From: a virus
IMG/VR virus record: IMGVR_UViG_3300044731_000789
Span: 12,203 to 76,202 of that record
Direction: 5' to 3' (one strand)
DNA: 64,000 bases
The notes beneath the pieces are model-generated. The model ran no database searches. It was not told where the DNA came from and saw only the letters and a program-made list of their open reading frames with translations. This document shows, piece by piece, positions 1-64,000 of the stretch. Position 1 is the stretch's first letter; the number at the start of each line of letters is the position of its first letter. A program made the position numbers and the translations under genes.

Positions 1-183
1 TGAAATTCAGGCAACTTTTATATCAATTTTGGACGCATTGGTGGCAGAAACTTTGATTCCAGATTTTACAGAAACACATAAACAAACAATTTTATATTTG
101 GCAACAGAAACTGTTAGCAGATTGGAAGAAATTGGATTGAATATTTCTATCAACGATATTATACAAGTAAGAGGTTTATTATA

Positions 184-633
184 ATGTCAACCGGAAAATT
201 ATTGCCAACAAGAAGTAGCAATGTATTAACAGCAGAATTTAATGGCATATTAAATGGATATTATGCGGTAAGCCCAGCTATTGATATTTCAGCAATTGAT
301 CCAGTAGATTTGGTAATTGAACTTGCTATTACTCCAGGCACTGTATCTGGAGATAAGGCAGTATATGTTTATGCAAAAGTTGCGATGGATGGTACAACAT
401 ATTCAACTGGACCAGAAGGATCAAATGCTACTACCGATGAAGCTAATTTGTTTTATGTTGGATATTTGCCATTAAATACCAATGCTACACTGCAACGAGG
501 TTCATATAATCTTCGGCAGGCAATTGGATTCATTCCTCCAGCATTTAAAATTGTTATTAAAAACTCAACCGGAACCACTCTAGGCACAGGTAGCACTCTA
601 CATTACATCACGTATTTGGCGGATATTGCTTAA
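184..633 (+). CDS. Hypothetical virion-associated protein (beta-rich)
   Basis: 149 aa, rich in Thr/Gly/Ala; abuts the following structural gene. Confidence 0.5.
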   Translation: MSTGKLLPTRSSNVLTAEFNGILNGYYAVSPAIDISAIDPVDLVIELAITPGTVSGDKAVYVYAKVAMDGTTYSTGPEGSNATTDEANLFYVGYLPLNTNATLQRGSYNLRQAIGFIPPAFKIVIKNSTGTTLGTGSTLHYITYLADIA

Positions 634-2715
634 ATGTCATTGCTTATACTGCCTGAAAAGCATATTAGACAACCAGCAAAATATCAGATTAGCAAATCTG
701 ATATAACCAAAAAACTATACTTTGCTTTAGATGTACATAATTTATGTGATGCGGTTAGGGGACTAAAACCAACATATATTAATAGTTCAAAACGTGGAAC
801 ATCGCAGGGAATAGGCTTAAGCACTGTTACCGGCAACACTGGATTACAGTTTGCAACTGGCATCCCAACAAGTAACGGCAGTTATACCGGAGATTTTGCA
901 TTACATATCATTGCATACCCTGATACGGCGTTAGGGGCTTTGATACAAACAATTATACCAAATAACCCGTATTCACAAACTGGTATATATGTAAATGCTG
1001 CTGATTATAGTTACTTTTATAACCAGTTGGGTTTTGAAAGCTATAGTGGCGGTTCAGAACACGTGCAGGCGGCTGATGCTGTTGGAACGGGTATTAGGCA
1101 TTATGTCGCCACTAGAATAGGCACAACATCATATTTGTATGCTAATGGTGTATTGGTTGCGTCAGGCACGATTAAACAAGAGATTTCGGGCAGCAATGCA
1201 TCTTTAACAATAGGTGGGGGGTTATCAAGCGACAGCAGGTTTCCTTGTCGATTCCCGATCATTGCTGCAAACGTATGGAATCGAGGGCTAACGGCGGCTG
1301 AGGTAAAATCTTTATTTGTAAACCCTTGGCAGATTTTCGAGCCAGATAATTTAATAATACCTTTTTCATCCTCTTCAAATGGTACAATTTCAGGAACTTT
1401 TACATCAACAGAATCTGCAGACACCTTTGCATCGAATGGAACAATTCTTGTCAGAGGTTCCTCTGCAATATCTGAACCAGTATCAGATACAATTGTATTT
1501 AATGGTAAAACTCTTGTAACAGGAACATTTGAACTACAAGAAACTAATGTTGATTCCATATCTGTAAATGGTAAGGTAAAAATTTCTGGCCAGATATCTG
1601 GCACAGATGTTACAGATACTATTACATCAAATGGTAAAGTTCTTGTCAATGGTTCATTTGGATTACAAGAACCAATTGGAGACACAGGATCGTTTAATGC
1701 TGGTTCCAGTACAACTGGATCATTTATTGGCCAGGAAACTGGCCCAGATATTGTATCAGCAAATGGTAGAGTAAAAGTATCTGGGACATTTAACAAACAG
1801 GAAAATTCTGATCCTATTTCTGTATTAGGAAATGTAAAAATTTCTGGTACAATGATTGGAACAGAAATTGGTTCAGACGTTGTATCTATTATTGGTGGAA
1901 GTACATTTGGTGGACATCTTGGTGCATCAGAATTGCCAGATGTTATATCCATATATGGTAATACCAAAATTAGTGGATATAGTCAGCTTGCAGAAGTTGG
2001 TGCAGATATTGCACATGCAACAGGGAATGTGAAAATTTCTGGTGTTATTAGTGCACCAGAAATTAACAAAGATTCTATTCATATCTATGGCTATAGTGCG
2101 CCAGTTACTGGCACAATTGGTGCCCAAGAAGAATCAGATAGTATTCAAGTGTATGGATACAATGGTTCCCAAAGGCAACAAAAATTAGACAAAGTATTTG
2201 ACAGGTATGATTTAAACTTCTTGTCCCCAACAGGGTTTATTTTGGAGATAGACAAGATTCCTAACACTATGTTCTCATGTGTAGAGGTAAACCTGCCAAA
2301 TTTGGCCTCTCCTGTCGCCACTGTGGCTACTCCAATGTTGAACTACCCGATACCAGGGTATAAGATCAACTATGGCACCATGGTAGCTAAATTTGTCGTA
2401 TTTGAGGATATGTCAAATTACAAAGAATTGGTAAAATGGTTAGAGAGTATGGCAAACCCAATATCATTGTTCAATAATGATTCATTTGTTGAACAATACA
2501 GAAGAATGATGGCACCATCGACAACCATTTCTAGCAATTATTCTGATGCAACATTGTCAATCTTGGATAACAACAATAATCCAAATAATCACATACGAAT
2601 TGTTGACCTGTTTCCAGTTAGTGTTGGTGACATAACATTGGCATCAAATTTAACCAATGTCAGTTACAACACATGCACAGCAACATTCGAACTTTCCTAC
2701 TTCAATTTTGTTTAA
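634..2715 (+). CDS. gp3: Tail terminator (T4 gp3-like) C-terminal domain fused to an N-terminal LamG/ConA-like domain and about 12 repeats of 21-22 aa
   Basis: C-terminal NFLSPTGF...VNLP...F.V.EDM.NY.E...W...SDATL.IL.NN...DLFPVS motifs are typical of gp3; lies upstream of uvsY-uvsW as in T4-like phages; HYVATR...LYANG...VWNRGLT resembles LamG. Confidence 0.75.
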   Translation: MSLLILPEKHIRQPAKYQISKSDITKKLYFALDVHNLCDAVRGLKPTYINSSKRGTSQGIGLSTVTGNTGLQFATGIPTSNGSYTGDFALHIIAYPDTALGALIQTIIPNNPYSQTGIYVNAADYSYFYNQLGFESYSGGSEHVQAADAVGTGIRHYVATRIGTTSYLYANGVLVASGTIKQEISGSNASLTIGGGLSSDSRFPCRFPIIAANVWNRGLTAAEVKSLFVNPWQIFEPDNLIIPFSSSSNGTISGTFTSTESADTFASNGTILVRGSSAISEPVSDTIVFNGKTLVTGTFELQETNVDSISVNGKVKISGQISGTDVTDTITSNGKVLVNGSFGLQEPIGDTGSFNAGSSTTGSFIGQETGPDIVSANGRVKVSGTFNKQENSDPISVLGNVKISGTMIGTEIGSDVVSIIGGSTFGGHLGASELPDVISIYGNTKISGYSQLAEVGADIAHATGNVKISGVISAPEINKDSIHIYGYSAPVTGTIGAQEESDSIQVYGYNGSQRQQKLDKVFDRYDLNFLSPTGFILEIDKIPNTMFSCVEVNLPNLASPVATVATPMLNYPIPGYKINYGTMVAKFVVFEDMSNYKELVKWLESMANPISLFNNDSFVEQYRRMMAPSTTISSNYSDATLSILDNNNNPNNHIRIVDLFPVSVGDITLASNLTNVSYNTCTATFELSYFNFV

Positions 2716-2733
2716 AAATTTTTAAAATAAAAC

Positions 2734-2918
2734 TTGACAGATTTCAAAAGTTGTGATACAATACCATTGTTGGTGCCGGATTGGTAACATATTGGTTATA
2801 CAATATGTATACATATGGAACCAATTGGTTAGGTTGACCTAACAAAATTTGGTTCTAAATGGATCAATACAAATGAAACATACATGCGTAGCATATCCCC
2901 TACGGGGATGTTTGTTAA
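2734..2918 (+). repeat. Copy 1 of a duplicated non-coding unit (sigma70 promoter, palindromes, terminal hairpin)
   Basis: TTGACA-17-TACAAT at 2734-2762; near-identical to 52891-53086. Confidence 0.9.
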
Positions 2919-2962
2919 ACAGTTGTTGACATGAGCAAACATTTTTGATATTATGGTTACAT

Positions 2963-3400
2963 ATGAAATTGACAGAGATTAGAACAGAGTGGGAAAAAGA
3001 TAGTGTCATCGATGACCTAAAGATTGGTGACGAAGCAATCAAAAATTCCAAACTTCATTCTAAATATTTGGGAGAATTGATTGAATACAAAATGAAATTG
3101 GCTCAACACAAATCTGATTACAAACTTTTGAGACAAGTAAAATTTCGGTACTATCGTGGCGAGTTAACTCGCGAAGAATTGGCACAATACGAATTGCCCC
3201 AATATCAAGGTCCAAAACATTTGAAAAATGAAATGGGTGAAATATTGGATGGTGACAAAGATTTGCTTGATATTTTGAAAAAAATCGAGTATTGTGAAAT
3301 AACTATCTCTACACTAGAATCAATTATTAAATCTATTTTTTCCAGAGGATTTGATATCAAAAATCATATAGACTTTGAAAAATTTAGAAGTGGATACTAA
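2963..3400 (+). CDS. uvsY: Recombination mediator UvsY
   Basis: W.KDS.ID...LHSKYL...YYRG...I..RGF.IKN.IDF.KF..G; synteny with uvsW. Confidence 0.9.
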   Translation: MKLTEIRTEWEKDSVIDDLKIGDEAIKNSKLHSKYLGELIEYKMKLAQHKSDYKLLRQVKFRYYRGELTREELAQYELPQYQGPKHLKNEMGEILDGDKDLLDILKKIEYCEITISTLESIIKSIFSRGFDIKNHIDFEKFRSGY

Positions 3401-3622
3401 TTTTTAACAACAACTCAGAAACATTATGGCATTAAAAGAAAGTAACAAAAACCGAAAGAAAAAAGTGGAACCAACTGTTGAAGTATATGAACCAGTTATT
3501 CAAACAGATTCAACCATTGGTTGGGTTTTTATTATTTGTTTAGTCTTGGCATTTTTTGCTGCAATGTAATTATACAAATATGATCATAAATAGTTGGAAT
3601 ATTCAGAAATGTTATTCCAACT

Positions 3623-5128
3623 ATGTCAAATTATTTTTCTGCAACAATCACAAAAATTAATGAAGTTTTTATCCAAGTAGATTGTGAGCCATCATTGGCT
3701 GCAGAACTATATCACCATTTCTCATTCAAAATTCCTGGTGCAGAATTTCATCCAAAAGTTAAGGCAAGGATTTGGGATGGGTTTCTACATTTGTTCAATG
3801 TTCGTGAAAGAAAAATATATGCAGGACTTTTTCACCAACTTGTGCAGTACCTGCAAGAGAATGGATACACATATCGTGTACAAGATAATGGCTACTATGG
3901 CCGAATAGATGAAGAAACCAATATTGATCTACAAGATTTCAAAAATTGGGTAAAAACTATTTCTCTACAATCCCATGGTAAAAAGATTGAGCCAAGAGAT
4001 TTTCAAATACTATCTGCATTTGAATCAATAAAATATAAAAGGTTGGTAAACGTTTCGCCAACATCATCTGGCAAAAGTTTAATTTTATATATAATTTTCA
4101 TGTATCTTTTGGAACATGAGTTGTGTACAAAAATTTTATTAATATTTCCATCTACAGGATTGATACAACAGATGGCAAATGATTTTAGTGACTATTCTGG
4201 TGGAAAAATTTCTACAGATACTGTTATTCATTTGATATATTCTGGACAAGATAAAAAATCTTGTAAACCAATTCATTTTTCAACTTTTCAAAGTTTATAT
4301 AAATTGCCTGGGTCATTTTATGACACATATGATTGTGTCGCAGGCGACGAAATTCATTTGGCCCAATCTTCATCTTATGTAAAAATTTTGGAAAATTGTA
4401 GAGATATTAAATACAGATTTGGATTTACTGGAACACTTTCGTCAAAAAATAAAACCCACAGATTGGTTGTCCAAGGTTTGCTTGGTCAAGCAAAACAGTT
4501 TACCACTACTGCAGAATTAATTGAAAGAAAAGAGGCATCAGATATTCAAATTACTTGTGTAATATTGGATTATTCAGATGAAACAAAATCAGCAAACAAG
4601 AAAACAAAATATGCGCAAGAATTTGCATTGATATGCAACCATGTGCGCAGAAATGCTTTTATCAAAAAATTGGCAATAGATTTGTCTGGAAATACTTTGA
4701 TACTTTTTCAACATAAAGAACAGGGAAAATTGTTGTACAATATGATCAAAGAAGAGTATGACAAAGTTTTTTATATTGATGGAGACATACTGGCCACAGA
4801 AAGGGAGAAAATACGCCAATATTTGGAGACAGTGGATGACGCAATCATTTTGGCTAGTTATGGTACAACTTCTACTGGATGGAGCGTGAGGAACCTCCAC
4901 AACGGTATTTTTGCATCACCATACAAATCTGAAATAAAAGTGTTACAAAGTTTGGGAAGAGGTTTAAGGAAACATGATTCCAAAGAAGAGTTCAAATTAT
5001 ATGACATAGTTGATGACCTATCTTGGAAAAATAGGGAAAATTATACATTGCAGCACTTTGCTGAAAGAGTTGGTTATTATGCCAAAGATTCTTTACCATA
5101 TAAAATAATTAGGGTAAAAATAGAATAA
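3623..5128 (+). CDS. uvsW: UvsW SF2 DNA helicase
   Basis: SPTSSGKS Walker A, DEIH, GFTGT and LQSLGRGLR motifs. Confidence 0.95.
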   Translation: MSNYFSATITKINEVFIQVDCEPSLAAELYHHFSFKIPGAEFHPKVKARIWDGFLHLFNVRERKIYAGLFHQLVQYLQENGYTYRVQDNGYYGRIDEETNIDLQDFKNWVKTISLQSHGKKIEPRDFQILSAFESIKYKRLVNVSPTSSGKSLILYIIFMYLLEHELCTKILLIFPSTGLIQQMANDFSDYSGGKISTDTVIHLIYSGQDKKSCKPIHFSTFQSLYKLPGSFYDTYDCVAGDEIHLAQSSSYVKILENCRDIKYRFGFTGTLSSKNKTHRLVVQGLLGQAKQFTTTAELIERKEASDIQITCVILDYSDETKSANKKTKYAQEFALICNHVRRNAFIKKLAIDLSGNTLILFQHKEQGKLLYNMIKEEYDKVFYIDGDILATEREKIRQYLETVDDAIILASYGTTSTGWSVRNLHNGIFASPYKSEIKVLQSLGRGLRKHDSKEEFKLYDIVDDLSWKNRENYTLQHFAERVGYYAKDSLPYKIIRVKIE

Positions 5129-5186
5129 CACCTTGAAATATGTTATTTCACTATTATAGTTACAGGAATAAACTAATTGGTGAAAT

Positions 5187-5540
5187 ATGGATAAGAATGA
5201 AACAATTGTTTTAAATATTCATTTAAAAAATGGTGTTCAATTGATTGGAGAAATGGAATATTCTGATGAACATTCTACAGGAATTCTTAGACCAATTGAA
5301 ATCAGAAAAAGACCGTCATTCGGTAAAAATGGTGTATATGAAGTAATTACAACTTCTCCATTTTTATTAATGTCTGATTCATTTTTGTGTTCTATTCCAT
5401 CTTCAGAAATATTGGTACGAGGATGGTTACATGAAGATTTGTATGAAATGTACACAAAGTTAGCTTCAAAATATTATATGGATGTTTCTGAAATTATGGA
5501 AACAGATTTGCCCGACGAAGATAAAGGAACAATGCATTGA
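5187..5540 (+). CDS. Conserved hypothetical protein between uvsW and gp55 (possible Sm-like fold)
   Basis: L.NG..LIGE N-terminus and position. Confidence 0.5.
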   Translation: MDKNETIVLNIHLKNGVQLIGEMEYSDEHSTGILRPIEIRKRPSFGKNGVYEVITTSPFLLMSDSFLCSIPSSEILVRGWLHEDLYEMYTKLASKYYMDVSEIMETDLPDEDKGTMH

Positions 5541-6184
5541 TAGCAGAAATTCAAAATGCCAAAAAAGCCAAAGACATTTATGTAGACAATGAAAGATTTG
5601 CTGCAGAATATGATAAATGGATAACAGAAGTTCACCATGCTCGTGCAAATGGTCTAAAAGACCCAAGAATTACAGAATATCTTGGGGAATGTATTTTAAA
5701 AATTTGTACAAGATTAACCTATATGCCATCATTTTACAACTATAGTTGGAAAAATGAATTTATTACAAATGCTATAGAAAATTGTATTAAATATTTTGAT
5801 CGATATGATAAAAATGCCATTTCAAAAAGAACTGGTAAAAAAACTGCTGGACCGTTTTCATATTTTACAACTATTGCATATTGGGCGTTTGTTCGCACAA
5901 TTTTGATAGAGAAAAAAGAATTGAAGAAAAAGCAGAAATATATTTCTCAATTGTCTTCAGTGATTACAGAAATTAGAGAATATGATTCTGAAGAATTTGA
6001 CAATGAATATATAAATTATTTGAAACGGATGTTGGATGAAGATTTTTCGGGTGACGAAAAAAATGGTGAAAAGTTGAAAAAAGATGTTGACAATTTGGAA
6101 GAAGATGATATACTGGATATCATTGAATTGGACAAAGATTTGGCACTGGAAGTGTTGGAATATGATGAAGATGAAATTTTTTAG
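5537..6184 (+). CDS. gp55: Late-transcription sigma factor
   Basis: YVDNE.F...YLGECILKI..RL...F.NY...ENCIKY...PFSYFT.IAY.AF. Confidence 0.93.
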   Translation: MIAEIQNAKKAKDIYVDNERFAAEYDKWITEVHHARANGLKDPRITEYLGECILKICTRLTYMPSFYNYSWKNEFITNAIENCIKYFDRYDKNAISKRTGKKTAGPFSYFTTIAYWAFVRTILIEKKELKKKQKYISQLSSVITEIREYDSEEFDNEYINYLKRMLDEDFSGDEKNGEKLKKDVDNLEEDDILDIIELDKDLALEVLEYDEDEIF

Positions 6185-6210
6185 TATAATCTGTTATACT
6201 AGTACAACCG

Positions 6211-6218
6211 TATAAATA
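6211..6218 (+). promoter_or_regulatory. T4-type late promoter TATAAATA upstream of the RNA genes
   Basis: Exact TATAAATA in intergenic DNA. Confidence 0.7.
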
Positions 6219-6227
6219 GATATAAAT

Positions 6228-6322
6228 TCCAGGTAGTGTTACCATGGGAGCCAAGCAATGGGTGGTCGCTCCACCCCGCAAACGTCAGCGTCAGGCGTGA
6301 CATTGGGAGAGATACCAGACCA
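6228..6322 (+). ncRNA. Candidate GC-rich structured small RNA preceding the tRNA
   Basis: GC-rich island; hairpin GGGTGG-TCGCT-CCACCC; GTCA/TGAC and CAATG/CATTG pairings; ends in CCA. Confidence 0.5.
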
Positions 6323-6327
6323 ATTAT

Positions 6328-6400
6328 TGCGGGGTAGTAGAAAAGTGCTATGCAAGGCTCATAACCTTGAGAACCGGAGCGTTACCGGCGACCGCTACCA
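6328..6400 (+). tRNA. Atypical tRNA with CAT anticodon (Met, fMet or Ile2 unresolved)
   Basis: Anticodon arm CAAGG-CTCATAA-CCTTG, D stem GTAG/CTAT, encoded 3' ACCA; T-loop AGCGTTA is non-canonical. Confidence 0.75.
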
Positions 6401-6665
6401 AATATGGGATATATTATGACAATTAACGAACATGTATCAATAATTCGTGAAATTAATACTGAGTTGGCAATATTTAAACACAAATTAAATATTTTTGCCA
6501 GCATTGGAGCCAGTAAACATGTGTCTGACTGCGCCTTTTCAATAGGGTTGCGTTTAGACCGGCGCAAAAGACACGTTGCTGCAATTAATTGTTTCCAAAT
6601 TTAACTTGACAATCTGATATCAAATGTAGTATACTCAAATTTTACTACATCTGATATCAATCCTT

Positions 6666-7691
6666 ATGAAAATATGCCTATTAGGCGATTGCCATTTCTG
6701 TTACAAAAATTCATTTAATGAATATTACAAAAAGTTTTATTCACAAGTCTTTTTTCCCTATCTTGAAGCAAATAATATAAAAACAGTTGTTCAATTTGGT
6801 GACATTTTTGATAATCGTTCCAAATTGGATATTATTGGTTTAGAATTTGCTAATATGGAATTCTTTTCAAAATTCACCGATGCGATAAGATTGGTTACAT
6901 TACTTGGTAATCATGATATTGTTAAGAAAAACACCTTGAAACATAATTCACCAAACGTTGCTATAGATAGCTCATATTGGGTGAATATTGTTTCCAAACC
7001 ATTTGGATTTGGAAACTGTCTTATTATACCATGGATATGTGAAGAAAATTCTGCAGAAATATTTTCGGCAATCGAAAAAACTAGCTGCAAATTTTTGTTT
7101 GCTCATTTGGAATTATCTGGATTTGAAATGAATAGGGGCTATATAATGGAAAATGGACATGATCCAAAACTCTTTTCGAAGTTCGAAAAAGTGTTTTCAG
7201 GCCATTATCATTGTCCAAGTTCTGGTGGAAATGTTGTGTACCTTGGTACACCATATGAACTGACTTTTTCGGATTGTGATGATCAAAAATATTTTTACAT
7301 ATTTGATACAGAAACTGGTGATTTGGAAGCAATACCAAATCCATACAAAATGTTTCACAAAATTGTCTACAATGAGGGATCGGATTACGATCTAAGTTCT
7401 GTAGAAAATTGTATTGTGAAAGTTATTGTTGAAGCAAAAACTGATCAAATGAAGTATGATATTTTCATGAAAACGTTGACAGAATGTAATCCAATGGAAT
7501 TAAAAGTTGTTGAAAACTTTGAGCAATTTGGTGATGAAAAAATAGATGTTGACAATATTGATATTTCTGATACACTATCTTTGTTATCAAAATATGTGGA
7601 AGAGACTTCCATGGATATTGATAAAGGATATATGAAAAATATATTGAATGATCTTTATAATGATGCGATAAAATTGGAATATGGTGAATAA
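6666..7691 (+). CDS. gp47: Recombination nuclease, Mre11/SbcD-like
   Basis: GDCH, GDIFD, GNHD and SGHYH metallophosphoesterase motifs. Confidence 0.95.
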   Translation: MKICLLGDCHFCYKNSFNEYYKKFYSQVFFPYLEANNIKTVVQFGDIFDNRSKLDIIGLEFANMEFFSKFTDAIRLVTLLGNHDIVKKNTLKHNSPNVAIDSSYWVNIVSKPFGFGNCLIIPWICEENSAEIFSAIEKTSCKFLFAHLELSGFEMNRGYIMENGHDPKLFSKFEKVFSGHYHCPSSGGNVVYLGTPYELTFSDCDDQKYFYIFDTETGDLEAIPNPYKMFHKIVYNEGSDYDLSSVENCIVKVIVEAKTDQMKYDIFMKTLTECNPMELKVVENFEQFGDEKIDVDNIDISDTLSLLSKYVEETSMDIDKGYMKNILNDLYNDAIKLEYGE

Positions 7692-7947
7692 CATCAACTA
7701 ATAGATGTATCAAATGGGTCAATAGAATCTGGATACATGTGTGTAAAATGTGGTGAATTATTTAAATCATACGGAAAATAGTTATGTTATGTCCAATATG
7801 TCACAATACAGTTTCATCTGGTAGATGTTACCATTCTTTACAAGAAAGAACTGTTGCAGCAAATTTTGCCAGTAGGGTAATCTATAATTACAATATGGGC
7901 AAAATAGATGTATCAGATTATGTAAAACAAATGAATTTGAAAAATAG

Positions 7948-9669
7948 ATGATAAAATTTACACGAGTATTTTATAAAAATTTCTTATCAAGTGGTTCCGG
8001 TGGAACAGAAATTTTTTTAGATAAAACATCTTCATCACTATTGGTTGGTCGGAATGGTTCAGGCAAAAGTTCCATGATTGACGCAATATGCTTTGCATTA
8101 TTCAACAAATCTTTCCGAAATTTATCAAAACCAAAAATTGTAAACTCTAAAAACAAAAAACAATGCCTCTGCGAAGTAAACTTCGAAATTGGTACAAAAC
8201 AGTATCTAGTAAAAAGAGGCATCAAACCAGATATTTTTGAAATTTGGATCGATAATGAAATGGTCGATCAATCTGCAAAAAAGTTTGATTACCAGGAATA
8301 TCTTGAACAACAAATTTTACAATTAAACTATAAATCTTTTACTCAGATTGTAATACTTGGTTCCAGGGCATATACACCATTTATGGAACTAAAGACTGGT
8401 CCAAGACGAGAAGTGATAGAAGATTTGTTGGATTTGACAATTTTTTCAAAAATGAATTTGGTATTAAAGGAACGTATCAAATCTTTGACAGATTCTGTCC
8501 AGAAGTTGGATACAAAAATTGATTCATTATATAATACAAAATCACTTAAAGAAAAATATGTTCAGCAAGCTGAAAAACAAAATCAATCAATTGAAGAAAG
8601 TATTATATCAAATATTGATACAACCAATACAAAATTATCACAAGTAGAACAAAATTTAGAAAAGAATAAACAAGAATTTGAAAGACTTCTTTCAGAATTG
8701 GTTACAGATAGTAGACCATTAGAAAAGAAACTGAATAAATTTGTTGAAATACGTGGTGGTATTTTAAGTAATAAAACCAATCATACAAAGATTGTACAAT
8801 TTTATAGTAAATATGATTCTTGTCCAACATGTAACCAAGAAATTGATGAAGAATTCAAATCTGGCTTAATACTTGATTCCACATCAAAATTGGAATCATA
8901 TGAAGCAGGATTGGTCGATCTAAATGCAAAAATAGATTTGCATCAAAAACAGGTAAGAGAAATTAATAACAATGCAGCAATTCTTACCAATTTGCAATCA
9001 ACTATTAGAAATTTTGAACACCATAAGGAAACACTGTTATATCAATTGAAACAATATGAAAAACAGTTGACAGATGCACAAAATAGGAATACAATAGATA
9101 CCAATACCGAGAAAAACGAGATTGCTCAGTTACTGAGCCAAATTGAAGAATATACTGCAGAAAAGGATAGTTTGGAATATTCCAAAAAGTATTTGAATAT
9201 GTCTGGAAAATTGTTGAAAGATGATGGCATCAAAACCATGATTATTTCACAATATTTGCCAGTTATAAACAAATTGATCAATCATTATCTTACAGTAATG
9301 GATTTCTTTGTATCATTTAATTTTGATGAAAATTTTGACGAAATAATTAAATCCAGACATAGGGACAATTTTTCATACGCCAACCTATCAGAAGGCGAGA
9401 AGATGAGGGTGAATTTATCGATACTGTTTACATTTAGAAAGATTGCATCATTGAAAAATACTTGTAATACTAATTTGTTGATATTGGACGAAATTGCAGA
9501 TTCAGTCTTGGACTCAGATGGAATAGAAATTTTGACCCAAATTTTGAAAGAGTTTGAAGACAATAATGTCTTTATGATTTCCCACAAAGATGAAATGATG
9601 GATAAATTTGATAGAACATTGAAATTTTTTAAACAAAATGATTACTCAATTATGGAGGAAATTGGTTGA
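7948..9669 (+). CDS. gp46: Recombination ATPase, Rad50/SbcC-like
   Basis: GRNGSGKS Walker A, CPTC zinc hook, LSEGE signature, LILDE Walker B. Confidence 0.95.
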   Translation: MIKFTRVFYKNFLSSGSGGTEIFLDKTSSSLLVGRNGSGKSSMIDAICFALFNKSFRNLSKPKIVNSKNKKQCLCEVNFEIGTKQYLVKRGIKPDIFEIWIDNEMVDQSAKKFDYQEYLEQQILQLNYKSFTQIVILGSRAYTPFMELKTGPRREVIEDLLDLTIFSKMNLVLKERIKSLTDSVQKLDTKIDSLYNTKSLKEKYVQQAEKQNQSIEESIISNIDTTNTKLSQVEQNLEKNKQEFERLLSELVTDSRPLEKKLNKFVEIRGGILSNKTNHTKIVQFYSKYDSCPTCNQEIDEEFKSGLILDSTSKLESYEAGLVDLNAKIDLHQKQVREINNNAAILTNLQSTIRNFEHHKETLLYQLKQYEKQLTDAQNRNTIDTNTEKNEIAQLLSQIEEYTAEKDSLEYSKKYLNMSGKLLKDDGIKTMIISQYLPVINKLINHYLTVMDFFVSFNFDENFDEIIKSRHRDNFSYANLSEGEKMRVNLSILFTFRKIASLKNTCNTNLLILDEIADSVLDSDGIEILTQILKEFEDNNVFMISHKDEMMDKFDRTLKFFKQNDYSIMEEIG

Positions 9670-9961
9670 AACTTGAAATAAATGATCCATTTGAACTACT
9701 ATATTCAACAAATGTGCAGGAACTGCAAAATGGTTGCATTTTAATTACGATTAATACAATGAATGGGTATGTATGCGAACATTTTCCGTTGACAGAAATG
9801 TACCATTGTGATACAATGCATTTTTTTGATGAAGACACATCGTTCCAAACATGTTCAGTTAAACTGACGATATCTGGAAAGAATGTTAACACATTATATA
9901 GAAGATTTTGTGAATATACTGGAAATTATGAATATCTTTTTGTACCTTATGAGCAATTTGA

Positions 9962-10399
9962 ATGAAAACATTAAAATTTGATAGAAATTCTTGGCATTAC
10001 CATATGGTAACTACATACCATCAAGATATACCAAGCAGAAATTTATGTGAATATTTGCAGCAATTGGGTGTATCAATTATAGTATGTATGCTTATTTGGA
10101 TATTACTTATATCCACTACATTCTTTTTGATTATCAACCCAATAGTATTTACAATTATTGCATATACATTTCATTATTTTGATCCAAGTGGTAATTCATT
10201 ATGGATTGAAGATGTAGCAATATTGGGATTTTTATTAATTTAGTTGGCATACTTGGATATTGTTTATCCAAATTGGTTAACTTGCTTATACTAGCAAAAA
10301 ATAACATTGAGATAGATAAATTTGCACCAAATGCATATAAAACGTTGAAAGAAAAATATTGTGCTAAAATTGAATTTGTAAGTGGAGAAAATAAATGAG
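9962..10399 (+). pseudogene. Phage membrane protein apparently split by a -1 frameshift near 10235
   Basis: Frame stops at 10243; the -1 frame continues LVGILGYC...AYKTLKEKYCAKIEFVSGENK to TGA at about 10399. Confidence 0.45.
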
Positions 10400-10661
10400 T
10401 AATGTAATTGTGCCAACTGTTGAAAAAGATCGGGCGGAAATCCGCCAATATTTGCAAACTGCATCAGATTCTTTGACCAGGATTGCTGGTGAAAGGGATG
10501 CAATTAAAGAAATTGTGGAAGAAGTTTCAGAAAAATTTGAAATCCCAAAGAAGTATATTAAAAAGATGATTAATATTCATCATCAAATGAATTTGGATAC
10601 ATTGCGCCAAGAATACCAAGATGTAGAAGATTTGTATACAAGTATTGTGGGGATTGAATAA
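10395..10661 (+). CDS. dsbA: DsbA-like dsDNA-binding protein
   Basis: SDSLTRI..ER..IKEI......KFEIPKK...KM...HH pattern; 88 aa. Confidence 0.75.
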   Translation: MSNVIVPTVEKDRAEIRQYLQTASDSLTRIAGERDAIKEIVEEVSEKFEIPKKYIKKMINIHHQMNLDTLRQEYQDVEDLYTSIVGIE

Positions 10662-10904
10662 TATGTCGTATATCGAACAGATGGTAGCAAATAAAATTAT
10701 TGATAGGGCGAATTTTGGGCTATCAAAATATGGGGTTGGAATGGACAGGACAGATATGTCTGTGTTACAATTCTTAAAAATGGCACAGGAAGAAAGTATG
10801 GATTTTTGTGTATATTTGGAAAGATTAATTGTAGAAGAAGAATTGAGGGCACAAGACCAAAAGCAACAATCAAATATTGAACAAGATGATGGAGAAACAA
10901 CTGA

Positions 10905-11576
10905 ATGAAATTGTCAAAAGAAACTTTAGAAATATTGAAAAACTTTTCAACTATTAATGAAAACATCTGTATCAAGCCTGGAAACATTTTGACAACAATT
11001 TCTGTTGGAAACAATATTATTGCAGAAGCGGTGATTGATGAATCATTTGACAAAGAATTTTGCATCTACAATTTAATTGAATGGTTAAATGTATATAATG
11101 TTACAGATAATGGTGACATTTATATTATGGACAAATTCATGGACATTTCTTGGGGAAATAGTAAAATTAAGTATGGATTTGCAGACAAAGATTCAATTTA
11201 TTATACCGAGAAGGTTCCAAAATTTCATCATAATGGTGGAAGTTTACCAGACCAAGTTATCGAAGTAGAAGTTGCATCCAGTACTATTAAAACTGCATCT
11301 GTTTTAAAATCCCCCCATATGGGAATTGTATCCAATGGATCAAATGTAAAATTGAAAACATTTGATTATAATACACCATCATCAAATTCATATGAACTAG
11401 ATTTGGATGTAAACCATGACAAGAAATTTGCAGCAATTTTGGACATCAATAGTTTGAAAATTCTCCCTGGAACATATAAGGTGAAAATTTCATCTGCTGG
11501 AATTACATGTTGGACAAATTTGGATAGACCTGTTACATATTATATCACATTGGATACAGTATCCAAATTTGAGTAA
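10905..11576 (+). CDS. gp45: Sliding clamp
   Basis: MKLSKETL.ILKNFS.IN...F.IY.L...LK.LPG.Y.V. Confidence 0.95.
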   Translation: MKLSKETLEILKNFSTINENICIKPGNILTTISVGNNIIAEAVIDESFDKEFCIYNLIEWLNVYNVTDNGDIYIMDKFMDISWGNSKIKYGFADKDSIYYTEKVPKFHHNGGSLPDQVIEVEVASSTIKTASVLKSPHMGIVSNGSNVKLKTFDYNTPSSNSYELDLDVNHDKKFAAILDINSLKILPGTYKVKISSAGITCWTNLDRPVTYYITLDTVSKFE

Positions 11577-11584
11577 ACCGTTTT

Positions 11585-11672
11585 GGGGTCGATAGTGTTT
11601 ATCGGAAGCACGTTAGCTGCATGAGTTGATCGCCACAGTTAAAAGTTTTGGTTCGATTCCAAATTTGCCCCA
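11585..11672 (+). tRNA. tRNA-like element with an aberrant anticodon arm
   Basis: GGGG/CCCC acceptor ends, D stem GTGT/GCAC, canonical T arm TTTGG-TTCGATT-CCAAA; anticodon arm enlarged; no encoded CCA. Confidence 0.6.
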
Positions 11673-11697
11673 ACTTATTAAATATTATGGGAATATT

Positions 11698-12645
11698 ATG
11701 AAGAATATTAATAATGATGAATTTTTATGGTTTAACAAGTATAGACCAACTACTGTACAAGAATGTATTCTACCAGCAGATATCAAACAAACCTTTCAGG
11801 ATTTTGTTGACAAAAAAGAAATTCCTCATTTGATGTTGTTTGGAAAAGCTGGTATTGGTAAAACAACTATTGCACAATGTCTATGCAACGAAATTGGTGC
11901 TGATATGTTATACATTAATGCATCAAATGAATCAGGCATCGATACAATACGCACAAAAGTTGTTCAATATTGCTCTACAGTATCGTTCGAAGGAAACCTA
12001 AAGGTAATCCTATTGGATGAAGCTGACCGCTTATCACAAGCTGCTATGGAGGTTTTAAGACCAATAATGGAGCAATTCTCCAAAGGGTCAAGATTTATTT
12101 TAACCGGAAATAACAAATCTGGTGTAAGCGAAGCACTTGAATCAAGATGTGCAACAATCGACTTCACAATTCCAAAAAAAGATACACCAAAATTGGCATC
12201 ACAATTTCTAAAGAGATTGAAATTCATTTTACAAAATGAAAATGTGTTGTATGACGACAAGGTTTTGGTAGAATTGATTATGAGATATTTTCCTAATCAT
12301 AGGAAAACAATCAATGAACTCCAAAAATTTGCCAGTTCTGGCACAATTGATATCGGGATTTTATCAAACTTTTCAAATGATTCATTTCAAAGTTTGATTG
12401 CAATGATCAAAGATAAAAGGTTTACAGATGCCAGAGCATGGGTAAATGATAATTCAGATATTGAACCAGGATTTTTCTTTAAAACATTGTATGAAAATTG
12501 TTCAAAGCAATTGGAACCAAGTAGTATTCCAGAAATGGTTCTAATTTTGGCAAAATATCAATATCAATCATCTTTCTCTATTGATCAAGAAATTAATACA
12601 ACTGCAGCAATTGTTGAACTAATGTCATCGGTACGTTTTAAATGA
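11698..12645 (+). CDS. gp44: Clamp loader large subunit
   Basis: KYRP, GKAGIGKTT, INAS, LDEAD and SRC motifs. Confidence 0.95.
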   Translation: MKNINNDEFLWFNKYRPTTVQECILPADIKQTFQDFVDKKEIPHLMLFGKAGIGKTTIAQCLCNEIGADMLYINASNESGIDTIRTKVVQYCSTVSFEGNLKVILLDEADRLSQAAMEVLRPIMEQFSKGSRFILTGNNKSGVSEALESRCATIDFTIPKKDTPKLASQFLKRLKFILQNENVLYDDKVLVELIMRYFPNHRKTINELQKFASSGTIDIGILSNFSNDSFQSLIAMIKDKRFTDARAWVNDNSDIEPGFFFKTLYENCSKQLEPSSIPEMVLILAKYQYQSSFSIDQEINTTAAIVELMSSVRFK

Positions 12646-12797
12646 TTGTTTGCGTTTGTAGAAATATTACAGAAAAGCAAATTATTGAACAAATTAAATT
12701 GGGAAAATCTTTGGCGCAAATTATTAAGTATTATGACTTAACACATTGCGCCAAATGTGTTCCATATGTGAAGGAATTGTATGACAAATGTATTTGA
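12642..12797 (+). CDS. Bfd-like [2Fe-2S] ferredoxin, 51 aa (below the ORF-track cut-off)
   Basis: MIVCVCRNIT...CAKC gives a C-x-C / C-x2-C pattern; overlaps the gp44 stop and gp62 start. Confidence 0.7.
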   Translation: MIVCVCRNITEKQIIEQIKLGKSLAQIIKYYDLTHCAKCVPYVKELYDKCI

Positions 12798-13155
12798 TTA
12801 TGTTAAAAATATTAACAAGAAAGATGACCAATTAGAGTTAACATCGGAATATGTTCCATACATTATAAACAAAGCATTTTCTACATATTATGATACAATT
12901 TTTTATAGCAATGCTATAAATATATCTGGACCAATAGATCACCAATGGCAATATGATTTTTATTACCATGGTGTTCCAAAAAATGTAAAAAGATTTGCTA
13001 AATACCCTAAAAAGGTTTCAGATAAATATTTGTTAGTTATACAAGAATATTACAATTGTTCTTTACAAAAGGCAAAAGAGATTGTTCAAATTCTTGATGA
13101 AAATACTTTACAAATAATTGAAATGAAATTGAATAAGGGTGGGAAAGATGGATGA
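12781..13155 (+). CDS. gp62: Clamp loader small subunit
   Basis: FDY...IN...YVPYIINKAFS...QYDFY...EYY..S..KA...KGG. Confidence 0.9.
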   Translation: MTNVFDYVKNINKKDDQLELTSEYVPYIINKAFSTYYDTIFYSNAINISGPIDHQWQYDFYYHGVPKNVKRFAKYPKKVSDKYLLVIQEYYNCSLQKAKEIVQILDENTLQIIEMKLNKGGKDG

Positions 13156-13564
13156 TGAGTTTTTGTGGTCAATGGATGAAATGCTGGAGGTAGAATTAAC
13201 TGAACCAGATGATTTTTTAAGAATTAAAGAGACATTGACCAGGATTGGTGTTGCTTCCAAGAAGGAAAAGACTTTGTTTCAAAGTTGTTTAATTTTGCAC
13301 AAACAAAGTAAATATTATATTATACACTTCAAAGAAATATTCAGATTGGATAAGAAATGGAGTGATATTTCTTATAATGATATGGAAAGACGTAATACAA
13401 TTGCATTGTTATTGGAACAATGGGGTTTGTGTAATATAATTTGGAAGAAAGACCAATACAAACAAAAAACACATTTATCCAATATTAAAATAATTTCTCA
13501 TGCAGAGAAAAGAGATTGGAATTTGGTTACCAAAGCAGCTTTGGGCCAAGATAAGAAATATTGA
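13148..13564 (+). CDS. regA: Translational repressor RegA
   Basis: PDDFLRIKETLTRIGVAS...L.QSC.ILHKQ..Y.I.HFKE. Confidence 0.95.
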   Translation: MDDEFLWSMDEMLEVELTEPDDFLRIKETLTRIGVASKKEKTLFQSCLILHKQSKYYIIHFKEIFRLDKKWSDISYNDMERRNTIALLLEQWGLCNIIWKKDQYKQKTHLSNIKIISHAEKRDWNLVTKAALGQDKKY

Positions 13565-13651
13565 TACAGAATTGGGAAATTTATTTCCAATCCATTTGGT
13601 GCCGAATGGGCCAAATGTGTAATTATAACTTGCCTATAAAGGGAGAAACAT

Positions 13652-14083
13652 ATGTATTACGATTCAAGTAAAGTTGCACCAAAAAACTATACACCATATT
13701 GGACAAATCTTGTTGGATTTGAAGAAATCTTATCCATTTTGGATGCAAATTCTCATACAAAAAAACAATCATATCCTCCACATAATATTGTAAAAATTGA
13801 TGAAGAAAATTACAATATTGAACTGGCTGTTGCAGGATTTTCAAAAAAAGATATCAAGGTAACAGTTGAAGATAAGGAATTGATGATTGTTGGGGAACAA
13901 CTGGATAAGAAAAAAACAGAATATGTTCACCAAGGTATTTCCGAGAAAAAATTTACCAGCAAATTCAAATTGGCAGCAGATGTAAAAGTGGTTGGTGCCA
14001 CATGTGTTGATGGTATTTTGATTGTGGAATTGAAACGTATTGTTCCAGAAGAATTGAAACCAAGAAACATTCCAATTTGGTAA
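13652..14083 (+). CDS. hsp20: Small heat-shock protein (Hsp20)
   Basis: YPP.NI...IELAVAGF...HQGIS...DGIL...P. Confidence 0.93.
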   Translation: MYYDSSKVAPKNYTPYWTNLVGFEEILSILDANSHTKKQSYPPHNIVKIDEENYNIELAVAGFSKKDIKVTVEDKELMIVGEQLDKKKTEYVHQGISEKKFTSKFKLAADVKVVGATCVDGILIVELKRIVPEELKPRNIPIW

Positions 14084-14103
14084 ACTAGTATCTAAGTAAC
14101 TTA

Positions 14104-14139
14104 AAAAGGCTGGTTCCAGAAATGGTTCCAGCCTTTTTT
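14104..14139 (+). terminator. Intrinsic terminator, probably bidirectional
   Basis: AAAAAGGCTGG...CCAGCCTTTTTT. Confidence 0.8.
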
Positions 14140-14884
14140 GTTGACAAACATTTATATCTATGATATCATACTTTCAACAAATTATGGAGATTCATATGAA
14201 TTCGGTGCCAATGATGTTAGATCGGATAAATTCCTCACTATTAAATACAAGCAACTTGATAAAAAATATTGGCTATTGTTTTGCCAGAACAGAAAAACAT
14301 TTATTAGACAGAATTAATGATAGATCAATAGATAAAGTTGATGTGATTACAACTATTTCGTATTTAACTAATAAAAAATTGTGTGAATTTATATATAACC
14401 TAGAACATAACGAATCTGAATTTGTTAGTTTTGGTATTCAATATGATCAAGATTTTGTTATAGTTGGAACATGTAGAAAAAATAATAATATTGGATATAA
14501 TATTATCAAATTTAATACGGTGGTCAAATATCCATGCAAAAGCGTATTACATCAAGGTGGGTTTATATTAAAAATTAATAAATTGATTAGAAAGGTGAAT
14601 ATATGAAAGACTTGGTTCTATTAGCTCTGTATCTGAGCACATTTTTAACCCTATACACATATTTGAGTATGGATAAAGTGTTGCGAATATATGGTATGAT
14701 TATTTTGATTACATTGGTACAAGCATATGGTTGAATTTTTATTTGCTCTATTGGCAATCACTTTTCCAGTTGCACTGGACAAATTTGGTAGACTAGATAG
14801 GTTGACATATGGTATACTGTCAACAATATTTGGTTGGCTATCTGCAATATTTTTTATGATGTATATGTTAGGAGTTTATACAAA

Positions 14885-15868
14885 ATGACTGCACAATTCA
14901 AAAAATTTCCACACATCGAACAATTCAAATCATGTATCAAACAGGTACGAGATTATTCAAAATGGAACAATGTTCCTTTACCAAAACTAACCTTTACAGG
15001 AACTGTAAAACTCCATGGTACAAATTCTGCCATTGGATTACATGTCCCAAGTGGTGAACAATTTTACCAAAGTAGAGAAAGATTGATTGATATTCAATCA
15101 GACAATTATGGGTTTGCAATGTGGGCCAGTGGTTCGGCAGATGTATCAAATCTTTTGAAAATGATTGCCGCCATGTATGGGGCCAAAGAATATGTCCATG
15201 TGTTCGGTGAAAACGCGGGGAAAGGTGTTCAGAAGAATGTTGGTATTTCCGAATTTGAAAAATCTTTTTACATTTTTGCAATCTCCGTTGATGATGAATG
15301 GGTAGAATTGGACACTATTTCTAAAACATTTCTGGGCGAAAGAATTTTTTTCATCAATCAATTCCCAACATTTGAAATTGAAATTGACTTCAATGCACCA
15401 GAATTGTCTCAAAATCAATTAGTAGAGTTAACCATTGCAGTAGAAAATGAGTGTCCAGTTTCAAAACAATTGGGTAAAGATGGCACGACTGGAGAAGGGA
15501 TTGTGTTTTCCACCACATGGAATAACAAATATTTATTGTTTAAATGTAAAGGCCAAAAACACAGTTCAAGTCGTGTAAACTCTGTAAAACAAATTGCGCC
15601 AATTGATGTAGAAAAGATTGCCACGATTCGTGAATTTGTGTCTACATGTTTGGGCGAAAATAGATTGGAACAAGGAATTTTCAAGTTAGGTGAAATGGGG
15701 TTGGATGCAACAGATAATAAAAACACTGGTGCATATATCAAATGGTGTGTAGATGATGTATTTCGCGAAGAGCGTGATACAATTGTTGAGTCGCAATTGG
15801 ATGTAAAAATATTGGGTAAAGAGTTATCAACTGTTGCCAGGAATTATTTCCTTAATAGACCAATTTAG
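14885..15868 (+). CDS. RNA ligase, Rnl2-like
   Basis: KLHGTN motif I, FGE, GEGIV, FKCK. Confidence 0.85.
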   Translation: MTAQFKKFPHIEQFKSCIKQVRDYSKWNNVPLPKLTFTGTVKLHGTNSAIGLHVPSGEQFYQSRERLIDIQSDNYGFAMWASGSADVSNLLKMIAAMYGAKEYVHVFGENAGKGVQKNVGISEFEKSFYIFAISVDDEWVELDTISKTFLGERIFFINQFPTFEIEIDFNAPELSQNQLVELTIAVENECPVSKQLGKDGTTGEGIVFSTTWNNKYLLFKCKGQKHSSSRVNSVKQIAPIDVEKIATIREFVSTCLGENRLEQGIFKLGEMGLDATDNKNTGAYIKWCVDDVFREERDTIVESQLDVKILGKELSTVARNYFLNRPI

Positions 15869-15876
15869 GGGGAGTA

Positions 15877-18363
15877 TTGGAGTTCTATACAAGTGTCAGA
15901 AAACTTGGTAAAAATATTCTATACAGGGGAATAGATGAATATGGTAATCGTGTATGTGAAAAAGTTGAATATTCCCCAACATTATATGTGGAAGATAATG
16001 TTGGGGAATGTATTCATAAATCAATGCATAAACTCCCACTTAAACCCATTAAATTTTTGAACATACCAGATGCAAATGAATTTATATCATCATATGATTC
16101 AATTGAAAATTTCTCAATATATGGGGAAAAACGGTATGAATATTCTTTTATTAGTGAATTATTTAAGGGAAACATCCACCCAGATTATTCAAAAGTTTTA
16201 ATATACAAACTGGACATTGAAACCAAATTAGATTTGAATGAAGGATTCCCATATCCTGCACAGTGTAGAGAAGAAATTTCATTAATCACTATAACAAATT
16301 CTATTACAAAAAGGGTTACAACATTTGGTACGTTTGTTTATGATAATAGGGATAATGTTAATTTCATATATTGCATCAATGAAACACAACTACTAAAACA
16401 CTTTTTACAATTTTGGGTAAGTTCTTACCCAGATATTATTACAGGATGGTTTTCAAAAGGATTTGATATACCGTATCTATACAGAAGAATGGTAAAAGTT
16501 CTGGGGGAAAAACATGCAAAGAGATTGTCACCATTTAATTGGGTCAATGAAAGTGTGTCAGTAACCGACAAAGGAATGGAAGAATTTGAATATGACATAT
16601 ATGGAATCGATCATATCGATTACAGGGATTTGTACAAAAAATCTATTCAAGACCCAAGAGAATCATACAAACTAGATGAAATCGCCTTTATTGAATTGGG
16701 CGAACGAAAAGTTGAAAATCCATATGATACATTCAAAGAATTTTATGTAAACGATCCCAGTTTGTTTGTGTCATATAACATTCAAGATACAGTATTATTA
16801 GATAGATTAGAAGACAAACTTAGATTACTTGGTAACATAATGTTTGTTGCATATAAGTGTAAAATAAATTTTTCAGATGCAATGTCTCCGGTTAGAACCT
16901 GGGAAATTCTTATATACAACCATTTGTTGTCAAAGAATATCATAACACCCTTGGGTAAGTCTGGAGCACCAGTGCTAGATTTTGCTGGGGGATATGTTAA
17001 ACATCCTGTTATTGGTAAACATAATTGGGTGGTGACATGGGATGTCAATTCTATGCATCCTCATATTATTATGAATTATAATATATCGCCAGAAACAATG
17101 TTGAATACACCAGTTAAAAAGTTTTCTATCGATGATTTATTATACAAGACAGTAAATTTGGACAATATTGATGGAATAATGTCAGCTAATGGTGTGCAAT
17201 ATTCAAAAGAGTTTGAAGGTATTTTACCAGAACTAATGTCAACATTTTATGCAGAAAGGCAATCAATTCAAGCAGAATTGAAACCCATGAAGAAAATTGA
17301 TAACCCATCATCTGACATATTGGATAAAATCCGTATGATGGATGTGGCCCAAAATGGTATAAAGATTGGTATTCTTAATTCTGGGTATGGTGCATTAGGC
17401 AATAAACATTTTAAATATTTTGACACCAGATTGGCGGAAGCTGTTACACTAGGTAGCCAAATTGCTATCCGTTGGGTTGGCACTGCCATCAATGAATATT
17501 TGAATAAGGTTTGTAAAACTGTTGATGAAGAATATTTCATATATGCTGACACGGATAGCAATTTTTTGAAATTTGAAAAATTTGTTGAATTGTACTGCCA
17601 AGGAATGACTGATAGAGAAATATCTGACACATTGAGTAAGGTATCGGAAGACAAAATTATTCCATTGATTGAGAAAAAATTTAATGAATTGGCTCAATAC
17701 ATGAAATGTAATGAAAACAGATTAAAAATGTCAAGAGAAAATATTGCAAAATCTGTTTTTTTCAGGGGGGCAAGAAATTATGCAATGGCTGTTGTTGACC
17801 AAGAAGGTAAAAAGTATGATCCCCCAAAAATGAAAATAGCTGGGTTAGAATGTGTTAAAAGTTCTACTCCAAAAATTGCAAGAGAATACCTTAAAAAATG
17901 TGTTGAATTGATATTATTGGACTCAATTGAATCTGTAAGAGAATATGAACAATCTGCAAAACAAGATTTTTATTCAAAATCTGTTCAAGAAATTGCTTTA
18001 CCTAGAAGTGTAAATGGTGTGGAAAAATATTCTGATCCAACAACTTTGTATAAATCACGATGCCCTATTGCCGTTAGGGGGGCAATATTGCATAATTATT
18101 ATGTTACAAAACATAATTTACAAAATAAATATCAAATGATAAATGATGGAGACAAAATAAAATTTGCCTATCTAAAGTTACCAAACCCAATTAGGGAAAA
18201 TGTTATTTCATGGAATGGAAAAATTCCCCATGAAATAATTCTTGACAATATGTTTGATTATGATATAATGTATTCCAAAGCATTTATTGGACCGCTTGAA
18301 TCAATGCTTGATTGTGTCGGATGGGATTTGAAACACAAATTTAATATTTTAGACTTTTTTTGA
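15877..18363 (+). CDS. gp43: Family B DNA polymerase
   Basis: DIET exonuclease motif, FDIPY, DVNSMHP, NSGYG and YADTDS motifs. Confidence 0.97.
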   Translation: MEFYTSVRKLGKNILYRGIDEYGNRVCEKVEYSPTLYVEDNVGECIHKSMHKLPLKPIKFLNIPDANEFISSYDSIENFSIYGEKRYEYSFISELFKGNIHPDYSKVLIYKLDIETKLDLNEGFPYPAQCREEISLITITNSITKRVTTFGTFVYDNRDNVNFIYCINETQLLKHFLQFWVSSYPDIITGWFSKGFDIPYLYRRMVKVLGEKHAKRLSPFNWVNESVSVTDKGMEEFEYDIYGIDHIDYRDLYKKSIQDPRESYKLDEIAFIELGERKVENPYDTFKEFYVNDPSLFVSYNIQDTVLLDRLEDKLRLLGNIMFVAYKCKINFSDAMSPVRTWEILIYNHLLSKNIITPLGKSGAPVLDFAGGYVKHPVIGKHNWVVTWDVNSMHPHIIMNYNISPETMLNTPVKKFSIDDLLYKTVNLDNIDGIMSANGVQYSKEFEGILPELMSTFYAERQSIQAELKPMKKIDNPSSDILDKIRMMDVAQNGIKIGILNSGYGALGNKHFKYFDTRLAEAVTLGSQIAIRWVGTAINEYLNKVCKTVDEEYFIYADTDSNFLKFEKFVELYCQGMTDREISDTLSKVSEDKIIPLIEKKFNELAQYMKCNENRLKMSRENIAKSVFFRGARNYAMAVVDQEGKKYDPPKMKIAGLECVKSSTPKIAREYLKKCVELILLDSIESVREYEQSAKQDFYSKSVQEIALPRSVNGVEKYSDPTTLYKSRCPIAVRGAILHNYYVTKHNLQNKYQMINDGDKIKFAYLKLPNPIRENVISWNGKIPHEIILDNMFDYDIMYSKAFIGPLESMLDCVGWDLKHKFNILDFF

Positions 18364-18370
18364 GGTTGGT

Positions 18371-18754
18371 ATGAGTGTAAAAATTTTCGATAACATGATT
18401 GGTAAAATCGTAACGACCATTCATGGTAATATTGGCGATGAGGTTATAGAATTTGTTACAACAGATGGGTCAAAATTTATTTTTTCACATGAACCAGATT
18501 GTTGTGAATCTGTTTACATTGAGGATATATGCGGCGATCTAATAGATTTAATTGGTTCGCCAATTACCATGGCGGAAGAGGTATCTAATATTGACGAACC
18601 AAAATTACCATCGGACAATTATGCACAAGAATCATACACATGGACATTTTACAAATTTGGCACCAATCGTGGGACAGTAACTGTCCGATGGTTTGGGGAA
18701 AGCAATGGGTGCTATTGTGAAGAACCGCAATATAGAGAATTTTTAACACAGTGA
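18371..18754 (+). CDS. Conserved phage protein
   Basis: H.PDCCESV.IEDI.GD...TWTFYK..T..G.VT.RW.G.SNG pattern. Confidence 0.6.
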   Translation: MSVKIFDNMIGKIVTTIHGNIGDEVIEFVTTDGSKFIFSHEPDCCESVYIEDICGDLIDLIGSPITMAEEVSNIDEPKLPSDNYAQESYTWTFYKFGTNRGTVTVRWFGESNGCYCEEPQYREFLTQ

Positions 18755-19212
18755 GAAAAATGATGGAATTTATTGAGAAAGTAAAGTTATTTAATGCAAT
18801 TGCCGGTCAACCGGAAGAATTTAACCCAAGAAAAATTGCATTATATGTTGGATTAATTTGTGAAGAATTTGCTGAAATTATTGATTCATTTGATTCTGGA
18901 GAATTGGCAGAATTAGCAGATACATTAGACGACTTTTCATTGCGGTTTAAGTCAGGTGCTTATGATAATTTGGCAGCAAAAGTGGATTGCGTAGAATTTT
19001 TGGATGGGTGTATAGATGTTGCCGTAGTAGCAACTGGTGCTGCAATCTGTGTTGGCGCAGATATTGTGCCAGCTTTTCATCATATTGCTGACAATAATTT
19101 GTCAAAATATAATTTAGTCGATGGTGAATATGTAGTGCTTCGTGACGAAAACGGCAAAATTATGAAACCAAGTAATTACCAAAAACCAAACCTTGCGCCA
19201 TTCTTTAAATAA
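18751..19212 (+). CDS. MazG/PRA-PH-like nucleotide pyrophosphohydrolase
   Basis: LI.EEF.E, D...D, N.SK, R.ENGKIMKP..Y..P.L. Confidence 0.75.
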   Translation: MRKMMEFIEKVKLFNAIAGQPEEFNPRKIALYVGLICEEFAEIIDSFDSGELAELADTLDDFSLRFKSGAYDNLAAKVDCVEFLDGCIDVAVVATGAAICVGADIVPAFHHIADNNLSKYNLVDGEYVVLRDENGKIMKPSNYQKPNLAPFFK

Positions 19213-19213
19213 T

Positions 19214-19369
19214 ATGTCAAATAAATTCACCTGTGCAGATTTGCATCTTGGGCACAAAAATATTATTGATTTTACTTATCCAAATTCGGATCAAAGATTT
19301 CGCCCATTTGAATCTGTTCAAGAACATGATCAGATTCTGATAGATAATTGGAACAAGGTAGTTGGCCCA
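19214..19369 (+). pseudogene. 5' fragment of a calcineurin-like metallophosphoesterase truncated by the TnpB element
   Basis: ADLHLGH.NII...RPF..V.EHD..LI.NWN.VVGP, then similarity stops before the expected D.VY.LGD motif. Confidence 0.8.
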
Positions 19370-19535
19370 TTGGAATTTCGCAGGGATTCTGAGTTAACTC
19401 AACATCGTGATTGAGCTAACATGAACCATTGCAAATTGACATGTCATCCATACTGGTTTCACCAAGCAACGAAGTTGCGAAGCCAGAGCCAATTATGTCT
19501 ATGTCCGTTAATTTCCCAGTTCCCCTGGGTATTTG
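19370..19535 (-). ncRNA. Putative TnpB omega (re)RNA scaffold / right end
   Basis: Structured region after and overlapping the tnpB stop: CCCAG..CTGGG, GCAAC-TTC-GTTGC, GTTAGCTCAA..TTGAGTTAAC hairpins, then GAATCCC. Confidence 0.6.
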
Positions 19536-20662
19536 TTCGGTATTCCTAGATCAGATAAGCCTCTGGCTAGAATATTTTTAGCAGCATTTAAGTCTCGGTC
19601 ATGGAAAGTATTGCAGGAACTGCAAGTCCATTCCCGAATATGTAAAGACATTGGTGTTTCATGTCTATGACCACAAACATTGCAGTCTCTGCTAGTATAA
19701 TTGGGGTTGACCTTCAAGAATGTTCTTCCGTACCATTTGGATTTATATTCCAATAACCGGAAGAAATCAGACCATGAAGCATCAGCTATAGATCGAGATA
19801 ATCTTTTGTTTTTCAAAAGATTCTTGATTTTTAAGTCTTCTACGATAATAACATCGTTGGATTTTACTATCTTATAAGATAATTTGTGTAGAAAGTCCGA
19901 ACGGGAGTTCGATACTTTCTGGTAGATCAGAGCAACTGCTTTACGTTTCTTTTCTCGTCTATTAGATTCTTTTTTGGAACGAGACAAAGCACGTTGGGAA
20001 CGTTTAAGTGCTTTTAGTTTTTTCTTTAGAAATCGTGGATTCTCAACAGAATTTCCGTTGGAATCATAAAGAAAGACTTTTAAACCAGCATCAATACCAA
20101 TAATATTATTGGTGGCTGGAAATAAATCTACTTGACATTCTACAGAAAACGATATATGATACTTACCAGTGGCATCCAATGAAACAGTTGCCATTTTGGG
20201 TATCCCAGGAAATTCATGGGATACTTTAATTTTAACAGCACCTAGTTTTGGTAGTTTAAGAACTCCGTCCTTAAGGACAATATCCTGCATACGCACGGAT
20301 TTCTTGTTATACTTAGATTTGAATGTTGGTAAACCGGCTTTATTGGAACCTTTTGGTTTCTTTAAATCCCTAAAGAAATTAGAATACGCACTATTTAGGT
20401 CTAATAGTGATTGCCGTAGGCAAGTGCTAGGAACGTCAGATAACCAGTTAAAGTCTTCTTGTTTCTTTAAGATCGTAAGATCAGCAGATAACTGGTTGTT
20501 TGTTAGAGTGATACCTTGTTCTTTATAGGTATCACGTTTTAGTTTAAGATAATGGTTATAGACAAACCTTGAGCAACCAAACATTTTGTTTAGTAGTATC
20601 TTTTGTTGTTGGTTAGGATAAAACCTAACCTTGAAAGATTTGTTTATAGTATTTTTGTTCAT
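19508..20662 (-). mobile_element. tnpB: IS200/IS605-family RNA-guided endonuclease TnpB, with no transposase alongside
   Basis: N-terminal HTH (FGC.RFVYN), RuvC motifs GIDAG, VEDL and DRDLNAA, CxxC..CxxC zinc finger. Confidence 0.95.
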
Positions 20663-20689
20663 TACAATTATTTATCAAAAAAGGAATGT

Positions 20690-21007
20690 ATGCCAATAGA
20701 ATATTGCAACCATGCTAATGATTTGATTGAGTGCCCAGGCGCTCACAACTACGCTTCGCTAAACACTACGCTGCGCGCTTCGCTGGGGGGTCGTCAGGCA
20801 TCCCTGCCTTCCTTCGATGAAATTAATAGATTAAAAAATAAAAATGCTGCTCTTGTCGATGCATTGCTAGAATTGATGACTTACCATCCACGAGAATATT
20901 GGGAAGGTGTTGGAGCGAACTTGTATAGAAAAACTGCTGGTTCTGCAATATCGAAAACACTGGATAAATGTGATGTGGCATTAAGCTATGGTGGTGAAGT
21001 AAAATGA
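20690..21007 (+). CDS. Hypothetical protein with a GC-rich in-frame insert
   Basis: AAGGA SD before the ATG at 20690. Confidence 0.5.
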   Translation: MPIEYCNHANDLIECPGAHNYASLNTTLRASLGGRQASLPSFDEINRLKNKNAALVDALLELMTYHPREYWEGVGANLYRKTAGSAISKTLDKCDVALSYGGEVK

Positions 21008-21189
21008 TGATTGATGAAGTGGAGATATGTGAATAATGAGATTTAAAGCTATTTGGATTGCAATTACTAGACCACAATATGTAATAACATGTGATCAAGG
21101 GATGACTTTATTAAAAGAAATTTGGAATTGGACAACATATAAAAACACACCTTGGTACAAAAATACTGAACAAGTATTGAAACAATATT

Positions 21190-21747
21190 ATGATAAGTAA
21201 TCCATTCCATGATCTACCACATGTGATAGATTTCTTTAAAACAGAACAAGAAGCACATAATGAACGAATACAAAGGATACATAACTTAGTAAATGATTTT
21301 GTATCATTAGGTTCAGCATATCGAGTTAGAAAACAATATACTGTCTCAGACATGCTGAGAAAAGTATTGGAAAGTAATGATATAAAAGTTATTCAATCAA
21401 AAAATGGTATGAAAGATTTGGTTGAATTTGGCATATTGTTTAGTAAATGTATAAACAATATTGGGACAATATATCAAACATCCGATGTATTAAATTATAT
21501 TAAATCCACAGATACATATATAACAACCATCAAAAAATACCATTATTCAATTATAACTGAATATATTTTATGTTATAGATATTTTTATAACATACAGCAA
21601 AAAGAAATCGCAGAAAATATTGAAACGGTTTTAGTAAATAATAATATTAAAATAATATATGGCACATGTATGTTTAATGGTTGGGATAATATTCCAAAAA
21701 TATATAGGGGTGATTTTGGACACGACACTTTTGAGGTAATAAAATGA
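21190..21747 (+). CDS. Hypothetical protein with a CysRS C-terminal-like segment
   Basis: R.RKQY..SD.LR..L....I.V.....G resembles the CysRS anticodon-binding tail. Confidence 0.4.
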   Translation: MISNPFHDLPHVIDFFKTEQEAHNERIQRIHNLVNDFVSLGSAYRVRKQYTVSDMLRKVLESNDIKVIQSKNGMKDLVEFGILFSKCINNIGTIYQTSDVLNYIKSTDTYITTIKKYHYSIITEYILCYRYFYNIQQKEIAENIETVLVNNNIKIIYGTCMFNGWDNIPKIYRGDFGHDTFEVIK

Positions 21748-22156
21748 AAACAATTACAAGAACAAGCGAAATTTATGTTGCCGATGACGGCAAAATTTTT
21801 GATGACAGCAATCTATGCTGGAATTATGATGTAACACTAAAAACCTATTGGTTTCGTTTAACGAAACCAGATTGGACAACAGATTTGTATAAAATTGTTG
21901 GAACAGAAAAATTTGTTGATAGTAATATTTCACAATTTTTACGAAAAAAATATGGCCCGATGTTCGGGGCAGAGAATGGGCAAATTGTGCAAAAATATAG
22001 TATAGATATGTTGCACCAACTTACTTTCCAGGCTATCCTGGACAATGACGAGTATATGGACTTTTATACGCTCCGCGTATCAGATTTGGGGCTAGGATTT
22101 GAACTAAATACCACATGTGAATTGTTCGATCAATCGAACCAGAATTTGGAGAATTT

Positions 22157-23263
22157 GTGAGCTTATTAGACAAGATTAAGAAAAATAGTACAATTAAAGA
22201 AGTAGAAATACTGGCAACCAGTAAGTATTTTACAAATAAGGATATGGTACAGATTCCTGTGCCAGCACTTAATATTGCATTAAGTGGTAGTTTAAGTGGT
22301 GGATTGACTCCAGGGTTAACACAGATAGTTGGAGAATCAAAACATTTTAAATCTACAATTATGCTTATTATGGCCAAAGCATACTTGGATAAGTATAAAG
22401 ATGCAGTGATTTTGTTTTATAATAACGAATTTGGCGCTGGTCCAGCAATGTTTGAATCATTAGGTATTGATACAAATAGAGTTGTACACGTACCATTTAT
22501 GGATTTGGAGCAATTTACACTAGATGTTATGTCCCAATTAGATGGGATAGAACGTGGAGACAAAGTAATTATAATTGTTGACTCATTGGGTCAAGCTGCT
22601 TCAAAAAAAGAGGCACAAGATGCTTTGGATGGAAAATCTAAAGAAGATATGAGTCGGCCAAAAAAAATGAAAGGAATGAGTAGAATGATTACTCCATACT
22701 TGAACCTTAAAGATGTTCCAATGCTTGCAGTTAATCATGTATATTCAACACAAGATTTGTTTTCAAAAAAGGTTGTTAGTGGTGGACAGGGGTTATATTT
22801 GGCTAGTGATAATATCATAATGATGGGAAGACAGCAAGAAAAAGAAGGAACAGATGTTGTTGGGTACAAATTTGTTATGAATATTGAGAAAGGTAGATAT
22901 ACAAAAGAAAAATCGAAAATCCCATTGACTGTATCATTTGATGGTGGAATTTCTACATGGTCTGGTTTGTTGGATATTGCACTGGAAAATGGTTTTGTTA
23001 CAAAACCATCAAATGGCTGGTATACCAGACCAAAATTTGATTTAGATGGTAAAAAATATAGGGAAAGGGATACGGATACAAAGGATTTTTGGTTGCCAGT
23101 ATTGATGGATAAAGCGTTTCAACAAGCAGTGGAGCAAAAATATAAACTATTTACTGGAGACAAAAAACTTTTGCATGATGATAATATGTATGAAACATAT
23201 GCAGATATGAATATTGAAATTGATTATGAAACTGGAGAAATCCTTGGAGAAACTGATGAGTAA
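22157..23263 (+). CDS. uvsX: RecA-like recombinase
   Basis: LNIALSG...G, GESKHFKS Walker A, VDSLG, VVSGGQG. Confidence 0.95.
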   Translation: MSLLDKIKKNSTIKEVEILATSKYFTNKDMVQIPVPALNIALSGSLSGGLTPGLTQIVGESKHFKSTIMLIMAKAYLDKYKDAVILFYNNEFGAGPAMFESLGIDTNRVVHVPFMDLEQFTLDVMSQLDGIERGDKVIIIVDSLGQAASKKEAQDALDGKSKEDMSRPKKMKGMSRMITPYLNLKDVPMLAVNHVYSTQDLFSKKVVSGGQGLYLASDNIIMMGRQQEKEGTDVVGYKFVMNIEKGRYTKEKSKIPLTVSFDGGISTWSGLLDIALENGFVTKPSNGWYTRPKFDLDGKKYRERDTDTKDFWLPVLMDKAFQQAVEQKYKLFTGDKKLLHDDNMYETYADMNIEIDYETGEILGETDE

Positions 23264-23528
23264 CCAATATGAATACAAAGTTGCCGGATTAGATGAAACC
23301 GGCAAAATTATTGTATTAGTAGATGATACAAAATATGGTGGATATTCTTTGTTAATTGATGTTGGCCAAATGGGGCCAGATGGTAAAATTGAAATTGATT
23401 ATGATTTTGTTAGTGATAATGTTGTGCCAATTTCTTTACAAGAAAAGGTTGTAGAGGAAGTAGTACAAAACATTTTTGCCGAAATTCAAAAAGAAATTGA
23501 CAATGAGAAACGAAGAATTAATTCTTAA
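23256..23528 (+). CDS. Hypothetical protein at the gp40 position
   Basis: Small acidic ORF between uvsX and gp41. Confidence 0.45.
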   Translation: MSNQYEYKVAGLDETGKIIVLVDDTKYGGYSLLIDVGQMGPDGKIEIDYDFVSDNVVPISLQEKVVEEVVQNIFAEIQKEIDNEKRRINS

Positions 23529-24867
23529 AAATTTATTATATAATGAAGAGTATCTCAGAAAAGTTATTCCATTCCTTCAACCAGAATATTTTGTAGAAAA
23601 ATCTGATAAAATTGTTTTCAATATCATAAATGAACATTTTGAAAAATATAATGCTGTACCAACTATTGCAGCATTATCTATCATTTTAAACAATGAAAAG
23701 GGTATTGCTGAATATGATCACAAAGATTGCACCAAATTGGTGCAAGAATTGGGGAACGGATATGAACCCCAGAATATAGATTGGTTACTAACTTTTTCCG
23801 AGAAGTTTTGTAAAGATAAGGCAGTATTTAATGCCATCATGGCATCCATTAATATTATTGATGGAAACGATAAACAATTTTCACAAGATCATATTCCAGA
23901 GTTATTGAACAAAGCTTTGGCAATATCTTTTGACCAAGATATTGGACATGATTATTATGAAAATGCTGAAGATAGGTATGATTTTTATCATACCTTGGAA
24001 GAAAAAGTTCCGTTTGATTTAGATATATTTAATAAGATTACCAAAGGTGGATTACCTGGAAAAAGTTTATCTGTAATTTTGGCAAGCACTGGGGCAGGTA
24101 AATCTCTGTTTATGTGTCATTTGGCATCATATCATTCAAAGATTGGAAAAAATGTGTTATACATTTCTTTGGAAATGGCTGAGGAAAGGATTGGTGAAAG
24201 ACTAGATTGTAATATATTGGATATAACTTTTGATGAATTGGACAGAATGGATAAAGAAACGTTTTTAACCAAAATAAATAAAGCAAAAAAGAGAAGTCCT
24301 GGTAGGTTAGTATTAAAAGAGTATCCAACAAGTTCGGCAAGTGCTGCACATTTCAGAGCATTACTCGAAGAGCTAAAAGTTAAGAAAAATTTTAAACCGG
24401 ATATAATATTCATAGATTATTTGGGAATTTGTGCAAGTGCCCGGTACAAAAATTCTGGTAATGTTAATAGTTACAACTATTCAAAATCTGTTGCAGAAGA
24501 GCTACGTGGGCTAGGTATGGCATACAATGTACCAGTGGTAACAGCGGTGCAAGTAAATCGATCTGGTACAAATAATAGCGATCCAGAATGGGAAAATGTT
24601 GCGGAATCCCATGGTATTGCTATGACTGCAGATTTATTCTTTGCATTGTATGCTAGTGAGGAAATGCAACAACTGAACCAAATCATGGTAAAATTGATGA
24701 AAAATAGATGGAATTCATTGGATTTTTACAGAAGATTTTTAATAGGGGTTGACAAATCAAAAATGAAACTGTATAATCTTGAACAACCAAATGGGAACAT
24801 AAGTATGCCAGATTCTAAAACAGAAATGGCATCAAAACCTTCCCTATCATTCGACAATTGGAGTTAA
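23503..24867 (+). CDS. gp41: Replicative DnaB-like helicase
   Basis: ASTGAGKS, SLEMAEE, IDYL, QVNRSG, ESHG and KNR motifs. Confidence 0.96.
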   Translation: MRNEELILKNLLYNEEYLRKVIPFLQPEYFVEKSDKIVFNIINEHFEKYNAVPTIAALSIILNNEKGIAEYDHKDCTKLVQELGNGYEPQNIDWLLTFSEKFCKDKAVFNAIMASINIIDGNDKQFSQDHIPELLNKALAISFDQDIGHDYYENAEDRYDFYHTLEEKVPFDLDIFNKITKGGLPGKSLSVILASTGAGKSLFMCHLASYHSKIGKNVLYISLEMAEERIGERLDCNILDITFDELDRMDKETFLTKINKAKKRSPGRLVLKEYPTSSASAAHFRALLEELKVKKNFKPDIIFIDYLGICASARYKNSGNVNSYNYSKSVAEELRGLGMAYNVPVVTAVQVNRSGTNNSDPEWENVAESHGIAMTADLFFALYASEEMQQLNQIMVKLMKNRWNSLDFYRRFLIGVDKSKMKLYNLEQPNGNISMPDSKTEMASKPSLSFDNWS

Positions 24868-25280
24868 TTATGAAAATAGCACCTGTGCAAAATATTGATA
24901 AAAAATTTGAACCATTCATTTTGCCAATATTGGTTGAATCTGTAGACGATGCAGCAAAGTTACATGCATTGTTTAATCAGTGTTCTATTCTTTCATATTT
25001 AGGAATACCAACTGGTGACTCTTTTAGAGATTTTATCACACAAAATTCTTCCGTGCCACATAATAAATGTGTAGAAGAATTCAACAGAATTTATAAATTG
25101 TTCAATGGAAGATAATATAGGAATTGATGACAAATTTTCAATCAGATTGATACCAGAATCAGATTGGAATAGAGATAGATGTGGCACATGTTTTGCCTTT
25201 ATTGGCAATCAATGTGCCAAGTCTGGTATCAATGTTGATGAATATTCACAAATTTGTGAGTATTACGACCCGGAGAATGG

Positions 25281-25526
25281 ATGAATATAGAATCATTGTT
25301 AAAAAATCCTTCAGAATTTTCAATGTATATTGAAAGAGAAGCAAAAAAATCTAATACAACATTGTTTGATATGTTGCTTAGTTCATGTGAAAAATATAAT
25401 ATTGAAATAGATTCTGTTAAAAAATTGATATCAAAATCATTGGAAGAAAAGATGTACCAAGAAGCATTAACAATGAATTTGTTAACAGAGAAAAAAGTTG
25501 TTTCCCCATTAATGAAATTTTTATAG
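25281..25526 (+). CDS. gp33: Late-promoter co-activator
   Basis: FS..IE.........D......EK..IE...V.KLISKSL.EK...EA...NLL. Confidence 0.8.
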   Translation: MNIESLLKNPSEFSMYIEREAKKSNTTLFDMLLSSCEKYNIEIDSVKKLISKSLEEKMYQEALTMNLLTEKKVVSPLMKFL

Positions 25527-25956
25527 GATCAAGAATGTACCAACAAGAATATCCCGTTTTTAAAGATGAAGACCAATTTTTTTACAGTGATGGAATTGTG
25601 GCAGATAATGGTATTCATTGTGAAATTCATTTAGATAATGGTGGTACGAAATGGGCTAATGTTATGCCGATGGATTTGTGTACTATTGCTTGTTCAAGAG
25701 TTGGTTACATTTTGGCGGAATAATGGTATATTATATTAATCCAAGAATTGTTGAATTAAAACGTTTAATCGAAAAACATACCAAAATGATTGAAAGAATT
25801 CAGTCAAAATGCGATCATAATAATTATCCAAAAAGATATAAACATGTATATCCAGAATATGTTACGGTAACATATGGTGCAAATTTGGATCAATATTGGA
25901 TAAATTGCCATTGTGCAAAATGTGACGCAAAATTTACAGTTTTTATGTGAGAAAAT

Positions 25957-26235
25957 ATGCTATCAAAACCTAGAATAGTGTGTGCAGCAAATTTGTACCA
26001 AGATGGAACCATTATTGTTGGAGCAAGACATTTTGATTCCATTATGAGGAAAACCATTGAGGCAATTAATGCAGATTGGAACCATTGGCGACATATGACC
26101 CATGAGCAAGGTTTCATTGACCAACATGGTAAATTTTATTCAAGAGAGGATGCATGGGATATTGCCAAAGAAAATGGACAAATTTTTAGAGATTGTGATG
26201 TAGATGGTACACTATTTTCGGAGAATCTGTACTAA
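25957..26235 (+). CDS. Conserved phage hypothetical protein
   Basis: IVCAA...GARH...EQGFIDQ.G.F..RE.AW.IA...LFSE.LY. Confidence 0.6.
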   Translation: MLSKPRIVCAANLYQDGTIIVGARHFDSIMRKTIEAINADWNHWRHMTHEQGFIDQHGKFYSREDAWDIAKENGQIFRDCDVDGTLFSENLY

Positions 26236-26595
26236 TGATTAAAAAACAATTTTTGCAACATGGTATGTATTATTCCGGTATTTGCCGGAACGCAAATGTT
26301 GCCGATGAATTTGTACCACTGGATAATATATTATGAAAATAAATGAACACTTGGCAGAATCTGCCCGACATTTGGAACTAGCTATTGCAAAAATGGGAAA
26401 ATTGCGTGACCCTAAAGGTGGCCGGTATCCGGCAAGGTTTATTCCAAATAGGACATTTATATGGGTAGGAAAAATTGGAGATTATAAAAATCTTGTAAAA
26501 TGTTTATTAAAATTGAGAGATGCATCAAAGAAAATTGAGCACTTAGATATTTGAACAACAATAAATAATACTATCAAATTCCTTGGGATAGTATT

Positions 26596-26988
26596 ATGAA
26601 AACATTCAAACAATTATTGACAGAAGGTAGAGGCGACAATCATTTGGCAACAGAATTGTTTCATAAATGTCGCCAAGCTGCTACCTTTTCTCATTATCAA
26701 CACTTGATGACAGAAAGTTATGCCCAACATATGGCATTGGGCGCATTCTATGATGGAATTATCCCGCTTTTAGACAGTTTCCTGGAAACATATATTGGTT
26801 TATTTGGTAAACTAGAAACTATACAAGAAAATATTCAAGTACCTTTTAAAGTATCTGTATACGAGTTGAAAGAATGGATTGAAACCAATCGTCAACAAAT
26901 TTCTGATTCTACAACCCTTCAAAATATATTGGATACAATAGTTGAATTGTGTTCATCTACTATATACAAATTGGAAAATTTGAAATAA
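26596..26988 (+). CDS. Ferritin-like late protein with a capsid-targeting-like N-terminus
   Basis: MKTFKQLLTE resembles the T4 internal-protein leader; H..H..T.SYA.H.ALG..YD.......D...E.Y.G; ATAAATA upstream. Confidence 0.6.
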   Translation: MKTFKQLLTEGRGDNHLATELFHKCRQAATFSHYQHLMTESYAQHMALGAFYDGIIPLLDSFLETYIGLFGKLETIQENIQVPFKVSVYELKEWIETNRQQISDSTTLQNILDTIVELCSSTIYKLENLK

Positions 26989-27488
26989 TGGTTAAGTCTC
27001 TAGTAGATATTCAAATTGGTCAAGTATTGGATAAAATTGAATCCAATTTGGATGCATTTATTTCGCAATTGAATATTACATCTTTGGAAGATTTGTTACA
27101 TATATATGATGATTCAGAACTTTGTATAATGGATTCTGATGGAAATTATGTACAAGATATTCCAATGAATGAAGAAGTGGATAGAATGGAAAGAATTATG
27201 CGATCAATTAGGATGAAATCCCATAGTTATGATATCCATTTGCATAGAAAATTGGCAGTAAAGTTTCCAAGTTCTATACAAAAAATATCTCACAGAGCAA
27301 GGGCAGCAACTTTGTATTATGTGAAACATCATATTGACAAGAATTATAATAAATTGGCACCAATGGAACGTGCCCAAATTGATAGAATTGTTAAAGGTAG
27401 GAAGGGATTGGTGTCATCTATGACAACAAAAATGTACAACCATATTAGAGATATCGAACACACGCGATTGGCGCATCACAAACCATGA
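26988..27488 (+). CDS. Putative head/internal protein
   Basis: Late operon position; acidic N-terminal half and basic C-terminal half. Confidence 0.4.
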   Translation: MVKSLVDIQIGQVLDKIESNLDAFISQLNITSLEDLLHIYDDSELCIMDSDGNYVQDIPMNEEVDRMERIMRSIRMKSHSYDIHLHRKLAVKFPSSIQKISHRARAATLYYVKHHIDKNYNKLAPMERAQIDRIVKGRKGLVSSMTTKMYNHIRDIEHTRLAHHKP

Positions 27489-27637
27489 TTACAGAAGAAC
27501 TAACACCAGAACAGCAAGCAAAGGCAGAAGAGATTGTACAAGCCTTGAAATCGCACCAAGAAGAATTTAAAAAGAGATATGGGCCACGGTGGCGTGAAAT
27601 TTTGTACGCATTGGCAAACAAACAATCTAAAAAATAA
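27485..27637 (+). CDS. Small putative internal head protein (50 aa)
   Basis: EEIVQALK....FKKRYG..W....YA.A.K. Confidence 0.5.
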   Translation: MITEELTPEQQAKAEEIVQALKSHQEEFKKRYGPRWREILYALANKQSKK

Positions 27638-27638
27638 C

Positions 27639-28529
27639 TCAATCTAATCTTTTGCATTTCCATTTTTCATGGTGCAGTGATCTACCACATGCAACATTAC
27701 TCATACTACGCTGTGACAACCCATTTCCTTTACAAAACTGAGTTAAGTTTTTAATCACAAAAACCTCCCCATCAGGGGCTGTAATTTCCCAGGTTTTTGC
27801 TTTTGAATTAGCTATTTTATTGCGTATTTCTTTTGATAGGTTTTTACCAAAATTATGATTGAGATCACCCATTTTGGATTCTGACATTTTTCGTTTCGCT
27901 TCATCTGTATGCTTAACGCCATACATAGAGGATAATTCCCCACATTTTCCATACATTGGATTATTTTCCCCCGTATTAAGTTGACTTAATAATTGTTTTG
28001 TTTGGTCACTATGCTTGAATGTAGTCATGAAAATTTTTATTTTTTCTACATGTTCATCGGATAATTTCCTACCGTAATTGGGTGATAATTCCCCACGTTT
28101 TCCATACATTGGATTATTTTCCCCTATTCTTGATAGACTATATGATTTTCTCCGATCTTCCGAAAATAATGATTTCAATCGATCCTTTTCTTCATCGGTG
28201 TAAACCTTTCCGATCATGTTAAATTGTTTTATAGAATTTTTGTGGTAAGACTTATTAAGTTTTAACGCATTGTCCCAATTTTCAAATATCAATTCTTGTT
28301 CAAAATTGTAACACTCGATTGGGTCAACAAACATTGCAACAATATGCCAATCAAATTCATCAAAAATTGGTTTTACAATTTTGGAACTTGTTCTGTATTT
28401 AATCAAATCTTGTTCTGGGGGAAGTTTTATAGATTTTGCGGTTCTGGAACCAATATAAAATTGTCCAGTTTCACGATGGATGCCCATATAGACATATGGC
28501 AATACTTTGGTTGACCGATAAATAGTCAT
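27639..28529 (-). mobile_element. Free-standing GIY-YIG homing endonuclease with NUMOD3-like repeats (copy A)
   Basis: PYVY...FYIGSR; GENNPMYGK repeated; GGAGA SD before MTIY. Confidence 0.88.
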
Positions 28530-28584
28530 GCTGATTCTCCTTGGAAGAGTTAGAGCTTGTGGATGGTGGGACATCGTGACAAGC
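28530..28584 (+). ncRNA. Two-hairpin RNA antisense to the endonuclease leader (copy A)
   Basis: CTGATTC/GAGTTAG and GCTTGT-G-GATG..CATC-GTG-ACAAGC; same architecture at 52071-52126. Confidence 0.6.
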
Positions 28585-28611
28585 ATCAATTTAAACATTT
28601 ATTACAAGTAT

Positions 28612-28626
28612 TATTTATATAAATAA
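28612..28626. promoter_or_regulatory. Back-to-back late promoters TATTTATATAAATA
   Basis: TATAAATA on both strands between divergent genes. Confidence 0.7.
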
Positions 28627-28656
28627 TATAAACAGAATTTTAATTAGGGGAAAATT

Positions 28657-29454
28657 ATGAGTTTATGGTCAAAGGATTCAGCGAATCCTATTCCAAAATA
28701 TTTGTCAAAAAGTGATTTGGCAACATATCGCGCCCAGGATTGTTACATTGGGGCAGCAGGCTATTATTATGTGCCAGAAAAATTTAACAAAATTGGCGCA
28801 GGTACTATTACCACATCAACTAGTTCTACCGCAGTTACCGGAACTGGTTCAAAATTTTTGAGTGAAGCAAAAGTTGGGCAATGGTTAGTCAGCACACCTG
28901 ACAATAGTGCCACTGGCAGTTGGGATGCTAAATCCATTGTTGGGAAGATTGTTGCCATTGCGTCTGATACTGGTTTAACATTAGATAAAAATGCTCCAGC
29001 AACTGGCACTGGAAAATATAGTATTATACAAAAAGTTCAACCAGAATTGTTGGTTGCATTGAATCCATCATCCACAAGCCAAATTCCTGACAGACTTGGT
29101 GCAACAGAAATTGTGTCATTGGAATGGAAAGATAAGAAAACATTGGTTGCGGGTGCAACATCTACTATTATTGTACACTTCTCTGAGCCAGTTAAGGTTA
29201 CAGGTGCGCCAACATTGGGATTAAGTGGTGCAGTAACTGCAACATATTCATCCATGGATGCAACTGGCACTAAAGCAGCGTTTACATTTACTGCTCCGGT
29301 TGCCGGAACAAGTGTTACAATTTCTAACCAAAATTTGGGCGGCACTGGCAACATTGTTGATTTGTTGGGGGCATCTCCTGCAACAACTGCGGTGACATCT
29401 GTTGCAATTTCTGCAGCAGTTGCTGGAAAATTGCGATCTATTGTGTCTGCATAA
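28657..29454 (+). CDS. Virion structural protein with Ig-like/beta domains
   Basis: MSLW start; VTGTGSKF and FSEPV.VTG.PTL motifs; late promoter upstream. Confidence 0.65.
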   Translation: MSLWSKDSANPIPKYLSKSDLATYRAQDCYIGAAGYYYVPEKFNKIGAGTITTSTSSTAVTGTGSKFLSEAKVGQWLVSTPDNSATGSWDAKSIVGKIVAIASDTGLTLDKNAPATGTGKYSIIQKVQPELLVALNPSSTSQIPDRLGATEIVSLEWKDKKTLVAGATSTIIVHFSEPVKVTGAPTLGLSGAVTATYSSMDATGTKAAFTFTAPVAGTSVTISNQNLGGTGNIVDLLGASPATTAVTSVAISAAVAGKLRSIVSA

Positions 29455-29532
29455 TAATATATAATATTGTAAATAAATAATGGGAACATATGTAAAAGTA
29501 TGTTCCCATTTTTTATTGGAGTAAACAAACTC

Positions 29533-29964
29533 ATGACAGATTTAAAAATTTCTCAGCAACCATTGGCAACTACTGTTGAACTAACTGATAACTTTGTTGT
29601 TGCCAGAAATGGAACAAATGTTAGAATACCGGCATCAACCTTGTATACAAAGGCTCCCACATATATTGCCACAAATCAGGTAACAGAACAGGTTACAGCA
29701 AGTGGAGCACTAGATATATCAAAATCTTTGTCCGAAGTTGTCACCACAAATAGTCAAATTAATTTGACATTATCTGGTGGAACCCATGGACAAGAGAAAG
29801 TTATCCTATTTAGAAACAAAGGTACTGCAGATGTGGTTATTACACCAAATTTGTTAATAGGTGGCACAACTATCACATTGAATGCAACTGGACAAACCGT
29901 GACATTAAGATTTGTCACAAATGCATGGGCAATTGTCGCAATTTATGGCGGAATTGTTGCATAA
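29533..29964 (+). CDS. Virion structural protein
   Basis: MTDLKISQ.P; LTL..G..GQ.K.I; Thr-rich beta composition. Confidence 0.55.
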   Translation: MTDLKISQQPLATTVELTDNFVVARNGTNVRIPASTLYTKAPTYIATNQVTEQVTASGALDISKSLSEVVTTNSQINLTLSGGTHGQEKVILFRNKGTADVVITPNLLIGGTTITLNATGQTVTLRFVTNAWAIVAIYGGIVA

Positions 29965-30305
29965 TGGTTTTAACGGAAGAAAATTTTAAATTAGCTTGTG
30001 CCAAATATTATGATTCAATTGACATATATTCTTTTAACGAGGATATTGCAAGAATACATATGGTAAGAAAATTGATTAGAAAATTTATATCAACTGGTGA
30101 TATAAATGAAAAATTAATTTTAAATCACATCATAATATTATATAATGGGTTTGGAGAGTTTACTCTCAATATATTATATTTTATATTTACAAAAGAGGAA
30201 TACAAATATATAAATTCCTTTTTAATATTTTTAAATAGATTACCAGATGACAGATTTGTATATGGTATTGATATAACACTTTCAAAAAAATTGGAACAGA
30301 TATGA
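29964..30305 (+). CDS. Conserved T4-like phage protein
   Basis: LTEENF....AK.YD...F.ED..R...LILNHIIILYN.FG. Confidence 0.65.
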   Translation: MVLTEENFKLACAKYYDSIDIYSFNEDIARIHMVRKLIRKFISTGDINEKLILNHIIILYNGFGEFTLNILYFIFTKEEYKYINSFLIFLNRLPDDRFVYGIDITLSKKLEQI

Positions 30306-30469
30306 AATCATTCAAACAAATTATGGAAGATATTGCCAATGTTACTGGGTCACCCAGTACAGATACTGGTGGAATATCCACCCCAGCTACAGCAAAACCT
30401 GATCAAAAGAAAAGGGTAATGTTATTAAAAAATGTTGTAAAAAGAAAAGAGGATTCGCCAAATGGCTAA
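30302..30469 (+). CDS. Small putative internal head protein
   Basis: MKSFKQIMED leader. Confidence 0.5.
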   Translation: MKSFKQIMEDIANVTGSPSTDTGGISTPATAKPDQKKRVMLLKNVVKRKEDSPNG

Positions 30470-30854
30470 CCAATTTGATCACCATGATGCACCCAATAAT
30501 GTAAAATTATACACGGAAATTGAGTTATTAAAACGGGACAATTTGCAGTTGAAAGAAATTCTTTCAAAATTGGATGTATCCGTGGAAAAAATTGCAGATG
30601 CCGCCACAAACATTTCCAAAATTTTGGCTCTTCATGAGCAAAGAGTAGGAATGCTGTCTGAAGATATTGCATATTTCAGCAAAAATCATACCGAAATATT
30701 GGCTGATATAAAATCTACAAAAGATACTATTGCAAAAGATAACAAAGAACGTGATGAAAGAATCACCAAATTGGAACAATATCGTTGGTATCTACTTGGG
30801 GCAGCAACTGCCATAGGATTTGTAATAAACAAATTGCCAGATTTGTTAAAATAG
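30462..30854 (+). CDS. Coiled-coil protein with a C-terminal membrane anchor
   Basis: KLD...EK......I..ILA.HEQR...RI.KLEQYRW followed by a hydrophobic tail. Confidence 0.6.
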   Translation: MANQFDHHDAPNNVKLYTEIELLKRDNLQLKEILSKLDVSVEKIADAATNISKILALHEQRVGMLSEDIAYFSKNHTEILADIKSTKDTIAKDNKERDERITKLEQYRWYLLGAATAIGFVINKLPDLLK

Positions 30855-31317
30855 TTGTTGACAAATTGGTTTTTTGTGATATTATGTGCCCATGAAAAAG
30901 AAAACACAAAAACCAACATCAAGAAATTTTGTTGCCAAACATTGTTCTACTTATTGTAAACCAAAAGTAGAACAATCTAAAAAGGTATACAAACGGTCAA
31001 AAAATCTGTCACAATATATGTAACAGATTTCTAATACATTATGGGAAATACTATGAACAAAACATATCAATGGTTATTAATTTTTGGATGTATATTAAAA
31101 TTCTATGATCAATAACATGAAATTTACAATTAATGATAAAGTAATTGCTACCAGAGATATCAGTAATTCTTTTGGTACACTATTGGCAACAAAAGGTGAC
31201 ATATTGGAAGTTGTTGGATTAGAATCCGGTGTATGTGATTATCCATATGTTGTGTGGAATGGTTCCAATAGTAAAGAATTTTGTGTAGAAGAATACGAAA
31301 TAAATTTGGATCAAGTA

Positions 31318-31718
31318 TGAAAGAAATGATTATTTTGAGAGGGTTACCATCATCTGGTAAAAGTTCTTTAGCCAAAATTTTGGCAGGAGCCTGCCCAAGT
31401 TCTGTAATATGTTCTGCAGATAATTATTTTGTTGACAGTTATGGAAATTATGTGTATAATCCTTCCCATATTAGATTCGCACATCAAGATTGCCAGAGGC
31501 TGGCCAGATTGGCGGCAATTCAGGCAAGTGGATTGATTATTATTGATAATACCAATACAACAGAACAAGAGTACCAATATTATATTGACTTAGGCAATCA
31601 ATATGGGTACAATATTAGATCAATTGTTGTAGAAACAACCCATAGCAACAAAAATGATCATAATGTACCAGAAAAAACTATAACCAAAATGAGAAATAGG
31701 TTTAAAGTAAATTTATGA
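31318..31718 (+). CDS. P-loop kinase (polynucleotide-kinase / AAA_33-like)
   Basis: RGLPSSGKS, SADNYF, IDNTN and H.VP motifs. Confidence 0.8.
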
Positions 31719-32775
31719 ATATTATACATTATGATTCAGATGAAGCAGCAAAATATGTTACCAATATTTCTGGTTGGGTTTCATCAAAAGGGCATTTTTA
31801 TGGAGCAAAAGAAGATTTGGCAAGATATGATGGGTGTACCCATCGAGCATGTGCCAAATGTGGTGCCCTAACTGAAAAATTGTATACAGTGTGTCCACTA
31901 TGCAGGACACAAAATGAAATAGAAAGATATACAAAATTGGAACCATTATATGCTTTCCAATGCATGGAAAAATTTGGTGTAAATGAATTAGTGTTATATT
32001 CTGACGCATTGGATGAATATTTTTTTGATATTTCATTTGAAGAAATATTGGAACAATATGATTATACATCTGTTGAAGAATTGCGACTGGTTTGGTGCGA
32101 ACCACAATATTTACCAATGATTGATCCATATGATTATTTTACAGATAAGTTACCAGAAGATGGGGAAGTCCCTTCCGAGATAATGGATGCATTTGATGAA
32201 TTAAACGAAATTATTAAAAATTATAACAAGAATAATATAACAAGTTGGTATCCAAGTAAATATAGAGTTATTGTATAAATATTACATTTCAAATAATTCT
32301 ACATATGAGCGAAGCAAAGTATAACAAAAGAACTTGGTTAAATGAGAATGATTCCCATTATACTGGATCAATTACATGTGCCCATTTTACCGATCTGGTA
32401 AATAGGGGCAAATATATGGAAGAATATATGTTTGTAGAATTTGCAGCATGTGAGTCAAAATCTAGGATACACAAGGATAATAATCATAGTACTCAAGATT
32501 TTATCAGTAAGTTGAAATTAATTCAATCAGAATTGCAAGGTTTCATTGACCATTTAGAAAAAATTTGATATGAGAATTGATAGCACATTAATAGATTGGA
32601 TTAATTGGAATCCCGAAACAACTGTTATATATATTGAGTTTCTCGATTCCACATCTTTTCCAATCTATTCTGATGATTATATGGAATGTGATAAAAAATA
32701 TATGAAACTACTTGAAGCATTTTATACCAAACGAAGAATCTTGGTAGACGATCAAACACATGCGATAACAATATT

Positions 32776-33234
32776 ATGATAAAATTTGTAAAGGGTGATT
32801 TAATACAATTAATCAAAGATGGATGTTTTGATGTTGCTGTACATGGTTGCAATTGTTTCAACACCATGAATTCTGGAATTGCGAAACAACTTCGAGAAAC
32901 TTGGCCACAAATTTATACTGCAGATTGTAAAACCATTAAAGGCGATGAAAGAAAATTGGGAAGTTGGTCAAAAGTATATTTGACAGAAGAAGATTGTTTT
33001 ATCCTTAATATGTATACTCAATATAGATATGGATACAATGGTCGATTATATGCAAATTATGATGCCATACGCTCAGGTATGAGAAAATTGGCATCAGAGA
33101 TTGGTGAATATAAAATTGGTATGCCAAAGATTGGCTCCGGTAAAGCCGGAGGAAATTGGGATATAATTTTATCAATTATTGAGGCAGAATTGGGACACTG
33201 TGATGCCACAATTGTAGAATGGGATAAATCATGA
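32776..33234 (+). CDS. Macrodomain protein (ADP-ribose processing)
   Basis: KGDL, HGCNC...M.SGIA, N.YTQ, PKIGSG.AGG.W. Confidence 0.88.
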   Translation: MIKFVKGDLIQLIKDGCFDVAVHGCNCFNTMNSGIAKQLRETWPQIYTADCKTIKGDERKLGSWSKVYLTEEDCFILNMYTQYRYGYNGRLYANYDAIRSGMRKLASEIGEYKIGMPKIGSGKAGGNWDIILSIIEAELGHCDATIVEWDKS

Positions 33235-33653
33235 ATAAACAAATTGTAGATTATATTACAAGCATATCAAAAACTATGGAAACCAGATATAATAGTACAA
33301 CTGGGATGAGTGAATATGGTCCATATTGGATTTTCTTTGGTGATGGTCAAGGGGACTTTGAAGTATTGGCTAATGACGCATCTGCCGACACATTGGTTCA
33401 ATATATAGAATATTGTAATAGACAAATAGAATTGGCAAAAGAGTATTTGACAAAGGAAGCGTACAAATGAGAAATTCTGATAGCAAATCATTGGTGCCTC
33501 TTTGGCGATATTGCACAACAATTGTCGCGGTATGGTCCCGCGAAGAATGTGTGCAGATTTTGAAACAGAATACTAATTACCATATTGTTGCAGAAGATAT
33601 AAAAAGATTAAAAAATTGTGCTGCAGATAGGGAACCAGGAATAATTTGAACAA

Positions 33654-34643
33654 ATGAGTTATGCAATTGATCATGAATACATCAATCGTATAAACTATAG
33701 GCTAGAAAATTTTAAATGGAAATCCCCAAATCTAGCGAATTTTCGATGTCCAATATGTGGAGATTCTTCGAAGAAGAAAAACAAGTCTAGGGGATATTTT
33801 TACATAAAAGGAAATCATTTTAGCTTTTTATGTCATAATTGTGGATACTCATCCACATTTCAAACATTTTTAAAAGATTTTGACCAAGATGTTTATACCC
33901 AATATATTATTGATAAACTAAAAGATGAACAAAATGTAACAAAAAAAACCACCATAAATAAAAAACCAAAACCAGAAACCATTTTTGGAAACAAGTATGG
34001 GTTAATACATGTTTCCGAATTGGAATACACGCATCCAGCCAGGATGTATCTAAGAAGTAGACAAATTCCATCAAATGATGCCTATTATGTGGACAATTTC
34101 TTTGCCTGGGGGGCAAAAAACTTTCCCCAAAAATTCAAAGAAACTATAAAAGATCATTGCAGAATAATTTTTCCTGCATATGATCAAAATAGAAACATAA
34201 TTGGATACAGTTGTAGATCGATCAATGGGGAAGAACCAAAATATTATACACTAAAACTGGTAGAAGATTTTGTATTTGGTTTAAATAGAATTGATAAATC
34301 CAAACCTGTATACATTGTTGAAGGTGGCATAGACAGTCTATTTCTACCAAATTGTGTAGCAGCATGTACTAGTAGTTTACATAGGGTAAAAGGATTAGAT
34401 GATTGTAAAAAAATATTGGTGCCAGATAATCAAAACAGAAACAAAGAAATTGTAAAACTGATTGGTAAATTTATTGATGAAGATTTTATGGTAGTTCTTT
34501 GGCCAGAACATGTAAAAGAAAAGGATATCAATGATATGATCCTAGCAGGATACAGTAGGGATAAAATATTGGAAATAATAAATAGCAATACCTTTCAAGG
34601 ATTGGAAGCAAAAATTCGTTTTAATAATTGGAGAAAAGTGTGA
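33654..34643 (+). CDS. gp61: DNA primase
   Basis: CPICGDS...CHNC zinc finger; VEG.IDSLF TOPRIM; KDINDM. Confidence 0.95.
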   Translation: MSYAIDHEYINRINYRLENFKWKSPNLANFRCPICGDSSKKKNKSRGYFYIKGNHFSFLCHNCGYSSTFQTFLKDFDQDVYTQYIIDKLKDEQNVTKKTTINKKPKPETIFGNKYGLIHVSELEYTHPARMYLRSRQIPSNDAYYVDNFFAWGAKNFPQKFKETIKDHCRIIFPAYDQNRNIIGYSCRSINGEEPKYYTLKLVEDFVFGLNRIDKSKPVYIVEGGIDSLFLPNCVAACTSSLHRVKGLDDCKKILVPDNQNRNKEIVKLIGKFIDEDFMVVLWPEHVKEKDINDMILAGYSRDKILEIINSNTFQGLEAKIRFNNWRKV

Positions 34644-35323
34644 CAGCAAGACTTATTTCGTATACGAAACCAGTAGCAACAGATTTACTGGAAAATGATA
34701 TTACAACTATTTTAGATTTGGTTGCATATGTTGCCAGAGTATCAAATCCAGGGAATCAATATAATTCAGAAACATCTGAAAAATTGATTCAATATTTGAT
34801 TAAACATAAACATTGGTCGCCATTGTCTATGGTAGATGCAACAATTGAAATTGAAACAACCAGAGATATTGGTAGACAAATTTTGCGACATTGGAGTTTT
34901 GATTTTCAAGAATTTTCACAACGATATGCATCTGTATCAGATTTGGGACAAATGTTTGAACTATCTGAATGTCGATTACAGGACACAAAAAATAGGCAAA
35001 ATAGTATTGTGCCAAGAAAATCTATTTCATATTGGTTCAAATCTACTTTTTGGAATATTTCCCAACATTTGTTGATTGCATTTGTTAAATTGATATACAT
35101 TTTGGCGCTAAAGGTTGGCATTGCCAAAGAGGTTGCGCGAAAGATTTTGCCAGAAGGGTTAACTATTACCAGAATGTATATGAAAGGTAGTATCAGAGAT
35201 TGGATTCATTATTTGGCATTGCGTACAGATAATGGCACACAAAAAGAGCATATACATATTGCCAGAGAAATTGCCAAAGTTTTGGAAGAAATCTTCCCAA
35301 TTGGGCAATATATTACAAAATAA
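34640..35323 (+). CDS. thyX: Flavin-dependent thymidylate synthase
   Basis: ARVS, HWSP, RQILRH.SF.FQEFSQRY, R.W.HY..LR....TQKEH. Confidence 0.95.
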   Translation: MTARLISYTKPVATDLLENDITTILDLVAYVARVSNPGNQYNSETSEKLIQYLIKHKHWSPLSMVDATIEIETTRDIGRQILRHWSFDFQEFSQRYASVSDLGQMFELSECRLQDTKNRQNSIVPRKSISYWFKSTFWNISQHLLIAFVKLIYILALKVGIAKEVARKILPEGLTITRMYMKGSIRDWIHYLALRTDNGTQKEHIHIAREIAKVLEEIFPIGQYITK

Positions 35324-35335
35324 TTGGAGAAATGA

Positions 35336-36340
35336 ATGGAAGAATTGCCAAGATTATTACAACCACAAGATACATATGTTGTGGAATATCCACAAGCAGT
35401 AGAGGCAGCATTAGAACAATTTCATATAATTTGGAGTCCAGATGAACCAGATGTGGAAAAGGATTTGCATCAAATAAAAACTGATTTTACTGAGGCAGAA
35501 TATCATGGAGTAGTTTCTACTCTAAAGTTGTTTACATTATATGAGAGAAAGGTTGGCGAAGATTATTGGGCAGGATTTGTATCTAAAATTTTCAAACGTC
35601 CTGATATTATAAGAATGGCACAAACTTATGCATTTATAGAAACAGCCATTCATGCACCATTTTATAACAGACTTAATGAAGTACTTGGTTTAGATAATGA
35701 AGAATTTTATTCAAGTTATTTGGATGATCCAATTTTGAAAAATAGAATGGATTGGATTGGAAGAAAAACTATTGTTCCTGACCCATCAAATGTTATAAAA
35801 ATATTAGAATCCTTGGCAGTATTTTCTATGATAGAAGGGGCAATTTTATATTCAAATTTTGCATTTCTAAAACATTTTCAAGCAGATGGAAAAAATAAGT
35901 TAACAAATGTTTGTGCTGGGATTGATTTTTCATTAAAGGACGAAAACATACATTCTCAGGCTGGGGCATGGCTATATAGAACATTGAAAGATGAATACTT
36001 GACTCTATACCCAGAAAAAATTAATTTAATACGCTCATTAGAAAATGATATAACAGAAACTGGTAAAGTTGTTGTAGAGCATGAAACCATAATTATCCAT
36101 AAAATATTTGAAAAGGGTAAAATTTCAGGTATAACTGATACAAAAATGATAAATTTTGTGCAATCTAGGGTAGATATGTGCTTAGATAATTTGGACATTT
36201 CTCCAATATTTAAACCTAGTTATAACCCAATTGCTAAAACATTTTATAACAATATCAATGGATCAAAGATGCACGATTTCTTTGCACGACAAGGGAACGA
36301 ATACAATAGAAAATGGGTTAAATCTAAATTTATTTGGTAA
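35336..36340 (+). CDS. nrdB: Class I ribonucleotide reductase beta subunit
   Basis: ETAIHAPFY, IEG...Y, DENIH di-iron ligands. Confidence 0.93.
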   Translation: MEELPRLLQPQDTYVVEYPQAVEAALEQFHIIWSPDEPDVEKDLHQIKTDFTEAEYHGVVSTLKLFTLYERKVGEDYWAGFVSKIFKRPDIIRMAQTYAFIETAIHAPFYNRLNEVLGLDNEEFYSSYLDDPILKNRMDWIGRKTIVPDPSNVIKILESLAVFSMIEGAILYSNFAFLKHFQADGKNKLTNVCAGIDFSLKDENIHSQAGAWLYRTLKDEYLTLYPEKINLIRSLENDITETGKVVVEHETIIIHKIFEKGKISGITDTKMINFVQSRVDMCLDNLDISPIFKPSYNPIAKTFYNNINGSKMHDFFARQGNEYNRKWVKSKFIW

Positions 36341-36345
36341 AATAT

Positions 36346-37464
36346 ATGTCAGACATTTACGAAGAATTAAGCAAAGAAAGAAAAAATTTACAAGAACAAG
36401 GGAAATTACCAGATTGGGTAACAACTATATCATGGCAAATGTTAAAGGAAAAATATCTGCGACCAGAATGGCCAGATTTATTGTCAACATATATCAGAAT
36501 TTCTACCCATGCTTCAACCTATACAGATAACCCATCATATTGGCAACCAAAATTTTTTGATGTTATGTGGAATGGTTGGCTGTCATTATCGACACCAGTA
36601 TTAGCAAATATGGGTACTGGAACTAATTGCCCAGTAAGTTGTTCTGGTGGAGTGATTGGTGATTCTGTATACGATTTTTATGATATGCAAGTTGAAACCG
36701 CACTTTTATCAAAAAATGGATTCGGTACATCTGCATATTTGGGCGATATTAGACCAAGGGGGGCACCTATAAATGGATTGAAAGGTGGTGCTAGTGGTGT
36801 ATTACCAGTATTCAAAGATTATATACAGTTATCAAAAGATATATCACAAGGCAATAGTCGAAAAGGAGCCTGGGCGGGATATATTGAAATCGACCATCCA
36901 GATTTTTATGAGCTAGTTCAATATATCAAAAAATTTCCAGATGATGCTAATATTGGTTGGATAATAACAAATAAATTTATAGATAGATTGGATAATGCTG
37001 ATTCCGATGCTATTGATAGATATCAGGAAGCATTGTTATTAAAAATGTTGACTGGTAAAGGATATTTCTTGTTTATTGATAGGGTTAATGACGTTAATCC
37101 AAAAATGTATAAAGATAAAGGATATTCCGTTAAAGCTTCAAATTTGTGTGTGTCTGGTGATACAGTGGTTGAAATTAGATATGACGATATTGAGCTAAAA
37201 GTCATGATAAAGGAAATTGGTAATATACTTAAAAATTATGATAATATAGAAGTTAAATCATTTAATGAAAATACACAACAAGTAGAGTGGAAACCAATTA
37301 CAGATTTCAATTTAACAAAGAAAAAAGCAAGGGTGTTGAAAATAATTGATGAAAAATCTGGGAGATATATTAAGTGTACACCATGTCATTTAATATACAC
37401 TACCAACAGAGGATATGTTAGAGCAGATCAGTTAAATGAACTCGATACGTTAAATATTATATAA
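36346..37464 (+). CDS. nrdA: Ribonucleotide reductase alpha, N-part, fused to the N-half of a split intein (37147-37461)
   Basis: STPVLAN.G, VSC, SQG..R.GA; ends ASNL|CVSGDT...TPCH...RGYV.A. Confidence 0.93.
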   Translation: MSDIYEELSKERKNLQEQGKLPDWVTTISWQMLKEKYLRPEWPDLLSTYIRISTHASTYTDNPSYWQPKFFDVMWNGWLSLSTPVLANMGTGTNCPVSCSGGVIGDSVYDFYDMQVETALLSKNGFGTSAYLGDIRPRGAPINGLKGGASGVLPVFKDYIQLSKDISQGNSRKGAWAGYIEIDHPDFYELVQYIKKFPDDANIGWIITNKFIDRLDNADSDAIDRYQEALLLKMLTGKGYFLFIDRVNDVNPKMYKDKGYSVKASNLCVSGDTVVEIRYDDIELKVMIKEIGNILKNYDNIEVKSFNENTQQVEWKPITDFNLTKKKARVLKIIDEKSGRYIKCTPCHLIYTTNRGYVRADQLNELDTLNII

Positions 37465-37534
37465 TTCTTTGTGGTGAAGTTATGTTAAATATAAATAGTA
37501 ATGTATTTAACATAACTGGAACCACTATGAATTA
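37462..37534 (+). promoter_or_regulatory. Late promoter (TATAAATA, 37490-37497) at the tip of a long hairpin that masks the HNH gene start
   Basis: AGTTATGTTAAATA/TATTTAACATAACT, GTGGT/ACCAC and TAATTC/GAATTA pairings. Confidence 0.75.
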
Positions 37535-38492
37535 CTGCAAAATATACACCAATTTTATGGAATATGTAACAAACACTTCTCCATTTGAGAGAATGGTTGG
37601 ACGGAATAAAAATGATTTTAGAAAAGATTATGACAAATTATACACAGAAAGCCATCACATATTACCAAAATCCCTTGGTGGTACAGATGATCCAACAAAT
37701 TTAGTGGTGTTGTTGCCAGAGGAACATCTATTCATCCATGCATTGAGATATAAAGCATTTAATACCCCTCAAGATTTTATTGCAGTTAGATTAATAATCA
37801 ATGGTATGAATACAAATTCTAGGTTTGGAGTGGTGCCTGACAATGTTAATAAGAAAATATTGTCAACATATGCCTGGATGAAACAAAATTCTGCCACTTT
37901 CAGATATGAACATGGATGGCAGACTGAGGATGGTCGAAGAAGAATATCTGAGGCCAGAAAGAATACAATGCCTGTTAAATGTGCAATAACTGGGGAGATG
38001 GTTGGAACTGTACCTACTAACCACCCAAAGGTTATTTCTGGAGATTGGGTTCACCATTCTAAAGGGAAACATACATATAAACATATTTTAACTGGCGAGA
38101 AAATATATTGCAACACCAATGATGATAGATTGAATAGTGGAGATTGGACATCTACGTGGATCGATGTGGCTGGGGAATTAAACCCACGATTTAGCGGTGT
38201 GTCAGATGATGACATATTGGAATTTTATAGGAAATTAATTAGAGTCATCATAACATTATATGATGCAAAGCATGTACCAGGAATAGCATACACAAGAAAA
38301 ATATGGAATGCCATATATGATAAAAAACTACCACATCTTTCTGGCGGTATTAGAAGCGGATTCAGGTTCAATGGAGACATATATGAAAACCTGTACAAAA
38401 AAATGGAATCCGAATTCAATGTCGCATATAGTATGTATAATAAAGAGACTAAAAAATTTAATATAACAGAGGTAATCAATGCTATTAATTGA
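37527..38492 (+). mobile_element. HNH homing endonuclease (MobE-like) lying between the two nrdA parts
   Basis: YTESHHILPKSLGGTDD..NLV.L...EH...H.L. Confidence 0.88.
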
Positions 38493-39474
38493 AGAATTAA
38501 ACGAATTAGAAGATGTTTATGACATCACCGTAGAGGATAACCATAACTTTTATGCCAACGGAATCCTTGTGCATAATTGTAACGAAATAATGCTCTCTTC
38601 CAAAGAAGACGAGACATTCACATGTATACTTTCATCAATGAATCTATCAAAATTTGATGAATGGAAACATACCGATGCAGTATTTGTTTCAACCGTTTTC
38701 CTAGATTGCGTAAATAGCGATTTTATACAAATTGCTAAAAATATCAAAGGGTTAGAAAGAGCTGTTAGGTTTGCTGAAAGACATAGGGCATTAGGTCTTG
38801 GTGTATTAGGGTTTGCAACCTATTTACAAGATCATATGATGTCATTTTCAGGTTTGGATGCTCATTATACTAATATAGAAATGTTCACACATCTTAATGA
38901 CGAATCTTTGAGAGCATCTAAATGGATGGCAAAAAATTGGGGGGAACCTGATATGTGTAAAGGATATGGGGTTAGAAATACTCATAGAATGTCATGTCCA
39001 CCAACAATGTCCACAAGTATTATAGTAGGTAGTATTTCACAGGGAATTGAGCCATTTTTTGAGAATGTATATACTCAAGGTAGTGCCGCTGGAGATATGC
39101 ATAGAATAAATCCATCGCTTTTACCCATAATGAAGAAAAGAAATGTATACAATAAAAAAACTGTTACTGACATTATTAATAATAATGGTTCAGTTCAACA
39201 CGTTACTTGGTTAGATGATAATGAGAAAGAAGTGTTTAGAACTGCGTTTGAAATTCCACAGGAGGCTATACTACGTTTAGCATCAACCAGACAACCAAAG
39301 ATAGATCAAGGCCAAAGCGTTAACTTATATTTTGGCGCAGATGAAGACGAGGAATATATATCACAAATCCACAAAATTGCTTTTAAAGATAAAAATATCA
39401 AAGGGTTATACTATATAAGGTCAAAATCTGGAGTAAAGGCATCAAAAGAATCTTGTGAAAATTGTCAAGGATAA
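38479..39474 (+). CDS. nrdA: C-half of the split intein (33 aa) fused to the ribonucleotide reductase alpha C-part
   Basis: VYDITVEDNHNFYANGILVHN|CNEI; LGLG, PT.S.S, GIEP, IDQGQS.N, LYY and C-terminal CENCQG. Confidence 0.93.
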   Translation: MLLIEELNELEDVYDITVEDNHNFYANGILVHNCNEIMLSSKEDETFTCILSSMNLSKFDEWKHTDAVFVSTVFLDCVNSDFIQIAKNIKGLERAVRFAERHRALGLGVLGFATYLQDHMMSFSGLDAHYTNIEMFTHLNDESLRASKWMAKNWGEPDMCKGYGVRNTHRMSCPPTMSTSIIVGSISQGIEPFFENVYTQGSAAGDMHRINPSLLPIMKKRNVYNKKTVTDIINNNGSVQHVTWLDDNEKEVFRTAFEIPQEAILRLASTRQPKIDQGQSVNLYFGADEDEEYISQIHKIAFKDKNIKGLYYIRSKSGVKASKESCENCQG

Positions 39475-39556
39475 TGCTTGACAATCCTGCGCCAATCCTG
39501 TAATATATTACACATGGGTGGCGCAGTAATTTATAAACAAAAGTGGAGAATATTTT

Positions 39557-39913
39557 ATGAATGATGTAGTATTATTTCTATATTTTGCAGATGTTATGCC
39601 TAGTATTGGCAGAATTTTTGCTCTTTTTGCTTGGGGCACTGCAATAACATATGTTATTGAATGGGTTGCATTTGTTGTATCAGAGGGAGAATGCTGTAAA
39701 CAAAAACACCATTGTTTGGTATATTTTACATTAGCATTATCTTTGATATCTGCATTTGTTCCAGATAAACACACAATTTATTTAATTGGTGCAGCAAAAG
39801 CTTCTGCCGAATTCGGCCAAGCAGTTGGGAATAGTGATATAGCACAAAAAACTATGAAAGTATTAAACCAAGAATTGGATAAAATGCTTACTCCACCAGA
39901 GGGTAAAAAATAA
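39557..39913 (+). CDS. Membrane protein
   Basis: Two hydrophobic helices; sigma70 promoter at 39478. Confidence 0.55.
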   Translation: MNDVVLFLYFADVMPSIGRIFALFAWGTAITYVIEWVAFVVSEGECCKQKHHCLVYFTLALSLISAFVPDKHTIYLIGAAKASAEFGQAVGNSDIAQKTMKVLNQELDKMLTPPEGKK

Positions 39914-40557
39914 TGACAACCTGTACAATATCTGCCGATAATTTAAAACAACTTGTTACCCTATATATCAATCAGATTGAAGATCATAGGGAAAAATCAT
40001 GTGAAAATATTTTGGATCAATATATAGGAAAAACGTTTACAGTTGGACACCTTTGGTGGAAAAAATATATAAAGATTGAAACCTATCATGACGCAGTTGA
40101 ATACATAGAAAAATATGATCCAGACCAATATTCAGAATATATATGGGCACAAAATTCATGTTATAATTTGTTTGATTTATTAAAATCATTAGATTCTGCC
40201 CTAAATACAAAAATTGATTTAATATCGGTTGATTTATCAATTGATGATATGGATAGAATATCAAGATGGGAAAAATTTTATTTAGAAACATATTGTGAAA
40301 ACAATGGATGAACAATTAATACAACTAATTGAAAAAGAAGAATCATTTTTGTGGGAAAACTATAGAAACTTTGAAAAAAGTTTTTGTAATGTAATGTGCC
40401 CAGAATTAATTAGCACATCATTTTCAACTAATTATGTAAAATTTGATTATTGTGATATGGATTCTGGACAACATTTTTCAGATTCTATTACAATATTAGA
40501 ATATAATGCATGGAAAGAAATGGTAAAAATAAACGAACAAATTTATGGTGACCAACA

Positions 40558-40776
40558 ATGATTAGAAGTTATGACTACAAATGTGCCGATTGCGGCACCA
40601 TTGATGATTACATCATTCGGGGAAATACCTTAGAAGAAATTCTAAATATGTCCCCCAAATGTACAAATTGTGGGTCAGAAAATACCACAAGATTGATATC
40701 TGCTCCAGGTGGATTGGTTACTAATGGTGCAGATAAACCAAAAACATTTACACAAAAAACAATGAAACATGTATGA
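40558..40776 (+). CDS. FmdB-like zinc-ribbon protein
   Basis: YDYKCADCG...CTNCGS....RLIS. Confidence 0.75.
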   Translation: MIRSYDYKCADCGTIDDYIIRGNTLEEILNMSPKCTNCGSENTTRLISAPGGLVTNGADKPKTFTQKTMKHV

Positions 40777-41162
40777 GTAAAAAAATCAAACAGGTTTTAA
40801 TTTGGAATAATGGTGTTCGTAACCATCTTGGGCAAAAGGTTCGCACAGGAAAGATTTGTGCGCAACTTGCCCATGCATCTATCAATTCATATATGGGGGC
40901 AATATCTTGGTCAAATCATTCCAGGCAAATTGCTGCAGATTGGATGGACAATGACTATACAAAAGTTGTATTAAAAGTTGAAACCACAAAAAATTTGATG
41001 GACATTTACAACAAATGTATTGCATGGAAAATTCCATGCCATTTGGTAACAGATATTGGTGATACAGAATTTAATGGTATTCCAACTGTAACAGCATTGG
41101 GCATTGGTCCATATTTTTCAGAAGAGATTGATAGATTTACTAGGGGATTGAGTTTGTTATGA
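40773..41162 (+). CDS. Peptidyl-tRNA hydrolase, Pth2 type
   Basis: KQV...GK.CAQ.AHAS...K.VL...D.G.TEF....T.TALGIGP...ID..T..L.LL. Confidence 0.9.
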   Translation: MSKKIKQVLIWNNGVRNHLGQKVRTGKICAQLAHASINSYMGAISWSNHSRQIAADWMDNDYTKVVLKVETTKNLMDIYNKCIAWKIPCHLVTDIGDTEFNGIPTVTALGIGPYFSEEIDRFTRGLSLL

Positions 41163-42231
41163 TTGCTAACATGAATATTGGAACAAGAATGTTGTTGTAT
41201 GTTGGTACAAATGATACCAGAATAAATGAGTACAATCTTTTGGAATTATCACCATCAAAAAAATATTTTAAATATACAATTGCTGGCATTTCACAACAGA
41301 CCCCACTATGGGGAAAAATATCTGATTACACATTTGTAGAAAAACTGGTTGACAAATCATAGAAATATGGTATCATAAACCAACTTTCAACAAGTGGAAC
41401 GAATATGACACCAAAAGAATTTTATACTATTATGAATGGGGAGTTTACTCCCATAGATGAAAAATATTTGGTAAAATTTAAAGATACCCAATATTATTTG
41501 AACGATAAATTAGCCAAATCTCGTAAAATATCTGATGAAACTTTGAAACAAATTGTTCATTGGCATAAAGCAAAATTGGCAATATTTGAACAAATGAGGG
41601 GCACAGATGATTCAGATGAACTGAAAAGATGTGCCAAATTGGTGCAAGAGTGTGAATATAATTTACAACAGTTATGGGGATTTCCATTGGATTCAAATTA
41701 TCACCATTTTTGGGAAGTTCCTGGCTGTAAATGTCCCAAATTAGATAATATTGAAAGATTGGGAAGTCCATATAAAGTAATTGTTTCAGATTGTCCAATA
41801 CATGGAGAATAATATGAAACAAAGTTTAGCAGATTCCATTTTATATTTTCCAGAAAAAGTATTTTCTGCCTGTGGCAGCAAGGTATATTTCCATGTTGAT
41901 GGACCAGATGTTGTTGGACTTGTAGAAGTAATTTTACCAGATAAAACTCCATTTCATTTAAATATGGTATGGGATAGATATTCTGGGTTACCAAGAAATT
42001 TGACCAAATATCCAACATACTATTATTATAGACTTGTTGTAAAGGATTAAAAATGAGCATTTCATATTATTGGGTACAAACGTTATTATTAAATGAGCCA
42101 CCAGAAATAGTTCAGTGTCAAGAACGAAATGGTGAAGTATATTATTATTTTTTTGGTATGGATTGTCCACAAAACGAATATTGGTTCAACAAATATTATA
42201 CAATTATTGATCAGATATTTTTGGAGAAATC

Positions 42232-42768
42232 ATGAAATTTAAATTTGGCCCATATTGCACATGGTTTGGTGTATACCAATTTGCAGAAATGTTTCGCCCA
42301 ATTATAACAGAAGAACAATCTGATAAATTGGGCGAATATTTGTCTGACACATGGTTTGATAAATTCCTAACATGGATTCATTCAAAAAAGAAACAAAAAG
42401 TTGTAGTAAAAATAGATAAATGGGATTTGTGGAGTATGGATTACATGTTAGCACAAATAATTTATCCATTGATGGTGCAATTAAAGGCTAGAAAACAGGG
42501 TGTGTCATATGTTGATGACAATGATGTTCCAGAACATTTACGAGCTGGGGTAAGTAAGTTAGAAGAAACTTTTTCGGTTACCGAAAAGAAATGGGAATAT
42601 GTTATGGATGAAATCATTTGGGCATTTGAACGATTGTCCAAAGATGATATAGATGACTTGTCATACATAGATGGGAAATATGACCCAAAGTTATCAATAG
42701 AATTGAATGATAGGGTAAGGGGTGGCACCACTCTTTTTGGTCGTTATCTGACCTCGATGTGGGATTGA
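42232..42768 (+). CDS. Conserved T4-like hypothetical protein
   Basis: KID.WD.WSMD..LA.II.P...VD..DVPE.LR...W.YVMDE.IWAF...LFG.Y...WD. Confidence 0.6.
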   Translation: MKFKFGPYCTWFGVYQFAEMFRPIITEEQSDKLGEYLSDTWFDKFLTWIHSKKKQKVVVKIDKWDLWSMDYMLAQIIYPLMVQLKARKQGVSYVDDNDVPEHLRAGVSKLEETFSVTEKKWEYVMDEIIWAFERLSKDDIDDLSYIDGKYDPKLSIELNDRVRGGTTLFGRYLTSMWD

Positions 42769-43010
42769 TATGAATGATTTAATGTGGTTACCAATTATTT
42801 CTCTGGCTGGTATAGCAATTTCCACTACAATGGAAATAAAAGATAGGATGATATGGGTGATAATCAATCTTATCACATGTTTAGTTTTGGTATATGGGGA
42901 CAAAGTATGTTAGGTTGGTTTTGTTTGTTTACGGGTTTAATTTTTCACCTACCAGTACTCTGGTGGATTATTGGGTTTATAATTTTATTGGAAAGTGATG
43001 AGGAAATGTT

Positions 43011-43661
43011 ATGAAAAAAATTGTATATTTATTTTTACTGGTTGGTTTAATTGGGTGCCAATCTGAAGAAGAAAAGATCAAAGAAAAACAAATTTTTGTT
43101 TGCAAAGAACAAATCCAATCTGGGCAGGAACCTACCCCATTTTGTTTAAATTTGTTGCCTGAATATCGAAAAGTTGTTTCACAGAATGTTCCACAGAATG
43201 GATTACAACAATCTGGCGAATATGTTCCAGAAGTGGCACAACAGCCTTATGTGGAACAAATTGCGCCCAATGGTGGGCAACCTGTGCAACAGGTAGTACA
43301 ACAGCCCCAATATGTACCAGTGCCTGTACAATCGGCTCCAGTTGTCCAGAATGGGTCAAGTACTGCAGACACTATTAGAGACATGGCCATCGGTGGAATG
43401 ATTGGTTCATCTATTAGCAATAATAGTAACAACAATCGATCAAATTATAATGATTCATATCGGGATACATATAGGCAACCAACATACAGACAAAATATTA
43501 CAAAAAATGTAACCATTGTTAATAAACCTGTAGCACCAGTTGCTCCAATTGTTCCAAAGAAAAATTATATGGATACATCCAAATTAAGCAGTTATGGGGC
43601 AAGACCTTCGCCAAGACCTTTTACAAGAAGTGGTGGAACAAGTGCCCGATTAAGACGGTAA
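43011..43661 (+). CDS. Lipoprotein with a low-complexity tail
   Basis: Signal peptide with LIGC lipobox; Q/P/N-rich. Confidence 0.65.
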   Translation: MKKIVYLFLLVGLIGCQSEEEKIKEKQIFVCKEQIQSGQEPTPFCLNLLPEYRKVVSQNVPQNGLQQSGEYVPEVAQQPYVEQIAPNGGQPVQQVVQQPQYVPVPVQSAPVVQNGSSTADTIRDMAIGGMIGSSISNNSNNNRSNYNDSYRDTYRQPTYRQNITKNVTIVNKPVAPVAPIVPKKNYMDTSKLSSYGARPSPRPFTRSGGTSARLRR

Positions 43662-43678
43662 AAATTTTGCGCTCTCTG

Positions 43679-43703
43679 TGCCCCTTAATTGGGGCATTTT
43701 TTT
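43679..43703 (+). terminator. Intrinsic terminator
   Basis: TGCCCC-TTAATT-GGGGCA followed by a T run. Confidence 0.85.
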
Positions 43704-43776
43704 GTTTAAAATTTGTTGACATTCGATTGGATACATGTATAATGTGCCCATACTTTAAACAAACCGGAGAAATAAA

Positions 43777-44742
43777 ATGGCAGCAAATTTAGATATGAGC
43801 AACAACCGTGTAAATTTTGCTTACACTGGTGATACAACAAAAATTTGGCACGGTATGGGCAATGTAATTGCAGAAGATGCCCCATTGGATGAATGGAGAG
43901 TTGCAGCAGGGTTGGATTGGTTTGCAAAAGAATCACCAATTTTGTTTAATAATGGTGATGATATGCCAACAGTGTTTCCAGATAAAAAAGCATTGTTCCG
44001 TAGCGATACAAATGCTCCATTATCTATCATGAGCAATGATTATCGCATTGTTCAACCAAAAGAAGTTTTAGATTTTTTTCATGATTTGTTGGAAAATCAT
44101 GATATGAAAATGTCAACAGCAGGTTCCCTATTCGGTGGCAAAAGATTTTTCGCCACTGCAAAATTGGGTGAAGATTTTGAAGTCATTTCTGGCGACAAAA
44201 TTTCAGGATTTTTGCTACTTACAACAAGCTTGGATGGAACTTTGGCAACAACCGCAAAGGCTACTAGTATTCGAACAGTTTGTTCTAACACCTTGACTAT
44301 GGCGCTAAATGAATCATCCAAAAACATGGTCAAAGTTACCCATTCAACCGATTTTGATGCAAGCAAAGCCAAATTGGAACTCGGATTGATTTCAGATACA
44401 CAACACAAATTTATCGAAAATATGAGAACATTGGCAACAGCAAAAATTGAAACAAAAGATGTTCGCAAATTTTTCCAAGATCAATTTTACAAAAAAGATG
44501 TTGCAGTTGATGAACAACATGGCTCCATTGTAAATAAAGTAAATGATTTGATTACTTTGTACAATTTTGGTAAGGGTGCAGAATTTTCAAAAGGTACTTT
44601 GTATGGTGTGTTACAAGCTACTACAGATTACTTTGATCACAAAGTTAAACCGAGATCAGAATCAGCAGCATTTTGGAACAGTTTTTATACATCAGATAAA
44701 ATCAAATTGGATATCCAATCCAAATTGTTAGAAATGGCCTAA
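43777..44742 (+). CDS. DUF932-family phage/plasmid protein
   Basis: WHG.G...AGLDW...Y.IVQP...AGSL.GGK...S.DG...R.VC.NTL. Confidence 0.8.
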   Translation: MAANLDMSNNRVNFAYTGDTTKIWHGMGNVIAEDAPLDEWRVAAGLDWFAKESPILFNNGDDMPTVFPDKKALFRSDTNAPLSIMSNDYRIVQPKEVLDFFHDLLENHDMKMSTAGSLFGGKRFFATAKLGEDFEVISGDKISGFLLLTTSLDGTLATTAKATSIRTVCSNTLTMALNESSKNMVKVTHSTDFDASKAKLELGLISDTQHKFIENMRTLATAKIETKDVRKFFQDQFYKKDVAVDEQHGSIVNKVNDLITLYNFGKGAEFSKGTLYGVLQATTDYFDHKVKPRSESAAFWNSFYTSDKIKLDIQSKLLEMA

Positions 44743-46062
44743 TCCTTATATAAAATGTGCCAGGGACGGCAAATATTATATAAAATTTTGGAATAATATA
44801 TGATTGATAATCCATCTTCAACATGGTATATAAAACATATTGACATATTTAAGAAATATGTTAGAATAGGCACACATCAACCAAATCGGGAAACTAAAAT
44901 GGAAACTAAAACAGATTTTAATAGATATACCCAAGGGTTCAAATATTTTGGACCATTGGAGCAATGTAATGATGGTGAATATATGTTGGTAAAAGACCAT
45001 GAAAAGATTGTTTCGCAAATGATTCTATTGGATAAGCATAATGAACTTATTGGCCTAAAAACAGACCTTATTGAGTATTACAAAAAATCTCGTAGTGACT
45101 GGATGGATTTATATTACAGCACACAGAAAATGGCCAACTGGGTTCCGCCATTGTTAACATATTCAATATTTGGTACATTATTTGTAACATTAACAGTATT
45201 AAAATTATTGTATGACAAAATTTGAAAAACTAATATTAGTACTAATCATTGGGTTTATAATATCGATATCATTATTTTCCCATCAAGATATTTTGGAACA
45301 AATTGATATCATAAATTATGGGGAAGGGTATGACAGATATTAATAATATGATCAATGCAATCAGAGAATTTGAAAAACATGGGCTACCGGTTGATGACCC
45401 ACACAAAATTGCAGAAATTGCATTTAAAGAATCTTACAAATGTACTGATACATACCATGGATCACTAATGTATCTAATGGCTTTGGAACTAATGATGCAA
45501 TACGATGATGGGAAATAACTATGGACAATAATATAGGTAAAATAAAAATAACATATGAAGTAGATTTTAATTTAAATTATTTGTTGGATAGAAAACCTGT
45601 TGCAGAAGGGTTAAATGATTTAACCACTGCCGTAGAAAAAATTGTTAATGATTATAACACAAAATATAAAACAGAATCACCAGAGGCAACATTTTATATT
45701 TGTTCATGCGAATATTATACAGAGTCAACTATAATATTTACCAGATTTGAAACTGATTCTGAATACAATTTTCGGATCAATAGATCAGAATTTGAAGCAA
45801 CCAGACAAAAAGAATTGCGAAAAAAACAATACCTGGAATTAAAAAAAGAATTTGAGGCAGAATAATGGAACCAATACTAAAAAGATGGTTGGCAATAAAT
45901 CACCCACATTTGGAACTAGAAGAATATTTTTTCTTGACAGAAACCAAGATTAGTGTAAAATGTTCGTACTTGGACAATTCTGATACCAAACATGGGCACG
46001 GGTCGTGCAAGATTATTGATCAAACACTTTTAGTTAATATTTGGGACATTATGGAGTAAATT

Positions 46063-47148
46063 ATGACACCAATTCTACAAAATTATTATATCGATTATGA
46101 AAATGGAATTTTAAAAGATAATATCAAGATCAAACAAGAAACTGTTGCAGGTAAGGTATTCAATATTGTTTCATATATCTACAACAATAATGATACATTT
46201 AATGATCCATTATTATTAGAAAGTCGTGGTATAACATTTGATGAAGATGGCAAAATCGTGTCTCGACCATTCGAGAAATTTTTTAACCTTGATGGTTCCC
46301 AATGGACTCTTTCCAAAGATTTGGATTTCACTGATGCAGAATTTTATTTAAAAGTAGATGGTTCAATGATTACATTTGTTCCAATTGATGGGCAAATATA
46401 TGCAAAAACGAAAAAATCATTTTTTTCAGATGTTGCAATCTCTTGCCAGAATGATTTTGGGAATAATCCAGAGTTAATCAACTTGGTAACATCATATCCA
46501 ATGATAACATTTATTTTTGAATATACTACACGAAAATATCCGATTGTAATTGATTATGGCTCAAAACCACAGTTAACATTATTGGCAGCAAGATTTAATG
46601 GTGATGGTGAATATCTATATAGAGAACTATTGGGCCTTATGGCAACTTCCTGTTCATTAAACATTGTCAAAAAATATGACAATCTAACCATCTTTGATGC
46701 TATTAATGAAACCCATAATGAAGACAGTGATATCGAAGGGTTTGTGGCAGTATTGAAAACTGGGCAACGAGTTAAACTCAAATGCGACCCATATTTGGCA
46801 AAACATCGAGTATTGGATGAATTCAATGCAAAAAACTTGGCAACACTGATTGCAAAAGATTTACATGATGATTTGAAACCAGTTCTGTCTCCAGAACGCA
46901 AGAACATTCTTGAAAATTTGGAGAAAATAATTTTAAAAGAGCTTGAAATTTATTCACAAGTTGTTTACAATTTGGTTTCAGAATGGGAAGGAAAAAGTTT
47001 GCGGGAGATTGGCACCAATTATGGTAAACATCCACAATTTAATCCAGCAATCAACATTTTTAAACAATTGGGGGATAATGATGATATAATTGTTCAACAT
47101 TATCTTAAACACAGGGTTGAAAATTTTTCTACAAAACCTCTTTGGTAA
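46063..47148 (+). CDS. RNA ligase 1 (T4 Rnl1-like)
   Basis: ESRG, SRPFEKFFN, KVDGS, FE, EGFV and K.K motifs. Confidence 0.9.
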   Translation: MTPILQNYYIDYENGILKDNIKIKQETVAGKVFNIVSYIYNNNDTFNDPLLLESRGITFDEDGKIVSRPFEKFFNLDGSQWTLSKDLDFTDAEFYLKVDGSMITFVPIDGQIYAKTKKSFFSDVAISCQNDFGNNPELINLVTSYPMITFIFEYTTRKYPIVIDYGSKPQLTLLAARFNGDGEYLYRELLGLMATSCSLNIVKKYDNLTIFDAINETHNEDSDIEGFVAVLKTGQRVKLKCDPYLAKHRVLDEFNAKNLATLIAKDLHDDLKPVLSPERKNILENLEKIILKELEIYSQVVYNLVSEWEGKSLREIGTNYGKHPQFNPAINIFKQLGDNDDIIVQHYLKHRVENFSTKPLW

Positions 47149-47152
47149 AATT

Positions 47153-47917
47153 ATGATAATCATTGGATCGACAGCATTAAAACATTTTGGTTTAAACAGA
47201 CAAGAACCAAAAGATTTGGATATATTCATTTCAATTGGTGATAAAATTCCAGAAGAAAAATGTGATTATCATATTATTTCTAAAGATTTATATGCTATGT
47301 TTAAATATGTAGAATCCAATGGATTACATTATGTTATACCAGATCATATTTACACATTAAAATGTTCACATTTCGCCTGGAACCAACATTGGGAAAAAAC
47401 TTTACAAGATATTTTATGGTTAAACCATAAAGGGTGTAAAATTGTTCCCGAATTGTATACAAAATTAAAACAATTTTGGGAAACAGTTCATGGTAGCAAA
47501 GATTTTTTATGTTTGGATAAAACAAAGAAAGATTTCTTTACAGATGGTGTAAAATACAAATATGATCACGATTGGTTGCATGAATTGGTTGCATATCCAA
47601 ATCCACCAGTTTATACAAAATGTTTACGTCCTGGTGCAGATGTAATGATTAGTAAAAAATCATTTGACAAATTAACAAATGATGATAAAATACGCATGTT
47701 TCGGGAAGAAATAACTGTTATAGCAATTGAGCGATGGTTGGTTCAAGATGGTAACAAATTATCTTGGCTAAGAGCTTATCAATATGCATTGAAAAAAACT
47801 ATAACAAATTTAACCAAGAATTGGGCAAATGATTTTTTGATAATGAATTTAAAAGAATTTTGTAAGCCTGATTACCAGTATTTTAATCATGCATTGGCAA
47901 CATTGGAGTTAATATGA
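47153..47917 (+). CDS. Putative nucleotidyltransferase-like protein
   Basis: N-terminal IIGSTAL...KDLDIF (GS..DxD); YDHD.LHE. Confidence 0.55.
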   Translation: MIIIGSTALKHFGLNRQEPKDLDIFISIGDKIPEEKCDYHIISKDLYAMFKYVESNGLHYVIPDHIYTLKCSHFAWNQHWEKTLQDILWLNHKGCKIVPELYTKLKQFWETVHGSKDFLCLDKTKKDFFTDGVKYKYDHDWLHELVAYPNPPVYTKCLRPGADVMISKKSFDKLTNDDKIRMFREEITVIAIERWLVQDGNKLSWLRAYQYALKKTITNLTKNWANDFLIMNLKEFCKPDYQYFNHALATLELI

Positions 47918-48885
47918 ATAAAATTGAAACAAAAGATCAATTATTTGATTTAATTTTTAAAACCATTGAGGAAAGACGATTGGTTTATGTATCTTTACAC
48001 AGTGTATTAGTAATGATTCTACAAGGGTATGGGCATAGATATTTTTCTGATTATGAATTAATAAGCTCGAATATACCAGATAATAATGGTAACTTTAAGA
48101 GTATATTTAGAATATCCGACACCTATTTTTCAGGACTCCTGGAAGATTGTTCATATGGAATTCAATCATGTTTAATAGAATCAATAAAAGTAGTAACCAC
48201 TGTAACAAAAAACGTAACAACATACGAATAACAATTGGAGAAAATTATGAGTGATATTTTAACAACTTTGAAACAATTTCTGGATGAAGATTCTAATATT
48301 GAGGGGCTGGTATATGATATGTCTACAGGATATATTGCCAACACATATGGTCCAGATTATGTAACCAAAGAAGTTGCAGAAAAAGTGTTGCAACATGAAT
48401 ACCAATGGATTGAAGGGGAATTGGGTGGAGAAGGTTCTGGCGAATATTGTTATGGAGTTTTCAAATTTGATGGAAAATTTTATAAAACAGAATGGTCATA
48501 TTATTCATATGAAGGATGCAATTGGGATGATATTGAACACACATTGAAAGAAGTTAAACCAGTTGAAAAATTGGTTACTGTTTACGAGTAGGTGTAATAT
48601 ATGATATTTTCAGAAGATTTTAAACCAAATGCTATTTGTATAAATTAGGAATAATAATGTATCCACTAGATTTGTTAGAAAGATTGGATCAATATTGTGA
48701 AGATGGTGCAACTATTACAATGTTCAAACAATATGATGTCACAACATGGATTGTAGATTTAACTAAAACTCAACCAGATATTGTGTTAATAAAACATATA
48801 TCTGGTGCACCTCGTTGGAGCCTTTTAGGATTACATGATCGTGAAGTACATTTGGTTAAAAACAAATTGATGGAGTATTTTTGAC

Positions 48886-49197
48886 TTATATTGTCAAATT
48901 TCCTAATAATTTTAACTCATCCAAAGTGGCATTAGATTTCATTCTATTTGCTTTCCAAGAAATGACCCAAATATTGTCGGCAATATAGCCGCGATTTGGG
49001 TCAATCCTATCTACAGAAAAACTGTTATCCATTGCCTTGCCCCTATTATATACCAATGGTATAGAAAAAATGGGGCACGTAAGAGGCAACTCTAAATGTA
49101 TAATATCTGATAAAGTTAATTGAAAATCTATGTCCCGTTTACGGGCAGATTGTTTCAATCGATTGTATATAATTTTTGGATCAGGTAAATATTGCAT
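48886..49197 (-). CDS. Small HNH-type endonuclease
   Basis: CPIF...SVDRIDP.RGY..DNI.VIS..AN.MK; on the opposite strand to its neighbours. Confidence 0.75.
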   Translation of the reverse strand: MQYLPDPKIIYNRLKQSARKRDIDFQLTLSDIIHLELPLTCPIFSIPLVYNRGKAMDNSFSVDRIDPNRGYIADNIWVISWKANRMKSNATLDELKLLGNLTI

Positions 49198-50595
49198 AAA
49201 GTTGTTGACATGTTTGGTTAATTCTGTATAATACTTATCAACAAATCGGGAGACAAAAAATGAGTCAAGATACCCAAAATATTACTGCAGAAGTAATCAT
49301 TTCTAGGACATCGAATGACATAATTCGAATGACTATAAAGGATGATGCATCAAGGGAACAATTTGTTGAAGTTAACTTCACATATGAACAATTTGCAAAA
49401 TGTATAACCAATCTTCATCAAACAGATATTCCATGTATCGTTAAAGGATTGGACAAAGTTGGCAAGAAAAAAAGTGTTGAATCCAGACATGTAATATATC
49501 CTGGGTCATTTTATGACACAAAAGAAAAAATGTCCCAATGGTTGCTTGACAATTGTCAAGAAGAGGGTTATTATATTAGCACATATCTTGGATCAAAGGG
49601 TAGTGTAACTACACAAGAAGATCAAACATGGCTTAATTATACGGTAAACAAATATGAATAAAATTATTGAAAAATCGATTGCAGAAAATATTCAAAGTAT
49701 TGGACCATGTTGGGATTTAGAATCATTTACTAATGATTTGTATGACAATGAATACTTCGATAGTTGTAGTGCCGCATATAGTTTATTTTCTGCAAGGATT
49801 CAACAACTTCCACTTAATACATGGATGTGTACAGACACAATGGTTGGATTGTATGCATACTTTTTTGATGGTGAATTTGTTGCAATATCTTGGCAACCAT
49901 ATAGAAAAAGCCAAACTTCTATATTTTGGGAAACCCCAGAACATGCACACAAAGTTAAACAATTTATTGACACTCTTCGTCATATAAAGGACTATAATAC
50001 ACCACCAATGTTGATATCAAATATTGAGGATGATGTTGACGCATGTTTAACTCGATTATTAAATTGGAAAAATTAGGGGACAAATCATGGTAAAATATCA
50101 AAAACGTAAACAAAATGAAAATTGGATGACAGTTCAACAATCTCAAAACCATTCTTCAACCATCATTTCCAGTGTACTGGACAGTTTGGAGCGATCTTAT
50201 AGAGATTGTCAAGTTCGTGCAATTGATGATAAAAACAACCTATTGGAACAAAGATAATGCAAATACCTTTACAGTTATTTCATGATGACATGCAAAAGGC
50301 ATTAAGGGGTTTCGAAGAACAATGGAAAGATAAAAACAAGTCTGATCCAGAATCCTATCCAATGGATTTGGATGATTCATTGTGGGACGAAATGTTTTTA
50401 ATTTATTATACAACTGGGCAAATATGAAAAAGTCATATTATGTAATTACAGCATTTATTATTTGGTTATGTGTATTAGTATTATCAGTATATAAAATTGC
50501 GGAAAAATTTCCGCAATTAGATAATAATTTCTTGTTTGGATTTATATATGGATATGTGGTAACAAAAGTATTCTTTTATACCTTGGATAAAATAT

Positions 50596-51051
50596 ATGAA
50601 TAAAATTTCTGTTTGGCTAGACCTTGAAGAAACATTAATAAAAAGTTGGCATGACCATATGCTTATTAACGATTTCTTCAAGGTCAAAAAATATGTAGAA
50701 TCCTTGCAAGCAAATAAGGTAAACATTTTTTCATATGCAATATGGACAAATGAAGACAAATATGAATTTGAAAATGATTTAAAACCATGGTTAGAAGATC
50801 ATTTGGGATTTTTTATTGAAAAAAATCCAAGTGTTGCAGATATGGTTAATGCAACAAAACAATTTCAAGGAATTATTTACTTAGATCACATTGATTTTAT
50901 CAATTTGGTTCCAAAATGGTTGGGGTTTTATTATTATATTTCAAACTTGCAATCCAACAATACAACATATTATTTAATTGATGATTGTGTGCCAAATATG
51001 GTAATTAATTCCAACAATACTATTCAATTTGTTAATGTAAAAGACTTATAA
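50596..51051 (+). CDS. HAD-like protein
   Basis: WLDLEETL (DxDxT-like) and LIDD. Confidence 0.45.
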   Translation: MNKISVWLDLEETLIKSWHDHMLINDFFKVKKYVESLQANKVNIFSYAIWTNEDKYEFENDLKPWLEDHLGFFIEKNPSVADMVNATKQFQGIIYLDHIDFINLVPKWLGFYYYISNLQSNNTTYYLIDDCVPNMVINSNNTIQFVNVKDL

Positions 51052-51103
51052 ATTTTGCCACATATGATATAAATAGTTATTTTAATAATAACTGGATATC
51101 ATT

Positions 51104-51382
51104 ATGTGGCAAAATATTTTAAATTCCGTAAAAACATTCATTTCAGCATTCTTTAAATCAGCATGGCAAAAAGAATTAAACATTTTGATGCCAATTGCGT
51201 TAGAAGTTGTTACATATGTGGAACATAACTATTCAGAGTTATTTGATCCTAGTAAACGCGATGCAGCATTTAAAATTATATTATCTAAACTTGATGATGC
51301 ACATAGAGAAATACCAAAATCTCTAATTAATTTAGCAATCGAATTGGCATGTCAGGAAATGATTGCATTGTCTCGCAATTAA
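51104..51382 (+). CDS. Late gene, possibly lysis-related
   Basis: TATAAATA at about 51068 upstream. Confidence 0.45.
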   Translation: MWQNILNSVKTFISAFFKSAWQKELNILMPIALEVVTYVEHNYSELFDPSKRDAAFKIILSKLDDAHREIPKSLINLAIELACQEMIALSRN

Positions 51383-51383
51383 A

Positions 51384-52070
51384 TCATTCTACCTTTGTAC
51401 ATATCCACCCCTTATGGTTTTCCATGGTCCCTTTGTTTACATGTAACATACACCCGTAGGATAATCCATAAGTCTTACAAAATTTAGATAAATTTCTTTG
51501 GAAAATAACTTCACCCTCTGGTGAAGTTATTTTCCAATTGTTTGAATTTATATCTGATGCCCTAGTTATAACACCCAGATACCAACCGTCCCCAGGACAT
51601 TCCTTTTGAAATTTGCATATTGATCCATCTGTCCACCATTTACTATTTCTATTGTGTGATCTATTTCCCTTAGCTATTTCTGATTGTTTTCGTCTTGCTT
51701 CCATGGTATGCTTTTTTCCATACATGCTATTATTAACTCCAAACCTATTAATATCCCTATATACAAATACTTTATCAATATTAGTAACTGCTTGGTTCAA
51801 CAATAACTTATTGGACCATTTTGACTGGATAAATTCTTGTTCAAATTTAAATGCGTCATATGCATCAAAAAATATTGCAACTATGTGCCAATCAAATTCA
51901 TCGAATATTGGCTTTACCACTTTAGAGCTGGTTCTATATTTAACCAAATCTTGTTCTGGTGGAAGTTTGAGTTTCTTGGTTGTTCTGGAACCAATATAAA
52001 ATTGACCAGTTACGCGATGTATTCCCATATAAACATATGGTAATACTTTTGTTGATGTATAAATAGTCAT
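51384..52070 (-). mobile_element. Free-standing GIY-YIG homing endonuclease (copy B, N-terminus paralogous to 27639-28529)
   Basis: MTIY.STKVLPYVYMGIHR.TGQFYIGSRT...KLPPEQDL.KYRTSSK.VKPIFDEFDWHIVA shared with copy A. Confidence 0.88.
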
Positions 52071-52126
52071 GCTGATTCTCCCGATTAGAATTAGAATGTA
52101 TGGGAACGACCAATTCCGCGATACAT
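52071..52126 (+). ncRNA. Two-hairpin RNA antisense to the endonuclease leader (copy B)
   Basis: TATAAATA at 52058-52065, then CTGATTCT/AGAATTAG and ATGTAT-G-GGAA..TTCC-GCG-ATACAT. Confidence 0.6.
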
Positions 52127-52164
52127 AACTATTTATTAATTAATATATGTGGGGGGTGAATAAT

Positions 52165-52527
52165 ATGGGCAAAATTGCTGCCCTATTGGGCGTTTTAAAA
52201 TCTGGAACAGAGATTGCAGACAAGGCTAGGGGCAAAGCAGGTGCCCTAACTGTTAACTATATCGTTGTATTCATTTCTGCATGTATTGCACTATTGAATA
52301 CATTTTCTTGCTCATGGTGTTCATTCAATTTATCAAATGAACAACTTATCACAATTTCTTCATCCATTATGGCAATCATTGGTTTGTTCAATAATGTTGC
52401 CACTGCAGCAACTTCTTCTAGTGCATCAATTAATCCTGTTACCAGTGTTAAAATTTTGATGAACAAAGAAGTTAAACCAATTGATCCAGAATTGGCCAAA
52501 CAAATCAGGGAATCAAATGAAAAATAA
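52165..52527 (+). CDS. Holin-like membrane protein
   Basis: Two hydrophobic segments and a charged C-terminus; precedes a lipoprotein. Confidence 0.45.
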   Translation: MGKIAALLGVLKSGTEIADKARGKAGALTVNYIVVFISACIALLNTFSCSWCSFNLSNEQLITISSSIMAIIGLFNNVATAATSSSASINPVTSVKILMNKEVKPIDPELAKQIRESNEK

Positions 52528-52747
52528 ATTTTTAATGCTTATTCCTATTTTGTTAACAGGATGTGCAGGAACCTGCCAAGAATTGGGCAAAATGGCGTAT
52601 ATTCCGCCCACTGTGCCCAACCAGATGGCAATCATGGTAGATAGTACTGGTATACAAGCAGACGAGCCAGGAGCGCAATTTTTGGGCGATTATGTAAAAG
52701 CCAGGAACCAATTGAAAGCGATTTCACTGGAATGTAGTAAAAAATAA
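52517..52747 (+). CDS. Small lipoprotein, possibly an o-spanin
   Basis: MKNKFLMLIPILLTGC lipobox; Pro-containing N-region. Confidence 0.55.
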   Translation: MKNKFLMLIPILLTGCAGTCQELGKMAYIPPTVPNQMAIMVDSTGIQADEPGAQFLGDYVKARNQLKAISLECSKK

Positions 52748-52763
52748 ATTTGACAACAAAATT

Positions 52764-52808
52764 AAACCCCTGTAGAATTTGTTTCATACTTTCTACAGGG
52801 GTTTTTTT
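52764..52808 (+). terminator. Intrinsic terminator
   Basis: AAACCCCTGTAGAA...TTCTACAGGGGTTTTTTT. Confidence 0.85.
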
Positions 52809-52890
52809 ATGCAAGACATTTCATATAAATGGCAGATAAATAGGAAACATTGATACATTCAACAAATGTAAAAATTTTGTAAAATAATGC

Positions 52891-53086
52891 TTGACAGATT
52901 TTTAAAAGTGTGGTACAATACCATTGTTGGTGCCGGATTGGTAACATATTGGTTATACAATATGTATACATATGGAACCAATTGGTTAGGTTAACCTAAC
53001 AAGTAGGGTTCAGAATTTTGGTTCAAATAGATAAACCAAATAGAACCATACATGCGTAGCATATCCCCGTAGGGGATGTTTGTTAA
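52891..53086 (+). repeat. Copy 2 of the duplicated non-coding unit
   Basis: TTGACA-17-TACAAT; about 90 nt match copy 1 with one mismatch; same 3' hairpin. Confidence 0.9.
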
Positions 53087-53105
53087 AATTGATTATGAGA
53101 AAATT

Positions 53106-54005
53106 ATGACCACACAACCACCAGTACACCAAATTGATGCAATCCACATTTTAGACAAAAACATTCTTGTTCTAAAAAATATCGGACAATCTTCCAGAAA
53201 CCAATATTTGGTCAATGATGACCCATTACCGTTGAAAGAAAATACAACGTATCAAAATGTAATCATACCATTTTCTGACAAGGATAATATCCAATATAGA
53301 AGCACATTCCAAAAAGTTGATCACTATGTTGATAAATTGGGAAACAAAATTTCTATAGATGAATATAACACAAAGAGAAAAGAATTGTATTTACATTGCA
53401 GTGACAATAATTGGAGAACATTGGACGATGAATTTGCATATAAAAAATTCATGGAAACATATACTGCAGTATATGTCACATGTGTAACAATTACAGATGT
53501 TGTTGTAAACATTATTGAATGCCAATATGCTACTGGTAGCAAATATATTACACCTGTTTGGTCACTAGAATCTGTGCCACAAAAAGATAGATTATATATA
53601 TTAAATTTTGATCTATTCTGTTATGATACATTTGTTGATTTAATCAAAGATACTGGATTGACTTGGGATAATACTGATAGATTATATTTAAGATTTTGTA
53701 AAATTGAAGGAAAATATGCCTTTACCGATAATTGGGAATCAAAAAAACCTATACATGGTGGGTTGGAATATTTGCACGACATTATGCAAGAAACTAAAAA
53801 AGAATTGGTTAAAATTGTTTCATTAGAAAAAGCCAAAAAATTTGGGAGCGATGGCGCTCCAGATTGGGTGCATGTTCTAAATGAGTTGAAAATTTTGTCT
53901 GGATATCTTGGCACAAATAATAGAAGTAAGGTAGATTGGTCAACTTGTAAAACAATTGTTAACAAATTAATTGATAATATTGGCAATAGTATAACAAAAA
54001 GTTGA
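53106..54005 (+). CDS. Hypothetical protein
   Basis: About 300-aa ORF with phage-like composition. Confidence 0.55.
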   Translation: MTTQPPVHQIDAIHILDKNILVLKNIGQSSRNQYLVNDDPLPLKENTTYQNVIIPFSDKDNIQYRSTFQKVDHYVDKLGNKISIDEYNTKRKELYLHCSDNNWRTLDDEFAYKKFMETYTAVYVTCVTITDVVVNIIECQYATGSKYITPVWSLESVPQKDRLYILNFDLFCYDTFVDLIKDTGLTWDNTDRLYLRFCKIEGKYAFTDNWESKKPIHGGLEYLHDIMQETKKELVKIVSLEKAKKFGSDGAPDWVHVLNELKILSGYLGTNNRSKVDWSTCKTIVNKLIDNIGNSITKS

Positions 54006-54539
54006 CATATCTAAAAATGTATGTATAATTGTTCCATATTTTAACCAATTTGGAACAATTATGGCAACATACAGATTTTTAAGAAAATCTACAAATGTAG
54101 CAGAATCCCTTATTAAATTTTGAGTCAAAAATGCGTCCAGAAACAGCATACCAAATTGTAAACAAATCCATGGCAAAATTCTACAAAATTCCAACTGTAG
54201 AAGATGTGCCAGTAATTTTAAACAAAATTAGAACACCAAAATTTAACAGAGCATTGCAAAAATGTTTACAGGTACAAATTAAAGATTTAAAACTACTTTG
54301 TGAACAATCAAACAAAAATAGGCATCCATCCATAGAAAAATATGTGTATTATCCATCATCAATTTATTATTATGATACAATTGACGATTTAGAGTCAGTT
54401 TGCTTTAATCTATTCTACATTTCTGATAGATGGAATTGTGAAGGTAGAATCAAATTCTTACAAGAAGTCTTGAAAAGATATTGACAAATATTGATAACCA
54501 TGTATACTTGTTCCATCTTTTAACAATTTAGTTTATATT

Positions 54540-55091
54540 ATGAATATTTTCTTCCTTGATAAAAATCCAAAAACTTGTGCAAAATACCATGTAAACAAAC
54601 ATTGTGTAAAAATGATAGTAGAATTGTCACAAATATTATCTACATGTCATCGTGTGCTAGATGGAACCAAAATTGAAACCAAATCTGTCAAAGGTAGAAA
54701 ACAAACTGTATACAAACTATCTTGTCCGATATCGGACCCATTATTGTATAAAGCAACCCATATCAATCATCCGTCCACAGTTTGGGCTAGGTCATCCCTA
54801 GCAAATTATTTGTGGACAGCACATTTGTTGCATGAATTATGTACAGAATATACATATAGATATGGAAAAATCCATAAATGTCAGAAAATTGGATTAGTCA
54901 AACATTTTGTTGGTAATATACCAACCAATATTGAAACCAAACCATTTACAGAACCGACTTGTGCCATGCCTACAGAGTACATGGTTTCAAATGATTCCTT
55001 GACATCTTATAGAAATTATTATAGAATTGGCAAGAAACATTTGCACCAATGGAAAGATAGACCTGTGCCAGATTTTATTTTGGAAAATTAA
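54540..55091 (+). CDS. Pyrimidine-dimer glycosylase-like phage protein
   Basis: MNIFFLD...HCVKM..E..Q.L.T.H...THINHPS.VW...YR.YY...K. Confidence 0.7.
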   Translation: MNIFFLDKNPKTCAKYHVNKHCVKMIVELSQILSTCHRVLDGTKIETKSVKGRKQTVYKLSCPISDPLLYKATHINHPSTVWARSSLANYLWTAHLLHELCTEYTYRYGKIHKCQKIGLVKHFVGNIPTNIETKPFTEPTCAMPTEYMVSNDSLTSYRNYYRIGKKHLHQWKDRPVPDFILEN

Positions 55092-56384
55092 TTATGAAAT
55101 TTGAAATAGAAGTATACGATTATTTTTGATCACAATGAAATTAAATCAATTATTAAAGATTATATACAATCTTCCACTATTCAAAAATTAAAAGATGAAA
55201 AAGAATTGAACAGAATTATTTCAAATTCTGCATATGACATTGTATGGAAAATGGTCGATGATATTTGGGATGATAATCTTGAAACAATTCTTAAAAACAA
55301 AGTTTTAGATATTTTGTCCGAAATGAATCAGTTTCATATTTTCAAAACTAAAAATGCATGGGAATGGGAAGAAAATATTGCAACCAAATATTTGAACCAA
55401 GTCGTGGCAGAGGAACTGCCAAACATTAAACCAAAGATTATTGCGGAAGTGCATAAGATTGGTAAAAAAGATTTGCAACAAGCATTGAAAGATGCTATCC
55501 TAGAAAAACTTCAAAAATCTATTTAATATATTATGCCAACATTTTCTGGCTTCGTTATGCGAAGCAAACTTTCTCCAACACATTTTTATTCAAAAAATGA
55601 TACAAATGTGTTGACAACTGATTTGAATATTGCTACACTATTTGAAACTATAGATCAGGTTCCTGATACAATGTTGTATAAAAATTGGGAACAGGTTTTT
55701 GTTCAAAGAACTGTAAACACAATTGAATTGGATATATTATGATTTCTGCTTTAGAATTAAAAGAATATCAAGATGGATTAATTGGTAATGCATTTGTCGA
55801 GTTATCGAGCGATTTCTGTAAAAAATTTGAAGATACTGTTAAACGCAGACTGGATCAGTGGCCATATGTTAAACAAATTACTTTTAAATTAACTGATGAA
55901 GAATACCAAGTTAGAACAGAATTAAAAAAATGGATTGTTTCATTTGGATATGATGTGTCATATAATGAGTCTGAGTTTACTATAACAATTGAATGGAAAT
56001 AATTATGACATATAAAATTGATAACATTGGTAAAGTACTCTGGAAAATATCTAAACAATATTATCCAGATACATATGAACAATTATTGGACAAAATTTCA
56101 AAAGGATTTTCTGAATATACTGGCTGGGATGGCCCATGCTCAGAACAAACTATTTTGGAATTATGCTATGGCACTTTGGCCGATTATATCGGCACAGGAA
56201 TGGTTAAACCATACCAAATTAACCAAATGTTCAAAGATATAAATGGCGATCCAATAATCGAATCAATTTTTGGTAAAGATGAAAGATCATTGACACAAAA
56301 ACAAATTTATGCCATACTGGATGTGTTCAGATTTTCAGAAGTTCTGAACAAAGAACACGAAGTTTTAATTGATTTTTGGCAAAA

Positions 56385-56638
56385 TGATGACTGACAATTG
56401 GATCAAAGTGGAAGACGGTCTTCCAGAAATGTATAGCGATTGGTTGAAAAAAGAATCCAACGTGGTATTGGTTTATACAAATTATAATTCAATTCGTACT
56501 GCGATTGTGCAACAATATGATTTTGAAGATGGCGAAGAATGCCAAATAGAATGGATTTCGGCTTGTTCGGAAGTATGGAACATGACTGGTGTTGTCACAC
56601 ATTGGATGCCATTGCCAACCCCACCAATCGACAAATAG
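56385..56638 (+). CDS. DUF551-like protein
   Basis: WI.VED.LPE...VTHWMPLP.PP. Confidence 0.75.
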
Positions 56639-57001
56639 GATACTAATTATGGCAACAAATTTGAACGAATATATTAAACATAACAGAACTGATAAATTGA
56701 CGTGCAAAAAAATCACTTGTAAAGATGGATTTAGTATTTCTATTCAGGCAAGTAAATATCATTATTGTGAACCAAGAATTACTAATGCTACAGAATATTA
56801 TTCTGTAGAATGTGGGTTTCCAAGTTCTGTTCCAGAATTTATTATGGATTATTGTAAATACCCAAAATCCCCAACTGATACAGTATATGCGTATGTACCA
56901 ATAAAACTAGTTGAACAATTAATTGATCATCATGGTGGAATTGATATTGTGTTAGTTGGTGAATTTTCACTACATGATTAAATACAATCAGGACAATAAT
57001 T

Positions 57002-57445
57002 ATGGCAACAAGATCGACCATTGCAGTACAACATACAGATGGAACAATTTCACAAATCTATTGCCATTGGGATGGTTATTTAGAACATAATGGTAAACTC
57101 CTCTTAACTCATTATTCTACATTAGAACAGGTAGAAAATTTAGTTCAACATGGGGACATGTCTGTTTTAGATAAAAATACGAAAGTTTGTGAATATTATC
57201 ACAAAGATAGGGGAGAAGATTGGGAACAAGTAAAACCAAAATTATTCAACTCCCTTTCCGAGTATCGGAACCAATTGAAACAAGAAGAATTCAATTATAT
57301 TTTTAAAAATGGTAGATGGTACTATAAAGAAGAGCATAAAAAATTGTTTATAAAAGTTCCAGAAAAATATGCACAAGCATTAACAATTTTTTTAAATGGT
57401 TTGGCTACATTTTCGCCATTGCTGGCGCTATTTGTGTCAGCCTAG
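57002..57445 (+). CDS. Conserved phage early protein
   Basis: MATRS.I...IYCHWDGY...G..L..HY...GD.S. Confidence 0.65.
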   Translation: MATRSTIAVQHTDGTISQIYCHWDGYLEHNGKLLLTHYSTLEQVENLVQHGDMSVLDKNTKVCEYYHKDRGEDWEQVKPKLFNSLSEYRNQLKQEEFNYIFKNGRWYYKEEHKKLFIKVPEKYAQALTIFLNGLATFSPLLALFVSA

Positions 57446-57746
57446 GGATTGACCCATGGAATGTATACATGGGCAACCTTGGTGCCTTAATGTACGCTAT
57501 TTGGGCACTCCGTGCCAAAGATTGGAACATATTTATTGTAAATATGACATTTTTAATAATTTATGGGTATGGAATATGGACAAGATTATTCTTATGACAT
57601 ATATGGACAATGACACTAATCAAAGAATTGTGTCACATGGCATCAACATGGAAACAGATGAAATTATAACAATGTCAGAATTACCATTATCAAATTATCC
57701 ACACTATTTTGATACAAATTTGTTTGAATTTATTCTGAAAGATTAA

Positions 57747-58049
57747 TTATTCAGATATATCAAACAAATATTCTTTCCCATATCTAAATTCTTGGTACAA
57801 TCTGTCTGGTTTACCAGGAATTTTTGTTTCTTCTTTATTCCATTCTATTTCCATCCCATGCACAACCATGGGACAGTCAACTGTCAATTTGCTTGGCAAC
57901 CCAAATATTAAATCAACTTTTCCATGTACCTGGACAATATTGTTTGTTAAGCAATCTGTTCTAATCTCGTCATAAATCTTGGTTCCAATAGTTTCACAAG
58001 ATTGCAAAAACCCTGTACAAATACATGTGAAAATGGTAATCGTTCTCAT
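57747..58049 (-). CDS. Hypothetical protein, possibly a lipoprotein
   Basis: Fills the gap between + strand genes; hydrophobic start ending in LQSC. Confidence 0.5.
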   Translation of the reverse strand: MRTITIFTCICTGFLQSCETIGTKIYDEIRTDCLTNNIVQVHGKVDLIFGLPSKLTVDCPMVVHGMEIEWNKEETKIPGKPDRLYQEFRYGKEYLFDISE

Positions 58050-58059
58050 TTATGCGAAT

Positions 58060-58171
58060 TGTGGATAACTTTGGTTGATTTCAACCAATTTGGCCCGAAT
58101 TCGGGCAAGTTTGTTACTTTCTGTGGATAACTTGATCATAAACAACAATTGTTCATATTTTGTGTGAATAA
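58060..58171 (-). promoter_or_regulatory. Three co-oriented DnaA-box consensus matches
   Basis: TTATCCACA at 58060-68 and 58122-30, TTATTCACA at 58163-71 (minus strand), each preceded by AG. Confidence 0.65.
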
Positions 58172-58183
58172 CTCAATACTGCA

Positions 58184-58198
58184 GCAATATTTATGCCA
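58184..58198 (-). promoter_or_regulatory. Sigma54-like -24/-12 element
   Basis: Minus-strand TGGCATAAATATTGC has GG-N10-GC spacing. Confidence 0.45.
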
Positions 58199-58744
58199 AG
58201 ATATAGGAAAATTTATTTTCAGGGAAATGTATAAAATTGTATAAAAAGATGTTGACAAGTTTGGTGAAAGGGATACAATAAACCATCTTTTATACAAAAC
58301 AGGAATAAAACAATGTCTCCATTCATCTGCTCAAAAAAACATATGCAAACCATTGCATACAATTATGTTAATCTGTTCTATGATCAATTAGATCAAAATG
58401 ATCACAATATTCTTGCAATTGCAACAATTCTTTATAAAGAAAATATAAAAAGTGTTAACTGGCGATATGATGAAAACCATGTAGCCAGAAAATACAAAAA
58501 ATTGGATAATTCCATTATAAAAGATTGCTCACTAATTCAGTTATACAAATTGGTTCTATGCCTGGACTACCAATCATGTGAAACAACTACTTATATAAAT
58601 TCACACGCAAAAGCAATTTTATCTCAAATTGAAGCAAAAATTGTGCCAATGATTTCAAGTGCATTTGGTCAAGATGCACATGTATGGTATAATGAACCTT
58701 TATACAATGATGCAGAATGGTGCATCTAATTGTATAAAAAATTG

Positions 58745-60169
58745 TTGACAATCCATTTTATACAATTATAATAACCAAATCAGTTAACAAACTTGGAACA
58801 AAATTATGAAATCAGAATTTACAGAAAAACGTCTTCAATGGGTAAAAATTGCTACATCACAATTCGGCAATGGTGCAATTCTTTCAATGAAAGAAATAAA
58901 CCAAGTTTCGCAAAAACATAATCTACCAGTTCCACAATGGTTTTATACCAATGACAAATACAAAGTCGCCAGAAGTCAGTATAAATTGCCAGAATTGGTC
59001 GAAATTATGCCCACTGTGGGGCACCAATTAAATTTGGCTACCATAGGTGCGGGTCGCACCCAGATGGCCCCAGAAGTGCCCAAAATTGCCGAAAAATCAG
59101 ATGACGAATTATTGTTGGAAATTTCCCAAAGTTTTGAAACATTGGATATAATGACTGCAGCTATTAAAAATGGTTCTGCAACCAGTTTTATCGTGGGTGG
59201 TGATGCAGGTATCGGAAAAAGTCACAATGTTGAAAAAACCCTTGGTACAAGCAATCCAAATGTTTTTTATGTGCATGGTAAATGTACAGCAGTAAATTTG
59301 TACAAAAAATTGTATGAATATAGACATAAAGGACAAATTATTGTAATCGATGATTCGGACGAACTATTTTTTGACGAGGTTTCACTTAATTTGTTGAAAA
59401 ATGCATTGGATACCAAAGAAAACAGACATCTTTCATGGTTATCCGAAAAAATATTGGTAAATGATGAAGGCGACATTCCAAACACTTTTAACTATCGTGG
59501 TTCAGTAATCTTTATTTCAAATATCGACTTTTACCAAGAAATCGAAAAAGGTTCAAAATTATCTAAACATCTTAATGCACTAATGTCAAGATCATTCTAC
59601 CTTGATATCAAATTTGAGTCAAAAAGAAAATCCTTTTTACATATGACTAATGTATTGTATAATGGTTTGATACATGAATTAGATTTGTCACAAGATCAAC
59701 AAGATCAATTGATCAATTATATCGAAGAAAACTTGGACAGAATGCGCGAAATTACGCCAAGAGCAGCCAAAAAAATTGGCAGCATAATGAAAAGCCCACA
59801 ATGGCGAATGCTTGCAAACAGAATGTGCTTAAAATCATAAAAAATTGTTGACAATCCATTTTATACAATTATAATAAACCAACTTCAACAAAATCGGAAA
59901 AGAAAATGGAACACAAAAATTGGAACCAAAGACCATTAGTAGAATTTGTAATAAACTTTGCAAAAACTATGCCAGAAACTTCCAAGTCAACTTGCCAGAA
60001 TTTGTTGAAAAATGAATTGATTACAATTCAAACTGACCTAAAATTGTTCAAGTCTTGCAACATTCGCGGCGAACTTGATTTTATGGTAAAACAATGGGAA
60101 ATCAAAGAAGATGTACACAAATTGGCTATTCAATTAATTTCTTGACAATCCATTTTATACAATTATAAT
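58745..60169 (+). repeat. Three near-identical early promoters TTGACAATCCATTTTATACAATTATA
   Basis: Copies begin at 58745, 59848 and 60142. Confidence 0.85.
58806..59840 (+). CDS. P-loop/AAA ATPase, early gene
   Basis: GDAGIGKS Walker A, VIDDSD Walker B, LK.ALD, IFISN, SR. Confidence 0.85.
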   Translation: MKSEFTEKRLQWVKIATSQFGNGAILSMKEINQVSQKHNLPVPQWFYTNDKYKVARSQYKLPELVEIMPTVGHQLNLATIGAGRTQMAPEVPKIAEKSDDELLLEISQSFETLDIMTAAIKNGSATSFIVGGDAGIGKSHNVEKTLGTSNPNVFYVHGKCTAVNLYKKLYEYRHKGQIIVIDDSDELFFDEVSLNLLKNALDTKENRHLSWLSEKILVNDEGDIPNTFNYRGSVIFISNIDFYQEIEKGSKLSKHLNALMSRSFYLDIKFESKRKSFLHMTNVLYNGLIHELDLSQDQQDQLINYIEENLDRMREITPRAAKKIGSIMKSPQWRMLANRMCLKS

Positions 60170-62336
60170 AACAACATTCTTAACCAATAGGCAAACAACA
60201 ATGAAACATAGAATTATCAAAGTGTTTAAAACCCCTGGTCAATATGATGTAAAATTGTACAGAATGAATTCAAGTTTACCATCACAACAACAAGATTCTG
60301 TTAATTGCTTTGCCATAGAATATGGAACACATTTTTCAGAATATCTCAACTATGCAGAAGCCTGCAAAGAATTGGGCGAATGTTTAATGCATGCATTACA
60401 ATGCGCCAATAAATTGGACTAATCATAATGAATAATATTACCAAAGAACAACAAAAAAAAGCAAACATTGTAGCCAGAAGAGCAGGATATCAAAAAGCAA
60501 CAAAAATTGTTTTTACTGGTGAAAATAAAGTTATTTCCCGCACAAATGGTGGATATAGAAAATATACTACAGGCGAATATGTATCAAATGCATACAGAAC
60601 AAAATTTGGATGGAAAAATACATACTACCAACATGCAGAAACAATTGTATCAATATGAATAACCATACTATCACATATGAACAACTTTTGTCAAATAATT
60701 GGGTGCCAATGTCTTGCAAGATTTCTTGCCAAGATTTTTGGACAAAATTTAATCAATTATCAATAAACAAAAATTGTAGAAAAATTGTTGTATATCCTTA
60801 AAATGTTGGTATAATAAACCAACTTCAACAAACAAAAAGGAACAAAACAATGTCAACATTCACCACGTTAGAAGTCTTAACAGAATTGCTTCAAGACCTA
60901 TACGACAAACCAGATGCACCACTCAATTATATCAAAGCAGTCGAAAATTCTATTGAAGTATTCAAAACACAAGCAATTGACCTGGATTTAACACGATTTG
61001 TTAATCAATATCAACCATTGTACCAAATTACTTTTTTAACTGATACAGAAGTCACACACAATTTTACCAGCTTGATAGATTTAAAACAGTTTGTTGAGGG
61101 ATATGCATCAATGCGGGAACAATATATTACCGTTACCGGCACATATGATTATTCAGCATTCTACACAGAATTGTGTGACGGAGTGCATATTTTTTCACAA
61201 TCAACTGTGAAAAAAATCCTTGCAATGTACAAATAATTGTTTATAATTTACACATAATTTAACAAACAACAAGGAATGCATCCGCATTCTGCAAAAAGGA
61301 ACAAAATCATGACCATTAATTCAAATCAAAAAAATTCTTCAATTATCTCGGAAGTAGACTTCCCAGAATTGGAACAAACTAATCTCAACGATTTGGCATC
61401 AGATTTTTCAGAATCCATTTCGGTAGATTATTCTACCAAAGATTGGGAAAACGATTTCACAAAATCTTATGAGTGGGATTATTAAAAATGAAGTTAACTG
61501 TAATCAACAAAAAAACCAAACAAAAACAACATATAATTGCAACAAATATTACACAATTTTATATTGACAAAAAACATAAAGAATGCCTCAGAATAGAATT
61601 GCCAAATGGCCAATTTCAAAACTTTGTTAAAAATGATCACGATTTTATTCTAGGACATGGCGGAAATATTGTAAAATAAATTTTACATCTTTCCGAAAAT
61701 TAGTATATAATATACGCATACTTTAAACAACAAGGAATACAACAATGCAAACATATAAAATAAATGCAGAAGTATTTGAAGTCTATACTCATGATGGTGG
61801 TGGAATTAGTGCTATACACATCGCATATTTTACAACCGAATCAGATGCAAAAAAAGTATGTAAAGACACTAGTCATTGGCGCATTAGGAAAACAACAATA
61901 GCACACACATACCACATTTGCGAATCTATCGAAGATTTGGATGCATTAACAGATATCCAAAAACGGGATAGAATTCTATCAAAATTGACACCAGATGAAA
62001 TAAAATTTTTAGGATTACAATAATAGCTTGACATAAAATTGTCTACAAGTATAATAAACCAACTTAAACAAAATTGGAAAAAGAAAATGAACCAACAACA
62101 ATTGCAAAATTATACAAACTCTATGATAGACCTTCTATCCATAAAAATTGATAAAAATGGTTTCTATTATACCTCATGGGGCAAAAAATCGTTTCAAGGT
62201 CTGCAAGAAACTTTTAAATCAATACTACAACAAAATGGTGTTGACTTTATTCAAAATTAGTCTATAATTTACAGCATACAAACAAACAAACAAACAACAA
62301 GGAATGCATCCGCATTCTGCAAAAAGGAACAAAACA

Positions 62337-62720
62337 ATGGCCTACATCAACCAAGATACCAAAAAATTAATCCATGCAGCTCTTAAACCAATCTTTCAAA
62401 AATATGGCCTAAAAGCGTCACTAGGCATTGACAACAACTCAACACTCGTTATCAATATTAATAAAGGTAAACTAGACTTTATTCAAAATTATAACAACCT
62501 AACAAAAAATCAAGCAAAAGATCAACTACATGTCAACCATTATTGGTACAATAAACATTTCAACGGCGATTGCCAAAAATGCCTGCATGAAATTATTACA
62601 ACAGCAAACAATGTAGGTAAAAATTATGATAACTCAGATATTCAATCAGATTATTTTGATATCGGTTTTTACCTCGATGTCAACATAGGTAAATGGAACA
62701 AACCTTATCAAATATTATAA
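62337..62720 (+). CDS. Conserved phage early protein
   Basis: MAYI.Q..K......LK....KYG.K.SL...YD.SDI..DYF...Y..V.IG.W.KPY. Confidence 0.65.
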   Translation: MAYINQDTKKLIHAALKPIFQKYGLKASLGIDNNSTLVININKGKLDFIQNYNNLTKNQAKDQLHVNHYWYNKHFNGDCQKCLHEIITTANNVGKNYDNSDIQSDYFDIGFYLDVNIGKWNKPYQIL

Positions 62721-62855
62721 ACATCCCTTTTTTGCCATTCAGAATGCTTCAGAATGCGGTAGCATTCCTTTTAGCATTCCTATTTAAAGATTGTTCTTTA
62801 CAATTGCAAAAAGAAATTGTATAATATACACATAATTTAAATAAGGAATAATACC

Positions 62856-63077
62856 ATGTTTCAACCATCAACAAAATCATTCAAACCAGTAACAAACAAA
62901 CCAAAAATTGTAAAAAAATACGAATGCTCAGACCTTTACAATTGTTGCAATTGTGGCGGCGAAAATTGCGGCTGTGGCGGCTGCTTCTCTTGTAATGCAT
63001 GTCCTACATGCATCGATAATCAAGATTTACCAGATGGCGAAGAATTGCCCTGCGAACTATTAAATTGTGAATGGTAA
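62856..63077 (+). CDS. Cys-rich small protein
   Basis: CCNCGG..CGC..CFSCNAC..C; SD and promoter upstream. Confidence 0.6.
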   Translation: MFQPSTKSFKPVTNKPKIVKKYECSDLYNCCNCGGENCGCGGCFSCNACPTCIDNQDLPDGEELPCELLNCEW

Positions 63078-63425
63078 AATATTTTACACATCTTGCGAAA
63101 ATTTGTGTATAATAAACCAACTTAAACAAAATTGGAAAACAAAAAATGTCATCAGAAACTTTAAAACAACTTAAAAAAGACCTGATGTCATCTGTTCCAG
63201 AAATGGCATGCAAAAATTCGCTGGAATTCCAGCAAAGATTGCAATGGCTCTCTGAAGGAATGCTACAAGGAATGCTAAAGCATTCTGCACAACCACTTAC
63301 ATGACATTACAAATCAGAATACCTTGGTATTCCTATTATGTCATCAATCAATAGGAATGCTAAAGCATTCTGATCAGAAATTACGATCTATAATAACTTT
63401 GTAACAAAAAGGAATGCTTTATAAC

Positions 63426-63501
63426 AGATGTCATCATGATAAAAAGATGTCATCATGATAAAAAGATGTCATCATGATAAAAAGATGTCATCATGATAAA
63501 A
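63426..63501. repeat. Tandem repeat, 4 x 19 bp AGATGTCATCATGATAAAA
   Basis: Read directly; contains the palindrome ATCATGAT. Confidence 0.95.
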
Positions 63502-63812
63502 ACATATATTTGAACAAACAATGGGAACACCTAAAGAAATAATACAGAATGCAAAGAGGAATGCTACCGCATTCTGAAGCATTCCTTTCAGCATTCTGAA
63601 CCATGTAGAAAGGAATGCTACCGCATTCTGCAGACCTTTCTACATATATACCCACAATTTGTTTCGGATACCGAAAAAGTTTTGGGCGTTTTTTAACTAT
63701 TGTATAGAATTCTATACAGAATGTTTCAAGTTGAAACATAATTGAAACATAATTGAAACATCGTGAAACAAATTTGCACCAAATTGGGGCAGAATTCTGC
63801 CAATAATTGGTT

Positions 63813-64000
63813 CCACTTGATAGCAAGGCTATCCCACTTGATAGCAAGGCTATCCCACTTGATAGCAAGGCTATCCCACTTGATAGCAAGGCTATCCCAC
63901 TTGATAGCAAGGCTATCCCACTTGATAGCAAAGCTATCCCAATTGATAGCAAAGCTATCCCAATTGATAGCAAAGCTATCCCACTTGATAGCAAAGCTAT
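63813..64000. repeat. Tandem repeat, about 9 x 21 bp CCAMTTGATAGCAARGCTATC, running off the window
   Basis: Read directly; internal inverted repeat GATAGC-N3-GCTATC. Confidence 0.97.

What the first reader, a model, noticed from the sequence alone, without database searches (positions are those of the whole stretch)
28517..28619. GIY-YIG endonuclease family carrying its own conserved antisense two-hairpin RNA (copy A)
Seen: the first codons M-T-I-Y read as (T/G)ATAAATA on the opposite strand (28517-24; perfect at 52058-65). This late promoter would start a transcript at about GCUGAUUCU. Hairpin 1 (CUGAUUC/GAGUUAG here, CUGAUUCU/AGAAUUAG in copy B) needs G-U pairs, so it favours the + strand. 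After a single A comes hairpin 2 with identical geometry in both copies (6 bp, G opposite GYG, 4 bp, 6-7 nt loop) but largely different sequence: GCUUGU/ACAAGC vs AUGUAU/AUACAU and GAUG/CAUC vs GGAA/UUCC. The gene's own late promoter faces it from 28612-19. Inference: a nuclease-plus-RNA module in which the RNA silences the ribosome-binding site, acts as an antitoxin or partner of the nuclease, or lets the element restore late transcription of the host operon it interrupts. I do not recognise this motif as described.
Basis: partly seen in the sequence, partly recalled or inferred. Interest (0 to 1): 0.8.

Follow-up and report, generated by a model that had tools for sequence, protein, structure and literature searches.

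The report
Antisense RNA cassette heading homing endonucleases
The stretch is one copy of a portable control cassette of about 100 bases at the start of selfish DNA-cutting-enzyme genes in uncultured T4-like lake phages; its conserved two-hairpin fold lies on the strand opposite the gene, so it probably makes a small antisense RNA that restrains the nuclease, though no RNA data confirm this yet.

Summary
Both minus-strand GIY-YIG/NUMOD3 nuclease genes (27639-28529 and 51384-52070) carry the two hairpins over their 5' leader, flanked by two facing late-promoter boxes.

A covariance model finds 69 instances next to homologous genes. A protein-independent pattern scan of IMG/VR adds 53 more.
- On the strand opposite the gene, 99% of pair cells are standard pairs, and 15 of 17 pairs show double changes.
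- There are 224 G-U cells on that strand, against 3 that would be G-U on the gene's strand.
- Hairpin 1 folds better on the antisense strand in 62 of 62 sequences.
- The antisense ATAAATA box is kept at synonymous sites. Codon 2 is NNT in 111 of 117 genes, and codons 3-4 are ATT-TAT. The box sits 6 nt before hairpin 1.

The phage has a gp55 late sigma factor. New here: the cassette is not specific to GIY-YIG. It also heads HNH, HNH_3 and TnsA-like nuclease genes, all starting M-x-I-Y, with up to 13 copies per genome.

Best reading: a cis-antisense RNA like IS10 RNA-OUT. Expression is unproven. Rfam has no match. Hairpins upstream of such genes were noted in 2009, read as sense-strand. This scan had already found the same cassette on other genomes.

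The parts
27639..28529 (-). Homing endonuclease gene A (296 aa, GIY-YIG type N-terminal domain plus NUMOD3 repeats); starts M-T-I-Y
   Evidence: ORF. NUMOD3 at 1.4e-26. PHROG homing endonuclease. 22 of 62 homologs hit PF01541 GIY-YIG. Y25, G27, R29, E77 and N92 are invariant or nearly so.
28517..28524 (+). Antisense late-promoter-like box GATAAATA (core ATAAATA at 28518-28524), formed by codon 2 third base through codon 4 of the nuclease gene
   Evidence: Exact ATAAATA is present in 98 of 120 family members, 6 nt before hairpin 1 in 81 of them. Synonymous-site conservation.
28530..28530 (+). Predicted start of the antisense RNA (G, one base before hairpin 1)
   Evidence: Inference only. T4-type late promoters span -13 to -6 (PMC1524935), and the last A of the box is at 28524.
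28531..28553 (+). Hairpin 1 of the antisense RNA. The 8-bp stem has two G-U pairs. The loop holds CUCCUU, the complement of the gene's Shine-Dalgarno AAGGAG (28537-28542).
   Evidence: Fold. Family-wide there are 114 G-U cells on this strand and 0 on the other. The antisense strand folds better in 62 of 62.
28555..28584 (+). Hairpin 2: 6 bp, then G paired with the middle base of GYG (two bulged G), then 4 bp and a 6-nt loop
   Evidence: All 10 pairs covary. G-U bias is 25 to 3 for this strand.
28527..28594 (+). Whole match to covariance model R1 (copy A)
   Evidence: 64.9 bits, E 1e-18
28612..28619 (-). TATAAATA facing the element: late promoter of nuclease gene A. It lies further out than in the family consensus, where the box sits 3-5 nt before hairpin 2.
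   Evidence: In copy A the consensus position holds a degenerate TTTAAATT.
28618..28625 (+). The host's own TATAAATA late promoter for the downstream plus-strand gene 28657-29454. It overlaps the minus-strand box.
27595..28612 (.). Probable extent of the inserted nuclease cassette, judged from a nuclease-less allele
   Evidence: One metatranscriptome contig joins 27594 to 28613. Weak: one contig, 36 letters on the short side.
51384..52070 (-). Homing endonuclease gene B (228 aa), a paralog of A. The N-terminal domain is about 74% identical.
52058..52136 (+). Copy B of the cassette: TATAAATA 52058-52065, predicted start 52071, hairpin 1 52072-52094, hairpin 2 52096-52126, model match 52068-52136
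   Evidence: 68.8 bits
52130..52137 (-). AATAAATA, the late promoter box of gene B, 3 nt before hairpin 2 (consensus position)
5537..6184 (+). gp55-type late sigma factor of the phage. Not part of the cassette, but needed for the promoter reading.
   Evidence: phrog_234 late sigma transcription factor, 6.1e-39

Best explanation
The finding is one copy of a portable control cassette at the 5' end of free-standing homing endonuclease genes in uncultured T4-like phages. Two facing late-promoter boxes (core ATAAATA, read by the phage's gp55-type sigma factor) enclose about 68 bases.

The outer box drives the nuclease mRNA. The inner box is written into codons 2-4 of the gene (ATG NNT ATT TAT). It drives a small RNA of about 65-75 nt on the opposite strand, predicted to start at G28530 in copy A and G52071 in copy B.

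This RNA folds into two hairpins. Hairpin 1 sits at its 5' end and shows the complement of the gene's Shine-Dalgarno sequence in its loop. Hairpin 2 is an 11-bp helix with two conserved bulged G, followed by a U-rich tail.

The RNA is fully complementary to the mRNA's leader, ribosome-binding site and start codon. Pairing would block ribosome binding and create a double-stranded RNA open to cleavage, which keeps nuclease output low. The G-U pairs make the antisense RNA stable. The same positions are A-C mismatches in the mRNA, so its ribosome-binding site stays open until the antisense RNA binds. The hairpin-1 half is nearly the same in all copies of a genome, so the RNAs could act on each other's mRNAs.

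Shown: the fold, its strand, its linkage to nuclease genes and the conservation of the box. Inferred: transcription, the RNA's ends, pairing and repression.
For: 1. Structure. On the antisense strand 99.1% of pair cells are standard pairs and 15 of 17 pairs have double changes; 0 of 500 shuffles reach this. RNAalifold finds the same fold independently.
2. Strand. G-U cells number 122 against 3 in the protein-selected set and 102 against 0 in the pattern-selected set. Hairpin 1 averages -6.6 kcal/mol antisense against -2.3 sense, and the antisense strand is better in 62 of 62. Hairpin 2 shows 25 against 3, p = 3e-5.
3. Promoter.
- A gp55 homolog is present.
- ATAAATA occurs 28 times on the gene strand and 7 times on the other. 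Twelve of the 28 lie 8-70 nt before gene starts, where 3 are expected.
- At Ile3, ATT is used in 60 of 63 genes, against 46% at other conserved Ile positions (p = 1e-13). At Tyr4, TAT is used in 61 of 65, against 71% elsewhere (p = 4e-5).
- The third base of codon 2 is T in 111 of 117 genes although the amino acid varies. Conservation stops exactly at the end of the 7-mer.
- The spacing to hairpin 1 is fixed at 6 nt in 81 of 98 instances. Under the T4 rule of -13 to -6 (PMC1524935), this places +1 one base before the stem.
4. Own transcript. Twenty loci have the nuclease gene co-oriented with its neighbours, so host read-through cannot supply this strand. There the fold is just as intact: 302 Watson-Crick cells, 37 G-U cells and 1 A-C cell.
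5. General control device. The cassette heads unrelated nuclease families. Copy numbers are 13, 10, 8, 7 and 2 in five large phage records.
6. Precedents. IS10 RNA-OUT is a 69-nt antisense RNA to the transposase translation start and shows multicopy inhibition (PMC5006887). CfrI is an antisense RNA to a homing endonuclease gene in the T4-like phage S-PM2 (PMC2984593).
Against: - No transcript has been observed. The two freshwater metatranscriptome runs that hold parts of the region give no contig over the cassette or the nuclease gene, and contigs could not show strand or ends anyway.
- Copy A has G rather than T at the first promoter position.
- The terminator scan finds no intrinsic terminator after hairpin 2, so the 3' end is uncertain and the RNA may run on into the next gene.
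- AT-rich early codons are also favoured for translation. That could explain part of the codon bias, though not the exact 7-mer, the absence of ATC, or the fixed spacing.
- The model-fitted alignment leans toward the modelled strand. The unfitted MAFFT alignment gives the same picture.
- Many instances are related by descent, so cell counts overstate the number of independent events.
Confidence: 0.55

Rival explanations
1. Outward promoter plus structured leader for the host. The inner box restarts late transcription of the host gene lying beyond the inserted nuclease gene. The two hairpins form a protective 5' end of that host mRNA. This lowers the cost of the insertion and makes loss of the element harmful. 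It could hold alongside the antisense-control reading, as it does for pOUT of IS10.
For: - Cassette-bearing nuclease genes lie opposite to their neighbours in about 2 of 3 to 3 of 4 loci: 36 to 12 and 26 to 8, and 32 to 17 and 33 to 17.
- The next host gene on the antisense strand starts a median of 49 nt after the element.
- In copy B no other ATAAATA lies between the element and the gene at 52147.
- One locus (L224) keeps an intact cassette beside a 48-aa nuclease remnant, 82 nt before a host gene.
- Promoters for downstream genes embedded in T4 seg and mob genes are known (PMC2988022).
Against: - The fold and its G-U bias are kept equally in 20 loci where the nuclease gene is co-oriented with its neighbours. 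There the RNA would run antisense into a host gene.
- At copy A and in L224 the host gene has its own TATAAATA closer to its start.
- A plain promoter would not need two covarying hairpins with conserved bulged G.
Confidence: 0.2
2. Sense-strand translational hairpin of the T4 type. The hairpins fold in the nuclease mRNA and mask its ribosome-binding site, and the late promoter is placed so that late transcripts escape. This is the arrangement of I-TevI, segB and Aeh1 mobE, and it was proposed for hairpins upstream of environmental homing endonuclease genes by Dassa et al. 2009.
For: - A late-promoter box sits 3-5 nt before hairpin 2 on the sense strand in most members.
- Hairpin 2 is nearly as stable on the sense strand: -9.2 against -9.9 kcal/mol.
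- The Shine-Dalgarno sequence lies inside the hairpin-1 region.
- The paradigm is documented (PMC2988022; PMC2677866).
Against: - On the sense strand hairpin 1 carries 114 A-C mismatch cells and averages only -2.3 kcal/mol, so it cannot mask the ribosome-binding site.
- The promoter lies before hairpin 2, not inside the hairpin that holds the Shine-Dalgarno sequence, so late transcripts would not escape.
- Most of these genes are antisense to their neighbours, so there is no early read-through mRNA to silence.
- This reading does not explain the conserved ATAAATA in codons 2-4.
Confidence: 0.1
3. The RNA is a partner, cofactor or decoy that binds a protein. The protein could be the nuclease itself or a common phage or host factor, recognised through the conserved bulged-G motif of hairpin 2. 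Under this reading the RNA does not act by base pairing.
For: Hairpin 2 has invariant features that a plain stem would not need: U-A, bulged G, G-Y pair, bulged G, G-C. Its stems vary freely between copies.
Against: A specific partnership with the nuclease is unlikely, because the same RNA heads GIY-YIG, HNH, HNH_3 and TnsA-like enzymes that share only the four leading codons. Nothing here tests protein binding. A common factor such as Hfq or RNase III would fit the antisense model as well.
Confidence: 0.07
4. A DNA-level element, such as a single-strand hairpin or cruciform used in recombination or homing, or a protein operator. No functional RNA would be involved.
For: I-TevI represses its own late promoter by binding an operator (PMC2988022). 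Inverted repeats can act as DNA.
Against: - Stems covary freely instead of keeping a sequence, which does not fit an operator.
- A strong G-U against A-C asymmetry tied to the gene's orientation, not the genome's, fits RNA.
- The element is flanked by promoter boxes at start-site distance.
Confidence: 0.03

Closest known systems
IS10/Tn10 RNA-OUT and RNA-IN (pOUT facing pIN)
   Same: In both, a mobile element's own nuclease-type gene has a promoter facing its 5' end from inside. That promoter gives a structured antisense RNA of about 70 nt, complementary to the translation start region. IS10 control is copy-number dependent and acts in trans (PMC5006887). Here there are up to 13 copies per genome with a shared hairpin-1 half.
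   Different: This element has two hairpins instead of one. It uses phage gp55-type late promoters rather than sigma-70. The genes are homing endonucleases of several families rather than a transposase. The overlap covers the whole leader (about 68 nt) rather than 35 nt. No experiment exists for the phage cassette, and there is no sequence relation.
RBS-masking hairpins with a nested late promoter in T-even and Aeh1 homing endonuclease genes (I-TevI, I-TevII, I-TevIII, segB, mobE)
   Same: Both are in T4-like phages, at homing endonuclease genes, with a TATAAATA-type late promoter next to a hairpin just upstream of the ribosome-binding site (PMC2988022).
   Different: In T4 the hairpin is stable on the mRNA and holds the ribosome-binding site, and the promoter lies inside it. 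Here the hairpin that contains the Shine-Dalgarno sequence is weak on the mRNA (-2.3 kcal/mol) and strong on the opposite strand. A second promoter box faces inward from codons 2-4.
Conserved 5'-UTR hairpins with TATAAATA upstream of free-standing GIY-YIG and Vsr-like endonuclease genes in ocean-survey 'fractured gene' loci (Dassa et al. 2009, PMC2677866)
   Same: That paper reports hairpins in 15 of 16 leaders. Ten have a late-promoter box, and two conserved motifs pair with each other. The hairpins are shared by different endonuclease families and are kept where the endonuclease gene was lost. This is very likely the same or a sister cassette.
   Different: The authors read it as a sense-strand translational hairpin. 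They give no strand test, no antisense promoter and no covariance model. I could not compare sequences, because the figures are not held.
CfrI antisense RNA of cyanophage S-PM2 (Millard et al. 2010, cited in PMC2984593)
   Same: It is an experimentally detected antisense RNA to a homing endonuclease gene in a T4-like phage.
   Different: CfrI is about 225 nt and links the endonuclease gene to psbA. Its function is unknown, and no shared fold or cassette has been reported. I did not compare it here.
Type I toxin-antitoxin pairs with cis-antisense RNA (hok/sok, symE/SymR)
   Same: A small structured antisense RNA overlaps the translation start of a potentially harmful protein.
   Different: Nothing suggests post-segregational killing here. 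The genes are homing endonucleases in lytic phage genomes. This comparison rests on established knowledge only.

Membership tests
T4-type (gp55) late promoter | TATAAATA-like box at -13 to -6, with the first T poorly conserved in many T4-like phages (PMC1524935) | tested here: met
   GATAAATA at 28517-28524 and TATAAATA at 52058-52065 on the plus strand. TATAAATA at 28612-28619 and AATAAATA at 52130-52137 on the minus strand.
T4-type (gp55) late promoter | The phage encodes the late sigma factor | tested here: met
   Window 5537-6184 matches phrog_234 late sigma transcription factor at 6.1e-39
T4-type (gp55) late promoter | The box is enriched before genes on the coding strand of this genome | tested here: met
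   ATAAATA occurs 28 times on the plus strand and 7 on the minus. Twelve of the 28 lie 8-70 nt before plus-strand gene starts, where 3.0 are expected. Three of the 7 minus-strand hits precede the three minus-strand nuclease genes. The full 8-mer alone is not over-represented.
T4-type (gp55) late promoter | Transcripts start 6 nt after the box late in infection | not testable with these tools
   Only assembled metatranscriptome contigs were available, and none lies over the cassette
Cis-encoded antisense RNA regulator (IS10 RNA-OUT type) | A promoter on the opposite strand, inside the 5' end of the target gene | tested here: met
   At the sequence level only. ATAAATA in codons 2-4 is conserved at synonymous sites and has a fixed 6-nt spacing.
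Cis-encoded antisense RNA regulator (IS10 RNA-OUT type) | A stable fold selected on the antisense strand, with target-complementary bases in a loop | tested here: met
   G-U cells are 224 against 3. Hairpin 1 is better on the antisense strand in 62 of 62. The anti-Shine-Dalgarno CUCCUU lies in the loop.
Cis-encoded antisense RNA regulator (IS10 RNA-OUT type) | The RNA is made and lowers expression of the target | not testable with these tools
   No RNA evidence and no experiment
RBS-masking hairpin with nested late promoter (I-TevI / mobE type) | A stable hairpin on the mRNA that contains the ribosome-binding site | tested here: not met
   Sense-strand hairpin 1 averages -2.3 kcal/mol and has 114 A-C mismatch cells
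RBS-masking hairpin with nested late promoter (I-TevI / mobE type) | The late promoter lies inside the masking hairpin, so late transcripts lack its 5' arm | tested here: not met
   The sense box lies 3-5 nt before hairpin 2, upstream of both hairpins
GIY-YIG homing endonuclease (the adjacent gene) | GIY-YIG catalytic domain: two Tyr motifs, Arg, Glu and Asn | tested here: met
   YVY...FYIGSR...E77...N92 are invariant or nearly so in 62 homologs. 22 of 62 hit PF01541, best 3.8e-7. The window protein itself stays below the Pfam threshold, and no PDB relative is found by sequence.
GIY-YIG homing endonuclease (the adjacent gene) | Mobile: presence/absence alleles at the same site | tested here: inconclusive
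   One RNA-library contig joins 27594 to 28613, skipping the gene and cassette. The support is weak.
Any Rfam family | A match at or near the gathering score | tested here: not met
   No hit at gathering score in the window. Nothing relevant at E up to 10 on the region or at E up to 1 on three related loci.
Intrinsic terminator (for the 3' end of the antisense RNA) | A G+C-rich stem followed directly by a run of U | tested here: not met
   The terminator scan finds nothing in 27400-28800. The tail after hairpin 2 is A-Y-U-U-W-U-A-U-U-U, which is U-rich but interrupted.
Dassa et al. 2009 endonuclease-leader hairpins | The same sequence motifs and hairpin | not testable with these tools
   The text describes conserved, mutually complementary motifs plus TATAAATA. 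The sequences are only in figures, which are not held.

The most novel reading that the evidence does not exclude
The cassette encodes a family of small antisense RNAs that form a genome-wide brake on all homing endonucleases of a phage. With up to 13 copies per genome, the shared hairpin-1 half would let every RNA pair with every nuclease mRNA, as in multicopy inhibition. The conserved bulged-G helix of hairpin 2 would recruit a common factor. The cassette would move between unrelated nuclease genes as a unit that includes their first four codons. This would be a new and abundant class of phage regulatory RNA, and it would explain how T4-like phages tolerate dozens of selfish nucleases.
Probability: 0.3. 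Interest if true: 0.8.

Novelty: new variant of a known kind. Interest (0 to 1): 0.68.

Why it matters
Homing endonuclease genes crowd the genomes of T4-like phages, and how their output is kept harmless is only partly understood. The textbook answer is a masking hairpin in the mRNA. This cassette points to a second, antisense-RNA solution.

- It is widespread.
- It is shared by at least three nuclease superfamilies.
- It is written partly into the first four codons of the gene. That is a clear case of a regulatory element dictating a protein's N-terminus.
- It would add a well-supported RNA family that is absent from Rfam.
- It gives a simple handle for finding free-standing nuclease genes in metagenomes.
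- The question can be tested with one Northern blot or 5'-end map in any culturable carrier.

Tried and rejected
- DNA search of 27400-29500 against cultured phages gave no match. A protein search found only distant relatives in Vi1-like phages (35-42% identity). They start at residue 10-11, so they lack the M-x-I-Y leader. I found no cultured carrier.
- Rfam at gathering and relaxed thresholds gave nothing relevant.
- RNA evidence. Laid on 26000-31000, they cover neighbouring genes in patches but not 27670-28500 or the cassette. This says nothing about expression either way.
- The terminator scan found none.
- The profile of the nuclease family against PDB sequences gave no relative.
- The whole 8-mer TATAAATA is not over-represented in the window: 8 found against 12.8 in shuffles. 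The promoter case therefore rests on position, strand, the 7-mer core and gp55, not on raw counts.
- Guide-RNA idea, rejected. The only variable single-stranded parts are loops of 6-8 nt, and the linked nucleases are protein-guided families.
- A second hairpin type is not matched by model R1 and was left aside. It is a perfect stem followed by TTCTAATCAC, before genes starting MPNTIY (L019, L027, L076, L114, L162).
- My first start-codon calls were off in a few loci (for example L159, L166, L202 and L209). I corrected this by anchoring on the model match.
Full report
**What is there**

The window is part of a 76-kb IMG/VR contig of a T4-like phage (32% G+C). Nearly all genes lie on the plus strand. 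Three genes lie on the minus strand, all mobile nucleases: a TnpB gene and two paralogous homing endonuclease genes, A (27639-28529) and B (51384-52070).

Both A and B have NUMOD3 DNA-binding repeats and match PHROG homing-endonuclease families. Their N-terminal domain belongs to a family in which 22 of 62 members hit Pfam GIY-YIG. The expected Tyr, Gly, Arg, Glu and Asn residues are invariant or nearly so.

- GATAAATA (28517-28524) and TATAAATA (52058-52065) are the reverse complement of codons 2-5.
- Hairpin 1 follows, then a single A, then hairpin 2 with the stated geometry.
- A late-promoter box faces the element on the minus strand.

**Is it more than chance**

I collected relatives of the nuclease from metagenome and viral contigs and lined up the 5' leaders. 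Most show the same layout. An ATAAATA box comes first, then hairpin 2 after 3-5 nt, then UCUAAC, a short variable stem around AAGGAG, AUCAGC, and finally ATG NNT ATT TAT.

I built a covariance model on the strand opposite the gene. It finds 69 instances in these loci and exactly two in the phage contig. On that alignment 99.1% of pair cells are standard pairs and 15 of 17 pairs show changes on both sides. No shuffle out of 500 reaches any measure, and slid registers pair at only 31-43%. RNAalifold on the plain MAFFT alignment predicts the same two hairpins. It adds a pair between the lone G and the middle base of GYG, so hairpin 2 is an 11-bp helix with two bulged G.

**Which strand**

- In the protein-selected set, 122 cells are G-U on the antisense strand. 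Only 3 would be G-U on the gene's strand.
- In a second set found without any protein information, the counts are 102 and 0.
- One G-U is invariant. The others sit at variable positions, where U-G, U-A and C-G alternate. That is the expected path of change for a helix read on this strand only.
- Hairpin 1 folds at -6.6 kcal/mol on the antisense strand against -2.3 on the mRNA strand, and the antisense strand is better in 62 of 62.
- Hairpin 2 is stable on both strands but still shows a 25 to 3 bias.

So the mRNA's ribosome-binding site is left open, while the opposite strand makes a well-folded RNA with the anti-Shine-Dalgarno sequence in a loop.

**Is there a promoter for that strand**

The phage encodes a gp55-type late sigma factor. 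The 7-mer ATAAATA occurs 28 times on the coding strand and 7 times on the other. Twelve of the 28 lie 8-70 nt before gene starts, where 3 are expected. Three of the 7 minus-strand copies precede the three minus-strand nuclease genes. T4-type late promoters span -13 to -6, and the first T is poorly conserved among T4-like phages (PMC1524935).

In the cassette, the 7-mer on the antisense strand is made of the third base of codon 2 plus codons 3 and 4.
- The third base of codon 2 is T in 111 of 117 genes, although the amino acid varies.
- Ile3 is ATT in 60 of 63 genes, against 46% at other conserved Ile positions.
- Tyr4 is TAT in 61 of 65 genes, against 71% elsewhere.
- Conservation stops at codon 5.
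- The exact 7-mer is present in 98 of 120 unique instances. It lies 6 nt before hairpin 1 in 81 of them, which puts the start one base before the stem (G28530 and G52071).

The sense box lies 5 or 3 nt before hairpin 2.

**Not a GIY-YIG trait**

I scanned IMG/VR with a pattern that contains no coding sequence and checked the hits with the model. This gave 53 new instances. Their adjacent genes all begin M-x-I-Y but belong to different families. These include several GIY-YIG/NUMOD3 types, HNH (PF01844), HNH_3 (PF13392), a TnsA-like endonuclease, and others that PHROGs call homing or HNH endonucleases.

The cassette, including the first four codons, is therefore a portable unit shared by unrelated nucleases. 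That makes a specific RNA-nuclease partnership unlikely. Five large phage records hold 13, 10, 8, 7 and 2 copies.

**Host context**

Cassette-bearing genes point against their neighbours in about two thirds to three quarters of loci. The next host gene on the antisense strand starts a median of 49 nt beyond the element. This keeps alive the idea that the inner promoter also serves the host gene, most plausibly at copy B, which has no other box before the gene at 52147.

It cannot be the whole story, for three reasons.
- In 20 loci where the nuclease gene is co-oriented with its neighbours, the fold and its G-U bias are just as intact.
- Copy A's host gene keeps its own TATAAATA at 28618-28625.
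- So does the host gene next to a cassette beside a decayed nuclease gene in L224.

One RNA-library contig joins 27594 to 28613. This suggests a nuclease-less allele and an insert that includes the whole cassette (weak).

**Mechanism proposed**

Late in infection the two facing promoters give a nuclease mRNA and a fully complementary antisense RNA of about 70 nt. Hairpin 1 presents CUCCUU to the mRNA's open Shine-Dalgarno region. Pairing blocks the ribosome and gives double-stranded RNA. Convergent transcription over 80 bp may add interference. The shared hairpin-1 half allows action in trans among copies.

Only the fold, the strand, the box and the linkage are shown. The rest is inferred by analogy with IS10 RNA-OUT (PMC5006887).

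**What is known**

- T4 and Aeh1 homing endonuclease genes use masking hairpins with a nested late promoter (PMC2988022). The two defining features of that device were tested here and not met.
- Dassa et al. 2009 saw conserved hairpins with TATAAATA before GIY-YIG and Vsr-like endonuclease genes in ocean-survey data and read them as such masks (PMC2677866). This is probably the same or a sister element, but I could not compare sequences.
- An antisense RNA to a homing endonuclease gene, CfrI, is known in cyanophage S-PM2 (PMC2984593).
- Rfam holds nothing like the cassette. Two literature searches found no description of an antisense reading.
- Earlier follow-ups in this scan reached the same reading on other genomes. 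I reached mine before reading them, and their notes led me to two of the papers above.

**Verdict**

I file this as a new variant of a known kind, namely antisense control of a mobile element's nuclease gene. It is a well-supported, widespread and unnamed RNA family.

Noticed in passing
window 27594 / 28613: A 151-nt contig from a freshwater RNA library joins these two positions and skips 1018 bases. These bases hold nuclease gene A and its cassette. This suggests a related phage without the insert.
   Followed up: partly
L224:3054-3318: The best-scoring cassette of the pattern set (82 bits) sits beside only a 48-aa remnant of a GIY-YIG gene. It lies between two host genes, 82 nt before a gene that has its own TATAAATA. 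The cassette has outlived its nuclease gene here.
   Followed up: partly
L169:1150-1259: Here the cassette is followed by an 11-codon mini-ORF (MNIYNNTILLK). About 40 nt further on comes a RusA-like Holliday junction resolvase gene (phrog_244, 6.5e-18). So the cassette heads a gene that is not a classic homing endonuclease.
   Followed up: partly
L019, L027, L076, L114, L162 (about 80 nt before the nuclease start): Relatives whose proteins start MPNTIY or MTETTY carry a different leader. It has a late-promoter box, a perfect hairpin of about 11 bp without bulges, then TTCTAATCAC and the ribosome-binding site. There is no ATAAATA in the early codons. Model R1 does not match it.
   Followed up: no
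G003 (361-kb IMG/VR record with terminal repeats, reached through L228): A complete jumbo-phage record holds 13 copies of the cassette. Ten of them are on one strand.
   Followed up: no
window 20669-20676 (-): The minus-strand TnpB gene (19508-20662) also has GATAAATA just before its start codon, but no two-hairpin cassette. So all three minus-strand nuclease genes of the contig have their own late-promoter box.
   Followed up: no
window 28612-28625: The minus-strand TATAAATA for nuclease gene A and the plus-strand TATAAATA for the host gene overlap by two bases in a near-palindrome (TATTTATATAAATA). This lies exactly at the right edge of the presumed insert.
   Followed up: no
window 58700-63150: There is a run of strong sigma-70-type promoters (TTGACA-17-TATAAT) before small plus-strand genes. 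It looks like the phage's early region.
   Followed up: no
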